Assembly: GCA_050950165.1 (NCBI GenBank)
Contig: JBMNHC010000001.1
Span: 529,073 to 593,072 of the forward strand
Origin: Candidatus Dojkabacteria bacterium
Lineage (GTDB): Bacteria > Patescibacteriota > Dojkabacteria > SC72
Length of the DNA stretch: 64,000 nucleotides
Direction: 5' to 3'
Shown here: positions 1 to 64,000 of the stretch, in pieces
Position numbering within the stretch: the first letter of the stretch is position 1
How the letters are laid out: each line of letters opens with the position of its first letter
Program-made: the position numbers and the translations under genes
The notes under the pieces: model-generated
Databases searched by the model: none
The model's input: the letters and a program-made list of their open reading frames with translations, nothing else
What the model was told of the DNA's origin: nothing

Positions 1-75
1 TTCATTAAATATGGAATATTTATATGGGTGAAGCGATGTTTGCTTCAAAAAAAATAATACCTTGGAGGTAATAAA

Positions 76-777
76 ATGTCAGACGAAGTTACAGAAGAAG
101 TTGTTGAACCTGTCGCGGTTGAACCCGTTGCAGAGGAAGAAGATGCTCCGCGCCGCCCTGTGTGGCCGTGGATTGTCACGCTGATGGGGGTGATTATTAT
201 CATCCTTCTCGCAATTCTTGCTCGGAAGAACGCCGCACAAAGTGCCGGAACCATTTCTGATGTGGATACGACATCTCCTCAGGGAGAAGTCGCTTCTGTA
301 GTATCCTGGAAGGATGCTGTGGAATACCACGAAGGTGGCTCTGGTCCTGCGGATCCCGCTGGGCAGCTCGAAGGCGATATAACCACCGTGGATCATACCA
401 ATCGGTTGATTGTAAGCAATCAGGACCTTGATGTCCGAGGATGTTTTCCTCGGCTTAATGATGATGTGTGGAAGGCAGTCGTTGCCTGGGCAGATCAGTG
501 GGGTGATGACTCACCAACGCGTATTGAATGGCAGCTGAACGAATCCCGTTGCTCCTGGGTTTTCCCTGGGAACATCACCGACCGGATCTCCGAGTCTGAT
601 TACGAGGATCTCCTCGCGATTATGGCTGGTGCCGGATACGATGATACGTGGTTTGTTTCGGGTCCCGAGGGCGGGGAATTTGGTCGTATGACCTATGAGG
701 AGATGGTTTCCATCACCCCTCTGTTCTCTCGTGTCCATGTTTACGGACCTGCCCTCTCGGCTATGCCGACTAAGTAA
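76..777 (+). CDS. hypothetical membrane-anchored acidic protein; GC-rich ORF
   Basis: 233-aa ORF with good RBS (GGAGGT) 8 nt upstream; acidic N-terminus, one TM helix (WPWIVTLMGVIIIILLAILA) then soluble domain; GC content about 52% versus about 32% for the rest of the window. Confidence 0.5.
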   Translation: MSDEVTEEVVEPVAVEPVAEEEDAPRRPVWPWIVTLMGVIIIILLAILARKNAAQSAGTISDVDTTSPQGEVASVVSWKDAVEYHEGGSGPADPAGQLEGDITTVDHTNRLIVSNQDLDVRGCFPRLNDDVWKAVVAWADQWGDDSPTRIEWQLNESRCSWVFPGNITDRISESDYEDLLAIMAGAGYDDTWFVSGPEGGEFGRMTYEEMVSITPLFSRVHVYGPALSAMPTK

Positions 778-915
778 GCTTCACCCACCCCGGTTTGACG
801 GAGGCCTTTTGTATAATAAAAAACTCGTAAGAGTATAAATAAAAACAAGAGACCTCCGTTCGAACCCCCTAGATAAAAACACTTCAAAAATAATAAAAAA
901 TATATATAATGAGAT

Positions 916-3741
916 ATGAACATCTCATTTTTTTTGTTTAAAAATCGAAAGAAACTAATTATATATCTAATAGGTCTAACATTAATACTCTTTCTTGTAT
1001 ATTGGTTTATACTTAGATACCCAGGCTATATATACTATTGGGATTTAAGTGGAGCTTTTGATTTCAGAGACCCATTTAGCCAATACTTCAACATATACAC
1101 CCCTTGGGATGGTAACAATATTGGAGTAAGAAATAGGTTACCTATTGTATTTACTTTATATTTATTACTCAAACCATTACTACTTGTTGGAGTAAGTAAT
1201 GAGATAGTGATTAAGGTAGCTACTACACTACTGTTTGTAGGAGGATATACTGTGATGTATTTTCTAGCTCCTAAGTTTGTAAAGATATTTGCTAAAACAG
1301 AAGTAGAAAGACAATCAGGAATATATATATGGGCATTATTAATAGCACTACTCTACTCCTTTATACCTTTTTATGTGTATAGAGTATCTCAATTACATCT
1401 ATTTTATATGAGTGTATTCTATCCTTTACATATATATCTTTTTATTAAACTATTTGAATCTAAGAAGTTTAATCCAAGATATATTGTTTTTTTTGTAATA
1501 TCTATGTTCTTTGGATTAACTACTCCTAATATAATTGTGTTTGAACTATTTACTTTCATTGTATTAGGAATAGTACTTCTGATATCTAGAATAAAAGATA
1601 AGGAAGGTATTAAAGTAGTTATTACTAATTTTCTTCTTGCAGGAGTATTTGTATTTGTTACAAATATATATTGGATATTCCCCTATTTTATTCAAGGTTC
1701 TCCTCAACCAGGGTATGTTATTAATTCAACAATGATAGATTTGTTGTCTCAGGGAATTACATTTAAGAATTTCTTACTTGGACAGTCTGAATGGTTTGTT
1801 AATCAAGGAGATTTAGGTATTTTGGAAACCAAAGATGATGCAATACACCTACTTCAAATATTTGGTATTTCTATCTTTTATACTGTTTCCTTAATAGCTT
1901 TAGTTAGATATATTAAAAAGAGATATATAGTACCAATTGTCATATTTCTTTTAATATCTCCTCTACTCATATTTAATTTACTACCGTTTCAGAAGGAGCT
2001 ACAAGAAGCTCTGGTATACTCTCCTTTGGGATGGATATTTAGAGAGGTAAATAGGGTATCTTTTTTCTGGGCGTTCTGGACATTTATTCTCTTTTTAGTA
2101 GGTACATACTCTTTGTATGAAAGTATCCTGTTAGATGGGAGATTGAATAGGATATTGAAGATTATTGTATTTCCAGCAATATTTATTCCTTTCATTATCT
2201 TCCTTCTACCAGTAAATATTAAGTTCTTTCAATACCTCAAACCGATTGAAATACCAAATGAAGTCAATGAGATTTTTAAAGTACTTGAAGAAGATGAAGA
2301 GTATTTTAGTGTTCTATACTATCCCAATGTAGACTCATACTCTATACCTTGGATGAAGGATAAGTTCCCTATTGCTGATGCTGAAGAGTATAAATTACTA
2401 GCGTACAATTCTCCAAAGCCTCCTGTTGGAATTAGTAGTGTCATACCAAACGCTAAGACATATCAAGAACTTCTAACGGAGTATTTAATACAAAATAGGG
2501 AGATATTTCCCAATTTATCTCACCTTCTATCAGGTATAGGTGTTAAATATATTGTAGTGAATAAAACAGCAGAACCAATTAATATAAATGTTGATTATGT
2601 TAGAGCAGAGGTAGTATATCCTGTCTATCTATACCTACAAAACAGTGAAGAGTTTGAAGAGGTCTTAGTTAACAATTACTATGTTCTTTTCAAAAATAAT
2701 GATTTTAGGGGAGTTATTTCTAATGGAAACAACGATATATATACAACTGCATCATTTAATATTTTAGAGCATATTCATCCTGATATTGTAAAAAAATATA
2801 ATGTTAAATTTTGTGGATTTAAAGAAAATTACAGAGAGTGTTTTGAGAAGGGAAGATTTAAGAAAACTTTCTTTAAGTACGAAAAAGATACTTACTTCTA
2901 TTTAGATTTCCTTACAAAAGAAGAGAAAGAGAAATATGGAGTATATGTATATGATTATACTTCTGAACATAGAGTAGGATTAGATTGGGGAAGGGCATCA
3001 TATTACGATAAGGTAAATGGAGAACTTCATAATATTTTTAGAAGGTACGGTATTAGTGGGTGGGACTTCGAAATTACAGATAAGGTTGTTTATTCAGACT
3101 TACCCTTTATTAAAAAAGATGAAGGATATAAATCATCTATATCTTTAAAAAATGAAATAGAGTGTGTGGGAGAGTGTGAAGTGTATGCATACATACTCTA
3201 TAACCATATTGGTGGAGAGTTAGAAATAGAGGTTGGAGATAATAGGTATGAGATAGATACCCAAAGTGATTTTGAGGTATACAGATGGACAAAGTTAGGA
3301 GATATTGATATTGGAAATCCTGAGTTGGATTTTAGTATAGAGAATAGTAATGGATTTGCTAGTATTGGAGGAATTCTGATTCTTCCTAAATCTTTAATGA
3401 CAAAACTTGATGAGAGAATATCTGAGATATCATTTTTAGATGTAGCTGAGGACTCAGTAATTCCTATGGGAGATATTAATATCTCTCCAGATAGTTGTAA
3501 TTTTACAGATATACAGTACAGACATAATAGAATTACTGCTTTTACAGATTGCGAAGATACTAGAAATATATATCTAAGCAATTACTATTATGACTATATA
3601 GTAGATAGAAAAGATGATAGGGTTGAGATAGTACTTAATAACTATAAAAATGTTTATTTAATGTTTTTATTCTTTAGCTCAGCAGTACTTCCTATCTTAG
3701 TAGTAACACTTCTAACTTTGTCTAAAAAGAGGCGTGTCTGA
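916..3741 (+). CDS. large polytopic membrane protein (N-terminal about 470 aa with many TM helices, C-terminal about 470 aa soluble domain plus C-terminal TM); possible GT-C-type glycosyltransferase/oligosaccharide transferase-like
   Basis: 941-aa ORF; hydrophobic-segment pattern typical of GT-C fold membrane enzymes; no PglB/AglB WWDYG motif found; adjacent to GT4 glycosyltransferase. Confidence 0.5.
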   Translation: MNISFFLFKNRKKLIIYLIGLTLILFLVYWFILRYPGYIYYWDLSGAFDFRDPFSQYFNIYTPWDGNNIGVRNRLPIVFTLYLLLKPLLLVGVSNEIVIKVATTLLFVGGYTVMYFLAPKFVKIFAKTEVERQSGIYIWALLIALLYSFIPFYVYRVSQLHLFYMSVFYPLHIYLFIKLFESKKFNPRYIVFFVISMFFGLTTPNIIVFELFTFIVLGIVLLISRIKDKEGIKVVITNFLLAGVFVFVTNIYWIFPYFIQGSPQPGYVINSTMIDLLSQGITFKNFLLGQSEWFVNQGDLGILETKDDAIHLLQIFGISIFYTVSLIALVRYIKKRYIVPIVIFLLISPLLIFNLLPFQKELQEALVYSPLGWIFREVNRVSFFWAFWTFILFLVGTYSLYESILLDGRLNRILKIIVFPAIFIPFIIFLLPVNIKFFQYLKPIEIPNEVNEIFKVLEEDEEYFSVLYYPNVDSYSIPWMKDKFPIADAEEYKLLAYNSPKPPVGISSVIPNAKTYQELLTEYLIQNREIFPNLSHLLSGIGVKYIVVNKTAEPININVDYVRAEVVYPVYLYLQNSEEFEEVLVNNYYVLFKNNDFRGVISNGNNDIYTTASFNILEHIHPDIVKKYNVKFCGFKENYRECFEKGRFKKTFFKYEKDTYFYLDFLTKEEKEKYGVYVYDYTSEHRVGLDWGRASYYDKVNGELHNIFRRYGISGWDFEITDKVVYSDLPFIKKDEGYKSSISLKNEIECVGECEVYAYILYNHIGGELEIEVGDNRYEIDTQSDFEVYRWTKLGDIDIGNPELDFSIENSNGFASIGGILILPKSLMTKLDERISEISFLDVAEDSVIPMGDINISPDSCNFTDIQYRHNRITAFTDCEDTRNIYLSNYYYDYIVDRKDDRVEIVLNNYKNVYLMFLFFSSAVLPILVVTLLTLSKKRRV

Positions 3742-4820
3742 TTACTCCATTCAAAGTTTGTTGCCCATTTAATACAGTTATTCTGCTTACTAACATATTC
3801 TTCACTATTTGTTTGAATTCCCTCTATAGCTTCTTTCCAAGTTTCTTTTAAAGAGTTTTGTATAAAGTAACCAGTTTTATCACTAACACTATCTATTAAT
3901 CCAGGAACAGGATAACAGATGGTTGGAGTTCCTTTAGCTGCTGCCTCTATTACAGTAATTCCCCACCCTTCTTTTCTTGAAAATTGAACATGTAAGTGAG
4001 CTTTATCAAGAAGATCTTCTTTCTCTTGCTCTGAAATATATCCAAGAAATTTAACATTTTCATCAAGACCTTTCTCTTTTACTAGAGCTTTTAATCTAGT
4101 CTCATCCTCTCCCTTACCTGCAATTTTAAGAATAATGTTGTTAATATTTAGTTGTTTTTTTGAATACTCAATCATTTCAATTGCCTCCTCTATATGCTTC
4201 GTAGCCTTAATTCTTCCAAGAGAAACGATAAGGATGGGATCATTTTTCTTTTCTACTCTGTTTAGAACTTTTACATCTATACCGTTATATATAATGGTAA
4301 GATTCTTCTCTTTAAAACCATTTGATATTAGATCTTTTTTAGAAGAGGGAGAAACAGTAACTATATTCTTTTCTCTTTTATAGATCAAAGTAGTCATTTT
4401 TGTAAAAATGAAAGAGGCAATACCTCCAAGAAAAGTTCCGTATGCAGAAATCCACTCAGGAGATTGTAGATGATGTATTACAGTTATGTTATTTCTGTTA
4501 TAAAGGGGAATATTGAACGGTACAGCATTAAAGTTCTCTATTAAAAGATTACTCTCTTTTTTAAGATTAAAGATGTAGTAGAGAGGAGCAAGGATATAGA
4601 GGGAGATAGAGTTTCCCATCCTGATATACTCTATACCATCTCTAATTTCTTCTTTTTTAGAACCTTTATACCTTGAGGTAAGATATTTAACTGTATATCC
4701 ATTGTCTCTTAGAGTTTCAACCATCTTTGTGATATATACTTCTGCTCCTCCTGCTTCTGGATGCCAGATATCTCTCCATGCCATTACTACAATATTTTTA
4801 TTCTCTTTCATAGATTTCAA
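3654..4820 (-). CDS. glycosyltransferase family 4 (GT-B, retaining)
   Basis: 388 aa; N-terminal WHPEAGGAE motif and C-terminal EGWGITVIEAAAKGTPTI (E-X7-E) motif characteristic of GT4; 3' end overlaps convergent gene 916..3741 by 88 nt. Confidence 0.85.
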   Translation of the reverse strand: MKSMKENKNIVVMAWRDIWHPEAGGAEVYITKMVETLRDNGYTVKYLTSRYKGSKKEEIRDGIEYIRMGNSISLYILAPLYYIFNLKKESNLLIENFNAVPFNIPLYNRNNITVIHHLQSPEWISAYGTFLGGIASFIFTKMTTLIYKREKNIVTVSPSSKKDLISNGFKEKNLTIIYNGIDVKVLNRVEKKNDPILIVSLGRIKATKHIEEAIEMIEYSKKQLNINNIILKIAGKGEDETRLKALVKEKGLDENVKFLGYISEQEKEDLLDKAHLHVQFSRKEGWGITVIEAAAKGTPTICYPVPGLIDSVSDKTGYFIQNSLKETWKEAIEGIQTNSEEYVSKQNNCIKWATNFEWSNQTRLFLDKVRSVTTKIGSTAELKNKNIK

Positions 4821-6390
4821 AATATTCGTTATAACTTATCTTTCTTAACCCCTCAATCAATGCCCTACTCTTTTGAATAGCAAAGTCATCGAGATTAATT
4901 TCTGCACTTCTGTCATAGATAACATATTCAATATCATCAGGGATAAGTCCACTGTTGAATATCTCTTCATACGTTGGTGCATATTCATATAGATTTGCAC
5001 CATCCACTATCTCCGAGTTATTAATATATGAGATGAAATCAGAACCGTAGTAGCCCCAGTTATACTCTCTCATGTATAGCTTTTGGGGACTTGGAAGAAT
5101 TAATATCTTTGAATCTCTTGGAATATTAAAATACTCTTGAGGAATATTGACTTCTGTTTTTGAAGAGATCAAATTACCACTTAATACAGGATATGAATAG
5201 AGGATAAGGCTAATTAGAATGATTGGAAGGATAATCTTGCGTAGTTTAGTAAGATGAGAGATTGTAATTGCGCAAAGAAGAGTTAAAGGTAATACATATA
5301 TTGGCCATAGCTTACTTGAGGGCCATCTTAAGGCTTCTTTGATAAACGGAATTTTTTCAATTACAGAAACACCAAATCTACTGGATAGGAAAAGGAAGAG
5401 TAAAAGGAAGGTAGTAAGTCCAATTACTTTTTTACTTTTCTTAACGGTAAGTGCTAGAAGAGATAGTACAAAAGGTATTACTCCAAGTAAAGTATAAAAT
5501 ATATTCTCTTTATATATTTCATAATATTCAAATATAGGGGAGTTTGCAGAGTCGTGTAGCTCCATCCATCCCGTTGAGAAATTTGCAACATTAAGTAAAG
5601 AGTTTGTCTTTTCTGAGGCAATAATGCCTGAAGATATTCTATCCATATATGGATGTTGTACTAAATCTCTAATGTAGTTAAAAATTTGAACTATAAATAG
5701 AGAACTATCCCTATTAATCAACATTGTAAACTGTATTAAGATTAACCAAAAAAGTACTAATCCAGTAGCCCAAATTAAAAGTCTCTTAATATGAGAGTTC
5801 TTTTTAGAGAGTACGAAAGCTATTAAAACAATTTGAGATGTAAATAGCAAAAAAGCAACAATATTAAGTGATGTTGTAAGAAAAAGAATCGATAGAACAG
5901 AGATAAATATATAATCTCTCAGTATTAGTTTCTCACTTGAAAGGAAATATATTAATAGAGGAACAGTACCGTATGATGCGATAAAGAGAAAATTTGGATT
6001 TGAGAATATCCAGATAGAAAATAGACCTGTTATTAATACTATTGAAGAGAGTATCGAAGCTATACTACTTCTGGTAATACGTTTGGTTAAAAGTGCTACC
6101 CCAATTGAACCAAGTAGGAAATTGAATGATAGGTATAGATTGGAAATGATCTCTGGTGTTAATTGAAGGACTTTTAATAGATAGAGGAAGAGGGCTTGAA
6201 AGAGAATACCTCCATAGATAATTGCTGAGGTCCCTTTTATCCTTCCTAATATATCAGAAATATTAAAATATGGACTAGCATTATCCAAACCTATTACTAA
6301 TTTACTAAAGTCGAAGTTTAGGATAATTATCAGAAGAGATATACCTGTAACAATGATTAGGTAATAATTTTTTCTTAGGAAAGGAATCAT
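4798..6390 (-). CDS. polytopic integral membrane protein (about 12 TM) with C-terminal soluble domain; probable glycan polymerase/GT-C-like partner of the GT4
   Basis: 530 aa, mostly hydrophobic helices; 23-nt overlap with downstream GT4 gene suggests operon. Confidence 0.55.
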   Translation of the reverse strand: MIPFLRKNYYLIIVTGISLLIIILNFDFSKLVIGLDNASPYFNISDILGRIKGTSAIIYGGILFQALFLYLLKVLQLTPEIISNLYLSFNFLLGSIGVALLTKRITRSSIASILSSIVLITGLFSIWIFSNPNFLFIASYGTVPLLIYFLSSEKLILRDYIFISVLSILFLTTSLNIVAFLLFTSQIVLIAFVLSKKNSHIKRLLIWATGLVLFWLILIQFTMLINRDSSLFIVQIFNYIRDLVQHPYMDRISSGIIASEKTNSLLNVANFSTGWMELHDSANSPIFEYYEIYKENIFYTLLGVIPFVLSLLALTVKKSKKVIGLTTFLLLFLFLSSRFGVSVIEKIPFIKEALRWPSSKLWPIYVLPLTLLCAITISHLTKLRKIILPIILISLILYSYPVLSGNLISSKTEVNIPQEYFNIPRDSKILILPSPQKLYMREYNWGYYGSDFISYINNSEIVDGANLYEYAPTYEEIFNSGLIPDDIEYVIYDRSAEINLDDFAIQKSRALIEGLRKISYNEYFEIYERE

Positions 6391-6425
6391 AGATAAATAT
6401 TAGCATATCTTCTAAATAATAAACA

Positions 6426-6452
6426 AAAGACCCTCTTGCGAGGGTCTTTATA
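6426..6452 (-). terminator. rho-independent terminator hairpin (AGACCCTC-TTGC-GAGGGTCT) with T-run on minus strand
   Basis: perfect 8-bp GC-rich stem, 4-nt loop, followed by TTTTGTTTA on the minus strand just downstream of the 6458..6694 gene. Confidence 0.5.
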
Positions 6453-6457
6453 TCAAA

Positions 6458-6694
6458 TTACTTAAGAACTTTCTTCTTTAAAAATTTAGACCCTGTAATT
6501 AAAAGTACTCCACCAATATATGATGCAATACCTAGAAATACTAAGATGTCTAAATCTTCTAATCCTGTTGGAACAGGCTTATGAGGTCCATATGGATCAT
6601 AAGGACTGCCGTCAGCAAATACATTTGCTACGTTAGAAGATAATATTGTTAAAGAGATTAAAGTGCTAAGTAATAAAGTTTTAATCTTTCTCAT
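6458..6694 (-). CDS. small secreted protein with C-terminal cell-wall sorting-signal architecture (mini sortase substrate)
   Basis: 78 aa: N-terminal signal peptide (ends VFA/DG), short Pro/Tyr-rich mature region, KPVPTG motif, then hydrophobic helix and KKKVLK basic tail (tripartite sorting signal); sits next to a sortase gene. Confidence 0.5.
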   Translation of the reverse strand: MRKIKTLLLSTLISLTILSSNVANVFADGSPYDPYGPHKPVPTGLEDLDILVFLGIASYIGGVLLITGSKFLKKKVLK

Positions 6695-6762
6695 AGATAA
6701 GTAAGATTAAAAATTATTTAATTACAGGATAATTATAACATAAATAGATATATAATGCAACA

Positions 6763-7410
6763 CTATAGGGCAGTACTTTCTATTAGATTAGCATATCTAA
6801 AAATACGAACAGGTGTATTAAAGAATTTACAGGTATAGAGTATTAAATCGGCATTATAATCCGTAATATATGTTCCCTCCCCTTCTGCATATATCATGTA
6901 TCGAAATTTTCTCTGTTCCCATATTATTTCAATAATATCTCCATTCTTTGTTTTTGGTAGATTATAAAAAGATATTACATTTCTTGTCTCTTTAGTCCAT
7001 GATTTATATCCAAATCTATGTGCAGCAAGTATAATTGGAGTTTTACCATTCATTGGAGAACCGAATTCTGGTACCATCCATGTACCATTCCTAAGTGCAC
7101 TGATGTAGTCTTGCTCTGCAGATATTGGTGAGTTAATCCCTATACTAGGTATTCTAATGTATGGCTTAGTTGGTAATGAAAGATCAACAGGAGGTAGTAT
7201 ATCTTCCTCTACTACTTCAGTATTAATATTTTCTGTTGAAAATTCTTCTGTTAATGTTTCAATCTCTTTTTCAGTTTCTTTTGGATTAATATTGTAAACA
7301 ATGTAGGGTACTGTTGGTATTAAAAATACCCCTATTGAAACAACAACTAAAAGTATTCCAATGAACATATATAGGTTTGAAAGGTTTAAAAGAAATTTCT
7401 CTTTTTTCAT
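6763..7410 (-). CDS. sortase family transpeptidase
   Basis: 215 aa; N-terminal TM anchor; conserved sortase His (ILAAHRFGY), TLxTC-type catalytic Cys (LILYTCKF) and downstream Arg (RIFRY). Confidence 0.7.
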   Translation of the reverse strand: MKKEKFLLNLSNLYMFIGILLVVVSIGVFLIPTVPYIVYNINPKETEKEIETLTEEFSTENINTEVVEEDILPPVDLSLPTKPYIRIPSIGINSPISAEQDYISALRNGTWMVPEFGSPMNGKTPIILAAHRFGYKSWTKETRNVISFYNLPKTKNGDIIEIIWEQRKFRYMIYAEGEGTYITDYNADLILYTCKFFNTPVRIFRYANLIESTAL

Positions 7411-8214
7411 TTAGTTTTTACTTCTAAGATAGTTCTCTAGTATCATACCACTATTTATCATCTCTAGTGCATTACCCTTTCCAATATATCTGTAGTGCCA
7501 GCTTTCATGTTTATATCCAGTAATATGCTCATACCCTTTTGGATATGAGATTACGAAACCATATTTATACGCATTACTTTTCAACCATTTACTAGCTTTA
7601 GTATTAGAAAATCTATCTCCTAATGCATCCCCTATTTCATTTGTACTAAAATCGATAGTTGTTCCTAATTGATGCTGACTATGTCCTGCTCTTGCAGAGA
7701 ATGTATCTACATATTCTACATTATTATTATTTTTCTTCAGCCAGTAGTTATATGTACTTAGCTGTGTTTGATACGACCTGTATCCACTAACTATACTAAG
7801 ATCTATACCATCTGCTTTCGCATCAGATATCATATTAGTAAGATCAGCTATTAAGATATTTCTTAGGTAGTAACTGCTTCCTCTTCTAATACCTGAGTTA
7901 CTTGCTTTAACTAAATCCGATGGAGCGTATGTACTAGGAAGTTTGTACTGTTTATTAACAAGTACTAGTAAATGGTTTCCATTTTTAGTAGTTTCATATA
8001 TTGTATCTGGATATCTCCACCAACCATTAGTTGGTGTACTTTCTACTTTCTTCTCCTGGACTTTTTTAATAGGGGTACTATCTTCAGGGTAAACTACAGT
8101 GAAGATTTTCTCAATGGTCTCTTCTTTATCTTCTCTCCACTGCTCATCTTCTATCTTTTGAGGAAGAGAGAGTAAGAGTATAACTATCAAAATTGTAGTA
8201 AATATCTTTATCAT
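7411..8214 (-). CDS. D-alanyl-D-alanine carboxypeptidase, VanY/peptidase M15B family
   Basis: 267 aa with N-terminal anchor; M15B motifs SGYRSYQTQ, AGHSQHQLGTTIDF and ESWHYRYIG (EPWHxRYxG). Confidence 0.8.
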   Translation of the reverse strand: MIKIFTTILIVILLLSLPQKIEDEQWREDKEETIEKIFTVVYPEDSTPIKKVQEKKVESTPTNGWWRYPDTIYETTKNGNHLLVLVNKQYKLPSTYAPSDLVKASNSGIRRGSSYYLRNILIADLTNMISDAKADGIDLSIVSGYRSYQTQLSTYNYWLKKNNNNVEYVDTFSARAGHSQHQLGTTIDFSTNEIGDALGDRFSNTKASKWLKSNAYKYGFVISYPKGYEHITGYKHESWHYRYIGKGNALEMINSGMILENYLRSKN

Positions 8215-8625
8215 GATACTTAGATAGAGTATACCAAATATGTGTATTACTTTGTGGAGTAGTTGGTGATGTATAGTGTCTTTTATACAAGGTATTTACT
8301 ATGTCTATATAGGTCAGGAAGTATAAATATGTATCTGATATATTCAATTAATAAATTAGTGAGGTATAAGTATGGAGGTAGAGGAGTTAACAAAAAAGCT
8401 TTATAACTATGAAAAAACTTTAAACAGTATCTTACTCAAGGTTAATAGGTTAGAGAATAGAAAGAAAAAGAAAAGAAAGATTGTAGAAACTAAAGAAGAG
8501 TGTGTTATATATCTTAGCTTTGCAGGGTTAAATAGTAGATTTCCTGGTAGTGATTAGATATTGCTTTGATATAATATTGTTAGATTAAGGGAAAAGATAA
8601 GTGGATATGTAAAAGGGACTAAATA

Positions 8626-8634
8626 TGATATAAT
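8626..8634 (+). promoter_or_regulatory. candidate extended -10 element (TGATATAAT) upstream of the repeat-protein gene; a second identical copy lies at 8567..8575
   Basis: TGnTATAAT consensus about 40 nt upstream of the ATG at 8673, in a 450-bp AT-rich intergenic region; no clear -35. Confidence 0.25.
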
Positions 8635-8672
8635 GGTATAAGTTATTAATATATAAACTGTCTTACTTAATA

Positions 8673-11600
8673 ATGGATACACTCGGAGGTCGATTTTTAA
8701 ATGAGAATCTAGGCGATTTATCAAGCTCTAAACATGTTCAATATGATGCTGAACAGAAAGGAATTACAGGGTCTCCTTCTGAAGAACAGATAGCATCATG
8801 GGTTGATACAGCAGTAGGGATTCATACCAAACACCGAGGCAATCCTCAGGTCATGGATAGGATTAAGGGATACTATCATAGGGAGTATGTAATCAAGGCT
8901 GAGGATTTTCCAGAGAGTTATTTTACTAATCAGCAGCAACAGGCACGTGAACTAGGTTATGGTGATATTGCGATACCAGATAGGGTTAGAGAGATGGGAA
9001 TAGATGCAATACAAAAGGATCAGAAGCAATCATTAGATTTATGGATAGACTATCTGAATTCTTCCGATTCAGATTATCTTCCTAGTTGGGTCAAGTATTG
9101 GGCATTTCATGGAGTGCTTAAGTTAGGAAGGTATAACAAGGAGACTGGAGATTTTGAGCCTCGTTTTAAAGATACCGTTTCCCCTTTTGTTGAGATAAAT
9201 AGTGAGGCATTAGCGTATGCATTAGATACTCTTCAGAAGAAGTATGGTAAAGAGTATTTTGATTTAACCGACCAGATATTTGCTAAGACAACGGCCCTTA
9301 ATAGAGCCGAGCGTTTATCAAGCCAGAAGGAGTTATTAGAATCAATAGATTCTCAGGGAGTTAATCAATCGGGTAAAGTAATCACAGTACTAGATGAGAA
9401 GTCAGGTAGACCTCGTCATTTAAAGAAAAAAGATATTGATCGAATACGGAAGGAGGTAGGTCAGTTTGAGGATTTTGATATTGAGGCTATGAAGAAAGAG
9501 ATAGAGTCTTTAACTACTCAAAGGGCTAATGTCTTAGAGTCACGTGGTGTTCCTCAAAAGTTTTCAGATATCGATAGTCGAGAAGAAGATTTTGGTAAGC
9601 TTTATGCTTATGCTATTAATGAGGTAACTCCAGTTAGTCAGAGTGAGCGAGAAATCACTTCAGGTCAATGGGTTAAGTATGCTCAAGGTTCAGATTACAA
9701 ACCTCTTTATGATTCTTTACAGGGTCATGGTACTGGTTGGTGCACAGCAGGAGGAGAGGAAACAGCAAGGATGCAATTAGAGGGAGGAGATTTTTATGTT
9801 TATTATTCCAATGATTTACACGGTCATCCTGTTAATCCTAGGATAGCAATCAGGATGAATGGTGATTATGAGATAGCAGAGATTAGGGGAGTAGAGCAGA
9901 ATCAGCAGATGGATAGTGAGATATTAGAGTCAGGAGTTTTGGAATCTAAGCTTAAAGATTTTGGAGATGAGGGAGATAAGTACAAACAGAGAGTTTATGA
10001 TATGAAGCGAGTAACTGAAATAGAGAAGAAGACTAATCAGGGCATAGATTTAACTAAAGATGAGCTTGAATTTATATATGAGGTGGATAGAGCTATAGAG
10101 GGATTTGGATATGAAAAAGATCCTAGGATAGAGGAGATACAGTCCACGAGAGATATAAAGAAAGATTTTGCTTGTTTAGTTGATCTGTCAGGTTCAGACT
10201 ATAGCTCTAGTTTATTAGTCAATACATTACTTGATAATGATTATGATAGAGCAGTTGTTCAGTATTTAGGTAATTTTTCAGATTTAGATAGTAGTGTTGC
10301 AAATAGGTTAATGGATTGTGGAGAAGCTTGGGCAGTTGCTAAGAATTTGAATAGCTTTTTAGGTTCAGCCCACAATGATATTGTTGATAGGTTAATAGAG
10401 AGAGGTCATGGTGGGTCAGTTGCAGGGAATTTAGCTAACTTTTCAGGCTTGGACCACAATGATATAATTTATAGATTAATAGATAGTGGTTGGCATAATG
10501 CAGTTATAAAACATTTGGATAGCTTTTCAGATTTAGATAGTGGTGTTGCAAATAAGTTAATAGATAGTGGTCATGGAGAGCAAATTGTTAAAAATTTAAA
10601 TAACTTTTCAAGTTCAGCCCATAGCGATATAGCTCGTATCTTAATAGATAGTAGTCATGGTAGGGTAGTTCTTGAGAATTTGAATGGTTTCTCAAGTTCA
10701 GCGCATAATGATATCGCTGATAAATTAATAGATAGTGGTAAGGGTGAAGCAGTTGCAGAAAATTTACCTAACTTTTCAAGTTCGGCCCATAGCGATATAG
10801 CTCATATGTTAATAGATAGTGGTTATGGTAGGTCAGTTGCAGAGAATTTGTCTAATTTCTCAGGCTTGGACTATAATGATATAGCTTATAGATTAATAGA
10901 TAGTGGTTATGGTAGGTCAGTTGCAGAGAATTTGTCTAATTTTTCAGGTTTGGACCACAATGATATAGCTAATAGGATGATAAAGAGAGGTGATGGTTGG
11001 GAAGTTGCTGAGAATATAAATAACTTTTCAAGCTCAGCCCATGGCGATATAGCTCGTATGTTAATAGATAGCGGTCGTGGTGAGCGAGTTGTTAAAAATT
11101 TACCTAACTTTTCAAGCTCAGCCCATGGCGATATAGCTCGTATGTTAATAGATAATGGTGAGGGTAAAACAGTTGCTCGTTATTTGCTTGATTTTTTAGG
11201 TTTAGACCACAATGATATAGCACATAGATTAATAGATAGTGGTGAGGGTGAAGCAGTTGCTCGTTATTTAAAGAATTTTTCCGGCTTAGACCATAATGAT
11301 ATAGCTCGTGTATTAATAGATAGTGGTTATGATAGGTCAGTTGCTAAGTATTTGTCTAATTTTTCAGGTTTAGATAGTAGTGTTGCAAATAAGTTAATAG
11401 ATAGTGGTGAAGGTTGGTCAGTTGCTAATTATTTAGAGAATTTTTCCGGCTTAGACCATGTAGATATTGCCCACAAGATTATACGTAGTGGCAAAGGTCA
11501 TGCAGTTGTTCGTTATTTGCCTAATTTCTCAGATTTAGACCACAATGATATAGCACATAGATTAATAGATAGTGGTGAGGGTCAAGCAGTTGCTAATTAT

Positions 11601-13310
11601 TTAGAGGATTTTTCCGGCTTAGACCATAATGATATAGCTCGTGTATTAATAGATAGTGGTTATGATAGGTCAGTTGCTAAGTATTTGTCTAATTTTTCAG
11701 GTTTAGATAGTAGTGTTGCAAATAAGTTAATAGATAGTAGTTATGGTAGGTCAGTTGCAAAGAATTTGCCTAATTTCTCAGATTTAGACCACAATGATAT
11801 AGCACATAGATTAATAGATAGTGGTGAGGGTAAAGCAGTTGTTAATTATTTAGAGAATTTTTCCGGCTTAGATAGTAGTGTTGCAAATAAGTTAATAGAT
11901 AGTGGTGAAGGTTGGTCAGTTGCTGGATATTTGTATAAATTTTCAGGTTTAGACCATAATGATATAGCTTATAGATTAATAGATAGTGGTGAGGGTCAAG
12001 CAGTTGCTGAGAATTTATATAATTTTTCCGGCTTAGACCATAATGATATCGCTTATAGATTAATAGATAGTGGTAAGGGTAAAGCAGTTGCTAATGATTT
12101 AAAGAATTTTTCCGGCTTAGACCATAATGATATAGCTCGTATGTTAATAGATAATGGTGAGGGTAAAACAGTTGCTCGTTATTTGCTTGATTTTTTAGGT
12201 TTAGACCACAATGATATAGCACATAGATTAATAGATAGTGGTGAGGGTGAAGCAGTTGCTCGTTATTTAAAGAATTTTTCCGGCTTAGACCATAATGATA
12301 TAGCTCGTGTATTAATAGATAGTGGTTATGATAGGTCAGTTGCTAAGTATTTGTCTAATTTTTCAGGTTTAGATAGTAGTGTTGCAAATAAGTTAATAGA
12401 TAGTGGTGAAGGTTGGTCAGTTGCTAATTATTTAGAGAATTTTTCCGGCTTAGACCATGTAGATATTGCCCACAAGATTATACGTAGTGGCAAAGGTCAT
12501 GCAGTTGTTCGTTATTTGCCTAATTTCTCAGATTTAGACCACAATGATATAGCACATAGATTAATAGATAGTGGTGAGGGTCAAGCAGTTGCTAATTATT
12601 TAGAGGATTTTTCCGGCTTAGACCATAATGATATAGCTTATAGATTAATAGATAGTGGTAAGGGTGAAGCAGTTGCTCAATATTTAAAGAATTTTTCCGG
12701 CTTAGACCACAATGATATAGCTCATAGGATAATAGATAGTGGTGAGGGTCAAGCAGTTGCTAATTATTTAGAGAATTTTTCCGGTTTAGATAGTAGTGTT
12801 GCAAATAAGTTAATAGATAGTAGTTATGGTAGGTCAGTTGCAAAGAATTTGCCTAATTTTTCCGGCTTAGATAAGAGTGTTGCAAATAAGTTAATAGATA
12901 GTGGTGAAGATAAAACAGTTGCTCGTTATTTGCGTAAATTTTCCGGTTTAGATAGTAGTGTTGCAAATAAGTTAATAGATATGGGTTATGGTTGGTCAGT
13001 TGTTGTGTATTTGTCTAATTTCTCCGGCTTAGACCATGTAGATATTGCCCACAAGATTATACGTAGTGGCAAAGGTGAAGCAGTTGCTCATTATTTAAAG
13101 AATTTTTCCGGCTTAGACCACAATGATATAGCTTATAGATTAATAGATAGTGGTGAGGGTAAAGCAGTTGTTTTTTATTTGGAGAACTTTTCCGGCTTAG
13201 ATAGCAGTGTTGCCAATATATTAATAGGTAAAGGTTATCGTGAGAGGGTTGCTAAAAACCTTTCTAGTTTTACAAACTTAGACAGTAGTGTTCTAGAGAA
13301 ATTAAAGTAA
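8673..13310 (+). CDS. giant tandem-repeat protein: about 500-aa N-terminal domain of unknown function followed by about 36 tandem 27/28-aa repeats (consensus NFSGLDHNDIAHRLIDSGEGEAVARYLK, alternating with a 27-aa DSSVANKLID variant)
   Basis: single uninterrupted 1545-aa ORF; no signal peptide or TM helix; repeats are in-frame 84/81-nt units with a few hypervariable positions. Confidence 0.85.
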   Translation: MDTLGGRFLNENLGDLSSSKHVQYDAEQKGITGSPSEEQIASWVDTAVGIHTKHRGNPQVMDRIKGYYHREYVIKAEDFPESYFTNQQQQARELGYGDIAIPDRVREMGIDAIQKDQKQSLDLWIDYLNSSDSDYLPSWVKYWAFHGVLKLGRYNKETGDFEPRFKDTVSPFVEINSEALAYALDTLQKKYGKEYFDLTDQIFAKTTALNRAERLSSQKELLESIDSQGVNQSGKVITVLDEKSGRPRHLKKKDIDRIRKEVGQFEDFDIEAMKKEIESLTTQRANVLESRGVPQKFSDIDSREEDFGKLYAYAINEVTPVSQSEREITSGQWVKYAQGSDYKPLYDSLQGHGTGWCTAGGEETARMQLEGGDFYVYYSNDLHGHPVNPRIAIRMNGDYEIAEIRGVEQNQQMDSEILESGVLESKLKDFGDEGDKYKQRVYDMKRVTEIEKKTNQGIDLTKDELEFIYEVDRAIEGFGYEKDPRIEEIQSTRDIKKDFACLVDLSGSDYSSSLLVNTLLDNDYDRAVVQYLGNFSDLDSSVANRLMDCGEAWAVAKNLNSFLGSAHNDIVDRLIERGHGGSVAGNLANFSGLDHNDIIYRLIDSGWHNAVIKHLDSFSDLDSGVANKLIDSGHGEQIVKNLNNFSSSAHSDIARILIDSSHGRVVLENLNGFSSSAHNDIADKLIDSGKGEAVAENLPNFSSSAHSDIAHMLIDSGYGRSVAENLSNFSGLDYNDIAYRLIDSGYGRSVAENLSNFSGLDHNDIANRMIKRGDGWEVAENINNFSSSAHGDIARMLIDSGRGERVVKNLPNFSSSAHGDIARMLIDNGEGKTVARYLLDFLGLDHNDIAHRLIDSGEGEAVARYLKNFSGLDHNDIARVLIDSGYDRSVAKYLSNFSGLDSSVANKLIDSGEGWSVANYLENFSGLDHVDIAHKIIRSGKGHAVVRYLPNFSDLDHNDIAHRLIDSGEGQAVANYLEDFSGLDHNDIARVLIDSGYDRSVAKYLSNFSGLDSSVANKLIDSSYGRSVAKNLPNFSDLDHNDIAHRLIDSGEGKAVVNYLENFSGLDSSVANKLIDSGEGWSVAGYLYKFSGLDHNDIAYRLIDSGEGQAVAENLYNFSGLDHNDIAYRLIDSGKGKAVANDLKNFSGLDHNDIARMLIDNGEGKTVARYLLDFLGLDHNDIAHRLIDSGEGEAVARYLKNFSGLDHNDIARVLIDSGYDRSVAKYLSNFSGLDSSVANKLIDSGEGWSVANYLENFSGLDHVDIAHKIIRSGKGHAVVRYLPNFSDLDHNDIAHRLIDSGEGQAVANYLEDFSGLDHNDIAYRLIDSGKGEAVAQYLKNFSGLDHNDIAHRIIDSGEGQAVANYLENFSGLDSSVANKLIDSSYGRSVAKNLPNFSGLDKSVANKLIDSGEDKTVARYLRKFSGLDSSVANKLIDMGYGWSVVVYLSNFSGLDHVDIAHKIIRSGKGEAVAHYLKNFSGLDHNDIAYRLIDSGEGKAVVFYLENFSGLDSSVANILIGKGYRERVAKNLSSFTNLDSSVLEKLK
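11131..11639 (+). repeat. copy 1 of a 509-bp perfect direct repeat (second copy at 12130..12638), spanning about 6 repeat units
   Basis: the nucleotide strings are identical over 509 bp at an offset of 999 bp; the encoded 170-aa segments are identical. Confidence 0.85.
12130..12638 (+). repeat. copy 2 of the 509-bp perfect direct repeat
   Basis: identical to 11131..11639. Confidence 0.85.
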
Positions 13311-13351
13311 TTCCAACTTGATGCCGTAGTCTATTAAATAAAACAATGTTT

Positions 13352-16126
13352 TTACAAGACTGCCATTGTAGCTACTCTATCATCTTCTGCAATATTCATT
13401 ACTTTTACTCCACTTGTTTGTCTACCAAGAGTTGGTATTGCATCTATTGAAGATCTAATAATCTTTGATTTCTCGGATATTACCACTATCTCAGTTTCAG
13501 GATCATTTAAGATTCTAGCTACTGATACCTTACCTGTTTTAGCTGTTACTCTAAATGTAAAGATACCACTACCCCCTCTCTTCTGTTTAGTATATTCCTT
13601 TAGCAAAGACATCTTTCCAAAACCATTCTCAGAGAGAGTAAAGAGCCTATCTTCATTGTTCTTTATAATTCCCATACCAACAATATGATCACTTTCAGAC
13701 TTAAATTTCATTGCAGTTACACCTCTTGTGTTTCTACCCATAGGTCTAACATCTTTTTCACTAAACCTAATTGATTTACCCTCAGCTGTAATGAGTATGA
13801 CTTCATCATCTCCAGTAGTTGGCTTTACCCATATTAATTCATCATTAGGTTCTAATTTGATAGCAGTAAGTCCATTTGATCTAATCTTTGCAAATTGAGA
13901 AAGATCTGTCTTTTTAATAATACCCTCCTTTGTTGCCATTAAGAGATATTTAAACTCTTTCTTCTCTTGCTCTTCCTCTGACATCTTGATTCCACCCTTT
14001 GCATTTCTAGTTAGTATAGATGTAATTATCTCATTTTGATCTAGTTGTACTAAGTTGATAAAAGGAATACCCTTTGCAACTCTTCCATACTCTGGAATTT
14101 CAAATATACGAGTATTAAATACCCTACCCTTGTTAGTAAAGAGTAAGAGCTCGTCATGCGTATTACAAAGAAGTACATGTTCGATAAAGTCACCCTCCTT
14201 AGTTTCTCCTGCAGATACCCCCTTACCTCCCCTCTTTTGTGTCTGGTACGTTGAGGGTGGTACTCTCTTTACATATCCTGAGTGAGTAATTGTTATTAAG
14301 GTTTCTTCATTTGCAATTAAATCTTCTTCTGAAAGTTCATCTACCTTACCTTTTACGACCTTAGTTCTTCTCTTATCTGCATATTTCTCTTTTATCTGTG
14401 CAAGATCACCACCAATTATCTCTAATATTCTATCCTGACTATCAAGTATTTCATTGTACTCCCCTATCTTCTCTTTAGTCTCTTTGTAATCATTTTGTAT
14501 CTTCATTCTCTCAAGAGCTGCTAATCTTCTAAGTTGCATATCTAGAATAGCTTGTGCTTGTACCTCACTAAACTTAAATTTATCCATTAAGTTTGTCTTA
14601 GCACTCTCTTGTGTTTTAGATCCTCTAATAGTGGCAATTACCTCATCTAGTACATCTAAAGCCTTTAGTAGACCTTCTAGAATATGTGCATGATATCTTG
14701 CTTCTGCTAAATCATATTCGTATCTTCTAATGGTTACCGTTATTCTAAATGAGAGGAAAAGCTCTAACATACTCTTTAGAGAGAGAGTCATTGGTTCTTG
14801 ATTAGTTAATGCAATCATGTTTGCATTAAATGTCTTTTGCATCTCTGTGTATTTGTACAGTTTGTTTAAAACTGTTTTAGGTTGTGCATCTTTCTTAAGT
14901 ATTATTACAACCCTAATACCATCTTTGTTTGACTCATCCCTTATATCTGCAATGCCTGTTATTTTCTTATCTCTAACTAAATCTGCAATTTTTTCTATCA
15001 TATATGCCTTGTTTACTTGGTATGGAATCTCTGTAACAACAATATGGAATCTTCCACCCTTTGCCTCCACTATCGATGCTTGTGCTCTCTGTAATATTCT
15101 TCCTCTTCCTGTTGCGTATGCATTAAGTATTTCATCTCTGTCATATATTGTTCCACCTGTTGGGAAGTCTGGTCCTGGTACAATGGTAATTAACTCTTCA
15201 GGAGAGATATCTGATTTAAATTCAGGATATATTACTTCTTCGTTTTCAGAAAGACGTTTCTCAATCTCTTTGACTGCATCACTGTAGTTAAGTTCATTGT
15301 TATCTATGTAGTTTTCAAGATAGCTTTCTGGTTTAGGATTTAGTACCTGTGGTATTACCTCTTTGTTCTCTCTAGCTTTTCTTAGTTCATTGTATATTGC
15401 ACTGCCTACCCATTTATTCTTTCTTGCAATCATCTCTTGTAGAGCATCTACTAACTCTCCTAGATTGTGAGGAGGAATCTGTGTTGCCATCGCAACAGCA
15501 ATACCTTGACTCCCATTAGCTAAAAGATTAGGGAAAAGTGCTGGTAATACAGTAGGCTCTAGCCTTGTTCCGTCATAGTTGGGAACAAATGTAACAGTTC
15601 CTTTGTTTAAATCTTTTAGAAGCTCAGGAGTAATCTTGCCCATTCTAGCCTCTGTGTATCTCATTGCTGCAGCTCCATCTCCGTCAATACTACCGAAGTT
15701 TCCCTGTCCATCTACAAGTGGGTATCTAGTAGAGAAGTCCTGTGCTAATTTTACTAAGGTAGGATATACCACACTTTCTCCGTGAGGGTGATAGTTTCCA
15801 GATGTATCACCAGCTATCTTTGCACACTTTCTGTATCTTGATGAAGGTGTTAGAGTAAGGTCATTCATTGCAACTAGTATTCTTCTTTGTGAAGGTTTGA
15901 GACCATCTTTTACCTCTGGTAGTGCACGAGATACAATAACGGACATGGAGTAGTCAATGTAGTTAGACTTCATCTCATCTACTATTGATCTTTGAACAAC
16001 CTCTCCAGGCTTAAAAGAGAGATTAAAATCTAGTTCACTATCTACATTAGCAGATGTATCTACTGAAGAATCTTCATTTACTACTTCTACCTCTTCTCTT
16101 TTTTCTATCTCTTTCTTATCTGGCAT
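13352..16126 (-). CDS. gyrA: DNA gyrase subunit A
   Basis: 924 aa; motifs YSMSVIVSRALPEVKDGLKPSQRRIL, PHNLGE, GPDFPTGG and the GyrA box QKRGGKG in the C-terminal beta-pinwheel; about 90-aa insertion between PHNLGE and GPDFPTGG. Confidence 0.95.
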   Translation of the reverse strand: MPDKKEIEKREEVEVVNEDSSVDTSANVDSELDFNLSFKPGEVVQRSIVDEMKSNYIDYSMSVIVSRALPEVKDGLKPSQRRILVAMNDLTLTPSSRYRKCAKIAGDTSGNYHPHGESVVYPTLVKLAQDFSTRYPLVDGQGNFGSIDGDGAAAMRYTEARMGKITPELLKDLNKGTVTFVPNYDGTRLEPTVLPALFPNLLANGSQGIAVAMATQIPPHNLGELVDALQEMIARKNKWVGSAIYNELRKARENKEVIPQVLNPKPESYLENYIDNNELNYSDAVKEIEKRLSENEEVIYPEFKSDISPEELITIVPGPDFPTGGTIYDRDEILNAYATGRGRILQRAQASIVEAKGGRFHIVVTEIPYQVNKAYMIEKIADLVRDKKITGIADIRDESNKDGIRVVIILKKDAQPKTVLNKLYKYTEMQKTFNANMIALTNQEPMTLSLKSMLELFLSFRITVTIRRYEYDLAEARYHAHILEGLLKALDVLDEVIATIRGSKTQESAKTNLMDKFKFSEVQAQAILDMQLRRLAALERMKIQNDYKETKEKIGEYNEILDSQDRILEIIGGDLAQIKEKYADKRRTKVVKGKVDELSEEDLIANEETLITITHSGYVKRVPPSTYQTQKRGGKGVSAGETKEGDFIEHVLLCNTHDELLLFTNKGRVFNTRIFEIPEYGRVAKGIPFINLVQLDQNEIITSILTRNAKGGIKMSEEEQEKKEFKYLLMATKEGIIKKTDLSQFAKIRSNGLTAIKLEPNDELIWVKPTTGDDEVILITAEGKSIRFSEKDVRPMGRNTRGVTAMKFKSESDHIVGMGIIKNNEDRLFTLSENGFGKMSLLKEYTKQKRGGSGIFTFRVTAKTGKVSVARILNDPETEIVVISEKSKIIRSSIDAIPTLGRQTSGVKVMNIAEDDRVATMAVL

Positions 16127-16143
16127 ATATATTTTTTACTATT

Positions 16144-16536
16144 TTATACTGCATTACTTAATTCTCTTTTGACATTAACCTTTATTGAATCTATGTCTGT
16201 TGCTAAGTTTTTTAGATTCTCATATGTATCTTTTGATACTAGCTCTGTTGTAAGATCGTCTTTATTTGTTCCCACCCCTATTACCGAAACAATCTCCCTA
16301 TTAGGGTCATATATATGAATATCTAAATAGTTAGTTTGATCAGCCACAGCAAGTTTAGTTTCTTCCTCTTTTTTAAAATAGTCGGCTATTAACTTGTATA
16401 GCTCTTTGTTTTCTTGCTCTTGCTTTAAAATATTTAAAATCTGAGGCGTGTATATAGTTAGTCTTTCAAATGCTTTTTTGTTGAATAATTTATTGTAAGC
16501 TTCTACATCTACTGTTGGTTTTACTTTCTCAATCAT
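16144..16536 (-). CDS. hypothetical protein between gyrB and gyrA
   Basis: 130-aa ORF co-oriented and tightly packed in the gyrB-gyrA operon; no recognisable motif. Confidence 0.45.
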   Translation of the reverse strand: MIEKVKPTVDVEAYNKLFNKKAFERLTIYTPQILNILKQEQENKELYKLIADYFKKEEETKLAVADQTNYLDIHIYDPNREIVSVIGVGTNKDDLTTELVSKDTYENLKNLATDIDSIKVNVKRELSNAV

Positions 16537-16553
16537 ATATTTAAGATAAAAAG

Positions 16554-18473
16554 TTAAATATCTAAATTAGCTACCCTAGCATATTTTTGAATAAATCTTC
16601 TCCTAGGTGGTACTTCAGTACCCATTAACATTTCAAAAACTTTCTCTGCTTCTTCTGCATCCTCAATACCTACTCGTTTTAAAACTCTAGTTTCGGGACT
16701 CATTGTAGTTTCCCAAAGTTGTTCTGGATTCATCTCTCCTAAACCTTTAAACCTATTAGATACAGGTACTTTATTTGCTGCTTTTGCCTTTTTAACAAAT
16801 GCATCTTTCTCTGCATCGTTTAAGAAGTAGTATTTCTTTTTCCCTATCTCTACTTTGTGAAGAGGAGGTTGAGCAACGTATACATATCCTTCTTCTATTA
16901 AGGGCTTAAAAAATCTGTAAAGAAGAGTCAACACAAGAGTTGTAATGTGTAGTCCATCAACATCTGCATCACTCATTATGATTATTTTATGATACCTTAA
17001 CTTTGAAATATCTAAAGAATCTCCAATACCTACACCCAGTGCAGTAGTAATATCTTTGAACTCATTATTGTCTAATACTCTATCAACTCTATACTTGTGT
17101 GTATTTATAATCTTTCCTCTAAGAGGTAGTACTGCTTGTGTATGCCTATCTCTTCCCTGTTTGGCACTTCCACCTGCGGAATCTCCCTCAACTATATAGA
17201 GTTCACTATCTTTAGGGTCATTACTAATACAATCTGCTAGTTTACCAGGTAATGTAGTACTTTCTAATGCACTCTTTCTGATTACAGCATCTCTTGCTGC
17301 TTTAGCTGCAGCTTTCGCTTTATATGCCAGTACTGCCTTATCTATTATCGCTTTTGCTTCCTTAGGATGTTCTTCAAAGTAGATTAGAAGTTCATCTCTA
17401 ATTACCTTTGCTACAATATTTTTAACCTCAGGATTATTCAATTTAATCTTTGTTTGTCCCTCAAACTGAGGATTAGCTACTTTAACAGAAACAACTGCAG
17501 TCAATCCCTCTCTCACATCATCTCCACTTAAACTTGTTGCTAAACCTTTGAGTAATTCCATCTTCTGTGCATATGTATTAATTGCACTAGTAAGAGCAGT
17601 TCTGAAACCAGAAAGATGTGTACCACCTTCAGGATTAATGATATTGTTTGTATAGCATTTAACATTCTCATCCATTGCATTGGTATATTGAATTGCACTC
17701 TCAACCAGTACTCCATCTTGTTCCTTTTTAGTGTAGAAGGGATCCTCATTGATGATTTTTTCATCTATATTCATAAAGAGAACATAGGATTTAATTCCAT
17801 CTTCAAAGTAAAGATCGAAAAGTTTAGGATTACTACCCTTCTCTACCCTTTCGTCTTTAATGGAGATTCTTAATCCTGCTGTAAGATATGCATGTTGTCT
17901 ACACTTCTTTACTATCTCTTTAAAATCAAAATCTACTTCTGTAAATATTGTATTGTCTGGAAGAAATCTATGCTCCGTACTAGTTAATTTAGAATCACCA
18001 ATTTTTTTAACAGGAGCTTGTGGTATACCTCTTTTGTACTCTTGCTGATATATCCCACCATCTCTTTGTACTGTTGTAACCATCCACTCCGAAAGAGCAT
18101 TCGTACACTTCATACCTACACCGTGTAGACCACCTGAAACTTTGTATGCACCCTCCTCAAACTTACCTCCTGCATGTAAGTTAGTCATTACTGTCTCTAA
18201 AGTAGAGACCTTTGTTTGGGAGTGTATCTCAACAGGTATACCTCTACCATTGTCTTTAACAGATATTGAACCATCACTATGAAGTACAACCCATATCCTT
18301 GTACAGTATCCTGCAATTGCCTCATCAACGGAGTTATCTAGAATCTCTGTAAAAATATGGTGTAGCCCATGTCTATCTGTAGACCCTATGTACATAGCTG
18401 GTCTTTTTCTAACAGCTTCTAGCCCTTGTAGTACTTGTATATTTGATGCTTGATAGTTGCTCTTAGCTGACAT
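16554..18473 (-). CDS. gyrB: DNA gyrase subunit B
   Basis: 639 aa; GHKL ATPase motifs (HHIFTEILDNSVDEA, DNGRGIP, GLHGVG), TOPRIM (EGDSAGG) and C-terminal GyrB domain. Confidence 0.95.
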   Translation of the reverse strand: MSAKSNYQASNIQVLQGLEAVRKRPAMYIGSTDRHGLHHIFTEILDNSVDEAIAGYCTRIWVVLHSDGSISVKDNGRGIPVEIHSQTKVSTLETVMTNLHAGGKFEEGAYKVSGGLHGVGMKCTNALSEWMVTTVQRDGGIYQQEYKRGIPQAPVKKIGDSKLTSTEHRFLPDNTIFTEVDFDFKEIVKKCRQHAYLTAGLRISIKDERVEKGSNPKLFDLYFEDGIKSYVLFMNIDEKIINEDPFYTKKEQDGVLVESAIQYTNAMDENVKCYTNNIINPEGGTHLSGFRTALTSAINTYAQKMELLKGLATSLSGDDVREGLTAVVSVKVANPQFEGQTKIKLNNPEVKNIVAKVIRDELLIYFEEHPKEAKAIIDKAVLAYKAKAAAKAARDAVIRKSALESTTLPGKLADCISNDPKDSELYIVEGDSAGGSAKQGRDRHTQAVLPLRGKIINTHKYRVDRVLDNNEFKDITTALGVGIGDSLDISKLRYHKIIIMSDADVDGLHITTLVLTLLYRFFKPLIEEGYVYVAQPPLHKVEIGKKKYYFLNDAEKDAFVKKAKAANKVPVSNRFKGLGEMNPEQLWETTMSPETRVLKRVGIEDAEEAEKVFEMLMGTEVPPRRRFIQKYARVANLDI

Positions 18474-18566
18474 TATTCTCTCGATTTAAATTACTAGTTT
18501 ATATATACACCAATCAATTGCAATCCCTATTCTATATATTATAGGGGAAAATGTTAAGAGTGTATT

Positions 18567-19268
18567 TTATCTTAACAGATGTAGAAAAAGATTCTCAAGA
18601 ATCAATCTCTTATTCCCGTTAGCTCTTAATCTTTTCTGTGCTAAAAGTATCTGCTCTATATTAAAAGCTACCTCCATTATACCTCTTTTTTCAACTAAAT
18701 TCCTCTCCAAAAGAGATTGATAGTAAAGCTCTAAGTCTTTAAGAAGTTGCTCAGTAGCTGATTTCTCTTTCGCTATCTTCTCTATTCTCTCGAATGCTTC
18801 TACTAAGTCTAGTGAGAGTATTTCAATATTACTCTCTTGCGAAATAGTATCTGCTATCTCTTTGGTATAAAGCTTGAGAGATCTAGAGAGTACTGTAGGT
18901 AAAAGGTCTTTTTCGTTTTTTGTAATTAATATGTATACGGTATTGGCAGAGGTATCTTCTAATGTCTTAAGGAGAGAGTTTTGAGCTTGATGAGTTAGTT
19001 TAGATGCATCTAAGATATATGCGATCTGTACCTTCTCTTGAAATGGTGTAAGACGCATATCCTTTTGCAAATCCTTTACCTCTTCTATCCCTATACTACT
19101 CTTTTGTGCTCCATCTAGGATATGAATATCAGGATTCTTTTCATCAAAGATTTCATCCATATCTACATCTCGTTTCCATAGCTTTTCTAAAAGAGATTTT
19201 AATATCTTAGAGATATTCTTTTCACTATTACCTACAATTAAGTATGTCATTGTGATAGATTGTAGCAT
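18567..19268 (-). CDS. holB: DNA polymerase III delta-prime-like clamp-loader subunit (no Walker A)
   Basis: 233 aa; SLLKTLEDTSANTVYILITKNEKDLLPTVLSRS matches the LLKTLEEPP...LLPTIxSRC clamp-loader box; lacks the GxxGxGK P-loop, as is typical of delta-prime. Confidence 0.5.
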   Translation of the reverse strand: MLQSITMTYLIVGNSEKNISKILKSLLEKLWKRDVDMDEIFDEKNPDIHILDGAQKSSIGIEEVKDLQKDMRLTPFQEKVQIAYILDASKLTHQAQNSLLKTLEDTSANTVYILITKNEKDLLPTVLSRSLKLYTKEIADTISQESNIEILSLDLVEAFERIEKIAKEKSATEQLLKDLELYYQSLLERNLVEKRGIMEVAFNIEQILLAQKRLRANGNKRLILENLFLHLLR

Positions 19269-19283
19269 ATACTTAAAAGTAAA

Positions 19284-20354
19284 TTGAAAGGAGAGAATAT
19301 GAATCTAAAGATTAAAGAGATAGATGATGCACACTTGTGGGATGAGTTTGTTAAGTCATCTCCAAATTCAAGTTTTTTACAATCATGGAATTGGGGTGTG
19401 TATCAAGAGATAGGGTTGGGTAGGAAAACAATTAGGCTTTCCTTTTGGAAAGACGAAGAACTTGTTGCTCTAGCTGCTGGGTATGAGATTAATCAGACAT
19501 TTGGAAAATATCTATACTTTTCAAGAGGTCCGATACTGAAAGAATTAAACCAATCTCTCTATCGTGAGGTACTCTTAGCTATGAAAGAATATTTCTTTGC
19601 ATCAGAGTATCTATTTTTTAAAATAGATCCAGCTATAGAGGTGGAGAATAGAGTAGCTTCTCTTCCCTACTCTTTGGGATTTAAAAAATGTTTCAACTAT
19701 ATCCAACCTGAAACTCCTTGGATGATAGATTTAGTTGGTGATACTGAGCAAGAACTTCTTGATTGGTGTCAAGATCACGGTATGCACAAAAACTATCCTA
19801 CATATATTCGTCGTGCAAGGAGGCTTGGTGTTAAAGTAAAGTTTTCTAAAGAGTTACCTGATTGGAAACTGTTTACTCACTATCTTATGAAAAGTTCTGA
19901 AACAAAAGAATTTGCTACTCAAGATGCTAACTACTATCTTAAACAGCTTAAATATTTAGGAGAGACTGATGAAGTAAGACTAGCTATGGTGTCATATTTA
20001 AATGAGCCTGTCGCTATGTTAGTACTCTCTTACTTTGGAGATGAAGTCTCCTGTCTGTACAGTTGTCAGACTGGTATGCACAGGAAGGTTAGAGGCCCTA
20101 TGCTTCTTAGATGGGAGTGTATGCTACAAGGACGAAGAGAAGGTTTTAAATATTTTAATTCGTGGGATGTACTTCCTGATGAGAAATACTCTCCTAGAAG
20201 TAAGAGGTATGGATACTCTAACTTTAAGAGAGGTTTTGGAGGGTATTTAGTTAGATATGCAAGAACAGCAGATTACCCAATTAAAAAGGGTAAATACTTT
20301 TTAGTACAACTTTTAGATCTGTACAGAAGTATTAGGTATTACAAAGATAGGTAG
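19284..20354 (+). CDS. FemAB-family peptidoglycan interpeptide-bridge aminoacyltransferase (FemX-like)
   Basis: 356 aa; N-terminal SFLQSWNWG...YLYFSRGP region resembles the FemX/FemA substrate-binding region; size and GNAT-like duplication are consistent. Confidence 0.65.
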   Translation: MKGENMNLKIKEIDDAHLWDEFVKSSPNSSFLQSWNWGVYQEIGLGRKTIRLSFWKDEELVALAAGYEINQTFGKYLYFSRGPILKELNQSLYREVLLAMKEYFFASEYLFFKIDPAIEVENRVASLPYSLGFKKCFNYIQPETPWMIDLVGDTEQELLDWCQDHGMHKNYPTYIRRARRLGVKVKFSKELPDWKLFTHYLMKSSETKEFATQDANYYLKQLKYLGETDEVRLAMVSYLNEPVAMLVLSYFGDEVSCLYSCQTGMHRKVRGPMLLRWECMLQGRREGFKYFNSWDVLPDEKYSPRSKRYGYSNFKRGFGGYLVRYARTADYPIKKGKYFLVQLLDLYRSIRYYKDR

Positions 20355-20404
20355 ATGCTTGTGTTTTCTCTCTCCTTTCTATACACTATTAACATGTAAA
20401 TTCT

Positions 20405-22222
20405 TTGACTGCCCAAGTGTCTAGAGAAACTTTGTTGCAATATTTACAAAAGAAAGGTGTAATCAGCGAGAGTGATGCTGCTCGTATACAGGTAGAGAGA
20501 ACGAAAACTCCTAAGAGTGAAGAAGCGATAATTAGGGAGATGGGGTTAGCGGATAATCTTACCATTGCACAAGCTAAGTCTGAACTTTTTAAGATACCGT
20601 TTGTAGATCTTACACAGATCTCAATACCAGAGAGTACCATAGCTGAGGTACCTATAGATAATCTAAAGAAATATGGTGCTGTACCTTTTGAACGAAGTAC
20701 TAATTCTGTAAAGCTTGCTATGCTTGACCCTTTTGATGTGCAAGCTACTCAAGCACTACAGAGAAGATATCCTCCTGGTACTAGACTAGAGGTACATATT
20801 GCTACAGAGGAAGGAATCTCATATGTTTTGGATAGAAGAATTGGTGATGTAATGAGTACAGAAGTTACAGAGGCTTTGGAGGAGGTAGATGTTCCAGTCC
20901 AAGATATTACTGCAGAGGATCCTAATCTGATTAACAGTAGTGATCTGAAAAATGCTCCTGTAGCAAGGATTGTGAATTCAATAATGCAGTATGCGGTAAC
21001 CTCTAAAAGCTCAGATATCCATATTGAACCTATGGAGAATAGGCTTAGAGTTAGATTTAGGATTCATGGAATAATGACAGAGAGATTAACCTTGCCAAAG
21101 ACATTGGGTCCAGCAGTAGTCTCTCGTGTAAAGATTCTTTCTAATCTTAAAATAGATGAAAAGCGTATACCCCAAGACGGTAGGTTTCAGGTAAAGATGA
21201 GTAATGTGAAGGTAGATATTCGTGTCTCCATAATGCCAACCATTTTTGGAGAGAAGGTAGTTATGCGTCTTTTAGAGTCAGATACAACAGGAATTACACT
21301 AGAGGGAACAGGTCTTAGAGGTAATGGATACAAGGTGTTTCTAGATGCACTTAGTGTAACTAACGGTATTGTACTTGTGACAGGACCTACAGGTAGTGGT
21401 AAGACAAGAACATTGGCGTGTTCTTTAATGAAGGTAAATGATCCTAAGGTTAATATAATATCGTTGGAAAACCCAGTAGAGATTCGTATTCCTGGTGTTA
21501 CACAGATTCAGATTAATCCTGATGTAGGCTTAACATTTGCAACAGGTTTAAGATCTGTACTTAGGCAAGATCCTGATGTTGTAATGGTCGGAGAGATTAG
21601 AGATGAAGAGACTGCAGAGTTAGCTGTACAGGCATCTCTAACAGGGCACTTAGTTCTCTCTACTCTACATACCAACAGTGCTCCTGCCGCCATTCCAAGG
21701 CTTCTAGATATGGGAATAGAGTCATATCTTTTAGCTTCAACAATTAGAGTAATTGCAGCTCAGCGTTTACCTAGAAGAATATGTAAGCACTGTATAGAAG
21801 CGTATCCTGCTATGCCAGAGGTAGTAGCTAATATTTTGGAGCATCTTTCAGATATTAAAGGTTTTGATTTAGTTCAATATTTAACCAGGATGGTGGCATC
21901 TAAAAAACAGAGAGCAGAAGAAGGTTCTGCAGTACTTAAGGCTCCAGAGGTTGGACCAGATGGTAAACCAATAATATATCTTTACAAAGGTGCAGGTTGT
22001 GATAGGTGTGGTGGCTCTGGATATTCTGGGCGTATTGGTATATTTGAGGTACTAGATGTGAATGAGAAGATAAGTAGGATGGTAATGGAGAATGTAACTG
22101 CTCAAGATATTGAAAATGAAGCACGAGCTAACGGTATGATTACAATGATTCAAGATGGATACCTAAAAGTACTAGAGGGCTTAACAAGTATAGAGGAGGT
22201 CTTGAGAGTTTCTAAAGAATAA
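20405..22222 (+). CDS. pilB: type IV pilus assembly ATPase PilB (GspE family)
   Basis: 605 aa; N-terminal GSPII-type domain, Walker A (VTGPTGSGKT), Asp and His boxes (RQDPDVVMVGEIRD, LVLSTLHTNSA) and tetracysteine Zn motif (CKHC...CDRCGGSG). Confidence 0.9.
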   Translation: MTAQVSRETLLQYLQKKGVISESDAARIQVERTKTPKSEEAIIREMGLADNLTIAQAKSELFKIPFVDLTQISIPESTIAEVPIDNLKKYGAVPFERSTNSVKLAMLDPFDVQATQALQRRYPPGTRLEVHIATEEGISYVLDRRIGDVMSTEVTEALEEVDVPVQDITAEDPNLINSSDLKNAPVARIVNSIMQYAVTSKSSDIHIEPMENRLRVRFRIHGIMTERLTLPKTLGPAVVSRVKILSNLKIDEKRIPQDGRFQVKMSNVKVDIRVSIMPTIFGEKVVMRLLESDTTGITLEGTGLRGNGYKVFLDALSVTNGIVLVTGPTGSGKTRTLACSLMKVNDPKVNIISLENPVEIRIPGVTQIQINPDVGLTFATGLRSVLRQDPDVVMVGEIRDEETAELAVQASLTGHLVLSTLHTNSAPAAIPRLLDMGIESYLLASTIRVIAAQRLPRRICKHCIEAYPAMPEVVANILEHLSDIKGFDLVQYLTRMVASKKQRAEEGSAVLKAPEVGPDGKPIIYLYKGAGCDRCGGSGYSGRIGIFEVLDVNEKISRMVMENVTAQDIENEARANGMITMIQDGYLKVLEGLTSIEEVLRVSKE

Positions 22223-22240
22223 TTTAATATGTACTAAGTA

Positions 22241-23782
22241 ATGGATAATAATACTGCCCAGAATAATACAATAGGATACCCAGATATTGCTGCACCAAGC
22301 AGTCCTACTCAGACACCTCCTAGTGATGCTCAGATGCTTTCAGATCTTGCTAATCAACTAAAACAGATACAAAGTTCAAATCAAACTTCTACTCAAGATA
22401 CACCAACTCCTAGTACTCCTCCTCCAGTACAGACTCCAGCTCCTACTTCAGAAGAACCTAAATTTGAACTCCCTACTCAACCTGCTCCTGCTCCAACAAA
22501 TATTGCGACTGCAGATAGTGTTGGTGTTGTAAGAGGTTCTCTTGAAGATATTATGCCTGGAGATAAAAAGCCTAAGGCTTTTGAGAGAACTCCTAAAACA
22601 CATAGTGTAGCAAAACCTATACAAGAGCCTAGTAATGCAATGAAGACAATTAGAAAAGATGCTTTATCTCAATCTAATAATCAGAATTCTCAGGTGGTAA
22701 ATACTACAGAAGGAATTAAACACAACAGTATTGATGAGTTATTAAAGATAGCTATTCAGAATAATGCATCTGATCTGCACATTAGTGTAGGATACCCCCC
22801 TATTATGCGTGTAGATGGTACTTTGAAAAATATCAACGAAACTATCATTACTCCTCAGGATGCAGAAGAGTTAATATTTCCCATACTCTCTGATGAGAAG
22901 AAAGAGTTGTTAGAGGTAAACAGAGAGATTGATTTAGCATATTTTCATCAGGGAGAGAGTTCTGCAAGGTTTAGAGTAAATGCATACTTCTCTATGAAAA
23001 ATCTTGCTGCGGCATTTAGGTTAATACCTTCTAGAGTAAAGACCATTGAAGAGCTTCTGCTACCTCAGATGTACCACCAGTTTAGTCAGCTAAAACAGGG
23101 ATTAATACTTGTTACTGGTCCTACAGGACACGGTAAAAGTACTACCCTAGCCGCTATACTTGAGGATGTTAACAGAACTAGACATTCACATATTGTCACT
23201 ATTGAAGATCCAATTGAATATGTATTTGAAGGAAAAAGAGCTCTCATTGACCAAAGAGAGATGAATGATGATACCCACTCTTGGAGTATTGCACTGCGTA
23301 GTGCACTACGACAAGACCCAGATGTAATTCTTGTAGGTGAGATGAGGGACTATGAAACCATTGCAGCAACTATTACTCTTGCAGAGACAGGACACTTAGT
23401 GTTTGCAACTCTACATACAAACAACTCTGCACAAACGATAGATAGAATAATAGATGTATTCCCAGATAACCAGCAACCACAGATTAGATCTCAGCTATCT
23501 AATATTTTAGAAGCAATTGTTTCTCAGAGATTAGTACCACTAGACAAGGGAGGCAGAAGAGCAGTATCTGAAATTCTCATTGCTAATCCTGCAGTTCGAA
23601 ATCTAATTAGAGAAGCAAAGACTCACCAGATAGATAATGTAATTAGAACTAGCTCTGATGTTGGTATGGTATCTTTAGAGAGATCCTTAGTAAACTTAGT
23701 TAGAGAGGGAGTAATATCTGTACAGAAAGCTCAAGAGTATTCAATATATCCTGAGGAGGTTTTAAGATTATTAAAAAGTTAA
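22241..23782 (+). CDS. pilT: twitching-motility ATPase PilT with about 160-aa Pro/Thr/Ser/Gln-rich N-terminal extension
   Basis: 513 aa; PilT core (VTGPTGHGKSTT, RQDPDVILVGEMRD, LVFATLHTN) preceded by a low-complexity disordered region. Confidence 0.85.
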   Translation: MDNNTAQNNTIGYPDIAAPSSPTQTPPSDAQMLSDLANQLKQIQSSNQTSTQDTPTPSTPPPVQTPAPTSEEPKFELPTQPAPAPTNIATADSVGVVRGSLEDIMPGDKKPKAFERTPKTHSVAKPIQEPSNAMKTIRKDALSQSNNQNSQVVNTTEGIKHNSIDELLKIAIQNNASDLHISVGYPPIMRVDGTLKNINETIITPQDAEELIFPILSDEKKELLEVNREIDLAYFHQGESSARFRVNAYFSMKNLAAAFRLIPSRVKTIEELLLPQMYHQFSQLKQGLILVTGPTGHGKSTTLAAILEDVNRTRHSHIVTIEDPIEYVFEGKRALIDQREMNDDTHSWSIALRSALRQDPDVILVGEMRDYETIAATITLAETGHLVFATLHTNNSAQTIDRIIDVFPDNQQPQIRSQLSNILEAIVSQRLVPLDKGGRRAVSEILIANPAVRNLIREAKTHQIDNVIRTSSDVGMVSLERSLVNLVREGVISVQKAQEYSIYPEEVLRLLKS

Positions 23783-23785
23783 GAG

Positions 23786-25027
23786 ATGAAAAAATTTAAA
23801 TATTCAGCAAGAGATAGTCAAGGAAAAGAAGTTAAGGGTAAGATTGAGGCTAAGGACAAAGAGGCTCTGACAGAGATACTGCATGATAGAGGGTTAATTG
23901 TAGTTAGTATTAAAGAAGAACTAACTTTTGATTTACAGGATTTAGCGGAGATAAATATTGGTGGTGTACCAATGAAAGACAAGGTCGTCTTTATGAGACA
24001 GATGGCAACAATGGTTAGTGCAGGTTTACCTCTGACTAGAGCTCTGGAGATTATGGAACAGCAGATAGAGAATCCTGCTTTTAGAAAGATTATTTCAGAA
24101 GTAAAAGCTTCTGTAGAATCAGGAGAGAGTCTTTCAGACTCATTTAGGCAGGCAGAGAATGTATTCGATGATGTCTCTCTAAACCTTATTGAAGCTGGTG
24201 AGTCTAGTGGTAACTTAGATACAATTTTAACTAAGTTAGCAACTGAGCTTGAAGAGAGTAAAAAGTTATCAGACAAACTAAGAGGGGCTTTGATATATCC
24301 AATTATTATTCTTGTTGTTATCGTAGTAGTAGTTTTAATGTTGATGTTTGTACTGGTGCCTTCCATGGCAGAGATCTATGCAGACTTTGGTGCAGAGCTT
24401 CCATGGGTGACTAGGTTTTTAATATCTATGAGTAATTTTGCTATTAAATATTGGTGGGCAATACTTCTTGTTATAGCTATAGTGGTAATTGGAAGTAAGG
24501 CATATTTAGATACTCCTGGTGGGAAGAGGAATAAGGATAAGATTATTCTTAAGATGCCGATTGTAGGAGGTATAGTGACTAAGATACAGCTTGCACAGTT
24601 TACAAGACTCTTAGGATTGCTTCTAAGTAGTGGTTTGGCAATTATTAGAGCATTAGAATTAACAGCTCAGTCCTTAAGTAATCAGATGTTTAGGGATGTA
24701 GTAATGGCTTCTAGAGATGATGTTGAGAAGGGAGGGTCATTAGCTATCCCTATTGCTAGGAGTGAATATTTTCCTCTAATCGTTAGTAGTATGATAGCTG
24801 TAGGTGAAGAGACGGGTGAGCTGGATTCTGTTTTAGCTAAGGTTGCACAGTACTACAAAGATGAGGTAGATGTAGCTACTTCTAGTATGTCTACTATTTT
24901 AGAGCCAGTATTTCTTGTTGTAATGGGTTTAGTTATTGCATTTATTGCTATGGCTGTGTATATGCCTATGTTCCAACTTTCAGAGGTGATGTCCATGGTA
25001 GTTGACATTGTTTCAATGGTTGTGTAA
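23786..25027 (+). CDS. pilC: type IV pilus inner-membrane platform protein PilC (GspF family)
   Basis: 413 aa with two T2SSF-type repeats and three TM segments; positioned after pilB/pilT. Confidence 0.85.
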   Translation: MKKFKYSARDSQGKEVKGKIEAKDKEALTEILHDRGLIVVSIKEELTFDLQDLAEINIGGVPMKDKVVFMRQMATMVSAGLPLTRALEIMEQQIENPAFRKIISEVKASVESGESLSDSFRQAENVFDDVSLNLIEAGESSGNLDTILTKLATELEESKKLSDKLRGALIYPIIILVVIVVVVLMLMFVLVPSMAEIYADFGAELPWVTRFLISMSNFAIKYWWAILLVIAIVVIGSKAYLDTPGGKRNKDKIILKMPIVGGIVTKIQLAQFTRLLGLLLSSGLAIIRALELTAQSLSNQMFRDVVMASRDDVEKGGSLAIPIARSEYFPLIVSSMIAVGEETGELDSVLAKVAQYYKDEVDVATSSMSTILEPVFLVVMGLVIAFIAMAVYMPMFQLSEVMSMVVDIVSMVV

Positions 25028-25082
25028 TTTTAATGTAGTAGCTAATTTATTTTATATAAATTATTTTTATATTTTTACTAAT

Positions 25083-25640
25083 ATGAATAGAAGATATTCA
25101 GCGTTTACACTCGTAGAAATGCTTATCGTCATGGGTATCCTCATCATCCTTATGGCTGTAGGTATTACTGCAGGTAGATTTGCAATTAATAGAGCTAATG
25201 ATGTAGCTCACCAGAATGCAGCAGATCAATTATATACTGCTATGCAGGCTTACTATACAGATGAAAGAGAGTTCCCTGATAATAGTGCAGAAAGTTGGAC
25301 TTTTGGTGATGCATTAGCAACAGGTGGAGATCTCTCTGAGTATATGGGTGATGGAGAATTTACTGGTGGTACAGATGCTACATTCTACTACTGGAGATCA
25401 GCAGGAGATGCGGGTTCTGCTACTGCAGAAGGACAAGCTATTTTGGTTTGTGTTTCTTTAGGTGGACTTCTTGATGAGTCTGCGAGAGGTTTCTATTGTA
25501 CTGGTAATGGATTTGGTAGCGAAGTCTCTGGTATTGATGATAAAAATGTACCAAACCCTGATGGTTCGCTTGAAGCTCCAGGATTTACTGGTACTGGAAC
25601 TACAACACAACAAAATTGGGAAACAAAGGCTTGGAAGTAA
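25083..25640 (+). CDS. type IV (major) pilin, copy 1
   Basis: class III signal MNRRYSA/FTLVEMLIVMGILIIL with Glu at +5; the ORF-track start at 25002 overlaps pilC and was trimmed to the ATG at 25083; paralog of 26479..27039. Confidence 0.8.
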   Translation: MNRRYSAFTLVEMLIVMGILIILMAVGITAGRFAINRANDVAHQNAADQLYTAMQAYYTDEREFPDNSAESWTFGDALATGGDLSEYMGDGEFTGGTDATFYYWRSAGDAGSATAEGQAILVCVSLGGLLDESARGFYCTGNGFGSEVSGIDDKNVPNPDGSLEAPGFTGTGTTTQQNWETKAWK

Positions 25641-25664
25641 CAAAGACTTTTATAGAAGTAATCT

Positions 25665-25695
25665 AACCCCCTCAAATGAGGGGGTTTTCTTTTCT
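25665..25695 (+). terminator. strong rho-independent terminator after the major pilin gene
   Basis: CCCCCTC-AAAT-GAGGGGG hairpin followed by TTTTCTTTTCTT. Confidence 0.7.
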
Positions 25696-25717
25696 TGGTA
25701 TATGGATATAATGGGAT

Positions 25718-26482
25718 ATGCATATATATATATCTGTAGTTATCTTTGTTTTAGGTTTAGTATTAGCTAGTTTTTTAAATGCTTTACTTTATAGAATAGA
25801 TAATGGATATAAATATCCAGATATCTTTCTAAAAGGCTCTCACTGTGAAAGATGCTCTAAACAGTTAAGATGGTTTGAACTAATACCTGTACTCTCCTAC
25901 TTTCTTTTTTTAGGTAAATGTAGACAGTGTAAGTATAGAGTACCTCTTTACTATCCTGTATCTGAGTTTGTAATGGGTCTCTCTTTTGCCTCTATATATT
26001 TCTTCTTACAACCTTGGTCCTTTTATTTTATAGTAATATTTCTTTTCTCTCTTTCATATTTTGATAGAAGGTATAAAGAGATACCTCAAGATATTGTTCA
26101 TGCTTTTTTAATATTTAGTTTTTTTACCTTTGTTTTACTTACAGTAGCTAATGGAGGTGTAATATCTAATTCTTTGCTACTGGCCTTGGGATTCTGTTTA
26201 GCTGTATTTCTGCTTAGCAAGATTATTAAGAAAGATTTCGGAATCGGTGACCTATTAGTAATATTCTCTCTTGGATTTTTACTAACTAACTCACAACTAC
26301 TCTCCTTCATATATATATTTCTTTTACTCTCTTTGCTCTACTGCGTAGTAATGATACTTTTAAAAAAGATTACTATTAAATCTGTGATACCCCTACTCCC
26401 CCTAATGTATATATCTTTCTGTTTAATGGTAATATGTAATGAGAAGGTTGAGATAATTTTGAGTAAGATTTTAAATATATGA
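25718..26482 (+). CDS. pilD: prepilin peptidase PilD (peptidase A24)
   Basis: 254 aa polytopic; N-terminal CxxC...CxxC zinc motif (CERCSKQ...CRQCKYR) and GIGD aspartyl-protease motif. Confidence 0.8.
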   Translation: MHIYISVVIFVLGLVLASFLNALLYRIDNGYKYPDIFLKGSHCERCSKQLRWFELIPVLSYFLFLGKCRQCKYRVPLYYPVSEFVMGLSFASIYFFLQPWSFYFIVIFLFSLSYFDRRYKEIPQDIVHAFLIFSFFTFVLLTVANGGVISNSLLLALGFCLAVFLLSKIIKKDFGIGDLLVIFSLGFLLTNSQLLSFIYIFLLLSLLYCVVMILLKKITIKSVIPLLPLMYISFCLMVICNEKVEIILSKILNI

Positions 26483-27039
26483 GATACAAAGGGTTTACAT
26501 TAGTAGAAGTTCTGATTGTAATGGGTATATTGATAATATTAATTGCAATCGGTATTGCAGTAGGTAGATTTGCAATTCAGAGAGCCAACAGAGTACATCA
26601 TCAAGATGCAGTAGATCAACTCTATACTGCCTTAGCAAAGTATAAACTGGATAACAAAGAGTATCCTAGATTAGGTAGTTGCTCTAGTTGTATACAAGAA
26701 CAATTCTTTGCAGAAGCTTTAGGACTCAAAGGTGTAAAAGACATTCTTAAACCCTACTATGAAGAAGGAGTATTCGATGGTGGTACAGATGCAACCTACT
26801 ACTACTATGTAGATGAAATTAATGCTCAATTTGCAATTGTATGTGTATCACTAGGAGGAATAGATGATGAAGCAGGTTTAGGTTTTTACTGTACAGGAGA
26901 TGGTATCGGAAGCCAACCTCCTAGTAGTCCTCTGAATGATAAAAATATAGATAGTGAGAGTACTATAGATGTAAATGTTGTTAGAGGCTTTGATGCATCA
27001 GATTGGAAGCGAGATGGAGGGTTTGCTTCTTTGAGATAG
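26479..27039 (+). CDS. type IV (major) pilin, copy 2
   Basis: MRYKG/FTLVEVLIVMGILIIL canonical prepilin signal; conserved blocks shared with copy 1 (HQxAxDQLYTA, GGTDATxYY, VCVSLGG, GFYCTGxG). Confidence 0.8.
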   Translation: MRYKGFTLVEVLIVMGILIILIAIGIAVGRFAIQRANRVHHQDAVDQLYTALAKYKLDNKEYPRLGSCSSCIQEQFFAEALGLKGVKDILKPYYEEGVFDGGTDATYYYYVDEINAQFAIVCVSLGGIDDEAGLGFYCTGDGIGSQPPSSPLNDKNIDSESTIDVNVVRGFDASDWKRDGGFASLR

Positions 27040-27101
27040 TTCTTGTTAAGTACGTCATTTTTTGCTAAATTAGATGTAGTTAAATATATATTAACTAAAG
27101 A

Positions 27102-27905
27102 ATGAATCGTAGATCTGCCCAATATTCTGGATATACTCTAGCTGAGATATTAGTAGTTTTGATAGTTATTATCATCCTTGGTAGTATGGGAGCTTTTGCC
27201 TTTGGCGGATTAAGAGATTCTGTACTTGTTAAACAGGGTATTGAAGGAATTAAACAAGATTTACAGCTTGTTCAGCAGAAAGCTATGCTTATTGAGAAAA
27301 GTTCAGGTGAGGGATGGATATATGGAATAGGTATAGATTTTACTGCGATGTCGGAAGGTAAATATACTTTTATAAAATGGTGTTCTCCTTTTGCTGAATA
27401 TGGTGATGTAATGACAAGAGATGAGCTATTAGCCTTTGATAGAAGTCATAAGGTGGGGACTAATCTCTCTAGTGGTGCAGGTTTGAATGCTACTCTTCCT
27501 ACTAGTTCATCGGACTTTGACCCTTCTGGATCATGTAGCAGAGACACAACAATTACGAGTCCTTCGTATCTCACACACGTGCCTGGTATGGAACCAGGAA
27601 AGATTAGTGCAGGCTATGATATCGGCCTGCTCAAATCTAATGATGAAGAAGCTGTAGTCCCTTCATATATTATCTTCGAAGCTGTAACAGGTAGGGTATT
27701 CCTTTACGGTAAAGATGGATATCCAATTAATTATAACCAAGATGGAAAGTTTAGCCCTACTAGACAACTAGAGATTTTAATATCTCGAAACAGAGGGAAA
27801 TTAGCAGACCATATTCAAGTAGCAGCTCTTTCTGGAAGAGTAACACACAATGTCTTGGATGATGTTGAGAGTATAAATATTTTAAAAAATAGATTGGATA
27901 AGTAA
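27102..27905 (+). CDS. minor pilin / pseudopilin
   Basis: prepilin-type N-terminus YSG/YTLAEILVVLIVIIIL with Glu +5; 267 aa. Confidence 0.65.
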   Translation: MNRRSAQYSGYTLAEILVVLIVIIILGSMGAFAFGGLRDSVLVKQGIEGIKQDLQLVQQKAMLIEKSSGEGWIYGIGIDFTAMSEGKYTFIKWCSPFAEYGDVMTRDELLAFDRSHKVGTNLSSGAGLNATLPTSSSDFDPSGSCSRDTTITSPSYLTHVPGMEPGKISAGYDIGLLKSNDEEAVVPSYIIFEAVTGRVFLYGKDGYPINYNQDGKFSPTRQLEILISRNRGKLADHIQVAALSGRVTHNVLDDVESINILKNRLDK

Positions 27906-28495
27906 TGAGAAAGATTTTTAGAAGAAAATATAAAGGATTGGGTTTTGTAGAATCCCTTATTGCTATCATGGTCTCAGGTATTGTAGCTACAGTCCTTATC
28001 AATATCTCTGTTAGTGCAATGAGAGAGCTCTCTAGACTAGATGTAGAGGATGCACAGGCTCACTATGCTAGATCTACTGCTGTAATTGTTCAAAATATTG
28101 CTAGTAGAGAGAGACTAAGGATAATAGATAATCCTGAAGATAGTGGAACTAATATATTTTACAGCATGCGAGCAGGTACATGTTATGTTTTAGAAAAGAA
28201 TAGTTCAAATGAATATGTTTTTAAATCTGGAGTAGATGGTAAACCAGAACCAGTTACTGTTGGTAGAGAGGTATACAAAGATGAAGACGCAGTAATTTAT
28301 GATGAGAATGGAGAGAAAACAGACTACTTTAGAATTATATGTATAGCTAACAATACAAGAGCAGATGCAGACCCAGGAAATGATACAAACAAAGTCTTAA
28401 TTAAAATCACTATTGGTTTTAATAGAGTAACTGGTCTTTTAAGTACCGCTTCTGATGTTAGAGATTATGACTATTTTGCTGTAATAAATCTATGA
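27905..28495 (+). CDS. minor pilin-like protein
   Basis: N-terminal KYKGLGFVESLIAIMVSGIVA hydrophobic prepilin-like segment; start overlaps previous stop (TAATG). Confidence 0.55.
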   Translation: MRKIFRRKYKGLGFVESLIAIMVSGIVATVLINISVSAMRELSRLDVEDAQAHYARSTAVIVQNIASRERLRIIDNPEDSGTNIFYSMRAGTCYVLEKNSSNEYVFKSGVDGKPEPVTVGREVYKDEDAVIYDENGEKTDYFRIICIANNTRADADPGNDTNKVLIKITIGFNRVTGLLSTASDVRDYDYFAVINL

Positions 28496-29196
28496 TAAGT
28501 ATAAATAGAAGGAAAAAATATAGAGGATTTAGTTTAGTAGAGATGCTTTTAACAATAGGGATATTGGCAATAATTACTCTACTTGTTGCTACTACTTTAA
28601 CTACTTTAATTAAAGTCTCTATTGTTTCTAATGTTAAGAATCAGGCAAGAAACGACGTTAACTTCATAATGGAGTTAATGCAGAGGTCTCTTGGTAACTC
28701 AAATGTTGGTGATATCTCTATCTATGAATCAAAGAGTGTTAGAACTTTCAACCCAGAAACTATGAAAGTAGAAACTGTTCCTGCAGGGGTAGGCTCTGTG
28801 TATACCAGTACAGAAGGAGTATCAGGAAACGAGATTCATGTTCGTTCTTACGGATACAATGTTTGGAGTTGTATAGGGTTCTTTTTAGATTCATATATTC
28901 CTGAAGATCCACAAGAGACTAGATATGGGTATCTTCTTAAAACTACAAAGTATGAATTAGCTGATCATTCTGATTGTTTTGATGAAACAACTGAGGTTTT
29001 AGTATTACACAATGTTGATGTAAAGGTAAAAGAGTTTTTAATAGAGTATCTTGTAGTAGGTGATGATAGTGACAATATGTTTATCGTTAGTTCTACAGTT
29101 TGGCCTTCTAACTGGCCTACAGGTTTTTCTCTGCCAGCTAACAAGGAGATTACTCGTCAAATTACTGTGTCTTCACAGGGTTTGACTTGGTATTAG
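28492..29196 (+). CDS. minor pilin
   Basis: KYRG/FSLVEMLLTIGILAII prepilin signal with Glu +5; ATGA overlap with upstream gene. Confidence 0.65.
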   Translation: MISINRRKKYRGFSLVEMLLTIGILAIITLLVATTLTTLIKVSIVSNVKNQARNDVNFIMELMQRSLGNSNVGDISIYESKSVRTFNPETMKVETVPAGVGSVYTSTEGVSGNEIHVRSYGYNVWSCIGFFLDSYIPEDPQETRYGYLLKTTKYELADHSDCFDETTEVLVLHNVDVKVKEFLIEYLVVGDDSDNMFIVSSTVWPSNWPTGFSLPANKEITRQITVSSQGLTWY

Positions 29197-29217
29197 TTAA
29201 TTGTTAATTTAATATAT

Positions 29218-30201
29218 ATGTCAAAGATTTTTAAAAAGGGATATCCTGCTCAAGCGATAGCCATAATTATGGTAATTTTGGTTGTTGCTACAGTACTTGG
29301 AGCTTCACTTTATTCAAGAACTTTAAAGAACAAGGAGGCAGCTATTAATACAAAAGACTCTATGATGGCAGTAGAGCAGGCAGATAGTTTACTAGATCTC
29401 TTTGTAAGAGCTGATTATAACTTCTTACTATCTCTTTTTGATGATGTGAGGGTTAATGGACCAAAGGATTATACAAGTATTGGTGAAATAAAAGCATTGT
29501 TAGAAGAAAATAATGTAGACTCAACTATTCTTGATTCGCAAGCAGGTATAACTAATTGGTGTGAGTATAACGCAGAGACTAATCCTAGCTCTAGTATTAA
29601 ACTAACAATTGCTCCTGCAGACTCTGCTACAGACTATATAGATGTGAGGGTTGGTTCTGCTAGGGTGTTTGATTTAAAAGGTAATACATACAGCGATGGG
29701 GCATGTTATTTAATATTAAAGTTTGAAGCTAGAGAGGATTCCCCTACTCTTTTTACAATAAAAGAGATATATGGTAATGACTCAGATGAAGTACTCCCTT
29801 ATGTTAATGATGGTAGTACAGATGATATGTTAGCGTTCTGTTTTACAAGGTCAGGAGATCCATGTCCTACAAATTTGAGTAGTGCTGCTCCTAGTTCGTC
29901 TTTCATAGCTTTAGAAAGTGGTAATACCAGAGCTATTAATCTGAAAAAGAGTAGAGATGGGATGCCTCTTAGAATGATTAGAGTAATTCCTTTAAATAAT
30001 GTATTGGCTGTTTCCCACAGTTTCTCTGTAGCAAATTGTTCTAAAAAGACTTTCTCATACATGAAGATTAATGCAGGGGTTAACTGTTACGGTTCGTTTA
30101 GAGAGAAGCAGATCATGGTACCAGGATTAGATAGCTTAGGGTACTCTTCTCTGTTTGATTACACCATTTACAATACTGGTATTTTGGCACCAAGAAATTA
30201 A
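29218..30201 (+). CDS. large pilin-like protein (possible PilX/PilY-type tip or assembly-priming minor pilin)
   Basis: 327 aa; N-terminal KKG/YPAQAIAIIMVILVVATVL hydrophobic helix but no Glu +5; last gene of the pilin run. Confidence 0.45.
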   Translation: MSKIFKKGYPAQAIAIIMVILVVATVLGASLYSRTLKNKEAAINTKDSMMAVEQADSLLDLFVRADYNFLLSLFDDVRVNGPKDYTSIGEIKALLEENNVDSTILDSQAGITNWCEYNAETNPSSSIKLTIAPADSATDYIDVRVGSARVFDLKGNTYSDGACYLILKFEAREDSPTLFTIKEIYGNDSDEVLPYVNDGSTDDMLAFCFTRSGDPCPTNLSSAAPSSSFIALESGNTRAINLKKSRDGMPLRMIRVIPLNNVLAVSHSFSVANCSKKTFSYMKINAGVNCYGSFREKQIMVPGLDSLGYSSLFDYTIYNTGILAPRN

Positions 30202-30220
30202 ATTAAAAATACTAAAGAGA

Positions 30221-30601
30221 ATGGATGGTAAAAAAGTATTAATAATTGAGGATGAGATTCCTTTACTAGATTCATATGCTGAATTAATAGCGGCAGCAAA
30301 ACTAGTGGCTCTTAAAGCGTCTGATGGGTATCAGGGTCTAGATATGTTAGCTACTAATGTTGGAGAGATTGATTTAGTTTTACTAGATTTAATGATGCCG
30401 GGTGTAGATGGTTTAGAGGTTTTAAAGACAGTAAAAAATAATGAGGGTAAATATGGGAGTATGCCTATTGTAGTATTAACAAATATGACTAGTGAGTCAG
30501 TTATTAAAGAGGCGTTTAATATGGGAGCTTCTTCCTACTTAGTTAAAACAGATTTAGACTATTCTGAATTAATTAAAGAGTTAGAGAAATTTTTAGGCTA
30601 G
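30221..30601 (+). CDS. CheY-like single-domain response-regulator receiver
   Basis: MDGKKVLIIEDE...DLVLLDLMMPGVDGLEV...VVLTNMTS...SYLVKT: all canonical receiver residues present; the ORF-track start at 30155 overlaps the previous gene and was trimmed to the ATG at 30221. Confidence 0.8.
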   Translation: MDGKKVLIIEDEIPLLDSYAELIAAAKLVALKASDGYQGLDMLATNVGEIDLVLLDLMMPGVDGLEVLKTVKNNEGKYGSMPIVVLTNMTSESVIKEAFNMGASSYLVKTDLDYSELIKELEKFLG

Positions 30602-30628
30602 TATATTTAAGTTATATATTGCCCCAAA

Positions 30629-31642
30629 GTGCAGGTCGTAGTTAATAAAAAGAAGATAATATTGATAGTAGGCATAGTATTGTTGGTATTAACTGTTATA
30701 GTTGCTTCTTTCTTCTTCTACAAGAAGTCTTTCTCTTCTTCTAGGTTTAAAGATATATATACCTTGTGTGAAGAAAAAGTAGATAATGGTAGAAAGATAT
30801 ATACATGTAACGCCTTCCTTAAGGAAAAAACGGGGAATTCTATACAGGAGTGTTTTGTACTAAAGCTGCCTTCAGGGGATAGTGTAGTAGAAAAATCACT
30901 TTGTGAAAAGAAGGGAGTAATAAAGTGGGATAAGGAAGATATTGATTGGGGTGATGCTATAAATAGCGTGATTCCTGTTAGAGTCTTTTTCTCAGAGAAG
31001 ATACCTTTGCCAATAAAAGGGTTAAATATCTTTGATATTTCTATCGAAAGAGTTGAAGATAAGGACCTTGCTTCTGTACAGAATAGTTTCTATGCACTTA
31101 ATACAATAGGTAATATTCTTACATACGAGGGACAACAACTAGAAAAAAACGGTTATCTCCCTACAATTGTTGAAAAACGAGGAATAGGATATCTATATTT
31201 CTCAAAGGTCTCTTTAGAAGAAATTACAGAAGTGGATAAAACACTTTTGGTTAAGTTCTCAGCTCATTTTAAAGGAAGAGAAAAAACTTTTACGGTAAAA
31301 ACGACTCAGTTTTGGTATAGTGAAGCTTACAATACGAACAAAGAAGAGTCTCCTTTTAAATTAGTAAATCTATCTAATTACCAAAATTATTCTAAAAATA
31401 CTAATTTGAATATGAATCTTATCTATCTTCCCTCATCCTCTTTTCTTTTAGGAAAAGATTTTAATACTATTTGTGCTGATGAAACGCAGAGGGTATATCC
31501 TGCATGTTTATATAGCTCAATAATGACAGATATAACAGCAGTAGAAGATATAGAAAAGACTTTAGAACAGGTAGTCCGTGATGGTGGCTATCTTAAATCT
31601 TTTATTTTATTGAGTATGAATAAGAATAATGAGGGCGATTAG
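30629..31642 (+). CDS. hypothetical membrane-anchored extracytoplasmic protein
   Basis: 337 aa; single N-terminal TM (IILIVGIVLLVLTVIVASFFF), several Cys; located inside the pilus locus. Confidence 0.45.
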   Translation: MQVVVNKKKIILIVGIVLLVLTVIVASFFFYKKSFSSSRFKDIYTLCEEKVDNGRKIYTCNAFLKEKTGNSIQECFVLKLPSGDSVVEKSLCEKKGVIKWDKEDIDWGDAINSVIPVRVFFSEKIPLPIKGLNIFDISIERVEDKDLASVQNSFYALNTIGNILTYEGQQLEKNGYLPTIVEKRGIGYLYFSKVSLEEITEVDKTLLVKFSAHFKGREKTFTVKTTQFWYSEAYNTNKEESPFKLVNLSNYQNYSKNTNLNMNLIYLPSSSFLLGKDFNTICADETQRVYPACLYSSIMTDITAVEDIEKTLEQVVRDGGYLKSFILLSMNKNNEGD

Positions 31643-34238
31643 GTTTACAAAACAGAGTTTGACTATGCTAATAATTTTCTTTGCTGTAGCAATAGGTTCT
31701 CTGTTTCTAAATAGAAAAATGATCTATGGTATGACAGATCCATACAATTGTAGAGCTATAGGAGAAAGTTGTTCCCCGGTAGGAAGTAAGACAGTATCAG
31801 GATGGTTTGTACAATGTATTGTTCCTTTAAAGACAGGTTGTGACACATGGGCTTGCATCCAAGAATCTAATAAACCCGTAGAATATGATTGTTCTGGGAC
31901 AGATACTAAGTGTAGTGGTAAAAGTATTAATTACTATGCCTCTGCATCAGATTGTAATAATCAAGTAAATGCTTTGAATAGTTACTGTTGTGGGAGTTCT
32001 GGACCTCCAAGGGAATGTGGTTGTGGGACACAGCATTGTCAATCTAATGTTGGTGGTTGTAATTGTACATATTGGGGATGTAAGATAGGAAATCCTAGAA
32101 CAGGAGAAGAAGCTTCTAATATGGAAAGTTGTATTGAATATACGTGTTCAGGGGAAGAATGTAGAGACTGTACTCTAGATGCATGTCCTACACCTCTTGT
32201 TGATAGTGGAGATCCTGCATACAAACTTGTTAATTACAGATCCTGTCAAAAGACTGGAAGCTGTGCTGGAACTAAATATGGAGACTGTTATGAAGTACCT
32301 AATGCTAAACCCACTCCTGTAGGCATTACGCCTCATCCATCCGGAACTACAGTTCAAGGTTGTAGCTCTACTACACATACAGGTTTAAATATGAATAACC
32401 CTGTTAACATGACTGCTGTATATGAAGATGTTGATGGAGCTAATGATATTGAAGCAATATATGTATGGTTTAGTACCTCAAATACTGCTCCTGTGACACC
32501 GGCATACATTCAGATGTATGAATCTCCTGGACAACCTAATTCTCCATCTAGATCTAGTTGGGGCTTCATGATGCATAAAGAGGGTAGTAGATGGGTTCCA
32601 TATCTACATAAGTATCATAAAACTGGTGCAGGAGTAGAATATTTTGAGTGGTATAGGACAGCATACAATGATAATAGATTTGCAATTAAAGGTCCCTCTT
32701 CTCAAGATATGGTGTTTGTAAATGTAGGAAGTATTACTCTTAGTGGTAATAGGGTTGAATTTAAATTTAGTCTAGATTTTAGGAATATATCTGAAGCAAA
32801 CAGAGTTACTGATGGTAAGTATAATATCTTTTTAAAGGCAAATGATATATTTGGATTTACACCATATGATAATTATCCAAGTACAGTTACAAGGATAGGG
32901 GCTTACTTTAATCCAGGACAGATCAGATTCTATGAAGATTGGAAAGATAGTGGTAAAGATTGGAATATAGATTTAGTAGCTCCATCTGTTAATAGCTTAA
33001 CAGAGACAATGCTCCATCCTACCTCTATACAATATTCATGGTCTCACTCAGATCTCATGGGACTGTATGCCTTTGTATCTAATATGTATGTCTCACAAGA
33101 TGTACAAGGTAATCCTGATACTATAAAAAGGATTACTTTACAGAAGAGCTTGCCCTCTGGAACTAATATAGTAGCGAGTACTCCATATACACTAACTAAG
33201 TATTCGGACAACTTAGCTTCTCAGATAGGTAATCTTAATGGAGATAGTGTTGCAAAGGTGGTTGGTATTAATACAACTACCCTTAGTGGAACACTTACAG
33301 TAGATATAGGTGCTAATCGTGAGAAAAGTTTACTCCACTATATGACAGCAATAGATTTAGCTTGTAATGTTAGTGGAGCTAATGTAGCTTCTAATTTAGA
33401 AGACTGGATAATTACACAGGGTGGTTTACTCTACTCTGCAAGAGGTGTTCAATTTAAAGTTCGTGAGGTTGAAGATGATAATTTATGGAATGGTATTAAT
33501 CTGTTAAATAGAGTTAAGCCAAGATATTCAGATATTTCTAGTGAGATGTATGGGAATATAGTTAATGATACAACTTCTTTGAAAAAGACTGTAAATTCAT
33601 ATTCAATAGGACAGTTTAAAGCATATAGAGATATAGATTTTTATAAAGATATTAAGACTACATTTGAGAAAAGAGAGTTAGGATTACAAGGACAGATGCA
33701 GAGAATAGCTCCTAGATCTACTCTTACAGGGAATTTAGGTGGTGGTCCAATCAAGGTGATGGATGTAGTTGGAGATCTTACAGTAGGGAGTCCTACAACA
33801 AAGTTTGTTTGTGATGGAAAAGGTTTGTTCTTTGTAAGTGGTAATCTCTTTATAAATGGAGAGATAACTAATGCCAATAGGAATAAGGATGCATGTATAT
33901 TTGTTGTTAAAGGAAATGCCTCTATTGGATCTCTGGCTACCAAGTCTAGCTCTACTTCTCTAGCCTATGATGAAATAAATGCATATATATTAGTAAATGG
34001 AGACATTACCATATCTTCTGGAAATAGTGGGGATGTAGATGGTCTTTATATCAATGGTGGTATACATTCATTAGGTAGGAATGGTATTACAATGAGTAGA
34101 TACTTAGGTCTAATCTATAGAAGTACTCATCCTGCATTTTTTGTAGATCATCATTCTAAGTATGGAATGTTAAGTACCATATTAATAGGTAATCCTATTG
34201 ATATGGTTAAAGTAGAAGTTGGATTTAAACCGTTTTAG
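31629..34238 (+). CDS. giant cysteine-rich extracytoplasmic protein A (pilus-locus associated; candidate adhesin)
   Basis: 869 aa; N-terminal TM anchor; about 200-aa Cys-dense region (more than 35 Cys), then an about 600-aa domain homologous to the C-terminus of the next gene (shared blocks AVYxDxxGANDIEAIxVWF, WGFMM, FTPYDNY, KDACIFVVKG, terminal GFKP[FY]). Confidence 0.7.
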   Translation: MRAIRFTKQSLTMLIIFFAVAIGSLFLNRKMIYGMTDPYNCRAIGESCSPVGSKTVSGWFVQCIVPLKTGCDTWACIQESNKPVEYDCSGTDTKCSGKSINYYASASDCNNQVNALNSYCCGSSGPPRECGCGTQHCQSNVGGCNCTYWGCKIGNPRTGEEASNMESCIEYTCSGEECRDCTLDACPTPLVDSGDPAYKLVNYRSCQKTGSCAGTKYGDCYEVPNAKPTPVGITPHPSGTTVQGCSSTTHTGLNMNNPVNMTAVYEDVDGANDIEAIYVWFSTSNTAPVTPAYIQMYESPGQPNSPSRSSWGFMMHKEGSRWVPYLHKYHKTGAGVEYFEWYRTAYNDNRFAIKGPSSQDMVFVNVGSITLSGNRVEFKFSLDFRNISEANRVTDGKYNIFLKANDIFGFTPYDNYPSTVTRIGAYFNPGQIRFYEDWKDSGKDWNIDLVAPSVNSLTETMLHPTSIQYSWSHSDLMGLYAFVSNMYVSQDVQGNPDTIKRITLQKSLPSGTNIVASTPYTLTKYSDNLASQIGNLNGDSVAKVVGINTTTLSGTLTVDIGANREKSLLHYMTAIDLACNVSGANVASNLEDWIITQGGLLYSARGVQFKVREVEDDNLWNGINLLNRVKPRYSDISSEMYGNIVNDTTSLKKTVNSYSIGQFKAYRDIDFYKDIKTTFEKRELGLQGQMQRIAPRSTLTGNLGGGPIKVMDVVGDLTVGSPTTKFVCDGKGLFFVSGNLFINGEITNANRNKDACIFVVKGNASIGSLATKSSSTSLAYDEINAYILVNGDITISSGNSGDVDGLYINGGIHSLGRNGITMSRYLGLIYRSTHPAFFVDHHSKYGMLSTILIGNPIDMVKVEVGFKPF

Positions 34239-34241
34239 AGT

Positions 34242-37200
34242 ATGAGAGATAAAAAGATATTACTATTTACAATTTCTTTCTTACTTTTCTTTCTCTTTGG
34301 AATTCTTTTAGTAGAAGATTCTGTATTAGCACTGTCTTGTCCTGATGGTTGTTTTCCGAATAATTCCTTAGGAGTATGTACTGGACAAGGTGGTTGTGTA
34401 GGACCAGTAGGAGTACCGAAAGGTCCTAGACCAGATGGATGTCATAATACGGAGTTTCAAGTTTCAAACTATTGTTGTGATATATGTGAGGATGGTAGTG
34501 GTAGTGGATGTACTGAATGTACTCCTCCAGCGTGTCCTGCAGGTACTGGAGAAACGGATACTGGTTTTTATGCGACTCAAACCTCATGTGATAGAGGAGA
34601 TGGTTGTAATCCTAGATATAATACTAGGACATGTTACTATCAAAGACAAAATCTCTGTTCAAGTGCTTACACATCTAGTATTTATTTAAAAAGTGGACAA
34701 TCTGCTTCTATAACTGCAAATGCTAATACGAATGTAAATACCTTTTTCTATGCTTTTTATAATGTTGATAACAATTATGCTGTAGTGTGTTCTGCTAATT
34801 ATATCGCTGGTTGGGCAGAAGTACAGGGAACATGTCCTGCAGGTAGATATCAACTTTTGCGTAAAAACTATTATGCTACTGCAAGAAGTTCTGAAACAAC
34901 AATCTTTCCAGCTAACAGTATCTTTATAAATGATACAAACTGGGGAGGTCAGCAGGTTAAGAATTTACAGATAAATACATATTTTATAATTGATGGACGT
35001 CCAACATCTTTACCAGCAGCTCCTTGTGTATTTAATCAACGACTATGTTCTCCTCTTTGTACTCCTTCTCCATGTCTTGGTCCTATTTATACATATACTC
35101 CAACATCTTTTGGAACTAGTACTTTTACTTGTAATAATAGTCCCTCTGCTTGTGGTACAGAAAGTAGAACATGTTACTGTCGTACACCATGTGAACCTCC
35201 AAGTTGTCCTTCAAGTTTAAGTAATACAAATCAGGGAGCAGGTATTAGTACCGTAACTAGAACATGTGGTAATGCATGTGGTTCTCCTAACCAGAGAAGA
35301 TGTTACTGTATAGATTGTACACCTGTGCCATCTTCTTCTGCTTTTACTCTGTCGTCAACAGGAAAGCAATCAACAACAACCTCACTTCAAACTGTAAGCT
35401 GTTCTAAAGGAGAAGGTTGTACACCTAAGACAGTTCCACAGTATTGTGTTAGATGTACACCTCAGTCATGTACTCCTACATATTCGACAACCAATAAAGG
35501 ATTTGGTTCAGTTACTCTCTCTTGTCCTAATCCAGGTGAGGGTTGTGGATTTGAGGGTAACACCTGCTATGTTGACTCATGTTCGAACTGTACTATGCCT
35601 AACTGTCCTACTCCACTAACGAACAATCCTACTGTTGATAGTCCTAATATGGTTTTAGAAAACTTTAGATCTTGTACAAAAGGATCTCCATGTGGTGGAC
35701 CACCTGCATATGCATCCTGTTATGAACCAGTTAGTCCACAACCTACTACATCTCTTTCAATACGTCCAGATGGAGTAAATATGTATGGATTCTCCAGTAA
35801 TACACACAGTGGACAGAGAATAGTTGGTAAGTACAATCTTAATGACCCAATTGAGATGGAAGCTGTATATACAGATCCTAACGGAGCTAATGACATTGAA
35901 GCAATATCTGTATGGTTTAGAAATTCATCAGAAACAGGTGAGATAGAGAGTCCACTTTGGATAGATACCTCCCCTACACCTAGTCAAGCACCTAAGGCAT
36001 ACTCAAACAGTACATGGGGCTTTATGATGCGACTAGAGGGAACTAGCTGGAGACCATATGTAACCAGTTATCCTTCTGGTGGAACAGCTAAATGGGTACG
36101 AGCTATATATTCTAACAACTCATTTGTAATATCAGGACCTAGTGGTCTTGGCATGGTTAGAGTTTCTGTTGCTCAAACAGATATTACAAAATCAGGTAAC
36201 AGTGTTAGTATGAAATTTACCCTTCAGTTTGATTTAGGAGAAAGTTCAGAATCTGTTGCAGAGGTTGAGTATACAACATATCTAATGGGAAATGATCTCT
36301 TTAGTTTTACCCCTTATGATAACTATACCTCATATCCTGAAGTTGATGCTAAGATTGGAGATTACTGGGCACCAGGACAACTAAGATACAGAATCTCACC
36401 AACTGTTGCTCAACTCTACGCTAGACAGTGGCAACCTACAGGCTTTAATTGGACAGTAGACAGAGTACTTCCAGATGTCCAAGATTTAAAAATTTCTGTA
36501 GTAGGAGATACTACCTTACGCTTAAGTTGGCAAGTATCTGATGATAAAAAGATATATGCAATAGTGGGAAACATATATGCATCTGCTAGTATGCCACCAG
36601 ATGCTCCCCCTGTTCTACTTACAGAGTCAGGTACTGTATTAGAGAAAGAATCTCCGTTTACACTACTACCACAAGCAGAACCAGGAGTTCTCTCTAGTGA
36701 GTATGCATTTAGAAAGCTATCTATTGGAGGTACTACACACACAGGTAGTATAGATATTGATTTAAACGGAAACAAGGAAGGATCCTTAGTGATATATCTA
36801 ACTGTCTTTGATATGGCAGGTAATATGTTTATTAAATCCTTAACCTATTCATTAGGTGATTGGTTTGTGACAGAAGGAGGGTTTGTTTATGCTTCAGAAG
36901 GAATGAATTTTGAAGTTAGGAATATAGATGAGAGTACTACATGGAGTGCTTCTCTTCTTCAAAATTTTGTACCTTCTAGAACAGATATATCTAGTGAGAT
37001 GTTTGCAGACAACAGTAGTGCTGGTACACTACCATCTGGACTTCAAAAGAGTACTTTAACAGGTTCTTACCATGTTAGACCATTTCCAGTAAACACAAAA
37101 GTAACTAGTATATATACAGAACTTTTAAGAGCATACAATGATAGAGCGATAGATGGAGCAACTATTTTAGATAGTGGTATTACATCTTTTACAGGTAATC

Positions 37201-37733
37201 TTAATGGTACAACCTACGGCTGTTTAGCTAGTAATTCCGTATGTATTCAGAAAGCTCCGGGAGATTTAGTAGTAGGCTCATCCTCTCATGATTTTACTTG
37301 TGATAACTGGGGAGTATTCTTTGTGGGTGGAAATCTTACGATAGAAAATGCAATTAGAAATAGTACTGCTGATCATAATAAAGACGCATGTATATTTGTT
37401 GTTAAGGGAGATGTGGTTATTAACAATGGACCGAAAATGTCTTCTAGTACTCAGATAGAATATGATGAGATTCGAGCATATATTGTAGCAGATGGAAATA
37501 TTAATATTGTTGCTCAAACAGGTGTTGCTAACCACTACGATGGTATATTTGTAGAAGGAGGGTTACACTCTTTTAGTGGTTTAAATATGGCAAGAAGCTT
37601 AAAATTAGTTGATAGGAATATATATCCCTCTTTGGTAGTAAAGAATCATCCTAAATATTCAGTACTGAGTAATCTTGTCTTTGGTAGCCAAATAGATATA
37701 TTAAAAACTGAAACAGGTTTCAAACCATATTAA
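34242..37733 (+). CDS. giant cysteine-rich extracytoplasmic protein B (paralog of 31629..34238) with three internal about 42-aa Cys modules
   Basis: 1163 aa; signal/TM N-terminus; Cys-rich region with tandem modules CxPxSC...G.G..T.T..C.....C....R.CY; C-terminal about 600 aa paralogous to the upstream gene. Confidence 0.7.
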   Translation: MRDKKILLFTISFLLFFLFGILLVEDSVLALSCPDGCFPNNSLGVCTGQGGCVGPVGVPKGPRPDGCHNTEFQVSNYCCDICEDGSGSGCTECTPPACPAGTGETDTGFYATQTSCDRGDGCNPRYNTRTCYYQRQNLCSSAYTSSIYLKSGQSASITANANTNVNTFFYAFYNVDNNYAVVCSANYIAGWAEVQGTCPAGRYQLLRKNYYATARSSETTIFPANSIFINDTNWGGQQVKNLQINTYFIIDGRPTSLPAAPCVFNQRLCSPLCTPSPCLGPIYTYTPTSFGTSTFTCNNSPSACGTESRTCYCRTPCEPPSCPSSLSNTNQGAGISTVTRTCGNACGSPNQRRCYCIDCTPVPSSSAFTLSSTGKQSTTTSLQTVSCSKGEGCTPKTVPQYCVRCTPQSCTPTYSTTNKGFGSVTLSCPNPGEGCGFEGNTCYVDSCSNCTMPNCPTPLTNNPTVDSPNMVLENFRSCTKGSPCGGPPAYASCYEPVSPQPTTSLSIRPDGVNMYGFSSNTHSGQRIVGKYNLNDPIEMEAVYTDPNGANDIEAISVWFRNSSETGEIESPLWIDTSPTPSQAPKAYSNSTWGFMMRLEGTSWRPYVTSYPSGGTAKWVRAIYSNNSFVISGPSGLGMVRVSVAQTDITKSGNSVSMKFTLQFDLGESSESVAEVEYTTYLMGNDLFSFTPYDNYTSYPEVDAKIGDYWAPGQLRYRISPTVAQLYARQWQPTGFNWTVDRVLPDVQDLKISVVGDTTLRLSWQVSDDKKIYAIVGNIYASASMPPDAPPVLLTESGTVLEKESPFTLLPQAEPGVLSSEYAFRKLSIGGTTHTGSIDIDLNGNKEGSLVIYLTVFDMAGNMFIKSLTYSLGDWFVTEGGFVYASEGMNFEVRNIDESTTWSASLLQNFVPSRTDISSEMFADNSSAGTLPSGLQKSTLTGSYHVRPFPVNTKVTSIYTELLRAYNDRAIDGATILDSGITSFTGNLNGTTYGCLASNSVCIQKAPGDLVVGSSSHDFTCDNWGVFFVGGNLTIENAIRNSTADHNKDACIFVVKGDVVINNGPKMSSSTQIEYDEIRAYIVADGNINIVAQTGVANHYDGIFVEGGLHSFSGLNMARSLKLVDRNIYPSLVVKNHPKYSVLSNLVFGSQIDILKTETGFKPY

Positions 37734-37782
37734 TTTCTGCTATTATTAATATAGCTATAATAATTTAACTGCCTTAAAGGAA

Positions 37783-38811
37783 ATGGCGAAACTGCCTGAC
37801 CATGTTGGAATAGACTTCGGTACTCACTCTGTTAAAGCTGTAGAGTTAAGAAATGTCACCTCTAATCCTCAATTAATAAATCTGGGAAGTCAGCTTACTC
37901 CTAAGGGAGTAATTAACAGTGAACAGAAAGAAGATCAGAGAAAATTAGCAGATGTACTTAAAAAACTGTACGATGATTCTAGGATAAAGAACAAGAATGC
38001 TGTGATGGCATTACCAGAGTTTTCTGTTTTTACTAGATTTTTAGAGTTTCCTGGTGTAAAGAAGGAAGAACTAAAAGATGCTGTATATTTTGAAGCTAAA
38101 CAATATATCCCTATGTCTGTTAATGATGTACATATGAGTTTTGTAACCATAGGGTTTAATGAGGAGAAAAATGCTCCTCGTGTATTACTTGTAGCTGCTC
38201 CTAAAAAAATAGTTTCCATATATATGGAGATAGCTGCTATGGCAGATTTAGATTTAATTGCAATAGAGACTGAATCTGTTGCAATGGGTAGAGCTATGTA
38301 TAGAGCAACTAATCAGAAAAACTTAGTTATGCTTGATTTTGGTGCTAACAGTACAGATATGAGTATCATGTCAAATGGATACTTAGTATTTTCTCAAAGT
38401 ATTGCAATTGGATCAGACTCTCTTACACAGGCATTAGTAAACAAATTTAGTTTTGAATACAGTAGAGCTGAAGAATTTAAGAGAAACTATGGTCTAGTAC
38501 CAAATGTATTAGAAGGTAAAATATCTGCAGCACTCGCCCCTATTCTAGACTCTATCCTTATGGAAGTACGAAGAGGCGTAGAGTTTTACAAGAACAAAAC
38601 AAGTAGTCCTTCTCCTACTGAGTATCTACTCAATGGAGATGGAGCTTTGCTACCAGGTCTTTCAGAGTATGTTTCTAAACAGCTAGGAGTAAATGCTCAG
38701 ATAGCGAATCCATGGACTGGTATATCTGTAGACAGTAAATTTAAAGATATTGTAGCAAAGGGAGGACCTTCCTACTCTGTTGCAATAGGGTTGTCACTAA
38801 AAGATGAATAA
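37783..38811 (+). CDS. pilM: type IV pilus assembly protein PilM (actin-like ATPase fold)
   Basis: 342 aa; N-terminal HVGIDFGTHSVKAVEL (actin/FtsA-like phosphate-1 motif); followed by pilN/pilO. Confidence 0.85.
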   Translation: MAKLPDHVGIDFGTHSVKAVELRNVTSNPQLINLGSQLTPKGVINSEQKEDQRKLADVLKKLYDDSRIKNKNAVMALPEFSVFTRFLEFPGVKKEELKDAVYFEAKQYIPMSVNDVHMSFVTIGFNEEKNAPRVLLVAAPKKIVSIYMEIAAMADLDLIAIETESVAMGRAMYRATNQKNLVMLDFGANSTDMSIMSNGYLVFSQSIAIGSDSLTQALVNKFSFEYSRAEEFKRNYGLVPNVLEGKISAALAPILDSILMEVRRGVEFYKNKTSSPSPTEYLLNGDGALLPGLSEYVSKQLGVNAQIANPWTGISVDSKFKDIVAKGGPSYSVAIGLSLKDE

Positions 38812-39457
38812 GGAAGCTACACAGACACAAAATATAAAGCAAGAAACAAAGCAGGCAGAGGCTCCTCCTGTTGTGAAGCAACCTGCACCTACTCCTGATA
38901 TCTCAGAGGGTTTTAACTTAATTCCTGCTATGTCACAGGAAGAGAAAGTTATCGAAAAGACTAAAAGCACAGTTAGTATTGGATCAGTAATTAGTCTAAT
39001 TGTTCTTGTTGTTATCTCTTTAGTTATAGTAGGTTTTAATATCCTATCTAAAGAGATATTAAATAGTAGGAATAAACAGTTATTTGCTGCTGAAAACAGA
39101 GTTAATCAACAGATAGATAAATTATCTGCAAATGAAGATATTGTAGATAGGGCTGTGTTGTACAACAATGTTAAAAAAGGAGCATTCTCGCATAGAAAGA
39201 TTATAGAGTTTTTTTCTAGAATGGGAACAAAGATAGGAGATATTAATATAAAGAGTGTAATGATATCCGAACAACTACAATTTACATACGCAGGAAGTAC
39301 CTCTAGTTTAGAAAATCTATCTAAGCTTTGGTATGTACTAGGAATAGATGAGAATATTGAAACTATTAACTTACAATCTGTTAGTAAGAATCCAAATGGG
39401 GTTAACTTTACATTCGATGGTAAACTTAATGGAAAAAGTTTTTATAATCAACAATAA
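38804..39457 (+). CDS. pilN: type IV pilus assembly protein PilN
   Basis: 217 aa; conserved N-terminal FNLIP (INLLP-type) motif, single TM, coiled-coil periplasmic part; overlaps the pilM stop. Confidence 0.65.
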   Translation: MNKEATQTQNIKQETKQAEAPPVVKQPAPTPDISEGFNLIPAMSQEEKVIEKTKSTVSIGSVISLIVLVVISLVIVGFNILSKEILNSRNKQLFAAENRVNQQIDKLSANEDIVDRAVLYNNVKKGAFSHRKIIEFFSRMGTKIGDINIKSVMISEQLQFTYAGSTSSLENLSKLWYVLGIDENIETINLQSVSKNPNGVNFTFDGKLNGKSFYNQQ

Positions 39458-40155
39458 TGGCATTAATAACAAAGAGTAAACAACAAACAAGTGAAGAAGT
39501 AGCAGCAATCAGTGAGAAGATAAAGGGTTCTAAAATAAAGTTCACGGACCTTTTAATTCCTATTATTGTATTCATTGTTCTTATCTTTTTATCTGTATTT
39601 GTTTTTGTTCCTATGATTAACTCTGCTTTAGACTATCAGAAGGGTATTAAAGAGAGTAATAAGAGGATAGATCAGATGGTAGAATTAAATCAGAAACTAA
39701 ATACTTTAGATGATACTCAGCTAAGTGAAGATGTTATATTAGCTAAGAGTATTATACCCAAGGTATTAAAAGTTTCAGATTTTATCTTTTATATAGATAC
39801 ATTAGCTAGAGAAAAGAGTTTGGAAATTAGGGAGTTTTCTGCAGGAGATATGGGAGGAAAGGTTGCTCAAGATGTTAGTGGAGCTGGAGTATCTGGCCCT
39901 ATTTCATATCAAGGTGAATATACAAATGTAGTATCTTTTCTAGATGAGATTCAGGATATCTCTCCATATATTATTAGATTACAAAATGTAGAGGTAGCTG
40001 CACTTTCAACGGGGATGTGGAGTATATCGCTAAATATTAGTGGATACTATATGGCAGATAGAACAGGAACATTGGATATATACAAGCCATTTAAGGCATA
40101 TACAGAGTATGACACCGTATTAGAAGTATTTAGAGAGAAGAGCGAGAATCTTTAG
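39457..40155 (+). CDS. pilO: type IV pilus assembly protein PilO-like
   Basis: 232 aa; single TM followed by a coiled-coil and ferredoxin-like region; start overlaps the pilN stop. Confidence 0.55.
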   Translation: MALITKSKQQTSEEVAAISEKIKGSKIKFTDLLIPIIVFIVLIFLSVFVFVPMINSALDYQKGIKESNKRIDQMVELNQKLNTLDDTQLSEDVILAKSIIPKVLKVSDFIFYIDTLAREKSLEIREFSAGDMGGKVAQDVSGAGVSGPISYQGEYTNVVSFLDEIQDISPYIIRLQNVEVAALSTGMWSISLNISGYYMADRTGTLDIYKPFKAYTEYDTVLEVFREKSENL

Positions 40156-40478
40156 ATCTCGTCTTCAAGCATATCTTCATTTTCACTACTTTTTTCAGTT
40201 CTATCATCTTTTAACAATACCCTAACTCTCTTATTATTTCTTATTGCACTTATAGTTATAATATCTCTGATAGAGTTAATAGTTCTTCCTTTTCTTCCAA
40301 TAACGACCCCCTTATCTTCCTCGTTTACATCGATGGTAAGAATTGTTAGTCCTGGGAAATCAACACTCTCTTTCTCATCTACGCTTACCTCATCAGGATG
40401 ATTAACTATTCCTTTAATAATATGAACCAATAGCTCTTTCATTTTTATCGGTTTTGAATTTAAAATATCTTTGAGCAA
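40152..40478 (-). CDS. KH-domain RNA-binding protein (KhpA/YlqC-like)
   Basis: 108 aa; GVVIGRKGRTINSIRDI KH GxxG motif; conserved position downstream of rpsP. Confidence 0.8.
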   Translation of the reverse strand: MLKDILNSKPIKMKELLVHIIKGIVNHPDEVSVDEKESVDFPGLTILTIDVNEEDKGVVIGRKGRTINSIRDIITISAIRNNKRVRVLLKDDRTEKSSENEDMLEDEI

Positions 40479-40519
40479 ATTATACTCTCATACTAAAAAT
40501 TTTACCAGAACTATATAGA

Positions 40520-40550
40520 AAACAAAATAGGTCTACCAATGTAGACCCAA
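40520..40550 (-). terminator. hairpin (GGGTCTAC-ATTG-GTAGACC) plus T-run between rpsP and the KH gene; possible attenuator or terminator
   Basis: perfect 7-8 bp stem followed by TATTTTGTTTT on the minus strand. Confidence 0.4.
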
Positions 40551-40566
40551 AAGTAGAAATTTGTAA

Positions 40567-40866
40567 TTATTCTTCCTTAGTCTCTTTCTTTTTAGTACTA
40601 GGTTTTGTAGATCCTCTCTTTAGGGAAGCTAAGAGTCCTAGCTTAACTAAGTACTGAGCAACAGTATCTGAAGGTTGTGCTCCCCTTTCTAACCATTTCT
40701 TTGCTGCCTCTTTGTCGATATCAAAGATAGTAGGATTATTTCTAGGGTTATAGTACCCTATCTCTTCAATAGTTTTTCCATCTCTTGGACTATCAGAGTC
40801 CATAACTACAATTCTGTAGTGTGGTTGTCTTCTTTTTCCTGTTCTTTTTAATCTAATCTTTAACAT
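40567..40866 (-). CDS. rpsP: 30S ribosomal protein S16
   Basis: MLKIRLKRTGKRRQPHYRIVV...YNP...GAQPSDTV: full-length match to the S16 family. Confidence 0.95.
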   Translation of the reverse strand: MLKIRLKRTGKRRQPHYRIVVMDSDSPRDGKTIEEIGYYNPRNNPTIFDIDKEAAKKWLERGAQPSDTVAQYLVKLGLLASLKRGSTKPSTKKKETKEE

Positions 40867-40904
40867 AGCGTGTTATTTTAACAAAAGGTAAATTAATATT
40901 CAAG

Positions 40905-41618
40905 CTATTTATTGCTCTTTTCTATATATTCAATACCCTCTTTAGCAGCCTGCTCCTCTGCTCTCTGCTTACTACTACCAGTTCCATGCCCTATTACTTT
41001 ATTATCTATCTTTACTACAACTGTAAACTCTTTACTATGATCAGGCCCTATCTCTTTGACAACCTCATATGTAGGAGTAGATTTATATATGGATTGAACT
41101 AACTCTTGTATCTTAGTCTTACTATCTATATCTAATCTCTTCTCTACAATATCTTCAATCTTATGCAGTAGTGTCTTATGTACAAACTTTGTACAACTCT
41201 CATACCCAGAATCTAAGTATATTGCTCCTAGAATTGCTTCATATGTGTTTGCCAAAAGATAGTCTTTCTCTCTACCACCACTTTCTTCTTCTCCTTTAGA
41301 CATATTCATATATGTCCCTATTCCTAACCCTTTTGCTACCTCTGCTAAAGAATCTGTTTTAACTAATGCAGCTCTAAAGCTAGTTAACTCACCCTCTGCT
41401 CTATCTCGATATTTATCAAAAAGAAATACAGATACAATTAACTCTAGTACTGCATCTCCTAGAAACTCTAACCTCTCATTATGCTCTTTAACCTCTCTGT
41501 TTTCATTTATAAAGGATCTATGAGTTAGAGCTGTATTAAGTAACTCTTTATTTTTAAATTTTATATTCAAATTTTTTTCTAAACCCTCTATATTATTCAT
41601 CTTTCTTACTCTTTTCAT
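40905..41618 (-). CDS. rnc: ribonuclease III
   Basis: 237 aa; RNase III signature [13 protein letters not shown] and C-terminal dsRBD. Confidence 0.9.
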
Positions 41619-42030
41619 ATATTGCTCCTAATACACCATTTATAAATTTACTACTAGAGTCTCCTCCAAACTCTTTTGCTATCTCTATAGCTTCATCTAT
41701 TGCTACTTTAGGAGGTGTAAGCTGAGAGATAAATCCCTCAAAGATCGCTATACGAAGAATTTGTAAATCTACTAGCTTCATCTGAGATATTGGCCATTGA
41801 GGTGCAAACTCACGAATCATTGCATCTATACTCTCATGATTTTCTTTTACTCCATCTATTAAAGAAACATACAAATCCTCGTTATATTTCTCTATCTCAT
41901 CTAAGCTAGTAAGCTCTTCTACATTAAATTCTAATATACCCTCTGTATCATTATTAAAGTCTCGAGAAAAAAGAGTCTGTAGTGCTAATTTCCTAGATAG
42001 GTGTCTTGGATCAGTATGTTTCTTCATCAC
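41593..42030 (-). CDS. nusB: transcription antitermination factor NusB-like
   Basis: 145 aa; [14 protein letters not shown] and [29 protein letters not shown] match NusB conserved blocks. Confidence 0.7.
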
Positions 42031-42039
42031 AGAAAATTC

Positions 42040-42222
42040 TTATTTATTTTTCTTTAAATCACTTCCATCTCCGTAGTAACCACAAAACCCACAAACAAAG
42101 TGAGGCCTTTTTGCTTTCTTACACTTAGGACATTTAGAAATCTGAGGTTTTGCTAATGCATCATTTGCTCTCCTTCTGTTCCTTCTTCCCTTAGAGATTT
42201 TTCTTTTTGGTAGTGCACCCAT
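42040..42222 (-). CDS. rpmF: 50S ribosomal protein L32
   Basis: 60 aa; ALPKRKISKGRRNRRR...CPKC...CGFCGYY zinc-ribbon L32. Confidence 0.9.
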   Translation of the reverse strand: MGALPKRKISKGRRNRRRANDALAKPQISKCPKCKKAKRPHFVCGFCGYYGDGSDLKKNK

Positions 42223-42287
42223 ATTTATCTTTTACTATATTTATAACTGTGTATTATATTTTAATATTCCAATCCTTGCAATACTTG

Positions 42288-45005
42288 CTATATTATCCAT
42301 CCCTCTTTAATCTCAATTTCTGAACCTGGATCTATCTGACCTTCTATCATCTCTTTTGCAATATTACCTTCTATATTTTCCTGTATATATCTCTTTATTG
42401 GTCTAGCACCAAAACCTGGTTGGTTTGCCTTATTTGCTATTAATTGAGGAATTACATTATTCCATGTTAAGGTAATACTCTTTTCTGAGAGTCTCTTTGC
42501 TAATTCCCTAAGTAGAATCTCTGATATCTGAGAGAGTTGATCTATATCATGAGGATGAAACACTATTACTTTATCAAATCTGTTTAATAGTTCTGGTTTA
42601 ATTGATTGCCTTAGTTCAATTAATGCCCTATCCTTTGCTTCATCCCAAGTTGTTTTGCTATCACTTAGTGAATCAAGAAGAATCTTACTCCCAATATTAC
42701 TTGTACACACAATTATACTGTGTGTAAAATCTACAACCTCTCCTAATGTACTTGTAAGTCTACCATCGTCAAACATCTGTAAGAACAGATCTAGTATCTG
42801 AGGATGAGCTTTCTCTATCTCATCAAAAAGAATTACTGAGTATGGATTAAGTTTAACTTTATCTATTAATGATACTGCACTTTGCTGTACTAAATCTCTC
42901 TGTCCACTCTCACCTAAGAACTTCTCTATACTAGAGATTTCTTGATATTCGGACATATCTATTCTAATCATCTCACTAACATCACCAAAGTACTCTTCTG
43001 CAACTACTTTTGCCAAATATGTTTTACCTACACCAGTAGGTCCCATGAAAAGAAATGCCCCTATCGGTCTGTTAGGATTTCTAATATCTGTGTGTGCTCT
43101 TCTAAGACTCTCTACTATGGCAAATACTGCATCATCTTGACCAATGACTTTCTCCTTTATATTCTTTTCCAACTGCATTAACTTAGTACTATCCTGAGCT
43201 TTAACTCCCGCTATTGCAAACCCTTTCTGATTAGAAAGTACCTTAGCAATATGCTCATCTGTTAGTACAGATACCCCACTACTTTGAGCCCATGAACATG
43301 CTGATTCTAGAAGTTGAACAGAACTACTAGGGAGTTTTTTCTCTTTAATATATCTTTGTGCTAGCTCAACAGTACTAATTAGAGCAGGTAGAGTGATATA
43401 TATACAGAAGTTTTTCTCTAGTTGATTAATTTTAGTCTCCAATATTACTAATGCATCAGCTGCAGAGATCTCTCTTACCTCAATATTGGTAAATGTTTGT
43501 CTAAGAGATTCTACACTGTAGAAATATTTTTTATAATCTGAGTGATTTACTGTTCCAATGATTGGAAACTTACTATTTAATATATATGGTAGTAATATAC
43601 CTGCTAGTGAATGTCCAGAATCTTGTGCCTTAGCAGGTACTAACTCTTGCATCTCATCAATGTAGAGTATTGCATCTGCAGCGTTCTCTAACTCTTTAAC
43701 TGCTTTAGCTACTAACTCTTCAACATTTCTTTCTTTTGATGCAAAAGCTATTAACCCATTAATATCCAACTGTAATATCCTTTTGTCTAGAATCTGAGTG
43801 GGTACCTCTCCCCTATTAATCTTTTGTGCAATACCTAGAATTAAACTAGACTTACCTACTCCCGGTTCACCAACTAAGAGAGCATTCTTGTTGGATACTT
43901 TCCCAAGTACCGATACTAGAGTCTCTATCTCTTGATCGTGTCCAATACCAAAGATATCGTCATATTTAGCAACATATTCATTTAAGTTTTTACTAAACTT
44001 ATCTAGTATGAAGGTATGTCCATATATCCAAGATTCAGCTATTCCCCCCTTTCTGTAATATGTAGTACTAAGATTAAAAGGATTAGTACTAATTCTTTTT
44101 TCAAATTCATATGAATGATATCTAACTACCTCTCTTAATATATCTATTGAAGAGTTCTGTGTAGTAAGGAATTTCTTTAGTGATGGAAAGACATTAAAAA
44201 GAGCCAAAAGCATATGCTCTGGCTTTATATCCCTAGAGAGGGTAAGTAGAGCCTCATTTAGAGAATATATTACAAGACTTCTAATTGAGGTAGAAGAATA
44301 TATTGGTAAGTTTTTACTATCTATTTCTGCTTCTTTAAGGTTTTCGCTATTAATTTCAATATTTGCTCTCTTAAAAATCTCTTTTGATTGAGTAAGAGTA
44401 ACAAGTTCTAAAAAGAAGTTATAAATATTAATCTCATTTCTATTAGTATGTGCACATATGATATCTAAAGAGGCATCATTTATGTAATTAATTGCTTCTA
44501 AGTGAGCATATCTTCCAAACTTGAATCCACCAGCCTTAATCTCTTCTAAATCACTAAGAGATATTTTCTCTGCTTTAGGGAGTCTAATTGGATGACTCTT
44601 GTCTTTGTAGTAGTCATACCAGAGGAAAAATACAGAGAAAATTGAAAGTCCAAAAAGAGTATCTGCTATACCACAGGAGAGAAAATCTACAACAATTTGT
44701 AAATTATTCAACAGCCCTATCTGTCGAAGTAGATATCCTAATGCAATTACAAGACCTGGAACAAGTAAGATATTAGATATTAGACGAAGGTTGTTATAGA
44801 AATTTTGATATTTAAGGTAATTAGTTAATACATTACTAATTTGAGGTGTAGAGATTGTAAAGAATTGGTCTCTTGTTAGAAGAAAGAGAGCTTCTGATTC
44901 CTTGGTCAGTATTGGTAATTCTTTTTGAACAACACCAAAAGTATTACTATCCTTAGCGTGATATCCAATCAATGTTCTATTTTGCCAACCGTAGTCTATA
45001 GCCAT
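42288..45005 (-). CDS. Clp/Hsp100-family double AAA+ ATPase (ClpC-like) with two predicted N-terminal transmembrane helices
   Basis: 905 aa; D1 Walker A (GEPGVGKSS), D2 Walker A (GPTGVGKTYLAK), sensor-2 GARPIKR; hydrophobic helices around aa 85-108 and 125-141 precede the Clp-N-like region; no obvious IGF-type ClpP-docking loop seen. Confidence 0.75.
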   Translation of the reverse strand: MAIDYGWQNRTLIGYHAKDSNTFGVVQKELPILTKESEALFLLTRDQFFTISTPQISNVLTNYLKYQNFYNNLRLISNILLVPGLVIALGYLLRQIGLLNNLQIVVDFLSCGIADTLFGLSIFSVFFLWYDYYKDKSHPIRLPKAEKISLSDLEEIKAGGFKFGRYAHLEAINYINDASLDIICAHTNRNEINIYNFFLELVTLTQSKEIFKRANIEINSENLKEAEIDSKNLPIYSSTSIRSLVIYSLNEALLTLSRDIKPEHMLLALFNVFPSLKKFLTTQNSSIDILREVVRYHSYEFEKRISTNPFNLSTTYYRKGGIAESWIYGHTFILDKFSKNLNEYVAKYDDIFGIGHDQEIETLVSVLGKVSNKNALLVGEPGVGKSSLILGIAQKINRGEVPTQILDKRILQLDINGLIAFASKERNVEELVAKAVKELENAADAILYIDEMQELVPAKAQDSGHSLAGILLPYILNSKFPIIGTVNHSDYKKYFYSVESLRQTFTNIEVREISAADALVILETKINQLEKNFCIYITLPALISTVELAQRYIKEKKLPSSSVQLLESACSWAQSSGVSVLTDEHIAKVLSNQKGFAIAGVKAQDSTKLMQLEKNIKEKVIGQDDAVFAIVESLRRAHTDIRNPNRPIGAFLFMGPTGVGKTYLAKVVAEEYFGDVSEMIRIDMSEYQEISSIEKFLGESGQRDLVQQSAVSLIDKVKLNPYSVILFDEIEKAHPQILDLFLQMFDDGRLTSTLGEVVDFTHSIIVCTSNIGSKILLDSLSDSKTTWDEAKDRALIELRQSIKPELLNRFDKVIVFHPHDIDQLSQISEILLRELAKRLSEKSITLTWNNVIPQLIANKANQPGFGARPIKRYIQENIEGNIAKEMIEGQIDPGSEIEIKEGWII

Positions 45006-45418
45006 TATGCTTTTATATTAAAAATAGAGGTAATGATAAATATTAGGACTACAGGAGGAAGAAGAAGCCAGATTATAATTAGTAGTAGATAGATTAAGTT
45101 ACATAATATGTATGCGATTATAGCGATAGGTAAATATATTATCTTTATTAATATCCCAAATGTATACCCAATGAATGAGAAGTCTCTGTGCCAAGGTAGG
45201 AAGAAATTTTTAAGTAGAAGTGATACAGAGAGATTATCATCTACAAAAGTAGATATTCTAGCTAACATTCTTAAGTGCCAAAGTGGCATTCTAATATACC
45301 ACCAGTAAAGGAAATCTTTAATTGTGTATGTAAAAATAAGGAAGAGATTATCAACTCCTTCCTCATTTAAAACTTTTTGTCCTCTCCTACTTGTTAATAT
45401 TTTTTTCTCTTCTTCCAT
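45005..45418 (-). CDS. small hypothetical membrane protein
   Basis: 137-aa ORF with C-terminal hydrophobic helices; start overlaps the clpC-like stop. Confidence 0.35.
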   Translation of the reverse strand: MEEEKKILTSRRGQKVLNEEGVDNLFLIFTYTIKDFLYWWYIRMPLWHLRMLARISTFVDDNLSVSLLLKNFFLPWHRDFSFIGYTFGILIKIIYLPIAIIAYILCNLIYLLLIIIWLLLPPVVLIFIITSIFNIKA

Positions 45419-45486
45419 GATATTGAGCAGTAATCACCCCCTAAGTTTATTGTAATTTACTCTTAAGTTCAAGATAGACTATAGTT

Positions 45487-46449
45487 TTGAACTTAGTTAA
45501 AATACTCAATATGAATATATATACTAAATTAGAAAAACCGATTATCTCACTTGCTCCTATGGAGGATGTTACTGATACAGTGTTTAGACAAGTAGTGTCT
45601 TCTTTAGGAAAGCCAGATCTCTTTTTTACAGAGTTTGTTAATGTAGAGGGGTTGAATAGTAAAGGTAGAGATATGGTTATTCATAGACTAAGGTATACAG
45701 AGAAGGAGAAACCGATAATTGCTCAGCTATGGGGAATAGAGGCAGAGAACTTTTTTAAGAGTGCACAGCTAGTAAGAGAGATGGGTTTTGATGGTGTAGA
45801 TATTAATATGGGTTGTTCTGTAAAGAATGTAGTTAAGAGTAGTGCAGGTAGTGGTTTGATTAATCAAGACAGAAAATTGGTAGAGGGGATAATAGAGGCT
45901 ACTAAGCAGGGTGCTAAGGGTCTTCCTGTTTCTGCTAAAACAAGATTAGGTTTTAATAGTTTGGATATGGGTTGGATAGAGTTTTTACTTAAACAGAATC
46001 TCTCTTTAGTTACAATAAATATGAGAATGGCAAGGGGAGAGAAATCTTTAAGAGCAGATTGGTCATATATGAGAGATATATTAAAGTTAAGAGACTCTAT
46101 TTCTCCTTCTACCTTAATTTTTGGTAATGGTGATATTAAGAATTTAGAGGAGGCAAAAGATAGGGTTAGAGAGTATGGTGTAGATGGTGTAATGATTGGT
46201 AGGGCATCAATATCCAATCCTTGGGTATTTTCATCTAGATTGGATATTTCAAAGGAGGAGAAGATAGAGGTATTAAAATATCATTTAACACTTTTTGAAG
46301 AGAGTTGGGGTAATGAGAAAGATTTTAATAGTTTAAAGAAATTTTTTAAGGGATATATTAATAATTATAAAGGGGCTAGTAAATTAAGAGCTAAGTTAAT
46401 GGAAACAAGGTCAGCAAAAGAGGTAAGAGAGATTCTATCAGTAGTATAG
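45487..46449 (+). CDS. dus: tRNA-dihydrouridine synthase
   Basis: 320 aa; ISLAPMEDVTDTVFRQ and GFDGVDINMGCSVKNV (Dus FMN-binding TIM barrel, catalytic Cys). Confidence 0.85.
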   Translation: MNLVKILNMNIYTKLEKPIISLAPMEDVTDTVFRQVVSSLGKPDLFFTEFVNVEGLNSKGRDMVIHRLRYTEKEKPIIAQLWGIEAENFFKSAQLVREMGFDGVDINMGCSVKNVVKSSAGSGLINQDRKLVEGIIEATKQGAKGLPVSAKTRLGFNSLDMGWIEFLLKQNLSLVTINMRMARGEKSLRADWSYMRDILKLRDSISPSTLIFGNGDIKNLEEAKDRVREYGVDGVMIGRASISNPWVFSSRLDISKEEKIEVLKYHLTLFEESWGNEKDFNSLKKFFKGYINNYKGASKLRAKLMETRSAKEVREILSVV

Positions 46450-46476
46450 TAGTTAGTGTATAAATGGTACAAGTCC

Positions 46477-46508
46477 ATCTTCTTGAGAGAGTATCTCTCT
46501 CGCAAGTC
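46477..46508. terminator. long imperfect hairpin (CTTGAGAGAG-TAT-CTCTCTCGCAAG) between the convergent dus and SDR genes
   Basis: inverted repeat in a 98-bp convergent intergenic region; could terminate in both directions. Confidence 0.35.
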
Positions 46509-46547
46509 GCTACTTCACTATGTTATTAAAGTAACAAGATGGAAGCC

Positions 46548-47282
46548 TTAGACACTCTCCTCCTCTAATAGTAATGTAGGATCTTGGTTGGTATATCCTC
46601 CATCAATGATTATCACTTGTCCATTAATGTATTCTGATTCAGGTTTAAGAAGAAAAGTTATTAGATTAGAGATATCTTTTGGTTCAGCAATTCTGCCTTG
46701 TGGATTTAAATCCTCCACTTTTGACAAAAAATCATCTCCAATATCATCAATCATTTTCGTTTTAACCCATCCAGGAGCAATTGCATTGACAGAAATCTTT
46801 TTATCTTCAAATAACAGGCTAAAGGACTTTACTAGAGAATTTACACCAGCCTTACTTGCTGCATAGCTTGCAGTTATTGATCCTCCAAACATAGCGTCTG
46901 TTGAGCTAATCATAATGAATCTACCTCGTTCTTCGATAGTATCTTCAAAGTATTTGGCTAAGATATAATTAGATGTTAAGTTTACTGCTATTGTTTTATT
47001 CCAAACCTCTAAATCTTCCTCTATACTTTTATCTTCATATTCAACTATCCCAGCACAATTTACAATTGCGTAGAGACTAGTATCCATAGATTTAATTTCA
47101 TTTACAAAATTTTGTATAGATTCTTTGTTTAAAAGGTTTAAGTTGATACTCTTTACATCAGGATTGTCTATTGGAACATTATGGTAAGTTCCTATTACAG
47201 AATATCCTTCATTTATTAAATCTTCGACAACTTGAGCACCTATACCACCAGATGCACCAATTACTAATACTGTTTTATTCAT
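46548..47282 (-). CDS. short-chain dehydrogenase/reductase (FabG-like)
   Basis: 244 aa; TVLVIGASGGIG Rossmann motif, NCAG, catalytic S...YAASK triad, IAPGWVKT. Confidence 0.85.
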   Translation of the reverse strand: MNKTVLVIGASGGIGAQVVEDLINEGYSVIGTYHNVPIDNPDVKSINLNLLNKESIQNFVNEIKSMDTSLYAIVNCAGIVEYEDKSIEEDLEVWNKTIAVNLTSNYILAKYFEDTIEERGRFIMISSTDAMFGGSITASYAASKAGVNSLVKSFSLLFEDKKISVNAIAPGWVKTKMIDDIGDDFLSKVEDLNPQGRIAEPKDISNLITFLLKPESEYINGQVIIIDGGYTNQDPTLLLEEESV

Positions 47283-47342
47283 ATGTTCTCCTAATTAATT
47301 TATATGTATCGTGACCTATTTAGATGATAATATACACTTTTA

Positions 47343-48089
47343 TTAAATTTGTGAATAGAAATCATAAAAATATCCTATTTCACATCTGGGAAATAGTTCT
47401 ACCAATTCAAATACATTTTGTAAATCTTCATCTGTTTTACATTTCTCTAACCTTTCTAAAAATCTCTCTGCTCTCTCTTGATTTATCTCCCATTCTGAAT
47501 TAATAAATTGACCCCATATGACAAGCATTTGAGGTTTAGGATGAATAGATTTCATATTATTTGTATATTCCTTTGGAAAAAGTCTTCTGTAGGATTCTAG
47601 ATTGTATAACCAACTTCCTCCTTGAACATATTTAGTATTAGGATGGTTTCTCTTAACATCTTCAAAAAGTTTCTTTAGCTCTTTCAATCTATTCTCTTTT
47701 TGACTTGATGAAAGAGGTCCCTCTGAACTAGTCCTATCATTAAGGAAATGCATTTTTACAATACCATTACCATCTTCATCTTCAACAAATCTATATCTAA
47801 AACATCCAAACCATTTATGTTTGCTATACTCCTCATAATTACTTGTATACATATTGTATATTAACTCAACCAAATCTTCTCCCTTTTCATATCTTTTAAT
47901 AAACTCTTTCCAGTATATAGATTCTTCCTTAAATTCCCAATCATGGTTACCGATAAGATAGTATGTGGGGGTATAATTCTTTATTGTTTCAATTAGATCT
48001 AATCCAGATATTTCGGATTTCTTTTTAGCATATTCAATAATTAATGAGAATAGTTCTTTTGGATATTCTTCTTTTCTAATCATTAACAA
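47343..48089 (-). CDS. hypothetical protein with partial metallophosphoesterase-like GNHD/E motif
   Basis: 248 aa; YYLIGNHDWEF resembles calcineurin-like phosphoesterase motif III but upstream DxH/GDxxDR motifs are absent; function unclear. Confidence 0.4.
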   Translation of the reverse strand: MLMIRKEEYPKELFSLIIEYAKKKSEISGLDLIETIKNYTPTYYLIGNHDWEFKEESIYWKEFIKRYEKGEDLVELIYNMYTSNYEEYSKHKWFGCFRYRFVEDEDGNGIVKMHFLNDRTSSEGPLSSSQKENRLKELKKLFEDVKRNHPNTKYVQGGSWLYNLESYRRLFPKEYTNNMKSIHPKPQMLVIWGQFINSEWEINQERAERFLERLEKCKTDEDLQNVFELVELFPRCEIGYFYDFYSQI

Positions 48090-48268
48090 AAATTATATCA
48101 TAAGGAGTATGCTTTCGAGTATGAATTCCAGTACCAAAATCTATATCTAAAGGTGGTCCAAAGATTAAGATTCGTAGCTATAATAGAGGAAAAACTTGCC
48201 TAGGATGAATAGTAGATTGCGTTTTTAGAAATGAGATTTAAAAATATTGTTACTTTTCTTCTATCAAT

Positions 48269-48886
48269 CTAGAAATTACCCCACTCTCTCATATTATCAG
48301 ATATTCCAATTATTACAGAGATCTGTTTAGGGAGTATTTCTTTATTTAATGCATATACTGTTAATCTTAAGTGTCCTTCCAAAACAACAAACTTCTTTTT
48401 GTCTGAGACAAGAATAATCTCATCAAACAGTCTATTCTTTTTTAAATATTCTGAAGCTTCTAGGAGGTTCTCATAGGAGATATTGAAAACTTTATCATTT
48501 TTCTGAATTTTTTCTATGGCATCTTTAGGTAGCCTAGAACCGTTTGTTAGCTCTATCCAATAATCGTAATTAATGTAAAAGACTTTATTTAAGAGAAATT
48601 CTCTTGATACATATGTCCTATACCATTTTATGTCCTTTGGAAATCCCTCAAAAAGTCCTTTTCTAGAAGAATAGCCTCTTGTTTCCTCAAGGATATCTAT
48701 TCTTAATTTATTCTCTTGTGGATTATCTATCTTTGGATTTTGAATTATAGAAATGGTGGTATTGACTTTTTTAAGAGCTTTTTCAATATCTTTTGAGAAT
48801 CTCTTTGATTTAAGTTCACCTTTTAGAAATATACTTACTACTTCATCTTCAGAGATAGGTTTGAGATTTTGTTTTAATATGTTCAT
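48269..48886 (-). CDS. hypothetical protein
   Basis: 205-aa ORF, no recognisable motif; part of a three-gene block of unknowns adjacent to tRNA-Val. Confidence 0.4.
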   Translation of the reverse strand: MNILKQNLKPISEDEVVSIFLKGELKSKRFSKDIEKALKKVNTTISIIQNPKIDNPQENKLRIDILEETRGYSSRKGLFEGFPKDIKWYRTYVSREFLLNKVFYINYDYWIELTNGSRLPKDAIEKIQKNDKVFNISYENLLEASEYLKKNRLFDEIILVSDKKKFVVLEGHLRLTVYALNKEILPKQISVIIGISDNMREWGNF

Positions 48887-48970
48887 AGTAAAGTATACAG
48901 GAAAATTGTAATGGTGCGTGATACTTTCATGTATAGAACTTAGGAAATATATCGTTTTATTCCCTCTCTT

Positions 48971-49528
48971 TTGATAATATTTACTATGAAAGTAAAAACT
49001 TTATACCATGCATCTTCAAATAAAAATATTGAGATACTTGAACCAAAAGCAGATTCTATTAGAGACCCCAATGAAGGACCTGTTGTATTTGCCTCACATG
49101 ATAAAGTTTTTGTTACTTGTTTCTTAGTACCTACAAATGATAACTGGACAAAAATATCTCGTTATCGTTCTCATAAGCATCCTACTATACATGTAATGAG
49201 CATTTCAGATGAAAAGAGATTTAAAGAATTAGACAAAGGTGGTGCTATTTATCATATGTCTTCTAAGGGTTTTTATTTAGATAAAAGTAAAAGTGATATC
49301 GAATGGACTAGTAAGGTAAGTGTAAGACCTTTTAAAAAAGAACTGTATAACAGTGGATTGAATGCAATGATAGAGAATGGTGTTATCGTTTATTTTTGTG
49401 ATAGAAATACTCTCTTAAAAATAAAAGAAGAACCTTGGAATATTGAAAGAGTTATGAGGATATATAAAGGCTTGGTTTCTGAGAATGAGAAAAGAGGATT
49501 AGAGAATATAATACAGAAGTATTATTAA
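48971..49528 (+). CDS. hypothetical protein
   Basis: 185-aa ORF, no recognisable motif. Confidence 0.4.
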   Translation: MIIFTMKVKTLYHASSNKNIEILEPKADSIRDPNEGPVVFASHDKVFVTCFLVPTNDNWTKISRYRSHKHPTIHVMSISDEKRFKELDKGGAIYHMSSKGFYLDKSKSDIEWTSKVSVRPFKKELYNSGLNAMIENGVIVYFCDRNTLLKIKEEPWNIERVMRIYKGLVSENEKRGLENIIQKYY

Positions 49529-49565
49529 AAGGTCGATGAACTAACATCACTATAAGTTAGCGGGA

Positions 49566-49639
49566 TGGGCGATACGGGACTCGAACCTGTGACCTTCACA
49601 ATGTCAATGTGATGCTCTAGCCAGCTGAGCTAATCGCCC
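49566..49639 (-). tRNA. tRNA-Val (anticodon GAC)
   Basis: reverse complement folds as a cloverleaf: acceptor GGGCGAT/ATCGCCC, D-arm GCTC-AGCTGGCTA-GAGC, anticodon stem TCACA/TGTGA with loop TTGACAT, T-loop TTCGAGT, discriminator A; one A-C mismatch in the T-stem; CCA not encoded. Confidence 0.85.
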
Positions 49640-49649
49640 ATACACCCAA

Positions 49650-50186
49650 TTATATTGTCTTTCTATTTACTTTACAATTCTTTTTAATATCCTTAGCCTT
49701 TACAAAAGGAATACTAGAAAGACTCTTTGGCATAGTATTCTCTCTCCACATCTCTTGTATAAAAAGAGGAAGATTAAAAAGTAATTCTATATGTATTGTA
49801 CTTCTCTGTTTATCTATAGGTGTTGGAATTACAGCTGTTGCAGATATATCTCCTTCAATGAAATATATCTTTTGTGAATATGAAAAAGGTATATCTTCTG
49901 GATATGTTTGAATAAAATCGTAAAGGGTTGCAAGCTTTTGTGGATCAGATATTGGGAGAAAAGAAACCCTAATCTTCTTTATATCTACATTCTGTGAGTA
50001 GTTTAGTCCCATAAGTAAGCTATCTATCTCCTTTAGATTAAGAGCTACCTTTTCTGATACAGCATCCCACTGATCTGCATTATGATATATCTGTTGTATA
50101 TTCTTTAGCAAAAAAAGAGTAGCACTATTCTTCTGTGCATCTTCTATATCTGTAGGATCATCTAAGATGTATTGATCTCTATCCAT
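49650..50186 (-). CDS. hypothetical protein co-transcribed downstream of clpP (position normally occupied by clpX)
   Basis: 178-aa ORF starting 4 nt after the clpP stop; no AAA+ motifs. Confidence 0.45.
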   Translation of the reverse strand: MDRDQYILDDPTDIEDAQKNSATLFLLKNIQQIYHNADQWDAVSEKVALNLKEIDSLLMGLNYSQNVDIKKIRVSFLPISDPQKLATLYDFIQTYPEDIPFSYSQKIYFIEGDISATAVIPTPIDKQRSTIHIELLFNLPLFIQEMWRENTMPKSLSSIPFVKAKDIKKNCKVNRKTI

Positions 50187-50189
50187 GGT

Positions 50190-50771
50190 TTATCTCCTTG
50201 TGATTACTTTATCTACTAGGCCGTACTCTTTGGCCTCATAGGCAGTAAAATATTTATCTCTATCAGCATCCTTCTCTATCTGTTTTACACTCTGTCCTGT
50301 CTGCTTAGCTAACATCTTGTATAGCTGTTCTCTAATCTTTAATATCTCTTGAGCCTCTATTGCAATATCACTAGCTTGACCCTCTACTCCACCCAGAGGT
50401 TGATGAATATGAATCTTGCTGTTTGGTAGTGCAAACCTTTTACCTTTTGTACCGTGTGTTAGTAAGAATGAACCCATTGATGCAGCTAGTCCTACTGCTA
50501 TAGTGGAAACATCGCATTTTATATAGTTCATTGTATCCAGTATAGCCATACCTGCATTTATTAATCCCCCAGGAGAATTAATAAACATCTGAATATCTTC
50601 CTCACTATTCTCTTTTTCTAAAAAAAGTAATTGTGCAACTACAGTATTTGCCATATTAGTCTCTATTACTCCACTAACAAATATAATTCTATCTTTAAGT
50701 AATCTGGAGTAAATATCATATGCTCTCTCCCCTTCTCTATCCTTTTCAACAACCATTGGTATTAGTGACAT
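50190..50771 (-). CDS. clpP: ATP-dependent Clp protease proteolytic subunit
   Basis: 193 aa; [25 protein letters not shown], catalytic Ser in [11 protein letters not shown], His in HIHQPLGG. Confidence 0.9.
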
Positions 50772-50789
50772 AGCTTTAAATTTTTAATC

Positions 50790-51833
50790 TTAATTATGAT
50801 TTCCTAAGAATTCTTTACCTAAGACTTTCTCGATAAAAAGTCTAAAACCTTTCTCTTTTCTCTCTACATTTCTAATATATTCTTTCCATTGAGGATTACT
50901 GAATATATTTCTATCTGCATTAGGCTGATTCTTTTTTATACTCTCTATCTTTTTCTCTAACTCCTCATCACTAACTTCTACACTATTTTCATTTGCAAAA
51001 AGAGTTAAGAAAACATCTGTCTCTAGTGCATCTTTTGCATCTTTGTACCAAAGCTCTCTCATCTTCTCAAGTGTAATATTATTTGCCTTTAGAAAATCCT
51101 CAATCTTAATACCCCTACTTTGCATATCTTGATTAAAAGAGTTCTCTCTCTCATATGCTTCATACTTAATGGCACTTTCGGGCATCTCTATTTTAGAAAT
51201 CTTAATACCTTCTCTTAGAGCCTCATCCTGTAATTGATTTAGTTGGTAGTAATCCTTCTGTGATTGTAAAGCCTTTTTAATCTTCTCTTTTAAATCTTCT
51301 AAACTCTTTACCCCTTCTACATTTATCTTCTTTGCTATCTCTTCTGCCCATTTATCATTAAATTTTTTCTCTTTTGTATTCTCTGACTTTTTAAGCTCCT
51401 CTATTGCATTCTCAATCTCTTTATCTTCTACCTTAAGCTTTTTCTTCTCTATCTTTATCTTACTGATATTACCTAGTTTAAACTTAGGCATTACTGTAAC
51501 AGTGATAGTGAAGGTAGTATCCAAGCCTTCTAGAATTTTAGGAATAGCTTTGTACTCAGGTGGCGCTATTGGTACAACCTTCTCTTTAGAGAGTGCAGTA
51601 TTGATATACAAGGGAGCAATCTTTTCGAATGTTTCAAACTTAATCATCTCTTTAGTTTGATTATCAATCATCTCTACTGGTACATTGCCTTTTCTAAACC
51701 CTTTAATATCTATATCTTTTGCATAGTCTTTAAGTAGACGATCAAAAGATTGTTTAAAGCTTTGAGCAGGGATCTTAATCTCAAACTCGAATGTATAGTC
51801 ATTTATATCTTTTTTTGTATAGAAATTTTCCAT
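50790..51833 (-). CDS. tig: trigger factor
   Basis: 347 aa; N-terminal ribosome-binding signature GFRKGNVP; conserved tig-clpP gene order. Confidence 0.8.
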   Translation of the reverse strand: MENFYTKKDINDYTFEFEIKIPAQSFKQSFDRLLKDYAKDIDIKGFRKGNVPVEMIDNQTKEMIKFETFEKIAPLYINTALSKEKVVPIAPPEYKAIPKILEGLDTTFTITVTVMPKFKLGNISKIKIEKKKLKVEDKEIENAIEELKKSENTKEKKFNDKWAEEIAKKINVEGVKSLEDLKEKIKKALQSQKDYYQLNQLQDEALREGIKISKIEMPESAIKYEAYERENSFNQDMQSRGIKIEDFLKANNITLEKMRELWYKDAKDALETDVFLTLFANENSVEVSDEELEKKIESIKKNQPNADRNIFSNPQWKEYIRNVERKEKGFRLFIEKVLGKEFLGNHN

Positions 51834-51870
51834 AGAAGATTCTCTTAGTTTATTTCTAAAGTAGTGAATT

Positions 51871-52569
51871 CTATGTGTTTTTGTACAATTTGTCCAGTTT
51901 TCCTACTACTACTAGTCTCTGTTTATCACTCCAAAGGGGTGTACATGTTACTAATGTAATTCTGTAATCTTCGAAGTTTTTAAGTAAAGAGATATTATTT
52001 TTCTCAACAACTGATACCTCTGTAACTATATATGTATAGCTGTTATCTATCTGTTCTACATTAATTTTATCTCCTACCTTTACCTTATCTAAGTTAAAAA
52101 AAGTATCTTTACTAGGAGGTAGTTTTGCATATCTATGCCCTATTACCACAAAATTGCCTCTTTGACCTGGGTGCTGTGATGTTGGAAAGTGCCAGAATCC
52201 TCTGTTCATTGTAGTTGCAGATATTCCTTCAAAGATATTACCCTCTACGCTAACAGAATTAATGAAGAGTTTAGTGTCTAACTGTTCTAATATTTTCTCA
52301 TCTAGTACGAGATTAGAATCTAAGCTCTCTTCCATACTCTGTGCGAAACTCTTTATCTCCTCTACTCCCTCTACTTTGTCTCTGGTTGGAGATATTTTAG
52401 TTAGTAATTGGAATGTAATTTCTTCAGATATTCTCTGTATATTGAATCTTTTTATAGGTCCAATTAATTGGTTGTAGTTTGGATATATTAGAAAGAGTAA
52501 AAGAGGTAGTAGAAAGGCTAAAAGAAGTAGTAAGGAGATGGTAAATTTTAGTATCCAGTTTTTTCTCAT
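51871..52569 (-). CDS. sortase family transpeptidase
   Basis: 232 aa; N-terminal TM anchor; VVIGHRY (His), ITLVTCTP (TLxTC catalytic Cys), QRLVVVG (Arg). Confidence 0.8.
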   Translation of the reverse strand: MRKNWILKFTISLLLLLAFLLPLLLFLIYPNYNQLIGPIKRFNIQRISEEITFQLLTKISPTRDKVEGVEEIKSFAQSMEESLDSNLVLDEKILEQLDTKLFINSVSVEGNIFEGISATTMNRGFWHFPTSQHPGQRGNFVVIGHRYAKLPPSKDTFFNLDKVKVGDKINVEQIDNSYTYIVTEVSVVEKNNISLLKNFEDYRITLVTCTPLWSDKQRLVVVGKLDKLYKNT

Positions 52570-52656
52570 ATTTAGAATTATATATATTTTCCTTGCACTC
52601 TGTAAAATTTTATTCTATGCTATCTATAGAGTATATAAATTTTAATATAGGATGGT

Positions 52657-53580
52657 GTGGCTAAGAATAAAAATAGTAAAATTGCTGCCCCTAAAAAAAC
52701 TGCAAAGCAGGAGAGTATGAAGAGTAAGGTTGAGATTAAACAACCAGTTAGGAATAGACAGGAGAGAATGTCTAGATTGGTTGGTTCAATCTTTATCGGT
52801 TTAGGAGTACTACTTGTTGCTTTCGGTATATATTCATTTATCAGATTCAGAGAGGAGCCTGTTTTAAATATTGAATTAGAGGCACCTGTGTTAAGTGAGG
52901 TAACACAGATTACTAATGAGAAAGAGATTACGGTTAGAGGTTTAGCTTCTGGATATGATGATGTCTATATATATGTTAATGATGTAAAGATTGGAAGTAG
53001 TAAAGTAAATAGTGAGTCGGAGTTTCTTTATAGGTATAGCGTAGAGAGTGAGGGAGAGTTTGCTGTTAATGTAGCAGGTGTTAAAGGTTTTCCAAATAGA
53101 GTAATTGGTCCTAGAAGTGAGATTAAAGTAGCTAAGGTAGACTGGAGTGCACCTTCGCAAGATTCAATATCATTTAAGTATGGAGAGGAGACTAACAAGG
53201 ATACCTTTATCATTGCAGGGAATGCAGAGGCTCTAAGTTCAGTTATCGTTAAAAGAGGAACTCTTAGCTATGATACTATTGCAGATGCAGATGGTAAATT
53301 TAGAATAGAGGGTATAGATTTAGAAGAAGGTAAGAATGTATTTACACTAACAGTTAGGGATCAGGCTGGTAATGAAACTGTATTGGATGAAAAGGTAAGA
53401 GTAACCTACTCTCCTTTAGGTAGTGTAAATGGAGATGCAGTAGTAGATGAGAATATTCCTCAAGCATCTGGTGAGTTAGATGTACTTTTGGGAAATAGCT
53501 TGATGATGGTATTTGCAATAGTGGCACTACTAGCATTTGCTACTAGTTTTCTATCACTTTCATACCACAAAAGAAGGTAG
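52657..53580 (+). CDS. surface protein with N-terminal signal-anchor and C-terminal sorting-signal-like tail; putative sortase substrate
   Basis: 307 aa; Lys-rich N-terminus plus TM; beta-rich Ig-like middle; C-terminus IPQASGE followed by a 22-aa hydrophobic helix and HKRR; divergent from the adjacent sortase gene. Confidence 0.5.
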   Translation: MAKNKNSKIAAPKKTAKQESMKSKVEIKQPVRNRQERMSRLVGSIFIGLGVLLVAFGIYSFIRFREEPVLNIELEAPVLSEVTQITNEKEITVRGLASGYDDVYIYVNDVKIGSSKVNSESEFLYRYSVESEGEFAVNVAGVKGFPNRVIGPRSEIKVAKVDWSAPSQDSISFKYGEETNKDTFIIAGNAEALSSVIVKRGTLSYDTIADADGKFRIEGIDLEEGKNVFTLTVRDQAGNETVLDEKVRVTYSPLGSVNGDAVVDENIPQASGELDVLLGNSLMMVFAIVALLAFATSFLSLSYHKRR

Positions 53581-53597
53581 TTTGAATATGTAAAAGA

Positions 53598-53630
53598 GAA
53601 GGAGGGGTACATGTCCCTCCTTTTTTTTGT
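53598..53630 (+). terminator. rho-independent terminator (AGGAGGG-GTACATGT-CCCTCCT + T8)
   Basis: perfect 7-bp stem followed by eight T residues immediately after the stop of the 52657..53580 gene. Confidence 0.7.
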
Positions 53631-53640
53631 ATAATGGGTA

Positions 53641-54738
53641 ATGAAAAAATATATTTTAATATTTTCTTTCTTAATCTTATTCTCTTGTCTATCTCCTATC
53701 TTTGCTCAGGAGAATGAGCAATCTTTTAAGGCTGTAATTAAGGATATACACTCTGTTGAGTGTTCTGAAGTTTTAAGTGATAGCTATGATTGTTATGAAT
53801 ATACAGTAGAGATATTAGAGAGTAAGAAAGAGGTAAGGACAATACCTTTTATGTCAGAAGGAAGTAAACCTAAGTTTGATGTTGGAGATAAAGTATATGT
53901 GACATATATGACAGATAATTTTGATTATGAAGGTTGGAGTATTACTGGTTTTGCTAGAGAGTTTCCTATCTTAATTATGCTATTGATATTTTCAACAACT
54001 ACAATTCTAATAGGTAGGAGACAGGGATTAGGTTCTTTAATTAGTTTAGGATTAACAGTAGTCCTACTCTATCTCTGGGCTATTCCTCAAATATTAAAAG
54101 GTGGAGATGTAATACTTATAGGGGTTGCTACAGTATGTGTAGCGTTAGTATCGATAATGTATATATCTCATGGATTTAATATTAAAAGTACTATAGCGGT
54201 AATATCTACATTGATAGGCATAGCCATTGTAGCTCTTTTGGCTAAGCTTTTTATAGTAATGATGAATGTAGATGGCTCAGGTAGTGAAGAAGCTTTCTTA
54301 CTTCTTAGTCAGGCAGGAGATGGAATGGATTTAGCAAGTATATTTTTTGTTAGTATCTTAATTGGTGCAATGGGTGTTTTGGATGATGTTGTTATGAGTC
54401 AGGTCTCTTCTATATATGAATTACATATTGCAAATCCTACTCTAAACTCTAAACAGCTCTATTTACAAGCTATGAATATTGGAAAAGACCATCTCTCATC
54501 TATGGTTAATACCCTATTCATTGCGTATGCAGGGTCTAGTTTTGCACTGGTAATACTTCTTACTTACAGTAGTGGAGGGGTTGGGAATATATTAAAAACA
54601 GATATTATAGCTGAAGAGATAGTAAGGACTCTCTCTGCTAGTACAGCTATTCTCCTTATTGTCCCCATTACCTCTCTGTTTGCTTCTTACTTAATTCCTA
54701 ATGTAAAAAAGAAAAAGGTTTCTCTTTTTGGTAAGTAA
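53641..54738 (+). CDS. YibE/F-like integral membrane protein
   Basis: 365 aa; signal peptide, about 100-aa extracytoplasmic domain, then about 8 TM helices; architecture typical of the YibE/F family. Confidence 0.45.
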   Translation: MKKYILIFSFLILFSCLSPIFAQENEQSFKAVIKDIHSVECSEVLSDSYDCYEYTVEILESKKEVRTIPFMSEGSKPKFDVGDKVYVTYMTDNFDYEGWSITGFAREFPILIMLLIFSTTTILIGRRQGLGSLISLGLTVVLLYLWAIPQILKGGDVILIGVATVCVALVSIMYISHGFNIKSTIAVISTLIGIAIVALLAKLFIVMMNVDGSGSEEAFLLLSQAGDGMDLASIFFVSILIGAMGVLDDVVMSQVSSIYELHIANPTLNSKQLYLQAMNIGKDHLSSMVNTLFIAYAGSSFALVILLTYSSGGVGNILKTDIIAEEIVRTLSASTAILLIVPITSLFASYLIPNVKKKKVSLFGK

Positions 54739-54775
54739 GGTGGTATAATGTAGATATATAGAGAGGTTATAAACT

Positions 54776-55939
54776 ATGGCAAAGATATTAAATATTCAAT
54801 CTAAATCTAAGGGTAGTGTAAAAGAAGACCCTACTTTTATTCAAGATCTACGAGAGATACACAAGAGTAAGAGAAGGAGAGAAGAGAAGAAGCCAACAAT
54901 TGTGGTAGAGTTCTCTTGGAAGTTAGTATTACTTCTAATACTTGGTATTTTAGTAGTATTTCTTAGAACTGAAGTATTAACAGTATTAATATTCCTTTTT
55001 GGAGGATTTGTATTTATGTCTGCAGCAAAACCAGTAGTACATTTCTTCATGAGGAGAAAATTTTCTAAAGGTTTGGCTGTAGCAATTACATATATTTTGG
55101 GGATATTAATTCTTAGTGCAATTATTGCAGTAGTAGTTATTCCTTTTGTTGGTCAGATAGAGGGGTTAATAAAGGCAGTTCCTGGATGGATAAATAGTGT
55201 TACTTCAGATTTTGGAGGTATCACTATTTTAGGATACTCACTAGACTCTACTGCTGTTAGTAAGTTTTTTGAAGATTGGATTGAGAGAGTTACTCTCTTT
55301 GAGAATTTTGAGAATATAGCTAAAACAGTAGGATCTATATTCAGCTCTACTGCTTTACTTCTTGCTTCTGTAATCTTTTCAATATATCTAGTATTAGAGC
55401 ATGACAATATTTTAGAAATTGGGTTAATTAGAATAACGTCTGATGTGAGGAGAAATAGGATAAAGCAGTTGATGTTAGATGTTGAGCATAAGCTTGGTAG
55501 ATGGTTACTTGGTCAGGCATTTGTTAGTAGTATTGCTGGTATTACAATGGGAGTTTTACTTGTAATTTTTGATATACCGTTTGCTCTGCCTTTGGCAGTA
55601 TTTGTTGCATTAATGTCTGCTATACCTACGCTAGGAGCTACTATCTCTGCAATTCCTCCTCTTTTTGTAGCAGTAGTTATACATGGCCCTATTACAGCTG
55701 GGATCATCTTAGTCATATTTATGATATATCAACAGATAGAGAATAATGTTATCATTCCAAAAGTAATGGGTAATGTTGTAGGATTAAGACCTATCTTCAT
55801 TATGTTTGCTGCTGCATCCTTCTTTATTCTCTTTGGAGTATGGGGGGCTGTACTGGCAGTTCCTGCGATAGTAATACTGCGTATTTGCTATGAGTTCTAT
55901 ATAGACTTGCAAAAGCTAAAGGCTAGGGGTAGCATTTAG
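54776..55939 (+). CDS. AI-2E family transporter (PerM/UPF0118)
   Basis: 387 aa, 8 TM; conserved C-terminal region LGRWLLGQ...AIPTLGATISAIPP typical of AI-2E family. Confidence 0.7.
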   Translation: MAKILNIQSKSKGSVKEDPTFIQDLREIHKSKRRREEKKPTIVVEFSWKLVLLLILGILVVFLRTEVLTVLIFLFGGFVFMSAAKPVVHFFMRRKFSKGLAVAITYILGILILSAIIAVVVIPFVGQIEGLIKAVPGWINSVTSDFGGITILGYSLDSTAVSKFFEDWIERVTLFENFENIAKTVGSIFSSTALLLASVIFSIYLVLEHDNILEIGLIRITSDVRRNRIKQLMLDVEHKLGRWLLGQAFVSSIAGITMGVLLVIFDIPFALPLAVFVALMSAIPTLGATISAIPPLFVAVVIHGPITAGIILVIFMIYQQIENNVIIPKVMGNVVGLRPIFIMFAAASFFILFGVWGAVLAVPAIVILRICYEFYIDLQKLKARGSI

Positions 55940-55963
55940 AAATATAATATTACTGCCTAAAAA

Positions 55964-58555
55964 ATGTCATCTACATTAGAAAAAGTTAATAGAGCTGTTT
56001 ACTACTGGGAGGACTTTGAATCAAAAAATCTTAAAGAGTCTACTGTTGGACGAAAGGGTTTAAGCCTTTTTACACTTAAGGATATGGATGTTCCAATACC
56101 TGAGTTCTTTGTTCTTTCTTCGAAGGTGTTTGATGCATTTGTTTCAGAATCGTTGGTTAGAGATGGAGAGAGACTTTTAGAGAACAAAAAGAATCCAGAA
56201 GAGAGTGAAATACTAAGTAGTTTTCTAAAAACTAATTTTGAAGAGAGAGTTGTTGATGAGTTGGTGTCTGCATATACAAGACTCTCTGGTTTTACAGATG
56301 CATGGGTGTCAGTAAGATCGTCTGTGGTGTTCCCATCAGCACCAGAGGTTTCATTTAGTGGAATATTTTCAACTGAATTAAATATTCGTGGTGTAAAGAA
56401 TTTAATCTCCTCTATTAAAAGAATATATGCATCTCTTTTTACAGATGATGTAGTAGCATATGCATCTAGAAAAGGTATTAATCTTTCGGAGGTAAGACTT
56501 GCCATAGTGGTACAAAAAATGGTTCAAGCGGAGGTATCAGGTGTTGCATTCAGTGTAGATCCGATTACACAAGATCCTAGTAAATTAAGTATAGAGGCGG
56601 TATTTGGATTAGGAGATAGTATCTCTTTGGGAGAGTTGACTCCAGATACATATGTCTTGAGTAAGAAAGAGCTAAATATTTTAGAGAAACGCATATCTCC
56701 ACAGGAGTGGATGAAGGTAAGAATGTTAAGTAATACTGATGGTAAATCAGGAGTAGAGAAGATTAAGATATCTAATAATTGGAGTCATAGACAGAAGGTA
56801 GAAGATAGATATTTAGAAGAGATTTCAAAGATTACCATGATTATAGAGAACAAGCTAAGACAAGCTCAAAGTATTGAGTGGGTATTGGCAGGTGGGAAGA
56901 TATGGGTTTTGCAGAGTAAGAATCTCTATGAAGTAGAACATGAGGAATCTTTAATAGTGGATAGTAAAGAGTTCGATACATTAGCAGAGGTTCTTAAGTG
57001 GAGTATAGATAGATATGTTGGTTTGGGAATGATAGAGGATAAAGTAGTTCAAAAGGCTCAAAAGATAGTACGGGATAATAAGCATGAATTGGGGTCTTTG
57101 ACTGAGAAGTTGATAGATTTGGCAAAGAAGAAGGTTGTACAACAGCCTAAAGTTGAGAGTGTGTCCCTAACTCAAAGTAAGAAAGACCTGCTATTACAAG
57201 GTGTAGGGGCAAGTTTTGGTCAGGTAGTTGGAAGTGTTGTAGTGGTAGGTAAGGATAAAGATATTGGTATTAATAAGACAGATATTCTTGTTATCAAGGA
57301 GTTTGCATCAGAGATGGAGTCTTTGGTTGTACAAAGTGGTGGTGTAATTCTTGAGCATGGGGGTGTAACTAGTGATATCGCCATTTTATGCAGAGAGTTT
57401 GATATTCCAGCAATTGTAGGTGCACAAGGAGCTTCTACTACACTTAAGAATGGAGATATTGTTAGATTGGATGGTAATAGTGGGTCTGTATACAAAGAGG
57501 AGAGTAAGGAGGTAAAAGAGGTTGTAGAGAGTGGTAGTGATAAGAATGTTCATCCTGTTGTACAGGCATATAATGAAGAGAGTATAACTGGTATAGATTT
57601 ACTAAAGAGTACAGAGAAAAAGACAGAAAGTGAAAGTAGTTCTGAATATGCAACTAAGGTTCCTAAAGATCTAACCCTTCCTCCTTCAGCAACTAAAGTC
57701 TTTATTCATCCTACAGTCAAGAGTAAGGAGTTGATAGATTTCGTAGGTAGTTCTCACGGTATTGTATATTTAGATTTTGATCAAATTCTCATTGACTACG
57801 GTAGGCATATGCTAGCGTTTGTTGAAGAGAAAAAGTTTGTTGAATATTCTGCAGATATTGTATCTAAGTTATGCGAATATATTGATTTAGTAGAAGGTAA
57901 TCAGGTAATACTCTCACTAGGTGCAAGAAGTGCAGGAGAGTTTAAGTCTCTTACCAAAGGTAAAGAGTTTGAGAATAAAGAGATAGAGGATTCTACATAT
58001 GGCTTAGCTCACTACTTAGGCAACAGAGAGCTTCTAAAAAGATCCCTTATGATATTGCGTAGATTGAGAAATGTTTACAAAAAAAGGAATGTAGATATCG
58101 CCATTAACTCACCTATGAACGGTTCAATGATGAATGAATTTAAAAAGAGTCTTTCTGCAGCAGGTTTGCGAAGAACATCTACATTTAGAATATATGCGGT
58201 AATAGATACTCCTACAGAGGTAATCTTAGTAGATGAGATATTCGATTCTAAAATAGATGGTGTAATTTTGAATATGCCAAGGATAGCTAGAGTAATGCAA
58301 GGATTTAGCGTAGATGATCTAAAAGCTAGATACAATTTAGGAGTAAATAGTGTGTTTAAGATAGTAGATGCTGTAGTAGACAGAACAAGGGGTAGTAGTA
58401 AACATGTGATTATAATGGCAGAGGATAATAAGGATTTGATTAAATATTCTGTTTCAATGGGTGTATACGGTGTGTCAGTTAATTACCAAAATATTAAAGA
58501 GAGTAGAAAGGTAGTGGCTGATGAAGAGGCTAGGTTAATTCTTAGTAAGAGATAA
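55964..58555 (+). CDS. phosphoenolpyruvate synthase-like protein with substituted catalytic residues (probable pseudoenzyme or repurposed)
   Basis: 863 aa; N-terminal PEP/pyruvate-binding ATP-grasp blocks (GRKGLSL, VRSS...SFSG, YASLFTDDVVAYAS, VQKMVQAEVSGVAFSVDP, SIEWVLAGGKIWVLQS); central mobile domain GGVTSDIAILCREFDIPAIVG where canonical GGRTCHAAIIARE has His replaced by Asp; C-terminal TIM-barrel-like region lacks CEIP/NDLTQ motifs. Confidence 0.7.
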   Translation: MSSTLEKVNRAVYYWEDFESKNLKESTVGRKGLSLFTLKDMDVPIPEFFVLSSKVFDAFVSESLVRDGERLLENKKNPEESEILSSFLKTNFEERVVDELVSAYTRLSGFTDAWVSVRSSVVFPSAPEVSFSGIFSTELNIRGVKNLISSIKRIYASLFTDDVVAYASRKGINLSEVRLAIVVQKMVQAEVSGVAFSVDPITQDPSKLSIEAVFGLGDSISLGELTPDTYVLSKKELNILEKRISPQEWMKVRMLSNTDGKSGVEKIKISNNWSHRQKVEDRYLEEISKITMIIENKLRQAQSIEWVLAGGKIWVLQSKNLYEVEHEESLIVDSKEFDTLAEVLKWSIDRYVGLGMIEDKVVQKAQKIVRDNKHELGSLTEKLIDLAKKKVVQQPKVESVSLTQSKKDLLLQGVGASFGQVVGSVVVVGKDKDIGINKTDILVIKEFASEMESLVVQSGGVILEHGGVTSDIAILCREFDIPAIVGAQGASTTLKNGDIVRLDGNSGSVYKEESKEVKEVVESGSDKNVHPVVQAYNEESITGIDLLKSTEKKTESESSSEYATKVPKDLTLPPSATKVFIHPTVKSKELIDFVGSSHGIVYLDFDQILIDYGRHMLAFVEEKKFVEYSADIVSKLCEYIDLVEGNQVILSLGARSAGEFKSLTKGKEFENKEIEDSTYGLAHYLGNRELLKRSLMILRRLRNVYKKRNVDIAINSPMNGSMMNEFKKSLSAAGLRRTSTFRIYAVIDTPTEVILVDEIFDSKIDGVILNMPRIARVMQGFSVDDLKARYNLGVNSVFKIVDAVVDRTRGSSKHVIIMAEDNKDLIKYSVSMGVYGVSVNYQNIKESRKVVADEEARLILSKR

Positions 58556-58596
58556 CATATAGTTTTCACTATAGAATCTCCTGTATAATAGCTAGT

Positions 58597-61212
58597 ATGA
58601 ATACAGCAGAGCTGACTCCAATGATGAGTCAATATATGAAATTCAAGAAGCAATATCCAGATAAGATTGTTCTTTTTAGGATGGGAGATTTTTTTGAAAC
58701 TTTTGGAGAAGATGCAAAGATAGCGTCTAAGGTATTAAATATTACACTTACTGCTAGAGATAAGAGTACTAATGCTGTAGCACTTGCTGGTTTCCCTCAC
58801 AAAGCGATAGATCAGTATCTTCCTAAACTAATATCTGCAGGATACTGTGTAGTAATTGTAGATCAGTTAGAAGACCCTAAGTTAGCAAAAGGTATTGTAA
58901 AGAGAGGAGTGACACGAATTGTTACACCAGGAACACTAGATGGAGAGAGTGCTTCTTCTGTAAAGAATAACTACCTACTCTCTTTTGTGGTAGAGAAAAA
59001 ACAACTAGGTATTGCTCTCTGTGATATATCTACAGGAGAGTTTATTTGGATGGAAGAGATATATACAAAGAAAAATATAGATTCTGTCCTCTCTTCATAT
59101 GAACCAGTAGAGATATTACTACTAGAGAATGAGAAAGAGCTCATTTTCCCTACTCTACCAGTACAGTTTTTACCTAAGTCATTACAGAACAAGAGATATA
59201 GTGCTGAGAAAATAAAGGAATTTTTTGAGATAAAGAATTTAGATTCACTAGGGCTTAAAGATGAAAATGTTGCTACAAGCTGTATAGCTATGATTCTAGA
59301 ATATATTGAAGATACTCAATTAATGAATCCTAAGCATATAGTTAAGCCTAAAAGAGAATCTCTTTCAGGTAAGATGATATTGGATAGTGCTACGATAAGG
59401 AACTTGGAGTTAGTTAGTAGTGCATACCATAGTAATATTGAGGGTTCACTTTTTTCAGTAATAGATTATACCTCTACTCTGATGGGAAGAAGACTTCTTT
59501 ACTCTTGGATACTTAATCCTTTAATTAGCAAAAAGGAGATAGAGGAGAGAAGTAATATTGTAGAGTTGTTGTTTTCTAAAGCAGATATATTAGATTCATT
59601 AAGAGAGAATCTTTCTAATATTAATGATATAGAAAGGATTGTTGGTAAGATAGGTTTAAATAGGGTAAACGGTAGAGACCTTAAAGCCTTGCAGGTATCT
59701 CTAGAGCATATCTCTAAGCTAAAGGAAAATATTAAAGATATTGAAGTAGTATTTAATAGATTAGAACCATTTAATACCCTCTTAGAGAAGTTAGTTAAGC
59801 GAATAGATGAGTGTGTTGTAGAGATGCCTCCTACTTCTATTACTGAAGGTGGAGTTATTAAAAGTTCATACAATAGCGAAGTTAAAGAACTAAGGCAGTT
59901 AACAGGAGATAGTAAGGGATGGATAAAGGAGTTTGAAGAGAGTGAGAAGAGTAAAACAGGAATACCTTCTTTGAAGATAGGGTTTAACAAAGTATTTGGA
60001 TATTACATAGAGATAACAAGAGTTCACCAAGAGAAGGTACCTAGTAGATATATACGAAAACAGACATTGGTAAATTCAGAAAGATATATTACAGAGGAGT
60101 TAAAAGAGAAAGAGAATATTATCTTAACTGCTCAAGAGAGATTATCCGAATTAGAGTATAGGCTGTTTTGTGAGTTTAGAGAATCATTAATAGAGTATCT
60201 TGGCTTGTTGCAATCTCTTGCAAAAGAGATAGCTTCTTTGGATGTATTAGTTGGGTTTGCATATCTTGCATATACAAAGGAATATTCTAAACCTGTAATA
60301 CATGATATTGGAGAGAAGAAAGGTATTATAAAGATTGAGAAAGGAAGACATCCTATTGTAGAGAGTTTAGTAGAACAGGAGTTTATCTCCAATGATACAC
60401 TCTTAGACTTTGATAACTGCTCTATGGCTATTCTTACTGGACCTAATATGTCTGGGAAATCTACATATATACGACAGGTAGCTAGTATTGTACTACTTGC
60501 TCAGATAGGGTGTTTTGTGCCTGCTAAGAGTATGGAGCTTTCTTTGGTAGATAGGATATTTACTAGAGTTGGAGCATCAGATGATCTTGCTCGTGGAAGA
60601 AGTACATTTATGGTAGAGATGGATGAAGCTGCAAATATTGTTAATAATGCTACTAAGTACAGTCTAGTTGTTCTCGATGAAGTTGGAAGAGGAACTAGTA
60701 CATATGATGGTGTAAGTATTGCATGGGCATTGGCAGAGTATCTGTTAAATGATGTTAAGGCAAGAACACTATTTGCTACCCACTATCACGAACTACTTCG
60801 TCTTTCAGAAAGAGTATCTAGTAAGGTAAAGAACTACAATGTTTTGGTAGAAGAAGACATTGATGAAGGAACAGTCATATTTCTAAGAAAGATAGTAGAA
60901 GGAGGAACAGACAGAAGCTATGGAATATATGTTGCTAAGATGGCTGGATTACCAGAGAAGCTCATTAAGAGAGCCAATGAGATTTTAGAGGGGTTTGAAC
61001 AGGAGAAGATGTTTAGTCAGAAGAGTAACCTTAGAGATAGTCAGATATTGGAGAGTAAACAAGTAGAGAATAGAAATGATAGTACATACCAATATCCTCT
61101 CTTCTTAGCTAAAGATTCAGAGATAGAGAAGGAGATACAGGATATAGATTTAGATAATTTAACACCACTGGAGGCTCTAAACAAGATATCCCAGTGGAAG
61201 AAAAAAGTTTAA
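58597..61212 (+). CDS. mutS: DNA mismatch repair protein MutS
   Basis: 871 aa; N-terminal mismatch-binding MSQYMKFKKQYPDKIVLFRMGDFFETF, Walker A LTGPNMSGKST, DEVGRGTSTYDG, C-terminal HTH. Confidence 0.95.
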   Translation: MNTAELTPMMSQYMKFKKQYPDKIVLFRMGDFFETFGEDAKIASKVLNITLTARDKSTNAVALAGFPHKAIDQYLPKLISAGYCVVIVDQLEDPKLAKGIVKRGVTRIVTPGTLDGESASSVKNNYLLSFVVEKKQLGIALCDISTGEFIWMEEIYTKKNIDSVLSSYEPVEILLLENEKELIFPTLPVQFLPKSLQNKRYSAEKIKEFFEIKNLDSLGLKDENVATSCIAMILEYIEDTQLMNPKHIVKPKRESLSGKMILDSATIRNLELVSSAYHSNIEGSLFSVIDYTSTLMGRRLLYSWILNPLISKKEIEERSNIVELLFSKADILDSLRENLSNINDIERIVGKIGLNRVNGRDLKALQVSLEHISKLKENIKDIEVVFNRLEPFNTLLEKLVKRIDECVVEMPPTSITEGGVIKSSYNSEVKELRQLTGDSKGWIKEFEESEKSKTGIPSLKIGFNKVFGYYIEITRVHQEKVPSRYIRKQTLVNSERYITEELKEKENIILTAQERLSELEYRLFCEFRESLIEYLGLLQSLAKEIASLDVLVGFAYLAYTKEYSKPVIHDIGEKKGIIKIEKGRHPIVESLVEQEFISNDTLLDFDNCSMAILTGPNMSGKSTYIRQVASIVLLAQIGCFVPAKSMELSLVDRIFTRVGASDDLARGRSTFMVEMDEAANIVNNATKYSLVVLDEVGRGTSTYDGVSIAWALAEYLLNDVKARTLFATHYHELLRLSERVSSKVKNYNVLVEEDIDEGTVIFLRKIVEGGTDRSYGIYVAKMAGLPEKLIKRANEILEGFEQEKMFSQKSNLRDSQILESKQVENRNDSTYQYPLFLAKDSEIEKEIQDIDLDNLTPLEALNKISQWKKKV

Positions 61213-61568
61213 TCAATGTAGTATCCACTTCTATATTTACTCCTTATAACGGTATGCCCAGTTATATATTTAATCTTTCTTTTAAGTCTAGATACTAGCA
61301 TTCTAAGAGCATCTTTTGTAACGGTAAGGGAGAAATGGTAATTGAATTTCTCATGACAGCAGTAGTCACCACAACCTATTAAGTATCTCATTAATTTCGA
61401 TTCTAGATGTGTAAGGGGAACTCTCTTTCCCTCTATGTATAGTTCGTGTAAGTTTGTGTTTAGATATATCCCCCTTTTAGAAAGAATTTCTACTGTTTCT
61501 TTCTTCTCTCTATTTAAAAGCTTCTTTATCTTACACTTTAAACATAGAGTCACTATATCCGCTTCCAT
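61209..61568 (-). CDS. OmpR/PhoB-type winged-helix DNA-binding protein; open reading frame continues upstream to 61871 without an ATG and encodes a degenerate receiver-like region
   Basis: C-terminal LTHLESKLMRYL...HFSLTVTKDALRMLVSRLKRKI matches trans_reg_C; my manual translation of 61569..61871 (same frame, no stop) gives a receiver-like sequence (RIDILLLHIEGSS...LGIFDTRS...IGLDDYIMEA) with His in place of the phospho-Asp and no ATG/GTG/TTG. Confidence 0.55.
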   Translation of the reverse strand: MEADIVTLCLKCKIKKLLNREKKETVEILSKRGIYLNTNLHELYIEGKRVPLTHLESKLMRYLIGCGDYCCHEKFNYHFSLTVTKDALRMLVSRLKRKIKYITGHTVIRSKYRSGYYID

Positions 61569-61898
61569 AATGTAGTCATCTAACCCTATCTTTAAATATC
61601 TATCAATTAAAGTACTTCGAGTATCAAATATCCCGAGAGTTTGTATATCAGAGAAATGTTTCTTTATACATCTTAGAAATTTCAGAAATCTTGTACTACT
61701 TCCCTCTATATGAAGTAGTAAAATGTCTATTCTTTTTGTTCTGAGTAGAGCTAGTGTTTGTGCAATGGAATTGGTATGTAGGAATTTAATATCAGTTGGT
61801 AATCGTTCTGCTATTCTTCTTCTCCCAGAGATATTTTCTGCTAATAGAAGGAATTGCCGAATAAGGGTATCTTAATAAAGTAAACAGTAGGAAGTGTA

Positions 61899-63191
61899 TT
61901 AAAGCCTTTTAATTCTGTCTATGATATCTTCTTTCTTAATTTCAAAAGACTCTTTATTCTTCATATCTTTTAATTGTACAATACCTTTTTTAACTTCTTC
62001 TTCTCCAATAACTATTACCCAAGGTATACTCTTTCTGTCTGCATATTTAAGCTGTTTGCCAAGTTTATTAGGTATTGTTTGAACTAATGTATTAATATTG
62101 TTCTCTCTTAGATATGTTGCTATCTCTTTACTCTCCTTAAGTAAATCTTTACTCATTAAGGTTATATATACATCTATCTCACTACTATACTTTGGTAAAA
62201 GATTGTTTGCTCTTAAATACTCCATAGTTGTTTTATCTCCCCATCCTAGACCAAATGCTTCTATCTTTTCTTTGCCAAAAATCTCAAGAAGAGAATCATA
62301 TCTTCCTCCACCAAATAGTGCTCTAGGGTTTTCTTTACTTCCTATATCGTACATCTCTATAACTATACCAGTGTAGTAATCTAATCCTCTCATTACATAC
62401 GGTGCAAATTTTACTTCTTTCCTATCTTCAAACTCTTTTAATATCTCTAATATCTGTTTAGCTCCACTACACTTAGATTCAATTTTTTCTAAATCAGTTA
62501 TACTCCAGTTAATATACTGTAGTACTTTTTCTTGTTCTTGGTTATCTAACCCTATCTCTGCAAGATATTCTATAAAGTCTTTTTTTGACATCTTAAGATA
62601 GTTATCTATTGCTTTAGCAAGAGTACTCTTCTTATCTTCAGTAAGTAAGAGAATTTCATCTGTAAAGTAGTTAAATAGCTCTCTACTGTTTATTCTTAGT
62701 TCATATGTGTTTTCGGAAGCTCTAAGCTCTTTCATAACTTCAAGAACAAAGGTAATTATCTCAATCTCTGGCTCTATTGGAGGTAATCCTAAGAGATCAA
62801 TATTAAGTTGAAAGAATTCTCTAGTTCTACCTTTTTGGGGTTTCTCGTATCTAAAAAACTTTCCAATATTAAACCATCTTAGTGGAAATATTAATTCATT
62901 TCTCTTAGCAGTAACCATTCTAGCTAAAGATGGAGTCATCTCTGGTCTAAGAGCTACTTCTCTTCCTGCCTTATCTGTAAAATTAAAGAGCTGTTTATTA
63001 GCAATATCTTCTCCAGATTTAGCCTTGTAAATTTCTACATCCTCTATTGTTGGAGTATCGTATTCTTCGTATCCAAATTTTTTTGCAACCTTAGTCCAGA
63101 TATTAAAGAGATAGTTTCTCTCTTGTATATCCTGAGGATACATATCTATTGTTCCTTTGTAAGGTTGTGTTGATATCTTTTGATTATTCAT
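61899..63191 (-). CDS. hisS: histidine--tRNA ligase
   Basis: 430 aa; class II motifs (GTIDMYP, REVALRPEMTPSLARM, RWFNIGKFFRYEKPQKGRTREFFQLNIDLLG, GGGRYD) and C-terminal anticodon-binding domain. Confidence 0.95.
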   Translation of the reverse strand: MNNQKISTQPYKGTIDMYPQDIQERNYLFNIWTKVAKKFGYEEYDTPTIEDVEIYKAKSGEDIANKQLFNFTDKAGREVALRPEMTPSLARMVTAKRNELIFPLRWFNIGKFFRYEKPQKGRTREFFQLNIDLLGLPPIEPEIEIITFVLEVMKELRASENTYELRINSRELFNYFTDEILLLTEDKKSTLAKAIDNYLKMSKKDFIEYLAEIGLDNQEQEKVLQYINWSITDLEKIESKCSGAKQILEILKEFEDRKEVKFAPYVMRGLDYYTGIVIEMYDIGSKENPRALFGGGRYDSLLEIFGKEKIEAFGLGWGDKTTMEYLRANNLLPKYSSEIDVYITLMSKDLLKESKEIATYLRENNINTLVQTIPNKLGKQLKYADRKSIPWVIVIGEEEVKKGIVQLKDMKNKESFEIKKEDIIDRIKRL

Positions 63192-63322
63192 ACTCTCCCA
63201 TTATATATCATTCTCACTGTTGTGGTAAATATTTAAGTTTTTAAAAAGTGGTTGAATATTGTTTGTATATATAATATATTTAGATAGTAATATTACTCTA
63301 AATACTCTTAGTGAAATATACA

Positions 63323-64000
63323 ATGTCTATGTCTAAAAGAAGGACTCCTAGGCGAAGAAGTTTGAATAATCTTAACAGGATTAAGAAGTATAACAGTAGG
63401 AATATTAGAAGAAGAAGACCAAAGAGTGTTGGTGGGAGTTTTTTAAGTGGTAAGTTTGATAAAGCAAAGATGAAAAAGATTGCATATATTGCAGTAGGTA
63501 TTCTCTTTTTCATTGGGTGTATTGGTTTGATAGGGGCAGGTATATATCTTAAGAGTTTACAGAATTCTTTGCCTGCACCTGACAAATTAGTAGAGAGGAC
63601 ATCTGATCAGAGTACTCAGATTTTCGATAGGAATGGTCTTCTGCTTTATACAGTTTATGGTGATCAGAATAGAGAGTTTGTTTCTCTTGATAAGATACCG
63701 GAGCATACAAAATGGGCTCTTCTTGCTGCTGAGGATATAGAGTTTTATCAACATAAGGGGTTAGACTATTTAGGTATAGTTATGTCTGCAGTACAAAATC
63801 TAAAGTCTGGAAAGATTGTTAGGGGTGCTAGTACAGTTACTCAACAGTTAGTAAAAACAACTATTCTTTATGATGTCTTAGGTGATAAAGCATATGAACA
63901 GAAATATTCTAGAAAGATAAAGGAGATCCTTATCACGATGCAGGTGGAGCAGAGTTTTACTAAGGATGAGATTTTACAGATGTATATGAATGAGATTCCT
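63323..64000 (+). CDS. class A penicillin-binding protein (PBP1A-type), N-terminal transglycosylase part; 3' end beyond window
   Basis: open + strand frame from the ATG at 63323 to the window end; Arg-rich cytoplasmic tail, TM helix, GT51 motifs EDIEFYQHKGLD and GASTVTQQLVK; not in the ORF track because no stop lies in the window. Confidence 0.8.
   Translation, partial: MSMSKRRTPRRRSLNNLNRIKKYNSRNIRRRRPKSVGGSFLSGKFDKAKMKKIAYIAVGILFFIGCIGLIGAGIYLKSLQNSLPAPDKLVERTSDQSTQIFDRNGLLLYTVYGDQNREFVSLDKIPEHTKWALLAAEDIEFYQHKGLDYLGIVMSAVQNLKSGKIVRGASTVTQQLVKTTILYDVLGDKAYEQKYSRKIKEILITMQVEQSFTKDEILQMYMNEIP

Follow-up and report, generated by a model that had tools for sequence, protein, structure and literature searches.

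The established tasks of sortases are the anchoring of folded surface proteins and the assembly of pili. The gene of an accessory sortase may stand next to that of its only substrate, whose signal is then non-canonical, as in the SrtB-IsdC pair of staphylococci (NPQTN), and the class GN 'marine' sortase has one target. Covalent attachment to peptidoglycan is also the fate of Braun's lipoprotein Lpp of Escherichia coli, a lipoprotein made as a 78-aa precursor, which is joined to stem peptides through its C-terminal Lys by L,D-transpeptidases, tethers the outer membrane and depends on the trimming state of the stems. The cell envelope of the CPR/Patescibacteria, which presumably live attached to other cells, is almost unstudied. 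Sortases are common in the CPR (PMC6744442). The abpA-srtB locus of oral streptococci consists of a dedicated sortase gene and, beside it, the gene of the one substrate, again with a non-canonical signal (PMC4974636).

The locus described here belongs to a tiny-genome CPR bacterium of the Dojkabacteria and lies in a window of 64 kb, the whole stretch of DNA that was analysed. Its three ORFs all occupy the minus strand: a 267-aa M15B (VanY-domain) peptidase, LdcB-like and with an N-terminal membrane anchor (7411-8214), a divergent sortase of 215 aa made up of an N-terminal TM helix, a linker and a catalytic domain (6763-7410), and a 78-aa ORF, the putative precursor of a mini sortase substrate (6458-6694). 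The adjacency of these three ORFs had been proposed in an initial annotation, and all of its coordinates were confirmed. The stop codon of the peptidase gene abuts the start codon of the sortase gene, and an intrinsic terminator (6426-6449, minus strand), consisting of a 10-bp stem (AAAGACCCTC...GAGGGTCTTT) and then a T-run, starts 9 nt past the stop codon of the mini gene. The intergenic region between sortase and mini gene (6695-6762, minus strand) is a tentative candidate for a promoter. Inspection of its sequence shows a perfect TATAAT (6737-6732) located 17 nt after TTGCAT (6760-6755), a pair that may be the mini gene's own promoter. The consensus promoter scan did not call this pair because the -35 hexamer matches at just three of six positions, and promoter-like sites in the region were not above the expectation from shuffled sequence (7 found versus 13.1 expected), so that the TATAAT upstream of the mini gene stays a tentative assignment.

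The 78-aa ORF is a real gene, and the evidence for this goes far beyond chance. Comparison among four close orthologues gives dN/dS values of 0.08-0.44, while an exhaustive profile search recovers a family of 176 protein clusters at 50% identity, nearly all of them 49-130 aa in length. Pairing, defined as a mini gene at most 1.7 kb downstream of the sortase and on the same strand, was assessed at 80 loci from GTDB genomes, 68 of which carry exactly one such copy. Six of the 12 loci without a paired mini gene are contig ends, and no mini gene was detectable at five of the more divergent sortase loci, whose downstream sequence extends for 2 kb or more. Conservation of the small ORF and of its C-terminal motif in relatives, which had been put forward as a test of the gene, is thus amply documented by these clusters and loci. 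Neither Pfam nor NCBIfam gives the mini protein a family, and the gene is at present annotated as 'hypothetical protein'. This label and the small size are all that speaks for a spurious ORF or a piece of a larger gene, an alternative that we reject as having a negligible probability in view of the dN/dS values, the size of the family and the shared small size of its members, the conserved synteny with the sortase and the presence of the gene's own terminator.

The mini protein is laid out as MRKIKTLLLSTLISLTILSSNVANVFA, followed by DGSPYDPYGPHKPVPT and then by GLEDLD-ILVFLGIASYIGGVLLITG-SKFLKKKVLK. Residues 1-27 (6614-6694, minus strand) form a signal peptide composed of MRKIK, a hydrophobic core and VFA, for which a signal peptidase I cut is predicted between A27 and D28; among 145 representatives of the family the conservation of A27 reaches 99%, and 93% have V, A or I at position -3. 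The predicted mature cargo, D28-T43 (6566-6613, minus strand), is a Pro/Tyr/His-rich peptide of 16 aa, whose C-terminal part enters the sorting motif H38-K-P40-V-P-T43-G44 (H-x-P-x-x-T-G; 6563-6583, minus strand). The predicted scissile bond of this motif is T43-G44, spanned by YGPHKPVPTGLEDLD and also by PYGPHKPVPTGLEDLD. The sizes first worked out for the protein are correct: removal of the signal peptide leaves about 51 aa, of which 16 (D28-T43) precede the T-G bond. The part predicted to serve in membrane retention (6461-6562, minus strand) comprises the acidic LEDLD, a TM helix (I50-G68) and the Lys-rich tail SKFLKKKVLK. In the AF2 model of the mini protein residues 2-20 and 45-77 are helical, and residues 21-44, which include the cargo, are coil.

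The family core consists of the Ala at -1 of the signal peptide, a Y..H-x-P-x-x-T-G element, an acidic stretch, a TM helix and a Lys/Arg tail, and its grammar is kept family-wide, the motif being followed by 5-8 residues, about 19 hydrophobic residues and a basic tail at the extreme C-terminus. The H, P, T and G of the motif are invariant in 38 sequences, down to 22% identity, and in the 145 representatives they reach 92% (H38), 94% (P40), 86% (T43, with A in a further 12%) and 74% (G44), distant variants of the motif reading H.PVDT[S/A/F]. The strongest constraint in the representatives falls on the predicted processing sites, A27 and H38/P40/T43, and on Tyr35 within the cargo (99% conserved), the remaining cargo and TM sequence varying freely. 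Across the family the cargo has about 11-30 residues and takes one of two forms, PY-rich or Cys-loop. A regular-expression search found no large protein with the same sorting signal in the 64-kb window or in about 850 kb of related loci, and the exhaustive profile search for this signal returned small proteins only. Two long profile matches, P0241 (5048 aa, with no aligned stretch) and P0349 (875 aa, with repeats), look like repeat or low-complexity matches and were discarded, and a further match, P0262, is a tandem double mini.

Judged by its sequence, the mini protein appears to carry a cell-wall sorting signal whose Pro is displaced by one position from that of LPXTG. Both the sequence and the AF2 helices show a signal peptide at the N-terminus and, at the very end of the chain, a hydrophobic segment with a basic tail. 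The motif, P-[VIE]-x-T-G, has its Pro at P4 and a His at P6 and is not the L-P-x-T-G pentapeptide, and the LPXTG_anchor model TIGR01167 is matched weakly by seven of 38 family members (best E 7e-4) and not by the mini protein of the window. The three-part sorting signal of the initial annotation therefore stands as to its architecture but not as to its register, which is that of a His-preceded P-x-x-T-G rather than of L-P-x-T-G. With Pro at P4 and a variable P1' residue, the recognition rules of the known sortase classes are not transferable to this motif. The suggestion that the protein might be a pilin-like polymerisable unit could not be upheld. K39 is the sole Lys of the cargo and is not conserved, its column holding E (21%, the commonest residue), T (19%) or I (14%) in the 145 representatives, and many family members have no Lys before the motif; the conserved Lys of a pilin motif being absent, we reject a pilin-like role.

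Conservation within the membrane part bears on a different alternative, namely that the mini protein stays uncleaved as a single-pass membrane protein that works with the sortase or with wall synthesis, whether as scaffold, regulator or pseudo-substrate, with H-x-P-x-x-T-G acting as a binding motif. In the 145 representatives G62 of the TM helix is G or S in 92% and position 59 is aromatic, a pattern that exceeds the needs of a throw-away anchor and is unusual for a disposable sorting signal, such that the membrane part could have a role of its own. The P1' residue, moreover, is A, S, D or F instead of Gly in about 25% of representatives, and a one-to-one gene pairing would suit a subunit as well as a substrate. 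However, the full grammar of a sorting signal is kept across the family, and the column of the Thr that corresponds to the sortase P1 residue ranks among the best conserved, which makes an uncleaved partner, in our estimation, very unlikely.

The enzyme encoded next to the mini gene has the sortase fold, an eight-stranded β-barrel, together with a His-Cys-Arg triad. It matches Pfam Sortase (PF04203, MEROPS C60) with 35.2 bits against a cut-off of 26.6, and 20 orthologues, down to 48% identity, all share H131 (AAHRF), C194 (LILYTCK) and R202/R205, so that the original identification from a His, the Cys of LILYTC and an Arg is borne out by the fold and by all three residues. The AF2 model (pLDDT 84) contains a helix at residues 2-41 with a hydrophobic N-terminal anchor, and a Foldseek search with this model gave 134 PDB matches at E ≤ 0.001, of which the best 50 are all sortases (best match E 6e-9, TM 0.65 on the target). 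These matches spread about equally over sortase classes A, C, D and E; Streptococcus pyogenes SrtA is among the best structural matches, and identity to SrtA within the structural alignment is about 22-24%. No named class could be assigned from this mixture of fold matches, from the NCBIfam class models (NF033745-NF033748, TIGR03784 and TIGR01076, covering classes A-F and GN), for all of which the enzyme scores below the cut-off and of which only two register at all (class C 26.2 bits against 160; TIGR01076 15.8 against 39.35), or from a search of the PDB with the sequence profile of the enzyme, which found no solved sortase below E 0.9. The class scores and the profile search also dispose of the possibility, raised at the outset, that this is a class A housekeeping enzyme. 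Elsewhere in the window (51871-52569) lies the gene of another sortase, of a more ordinary kind, beside its own Ig-like substrate, the pair spanning 51871-53580. This Ig-like neighbour bears a different motif, [IL]P[QE][AS][SA]G, which argues that each enzyme serves its own neighbour. In metagenomes the second sortase was found at one further locus only.

The conservation of the small ORF, its three-part signal and its tight pairing with the sortase support a dedicated sortase-substrate pair. The explanation that we favour, and hold to be reasonably probable, is that this pair attaches a short peptide to peptidoglycan, with the M15B peptidase as an accessory in Dojkabacteria; both cleavages, the acceptor in the wall, the specificity of the peptidase and the purpose of the pair are elements of it that we infer. 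Sec would export the 78-aa precursor and signal peptidase I would cleave it behind Ala27, the C-terminal helix and Lys-rich tail holding it in the membrane. The adjacent membrane-anchored sortase would then recognise H-x-P-x-x-T-G, and Cys194 would attack the Thr43-Gly44 bond to form a thioester with the 16-residue Pro/Tyr/His-rich peptide. An amine would resolve this thioester, most likely a side-chain or cross-bridge amine of lipid II or of a peptidoglycan stem peptide, and with a stem-peptide amine as acceptor the wall would come to be decorated with a short uniform peptide. In the same compartment the M15B (LdcB/VanY-like) peptidase, probably co-transcribed, would trim the C-terminal D-Ala residue or residues of stem peptides.

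If the acyl-enzyme were resolved instead by water or by the α-amine of a peptide, the sortase would be a maturation or release enzyme, whose cut between T and G would yield a free, head-to-tail cyclised or polymerised peptide serving as a signal, an antimicrobial or a matrix. A cargo of only 11-30 aa is consistent with this, as is one subfamily with a disulfide-constrained loop (C.Q.YGGGVVCG) that resembles secreted bioactive peptides. N-terminal Gly-rich ends are good nucleophiles for class A sortases, and Gly is common at the predicted mature positions +2 (89%) and +3 (51%) of the 145 representatives. SrtB is further reported to polymerise AbpA in vitro (PMC4974636). However, the residue at mature position +1 is not conserved (A 31%, D 27% and E 14% of the 145 representatives), Cys-loop members start with Glu, Asp or Gln, and the neighbourhood of the sortase-mini pair contains no conserved gene for a receptor kinase, a transporter or an immunity protein. 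Since, to our knowledge, natural free or cyclic peptides made by sortases are not known either, release of the peptide seems to us decidedly unlikely, and attachment to the wall is retained as the preferred reading.

The peptidase matches Pfam VanY (E 4e-39, 133.9 bits), and the NCBIfam models that address specificity are vanY_BG, vanY_AFMPt and LdcB (NF041194). The best NCBIfam match is LdcB with 120 bits against a cut-off of 275, vanXY giving 105 bits (cut-off 250) and vanY_BG 96 bits (cut-off 400), and no equivalog or exception cut-off for DD or LD specificity is reached. The closest solved structures are 4MPH, 4JID and 4OX3 of the LdcB group (E about 5e-38), with VanY/VanXY structures matching more weakly (E 1e-19 to 1e-20), and the Zn-binding elements SxHxxGxAxD and ExWH, present as SQHQLGTTID and ESWHYRY, align to those of LdcB 4MPH. 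On these comparisons the peptidase appears nearer to the LdcB LD-carboxypeptidases than to VanY, and the initial designation as a D,D-carboxypeptidase cannot be taken as established, LdcB providing both the top NCBIfam match and the best solved relatives.

The proposed coupling of sortase and peptidase holds in part. Within Dojkabacteria 68 of 80 loci show the peptidase linked to the sortase, and three gene orders occur among them. The Cys-loop branch, which belongs to another CPR lineage, retains the sortase-mini pair and lacks the peptidase, which is therefore accessory rather than core. An apparent sortase-M15B fusion at one locus (L033), a 487-aa ORF considered as Rosetta-stone evidence, proved to be an artefact in which the ORF spans a masked run of N. 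We know of no earlier description of a conserved M15B linkage to a sortase-substrate pair. A bolder version of the favoured explanation, which we rate as unlikely, is that a short uniform peptide caps the free amine of the stem peptide while the M15B enzyme removes the donor D-Ala, the two activities together constituting a new, lineage-wide wall-modification system of the CPR. Such a system, if true, would tune cross-linking or offer a site at which a surface glycan could be attached or a host contacted, and the sortase reaction would matter more than any displayed protein domain.

The genes that lie beyond the mini gene might point to a further role for the peptide. Directly after the mini gene, both in the window and in close relatives, come the gene of a polytopic membrane protein of 530 aa and, overlapping with it, that of a GT4 glycosyltransferase, and in distant lineages homologues of the membrane domain of the 530-aa protein, contained in proteins of 900-1050 aa, lie at most 6 kb from the pair. 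The peptide could then be a carrier, its Tyr or Thr being glycosylated by neighbouring glycosyltransferases and the glycopeptide being fixed to the wall by the sortase as the linkage unit of a surface glycan. The conservation of Tyr35 would agree with this, and GspA of Actinomyces oris, a small glycosylated sortase substrate, provides a precedent. However, neither the 530-aa protein nor its 900-1050-aa relatives match anything in Pfam or among PDB sequences, and to assign a glycosyltransferase role to a membrane protein that lacks a recognisable family and a solved relative is guesswork; the GT4 linkage is confined to close relatives, and the association with these neighbours is loose in both distance and strand. 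We give a carrier role little credence.

A full-text literature search found no description of the mini substrate or of the H-x-P-x-x-T-G motif. Under the preferred reading of a dedicated pair, a sortase devoted to a cargo of about 11-30 residues through a non-LPXTG motif would widen the known uses of these enzymes, and the family would represent an unusually small and undescribed kind of sortase cargo. For protein engineering, H-x-P-x-x-T-G would add a recognition motif for sortase-mediated ligation. The sortase-mini pair is moreover a concrete and testable feature of the CPR envelope across many lineages (176 clusters), and a family model for the mini gene could be built directly from the present data.

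Compared with the LdcB/VanY peptidases (MEROPS M15B), the peptidase of this locus shares the VanY domain and its Zn-binding elements, but scores below every NCBIfam equivalog cut-off. In common with Staphylococcus aureus SrtA and its LPXTG substrates, the locus presents a signal peptide, a T-G bond within a short Pro motif, a TM segment and a positive tail, together with a sortase fold bearing a His-Cys-Arg triad, whereas the Pro register is shifted, the His at P6 is conserved, TIGR01167 is weakly matched (7/38) and the sortase, unlike class A SrtA, is not a housekeeping enzyme serving many substrates. Lpp resembles the mini protein as a very small, single-purpose protein with a 78-aa precursor in both cases; here, however, joining would fall to a sortase and proceed through a C-terminal Thr, and no membrane anchor would remain on the product. 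The abpA-srtB type offers further likenesses, in the sortase gene lying beside one cognate substrate with a private motif variant, a hydrophobic segment and a basic tail, and in the presence of a separate, more general sortase elsewhere in the genome. The locus differs from that type in its cargo of about 11-30 residues in place of a folded domain, in its H-x-P-x-x-T-G motif with Pro at P4 and a sortase that reaches no class A-F/GN cut-off, and in its CPR host and co-encoded M15B peptidase.

The window is part of a Candidatus Dojkabacteria (CPR/Patescibacteria) genome. Three consecutive ORFs on its minus strand encode a 267-aa M15B peptidase (7411-8214; Pfam VanY, E 4e-39), a 215-aa sortase (6763-7410; Pfam Sortase, 35.2 bits) and a 78-aa predicted sortase substrate (6458-6694), hereafter the mini protein, in exact agreement with the coordinates of the initial annotation. 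In the window sequence no nucleotide separates the stop codon of the peptidase from the start codon of the sortase, a 68-nt spacer lies upstream of the mini gene and an intrinsic terminator with a 10-bp stem follows the mini stop codon; G+C is 31-38%. NCBI lists a protein from a Dojkabacteria MAG with 100% identity to the mini product, annotated as 'hypothetical protein'; Pfam and NCBIfam searches assign the product to no family. The ORF is a real and widespread gene, with a dN/dS of 0.08-0.44 between close orthologues (69-85% identity). Homologues next to sortases in related genomes, which the initial annotation had proposed to seek, are regularly present: among 80 loci fetched from GTDB species representatives with the sortase as anchor, 68 contain exactly one match to a mini-family HMM, always on the sortase strand and at most 1.7 kb downstream of the sortase. 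The contig ends within 1 kb in six of the 12 loci with no match, and five divergent sortase loci carry no copy detectable with this HMM. When 1.84 billion cluster representatives were searched exhaustively with HMMER, 176 clusters matched at E ≤ 0.001, nearly all of 49-130 aa, so that the family is small by design and not a set of fragments. The size exceptions are two long repeat or low-complexity matches and a tandem double, P0262 (172 aa), a single ORF with two mini units, each with a signal-like segment and a sorting signal; its motif is degenerate (...PSPTVNAG...), and it arose either by tandem duplication or by read-through fusion.

The AF2 model of the mini protein comprises a helix (2-20), a coil (21-44) and a second helix (45-77). 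Over 145 representatives, conservation is highest at A27 (99%), position -1 of the predicted signal-peptidase site with V, A or I at -3, and at Y35 (99%) within the cargo, the peptide between the predicted processing sites, followed by P40 (94%), H38 (92%), T43 (86%, with Ala in 12%) and G44 (74%) of the sorting motif, where T43 and G44 are the predicted P1 and P1' residues. This motif, H-x-P-x-x-T-G, places the Pro one position farther from the predicted scissile bond than in LPXTG. Beyond the motif the sequence turns acidic, continues with about 19 hydrophobic residues and ends in a Lys/Arg tail; the LPXTG_anchor model is matched weakly by seven of 38 family members. Directly seen are a sequence grammar, constraint concentrated on the two predicted processing sites and a one-to-one pairing with the sortase. 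The predicted cargo spans 11-30 residues across the family and occurs in two styles, PY-rich, (G)NPYGPYNPYxPH, or Cys loop, C.Q.YGGGVVCG.H. That of the window, DGSPYDPYGPHKPVPT, is PY-rich and 16 aa long, in agreement with the short Pro/Tyr-rich peptide of some 16 residues originally described; the tripartite sorting signal of that description is likewise present. Across six distant loci, mini genes have S, A or F in place of the Gly that follows Thr (H.PVDTS, H.PVDTA, H.PVDTF), and one reads HKTVEAG; Gly at P1' is therefore not obligatory in the family. The transmembrane helix itself retains G or S at position 62 in 92% of representatives, and its conserved Gly and aromatic positions hint at an uncleaved membrane partner, a role that we consider improbable. 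No Lys is conserved, and the pilin-like polymerisable unit suggested in the initial annotation is therefore rejected.

Sortases are common in CPR (PMC6744442). In the present enzyme His131, Cys194 and Arg202/205 are invariant across 20 orthologues, in line with the catalytic residues first noted. A Foldseek search with its confident AF2 model (pLDDT 84) retrieved class A, C, D and E sortases, with S. pyogenes SrtA ranked first (E 6e-9). Its family profile matched no sortase among solved structures, and its sequence reached no NCBIfam class cut-off, including that of housekeeping class A, an assignment that would have pointed to substrates encoded elsewhere. We treat it as belonging to an unclassified, CPR-centred sortase clade. 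A second, more ordinary sortase (232 aa, 51871-52569, minus strand; Pfam 93.8 bits; class E is the nearest class, though its cut-off is not reached) shares only 25% identity with the first and is divergent from a 307-aa Ig-like (Big_13/Big_6) protein gene (52657-53580, plus strand). The latter product has an N-terminal transmembrane segment and, at its C-terminus, ...IPQASGELD followed by another transmembrane segment and HKRR; in the orthologous pair at locus L092 the corresponding order is ...LPESAGLFE, transmembrane segment, KRK. These sequences suggest a second dedicated pair with the motif [IL]P[QE][AS][SA]G, and the adjacency of each window sortase to a gene with a private motif supports cognate pairing.

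A same-strand M15B gene is found in 68 of the 80 sortase loci, directly upstream of the sortase (33 loci), upstream with an insertion (15), between sortase and mini gene (19) or downstream at a contig end (one). This linkage survives rearrangement, which argues for a functional tie to the sortase-mini pair within Dojkabacteria. An apparent 487-aa sortase-M15B fusion ORF in one locus (L033, 402-1865) is spurious, created by a masked gap (run of N) between the genes. Many contigs carrying sortase-M15B-mini clusters of the Dojkabacteria type (L007-L085) are labelled 'uncultured Candidatus Saccharibacteria', and L085 'uncultured Gammaproteobacteria', probably loose or wrong labels from automated MAG submissions. 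In another Patescibacteria lineage, mini substrates of the Cys-loop style (...C[TP]Q.YGGGVVCG.H.PV.TG..., P0206-P0240) are encoded always directly 3' of a 227-261-aa sortase (L085-L091), in the order rpsA, radA-like, sortase, mini, unknown, about 900-aa protein, rho. These loci have no M15B gene, and the peptidase is therefore an accessory of the pair. Its VanY domain is as initially annotated, but D,D-carboxypeptidase activity is not established, since all NCBIfam scores fall below cut-off; the nearest model is LdcB LD-carboxypeptidase, and the nearest solved relatives are LdcB (4MPH, 4JID, 4OX3; E about 5e-38), with VanY/VanXY at about 1e-19.

Directly 3' of the mini gene lies a gene for a 530-aa polytopic membrane protein (4798-6390, minus strand), overlapped by 23 nt by a GT4 glycosyltransferase gene (3654-4820, minus strand). 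In distant lineages, proteins of 900-1050 aa encoded within about 6 kb of sortase-mini pairs (L015, 9210-12377; L085, 8416-11352; downstream genes in L086, L088 and L090) share homology with the membrane domain of the 530-aa protein, with E values of 1e-17 to 2e-36 between members. This neighbourhood hints that the mini peptide might be a glycan carrier, which we doubt; the 530-aa protein has no recognisable family, and neither it nor its larger relatives gave a Pfam or PDB sequence match. Divergent from the peptidase gene is that of a 1545-aa protein (8673-13310, plus strand) whose N-terminal domain (about 480 aa) precedes some 30 tandem 28-aa (84-nt) repeats, NFSGLDHNDIAxRLIDSGxGxAVAxxL. The protein lacks a signal peptide, and none of the Pfam matches listed, all with zero significant stretches, is genuine. 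A 941-aa protein (913-3741, plus strand), kept beside the cluster in two close relatives, has a C-terminal transmembrane segment and KKRR tail, with no Pfam family and no sortase-like motif found.

The best-supported reading, which we favour with some reserve, is that the dedicated sortase transfers the mini cargo to the cell-wall stem peptide. The precursor would be exported by Sec, cut by signal peptidase at A27|D28 and retained in the membrane through its C-terminal helix and tail; Cys194 would attack the T43-G44 bond, and the 16-mer would then be joined to an amine of the stem peptide in lipid II or peptidoglycan. The nearby M15B enzyme would trim stem-peptide D-Ala. We infer all of this chemistry from the analogy to characterised sortases. 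That the sortase product is instead released, cyclised or polymerised as a free peptide seems unlikely, if less so than the uncleaved partner or glycan carrier. Full-text literature searches, Pfam-A and NCBIfam release 20 yielded no description of the mini substrate, its motif or the M15B link. New in this dedicated sortase-substrate system are the exceptionally small size of the cargo and the shift of the motif; both would surprise a sortase specialist, and CPR envelope biology gains a directly testable feature. The closest analogy is abpA-srtB, in which an accessory sortase gene likewise adjoins that of its single substrate (PMC4974636).

What the first reader, a model, noticed from the sequence alone, without database searches (positions are those of the whole stretch)
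8673..13310. 1545-aa protein built from about 36 near-identical 27/28-residue tandem repeats with a few hypervariable positions
After an about 500-aa N-terminal domain with no recognisable motif, signal peptide or TM, the protein is a solenoid-like array of 28-aa units (NFSGLDHNDIAHRLIDSGEGEAVARYLK) alternating with a 27-aa variant (..LDSSVANKLID..). Most positions are invariant across units. Variation is concentrated at residues 12-14 of the first helix (HR/YR/RV/NR/HK...), the 4 residues after DSG (EGEA, YDRS, EGWS, KGHA, EGQA, YGRS...) and about 3 residues before NFSGL. Modular near-identical repeats with a handful of specificity-like variable positions resemble programmable nucleic-acid-binding repeat proteins (TALE, PUF, PPR) or rapidly diversifying ligand-binding or surface solenoids. 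The lack of a secretion signal argues for an intracellular role. I do not recognise the repeat or the N-terminal domain as any named family. Within this window it is the strongest candidate for a previously undescribed system.
Basis: seen in the sequence. Interest (0 to 1): 0.8.

Follow-up and report, generated by a model that had tools for sequence, protein, structure and literature searches.

The report
Helical-repeat variant of CPR variable-protein family
This 1545-residue protein of an ultra-small Dojkabacteria (CPR) bacterium joins a conserved, uncharacterised N-terminal domain, which in sister genes carries a retroelement-hypermutated tip, to 36 copies of an undescribed acidic two-helix repeat that most likely acts as a fast-evolving binding surface, not a DNA/RNA reader.

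Summary
The ORF (8673-13310, +, 1545 aa) and its 36.5 tandem 27/28-aa units are real. "Near-identical" is overstated: units average 59% identity, 30 of 36 are distinct, and synonymous divergence is high (pS 0.41). AlphaFold2 models the array as a two-helix alpha-solenoid (pLDDT 92.7) with no specific Pfam, NCBIfam or PDB relative. The repeat is not unique: an exhaustive profile search found 987 cluster representatives; all four that carry an organism name (two via cluster members) are CPR. It is fused to several unrelated, unannotated domains. The ~510-aa N-domain defines a large CPR family (>2,400 clusters, 357 species genomes) with no signal peptide, TM segment or known fold. Its C-terminal module is interchangeable: 22-aa LRR-like arrays, this helical array, or a ~200-aa globular domain. 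The globular type is a diversity-generating retroelement (DGR) target: 13 of 31 loci have an adjacent RT, and 11 have VR/TR pairs with adenine-specific mismatches. A near-identical strain carries a different 5.5-unit array. The array is acidic (net -47) and its variable sites evolve neutrally (dN/dS ~1), which argues against a TALE/PUF/PPR-like code. Best reading: a diversifying ligand-recognition module on a conserved domain of unknown activity.

The parts
8673..13310 (+). Complete ORF, 1545 aa including stop; two-module protein (conserved N-domain plus helical repeat array)
8673..10184 (+). Conserved N-terminal domain (aa 1-~504) of a large CPR family. Conserved blocks are aa 1-194 and 257-513. 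It is a mixed alpha/beta fold with no PDB relative.
9255..9440 (+). Lineage-specific insertion (aa ~195-256) modelled as a long helix plus beta hairpin. It is absent from most family members and present in the closest relatives.
9720..9755 (+). Signature loop QGHGTGWCTAGG (aa 350-361). T354, W356 and C357 are invariant across the 83 aligned family members (query plus 82 homologs). It is a candidate active or binding site of the N-domain.
   Evidence: pattern G[HY]GTGWCT recovered 357 genomes
10185..10271 (+). Degenerate 'unit 0' (aa 505-533, LSGSDYSSSLLVNTLLDNDYDRAVVQYLG) linking the N-domain to the array
   Evidence: helices 512-521 and 525-532
10272..13265 (+). 36 tandem units of 28 aa (26 units) or 27 aa (10 units). 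Consensus NFSGLDHNDIAxxLIDSGxGxxVAxYLx. Each unit is helix 7-16, turn 17-19, helix 20-25 plus a 3-10 turn, then the FSGLD loop.
13266..13307 (+). Terminal half unit (SFTNLDSSVLEKLK), identical in the related strain L001
11106..11667 (+). Copy 1 of the only long recent internal duplication (562 nt, 97.2% identical to copy 2; offset 999 nt = 12 units)
12105..12666 (+). Copy 2 of the recent internal duplication
10093..13190 (+). Segment that is strongly divergent between strains. The syntenic ENA contig L001 is 99-99.9% identical outside it, and inside it has ~25-30% mismatches and only ~5.5 units.

Best explanation
The gene encodes a two-module protein of a Candidatus Dojkabacteria (CPR/Patescibacteria) bacterium. 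Module 1 (aa 1-~505) is a conserved domain of unknown biochemical activity that defines a very large CPR-restricted family. It has an invariant Gly-rich/Cys loop (GHGTGWCTAG). Module 2 is the family's interchangeable, fast-evolving recognition module. Here it is a ~1,000-aa alpha-solenoid of 36.5 helix-turn-helix units. The hydrophobic core positions of each unit are fixed and the non-core positions are free to vary. In sister genes the same position is occupied by LRR-like 22-aa arrays or by a ~200-aa domain that is hypermutated by a diversity-generating retroelement. I infer that the solenoid binds a variable, probably proteinaceous and not nucleic-acid, ligand and delivers or couples it to the N-domain. 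I also infer that diversity in this version is generated by unit and multi-unit duplication, loss and recombination rather than by retrohoming. Shown: the architecture, the fold class, the family membership, DGR targeting of sister genes, the strain-level replacement of the array and the acidic charge. Inferred: ligand binding, the nature of the ligand, the cellular location and any catalytic role of the N-domain.
For: (1) The N-domain family is huge, and every organism name a source gives its members is a CPR lineage or a generic/unreliable MAG label: more than 2,493 clusters, typically ~600 aa, and 357 species genomes across many CPR lineages. (2) The C-terminal module is swappable on a constant N-domain. 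Among 84 family ORFs in 80 loci: 29 LRR-like, 31 globular, 3 helical, the rest other, masked or truncated. The closest full-length relatives (52-56% identical N-domain) carry LRR-like arrays, and the 76% relative carries the same helical repeat. (3) The globular type is a DGR target. 13 of 31 loci have an adjacent RT and some have an Avd-like gene. In 11 loci a 131-136-nt VR at the gene's 3' end matches a TR ~450-500 nt downstream, with mismatches almost only at TR adenines (22/22, 21/21, 18/18, 15/15, 25/25 and similar). RT adjacency is 0 of 29 for LRR-like and 0 of 3 for helical types. (4) The repeat folds as a regular two-helix solenoid (pLDDT 92.7, pTM 0.80). By helical periodicity, conserved residues are the hydrophobic positions 2, 5, 10, 11, 14, 15, 23, 24 and 27, and variable residues are non-core. 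(5) A strain with 99-99.9% identical flanks carries a different, 5.5-unit array whose units match none in the window at better than ~79% nucleotide identity. (6) The same repeat is a mobile module fused to at least four unrelated, unannotated domain families; all named sources are CPR. One 90%-identity cluster spans 548-874 aa. (7) Published work notes that CPR DGR targets lack TM segments, signal peptides and known domains, and that target modularity suggests intragenic recombination (PMC8144416).
Against: No ligand, localisation or activity is known for any family member. Variable positions show dN/dS ~0.98, which is compatible with mere lack of constraint on surface residues and gives no positive evidence for adaptive diversification. 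I could not obtain model coordinates, so I could not test whether the variable residues form one contiguous binding face. The only strain comparison rests on one short-read MEGAHIT contig, where repeat collapse or chimerism is possible. Both close relatives are disrupted (stop codon in L001, frameshift in L082), so the gene may be dispensable or decaying. The window has no DGR, so the link to diversification is by family analogy only.
Confidence: 0.55

Rival explanations
1. Intracellular invader sensor. The protein is cytoplasmic. The repeat array (like the LRR arrays and DGR-mutated domains of sister genes) senses phage or foreign proteins, and the conserved N-domain is an effector. This would be analogous to NLR/STAND-type or DGR-diversified 'antigen sensor' conflict systems. 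It is a sub-case of the best explanation that fixes the location and the ligand.
For: Our protein and 120 of 120 family members lack a signal peptide or TM segment. Roux et al. raise the possibility of genuine non-membrane-bound CPR DGR targets. DGR-diversified putative intracellular sensors are described in other bacteria (PMC10907252, listed). The N-domain has an invariant Cys/Gly-rich loop that could be catalytic.
Against: PADLOC has no match for the N-domain and only sub-threshold, presumably spurious matches for the repeat block (best E = 0.0017). There is no NTPase or known effector domain. No defence genes are conserved in the neighbourhood. The local context is housekeeping and cell envelope: gyrA/gyrB, sortase, VanY, GT4.
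Confidence: 0.2
2. Programmable nucleic-acid-binding repeat protein (TALE/PUF/PPR-like). Each unit reads one base through a few specificity residues.
Confidence: 0.04
3. Passive structural rod or spacer. The solenoid is a long, stiff stalk or scaffold whose length matters and whose surface residues are unconstrained. Variation would then be neutral drift and carry no recognition function.
For: dN/dS ~1 at variable sites and 0.28 elsewhere is what a purely structural solenoid would show. Unit number varies widely between homologs, from 5 to 37.
Against: This does not explain why the same slot is filled by LRR arrays and by DGR-hypermutated domains, both of which are classic ligand-binding modules. 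It also does not explain why the array is fused to many different putative enzymatic domains.
Confidence: 0.13
4. The extreme length (36 units) is partly an assembly artefact, or the gene is a decaying pseudogene family member, so the array has no current function.
For: The ENA short-read contig has only 5.5 units plus a stop at codon 420. The 76% relative has a frameshift. The exact 1545-aa protein is absent from the protein collection although its neighbours from the same NCBI MAG are present. A 562-nt 97%-identical internal duplication could mislead assemblers.
Against: In the window the ORF is intact over 4.6 kb. Most units differ by 20-40% at DNA level and are therefore assemblable. Core positions are under purifying selection (dN/dS 0.28). 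The contig is 724 kb. Other proteins carry 25-37 units of the same repeat.
Confidence: 0.08

Closest known systems
CPR (clade 2) DGR variable/target proteins (Paul et al. 2017, cited from my own knowledge and not readable here; Roux et al. 2021, PMC8144416)
   Same: Our N-domain is shared with family members shown here to be DGR targets, with adenine-specific VR/TR mismatches and adjacent RT and Avd-like genes. Like the published CPR targets, the family lacks a signal peptide, TM segment and recognisable domains. The architecture is modular: a constant N-terminus with a variable C-terminus.
   Different: The window gene has no VR, TR or RT. Its C-terminal module is a 36-unit helical repeat array rather than a DGR-mutated (presumed C-type-lectin-like) domain. 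Diversity would arise by repeat turnover and recombination, not by retrohoming.
HEAT / PBS-lyase HEAT-like / ARM alpha-solenoids (e.g. PP2A A subunit, 7xvk_A)
Leucine-rich repeat variant (LRV, 1lrv_A; Pfam PF01816)
   Different: Different period and motif, and no Pfam LRV match. LRV is a small Fe-S-associated protein from Azotobacter.
TALE / PUF / PPR programmable nucleic-acid-binding repeats
   Same: Modular tandem helical units with recurrent variable positions.
   Different: Period 27/28 against 33-36. The charge is acidic rather than basic. There are at least 8 variable positions rather than 1-3 code residues. Units are 59% rather than >90% identical. There are no family profile matches.
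Repeat-array variable proteins that diversify by unit shuffling (e.g. LRR-based variable receptors, bacterial LRR/BspA-like surface proteins)
   Same: Sister genes use LRR-like 22-aa arrays in the same position. Copy number and unit sequence differ between close relatives.
   Different: The fold here is helical rather than a beta/alpha horseshoe. No dedicated recombination machinery or silent cassette library was seen in the window.

Membership tests
CPR N-domain family (unnamed; includes DGR targets) | Full-length similarity to the ~420-510-aa N-domain, with the invariant motifs G[HY]GTGWCT, GDF[YH]VYYS and DLNREALA | tested here: met
   E-values 1e-100 to 1e-281 against more than 2,400 clusters. 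27 invariant columns, including W356 and C357, across the 83 aligned sequences (query plus 82 homologs). The motif patterns recovered 357 genomes.
DGR target (variable protein) | A VR at the 3' end of the gene paired with a nearby TR, differing at TR adenines, plus a DGR reverse transcriptase in cis | tested here: not met
   Met for sister genes in 11 loci. For the window gene, tblastn with RT, Avd-like and globular C-domain probes found nothing in 64 kb, and 0 of 3 helical-type loci have an RT.
TALE repeats | 33-35-aa units more than 90% identical, with variability confined to residues 12/13; Pfam TAL_effector; basic DNA-wrapping superhelix | tested here: not met
   Period 27/28, 59% mean identity and at least 8 variable positions. 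No Pfam hit. Net charge -47.
PPR / PUF | 35/36-aa helical units matching the Pfam PPR or PUF profiles; RNA-binding basic surface | tested here: not met
HEAT / PBS-lyase HEAT-like / ARM | Profile match to the HEAT, HEAT_2, HEAT_PBS or Arm models | tested here: not met
   None of these families appears among the Pfam matches returned at E <= 10 for a 224-aa block or for the full protein.
HEAT / PBS-lyase HEAT-like / ARM | Antiparallel two-helix units forming an alpha-solenoid | tested here: met
LRV (PF01816) | 24-aa alpha/3-10 repeat matching the LRV profile | tested here: not met
Sel1 / TPR | 34-44-aa units matching the Sel1 or TPR profiles | tested here: not met
   No Pfam match. The period is 27/28 aa.
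Known anti-phage defence systems (PADLOC) | Match of either module to a defence-system protein model | tested here: not met
   0 families for the N-domain. The repeat block gives only sub-threshold matches (best E = 0.0017), presumably spurious repeat-driven hits.
Secreted / surface-anchored adhesin | N-terminal signal peptide, TM anchor or sortase motif | tested here: not met
   No hydrophobic segment in the protein or in any of 120 family members. Only a hydropathy scan was run, not a dedicated signal-peptide predictor. Non-classical export cannot be tested here.

The most novel reading that the evidence does not exclude
The N-domain family is a CPR-wide system with no signal peptide or TM segment. 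It couples one conserved, possibly Cys-dependent, activity to a recognition module that different lineages diversify by three interchangeable routes: DGR retrohoming, LRR-array turnover, or turnover of a previously undescribed 27/28-aa acidic helical repeat. The helical repeat would then be a new natural, modular protein-recognition scaffold, reused with several other unannotated CPR enzyme-like domains. The family as a whole would be a major host-interaction or invader-sensing system of episymbiotic bacteria.
Probability: 0.25. Interest if true: 0.8.

Novelty: new variant of a known kind. Interest (0 to 1): 0.6.

Why it matters
CPR/Patescibacteria make up a large share of bacterial diversity, yet how they recognise hosts or invaders is largely unknown. 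Their DGRs are among the most abundant in nature, but the target proteins have no recognisable domains (PMC8144416). This analysis ties the flagged protein to that target family. It shows that the family's variable end can be supplied by DGR mutagenesis, by LRR-like arrays or by a new helical repeat. This gives three independent handles on the same question: what does the conserved N-domain do, and what is being recognised? It also defines two sizeable unannotated families. One is the N-domain (>2,400 clusters). The other is the 27/28-aa repeat (987 representatives), which is fused to at least four other uncharacterised domains. Both could be modelled, curated and tested. The repeat's short, regular, high-confidence fold may interest protein engineers.

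Tried and rejected
(1) Pfam hits on the full protein (MukF_C, Hairy_orange, GcvP2_C and others) all have 0 independently significant stretches. They are repeat-summed artefacts.

(2) The NCBIfam 'SpbR family' hit (E = 3e-6, 26.6 bits against a cutoff of 400) is spurious. SpbR is a CAAX-protease-like membrane protein.

(3) The word-indexed homolog search suggested the repeat was almost unique, with 5 hits. The exhaustive profile search overturned this with 987 hits.

(4) I suspected the Cys-containing motifs in other repeat-partner domains (GNDTASCMPFG and similar) were homologous to the N-domain's GWCTAG loop. hhalign gives <1% probability for all groups, so I rejected the idea. Partner groups 2/4/5 and 3/7 are related among themselves.

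(5) A remembered resemblance of the N-domain motif to PcfJ-like proteins got no support. Pfam returned no match to that family at E <= 10.

(7) My first alignment for repeat-block structure prediction used overlapping blocks. MAFFT slid them back into their true register, so it was uninformative. I rebuilt it from non-overlapping blocks.

(8) A sequence profile of the DGR-type globular C-domain found no PDB or Pfam relative, so I could not confirm a C-type-lectin fold.

(9) Two exact-pattern scans of JGI metagenome contigs for further strain variants found nothing.

(10) There are no phage matches for either module.

(11) Apart from DGR components next to globular-type members, no gene neighbour is conserved across the 80 loci.

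(12) Paul et al. 2017 could not be read; it is not held.
Full report
OBSERVATION. The ORF listing confirms a single ORF at 8673..13310 on the + strand encoding 1545 aa. Tandem Repeats Finder reports an 84-nt period with ~30 copies at 72-76% matches (scores 1043-2075), plus higher-order periods of 168 and 333 nt. Parsing the protein gives 36 complete units from aa 534 to 1531 (26 of 28 aa, 10 of 27 aa), a 14-aa terminal half unit, and a degenerate unit at aa ~505-533. Per-position entropy confirms where variability sits: positions 8, 12, 13, 19, 21, 22, 25 and 28 (1.7-3.0 bits). F2, S3, H7, A11, I15, G18, V23 and L27 are >=90% conserved.

Units average 59% pairwise identity, 30 of 36 are distinct, and only F2 is strictly invariant. 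The 27-mers are interspersed irregularly rather than alternating with the 28-mers. There is no hydrophobic segment anywhere in the protein.

THE REPEAT. An AlphaFold2 model of 12 units is confident (pLDDT 92.7, pTM 0.80). Each unit is a 10-residue helix (positions 7-16), a DSG turn, a 6-residue helix (20-25) with a 3-10 turn (27-29), and the FSGLD loop. This is a two-helix alpha-solenoid. By helical periodicity, the conserved residues (10, 11, 14, 15; 23, 24, 27; also 2 and 5) form the hydrophobic core. D6-x-x-D9 reads as a helix-capping box; this is my inference. The variable residues occupy non-core positions of both helices, the turn and the inter-unit loop. The tool returns no coordinates, so I could not test whether they form one face.

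At codon level the units are not recent copies. Synonymous divergence among units is pS 0.41. Variable positions have dN/dS 0.98 and all other positions 0.28. This is purifying selection on the fold with unconstrained (or weakly diversifying) surfaces, not a TALE-like pattern. Only one long recent duplication exists: 562 nt at 97.2% identity, 11106-11667 versus 12105-12666, an offset of 12 units. The array is strongly acidic (net -47, pI 5.17), and 96% of 148 homologous arrays are net negative. That argues against nucleic-acid binding.

HOW COMMON IS THE REPEAT? A word-indexed search found only 5 relatives. An exhaustive HMMER profile search with a 4-unit profile then found 987 cluster representatives at E <= 1e-3, of which 215 are at E <= 1e-30. 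These carry about 5-37 units. About 28 of the top 148 share our N-domain followed by the array. Most of the rest have the array at the N-terminus followed by 500-900-aa unannotated domains. Those domains fall into several groups: 2/4/5 are mutually related, 3/7 are mutually related, and none is related to our N-domain. All four organism names obtained for these clusters (two from cluster members rather than the representatives) are CPR: Saccharibacteria and Moranbacteria. The repeat is thus an undescribed but fairly widespread, mobile helical module, apparently of CPR origin.

THE KEY CONTEXT: A SWAPPABLE, DIVERSIFIED C-TERMINUS. In homologs the N-domain is followed by one of several modules:
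- tandem 22-23-aa LRR-like repeats (LTSAEGLKLPESIGGxLxL), in 29 of 84 family ORFs in the fetched loci;
- a ~200-aa globular domain (…GLELCPAEVGP…VFxLxRxxDGLWL…FVFRxRK), in 31;
- the helical 27/28-aa repeat, in 3 loci (L008, L023, L068) plus the 76% relative L082;
- other modules, including HEAT-like repeats in L019.

Clustering the neighbouring genes showed a reverse transcriptase next to 13 loci, and in a few loci a ~113-aa Avd-like protein. In 11 of the 13, a 131-136-nt segment at the 3' end of the family gene matches a repeat ~450-500 nt downstream at 79-89% identity. The mismatches fall almost exclusively at adenines of the downstream copy: 22/22, 21/21, 18/18, 15/15, 18/18, 25/25, 18/18, 20/22, 22/23, 23/29 and 22/27. 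This is the signature of DGR mutagenic retrohoming.

RT adjacency is confined to the globular type: 13 of 31, against 0 of 29 LRR-like and 0 of 3 helical. Roux et al. 2021 report that CPR DGR targets typically lack TM segments, signal peptides and recognisable domains. They also suggest that target modularity implies intragenic recombination (PMC8144416). The window itself has no RT, no Avd-like gene, no globular domain and no paralog.

STRAIN COMPARISON. The window derives from a Candidatus Dojkabacteria MAG with a 724-kb contig (exact matches to MGI6423484.1 and MGI6423494.1). A syntenic 6.2-kb ENA contig (L001) is 99-99.9% identical in the flanks and over the first ~1,800 nt it shares with the window. 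From window ~10093 (aa ~474, inside the conserved EGFGYxKDPRI linker) to ~13190 it shows 25-30% mismatches. It has only ~5.5 units, three of which match no window unit at better than ~79%. The last 1.5 units are again identical. L001 also carries a TCA-to-TAA stop at codon 420. The 76%-identical relative L082 runs into the same repeat type after a frameshift. The array is therefore the hypervariable part of the gene between close strains. The caveat is that both comparison contigs are short-read assemblies.

MECHANISM. Shown: the two-module architecture; the solenoid fold class; family membership; DGR targeting of sister genes; module swapping at a conserved junction; strain-level array replacement; the acidic charge. 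Inferred: the array is the ligand-recognition module, functionally equivalent to the DGR-mutated domain and the LRR arrays. It binds a variable, non-nucleic-acid ligand (host or phage surface, or intracellular foreign protein) and couples it to the conserved N-domain. The N-domain's invariant Gly-rich/Cys loop suggests a catalytic or binding site. Diversity arises by unit duplication, loss and recombination. Location (cytoplasmic versus non-classically exported) is unresolved. Confidence is about 0.55.

Rivals are an intracellular invader sensor (a sub-case, 0.2), a passive rod (0.13), an artefact or pseudogene (0.08), and a nucleic-acid reader (0.04).

COMPARISON AND NOVELTY. The protein works like modular variable binding proteins: DGR targets and LRR-array receptors. 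It belongs to the same N-domain family as CPR DGR targets but fails the DGR-target definition itself. The repeat is alpha-solenoid in class but belongs to no named repeat family. I rate it a new variant of a known kind, with two sizeable unannotated families delineated. Interest is 0.6. The function is still unknown, but the finding links three diversification strategies on one conserved CPR domain and makes the open question of what CPR DGR targets do more tractable.

Noticed in passing
L028, L021, L057, L060, L017, L032, L002, L020, L079, L076, L054 (e.g. L028 VR 7630-7765, TR 8106-8241, RT 8559-9632): Complete DGR cassettes next to N-domain family genes that carry the globular C-terminal domain: a VR in the gene's 3' end, a TR ~450-500 nt downstream, then an RT. 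TR/VR mismatches are 79-100% at TR adenines.
   Followed up: yes
L001 1647 (window 9931 equivalent); L082 ~4480: Both close relatives of this gene are disrupted. L001 has TCA->TAA at codon 420. L082 has a frameshift at the N-domain/array junction. These could be real pseudogenisation or phase variation, or assembly errors.
   Followed up: partly
window 10272-13265, codons 14-20 and 23 of each unit: The tract TTA ATA GAT AGT GGT … GGT … GTT shows almost no synonymous variation (pS 0-0.2; ATA in 35 of 36 units, GTT in 35 of 36). Other conserved residues (F2, D6, H7, A11, L27) have balanced synonymous codons (pS 0.6-1.5). This may be a homogenised or recombination-prone DNA tract, or codon preference.
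   Followed up: partly
proteins P0126-P0273, e.g. P0130 aa 459-1386, P0243 aa 289-1043: The same helical repeat sits at the N-terminus of many long CPR proteins. Their 500-900-aa C-terminal domains have no Pfam match. They fall into at least 4 groups (2/4/5 related; 3/7 related), several with a conserved Cys motif such as GNDTASCMPFG or GYLADVCYTAE.
   Followed up: partly
cluster of P0230: Members of a single 90%-identity cluster of a Moranbacteria repeat protein range from 548 to 874 aa, suggesting repeat-number polymorphism.
   Followed up: no
L078 3497-5806 and 5953-8187: Two tandem paralogs of the N-domain family, both with LRR-like C-terminal arrays, in one locus.
   Followed up: no
window 6458-8214 (- strand): A cell-envelope cluster lies just upstream and divergent: a VanY D-Ala-D-Ala carboxypeptidase (7411-8214), a sortase (6763-7410) and a 78-aa protein with a signal-like N-terminus and a C-terminal hydrophobic tail (6458-6694) that could be a sortase substrate. 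A GT4 glycosyltransferase lies at 3654-4820.
   Followed up: partly
window 8372-8557 (+): A 61-aa Lys-rich ORF directly upstream of the gene. It is also called as a gene in the syntenic contig L001 (88-273). No family match.
   Followed up: no
window 8001-12000: GC skew is unusually positive across the gene (0.29-0.375, against about -0.26 to +0.25 elsewhere, apart from 0.374 at 56001-58000). This is probably a compositional effect of the repeat's G-rich, C-poor codons (GGT, GAT, AGT, GTT).
   Followed up: no
window 916-3741 (+) and 4798-6390 (-): A 941-aa protein (NCBI MGI6423484.1, hypothetical) and a 530-aa polytopic membrane protein, both without any Pfam match.
   Followed up: no
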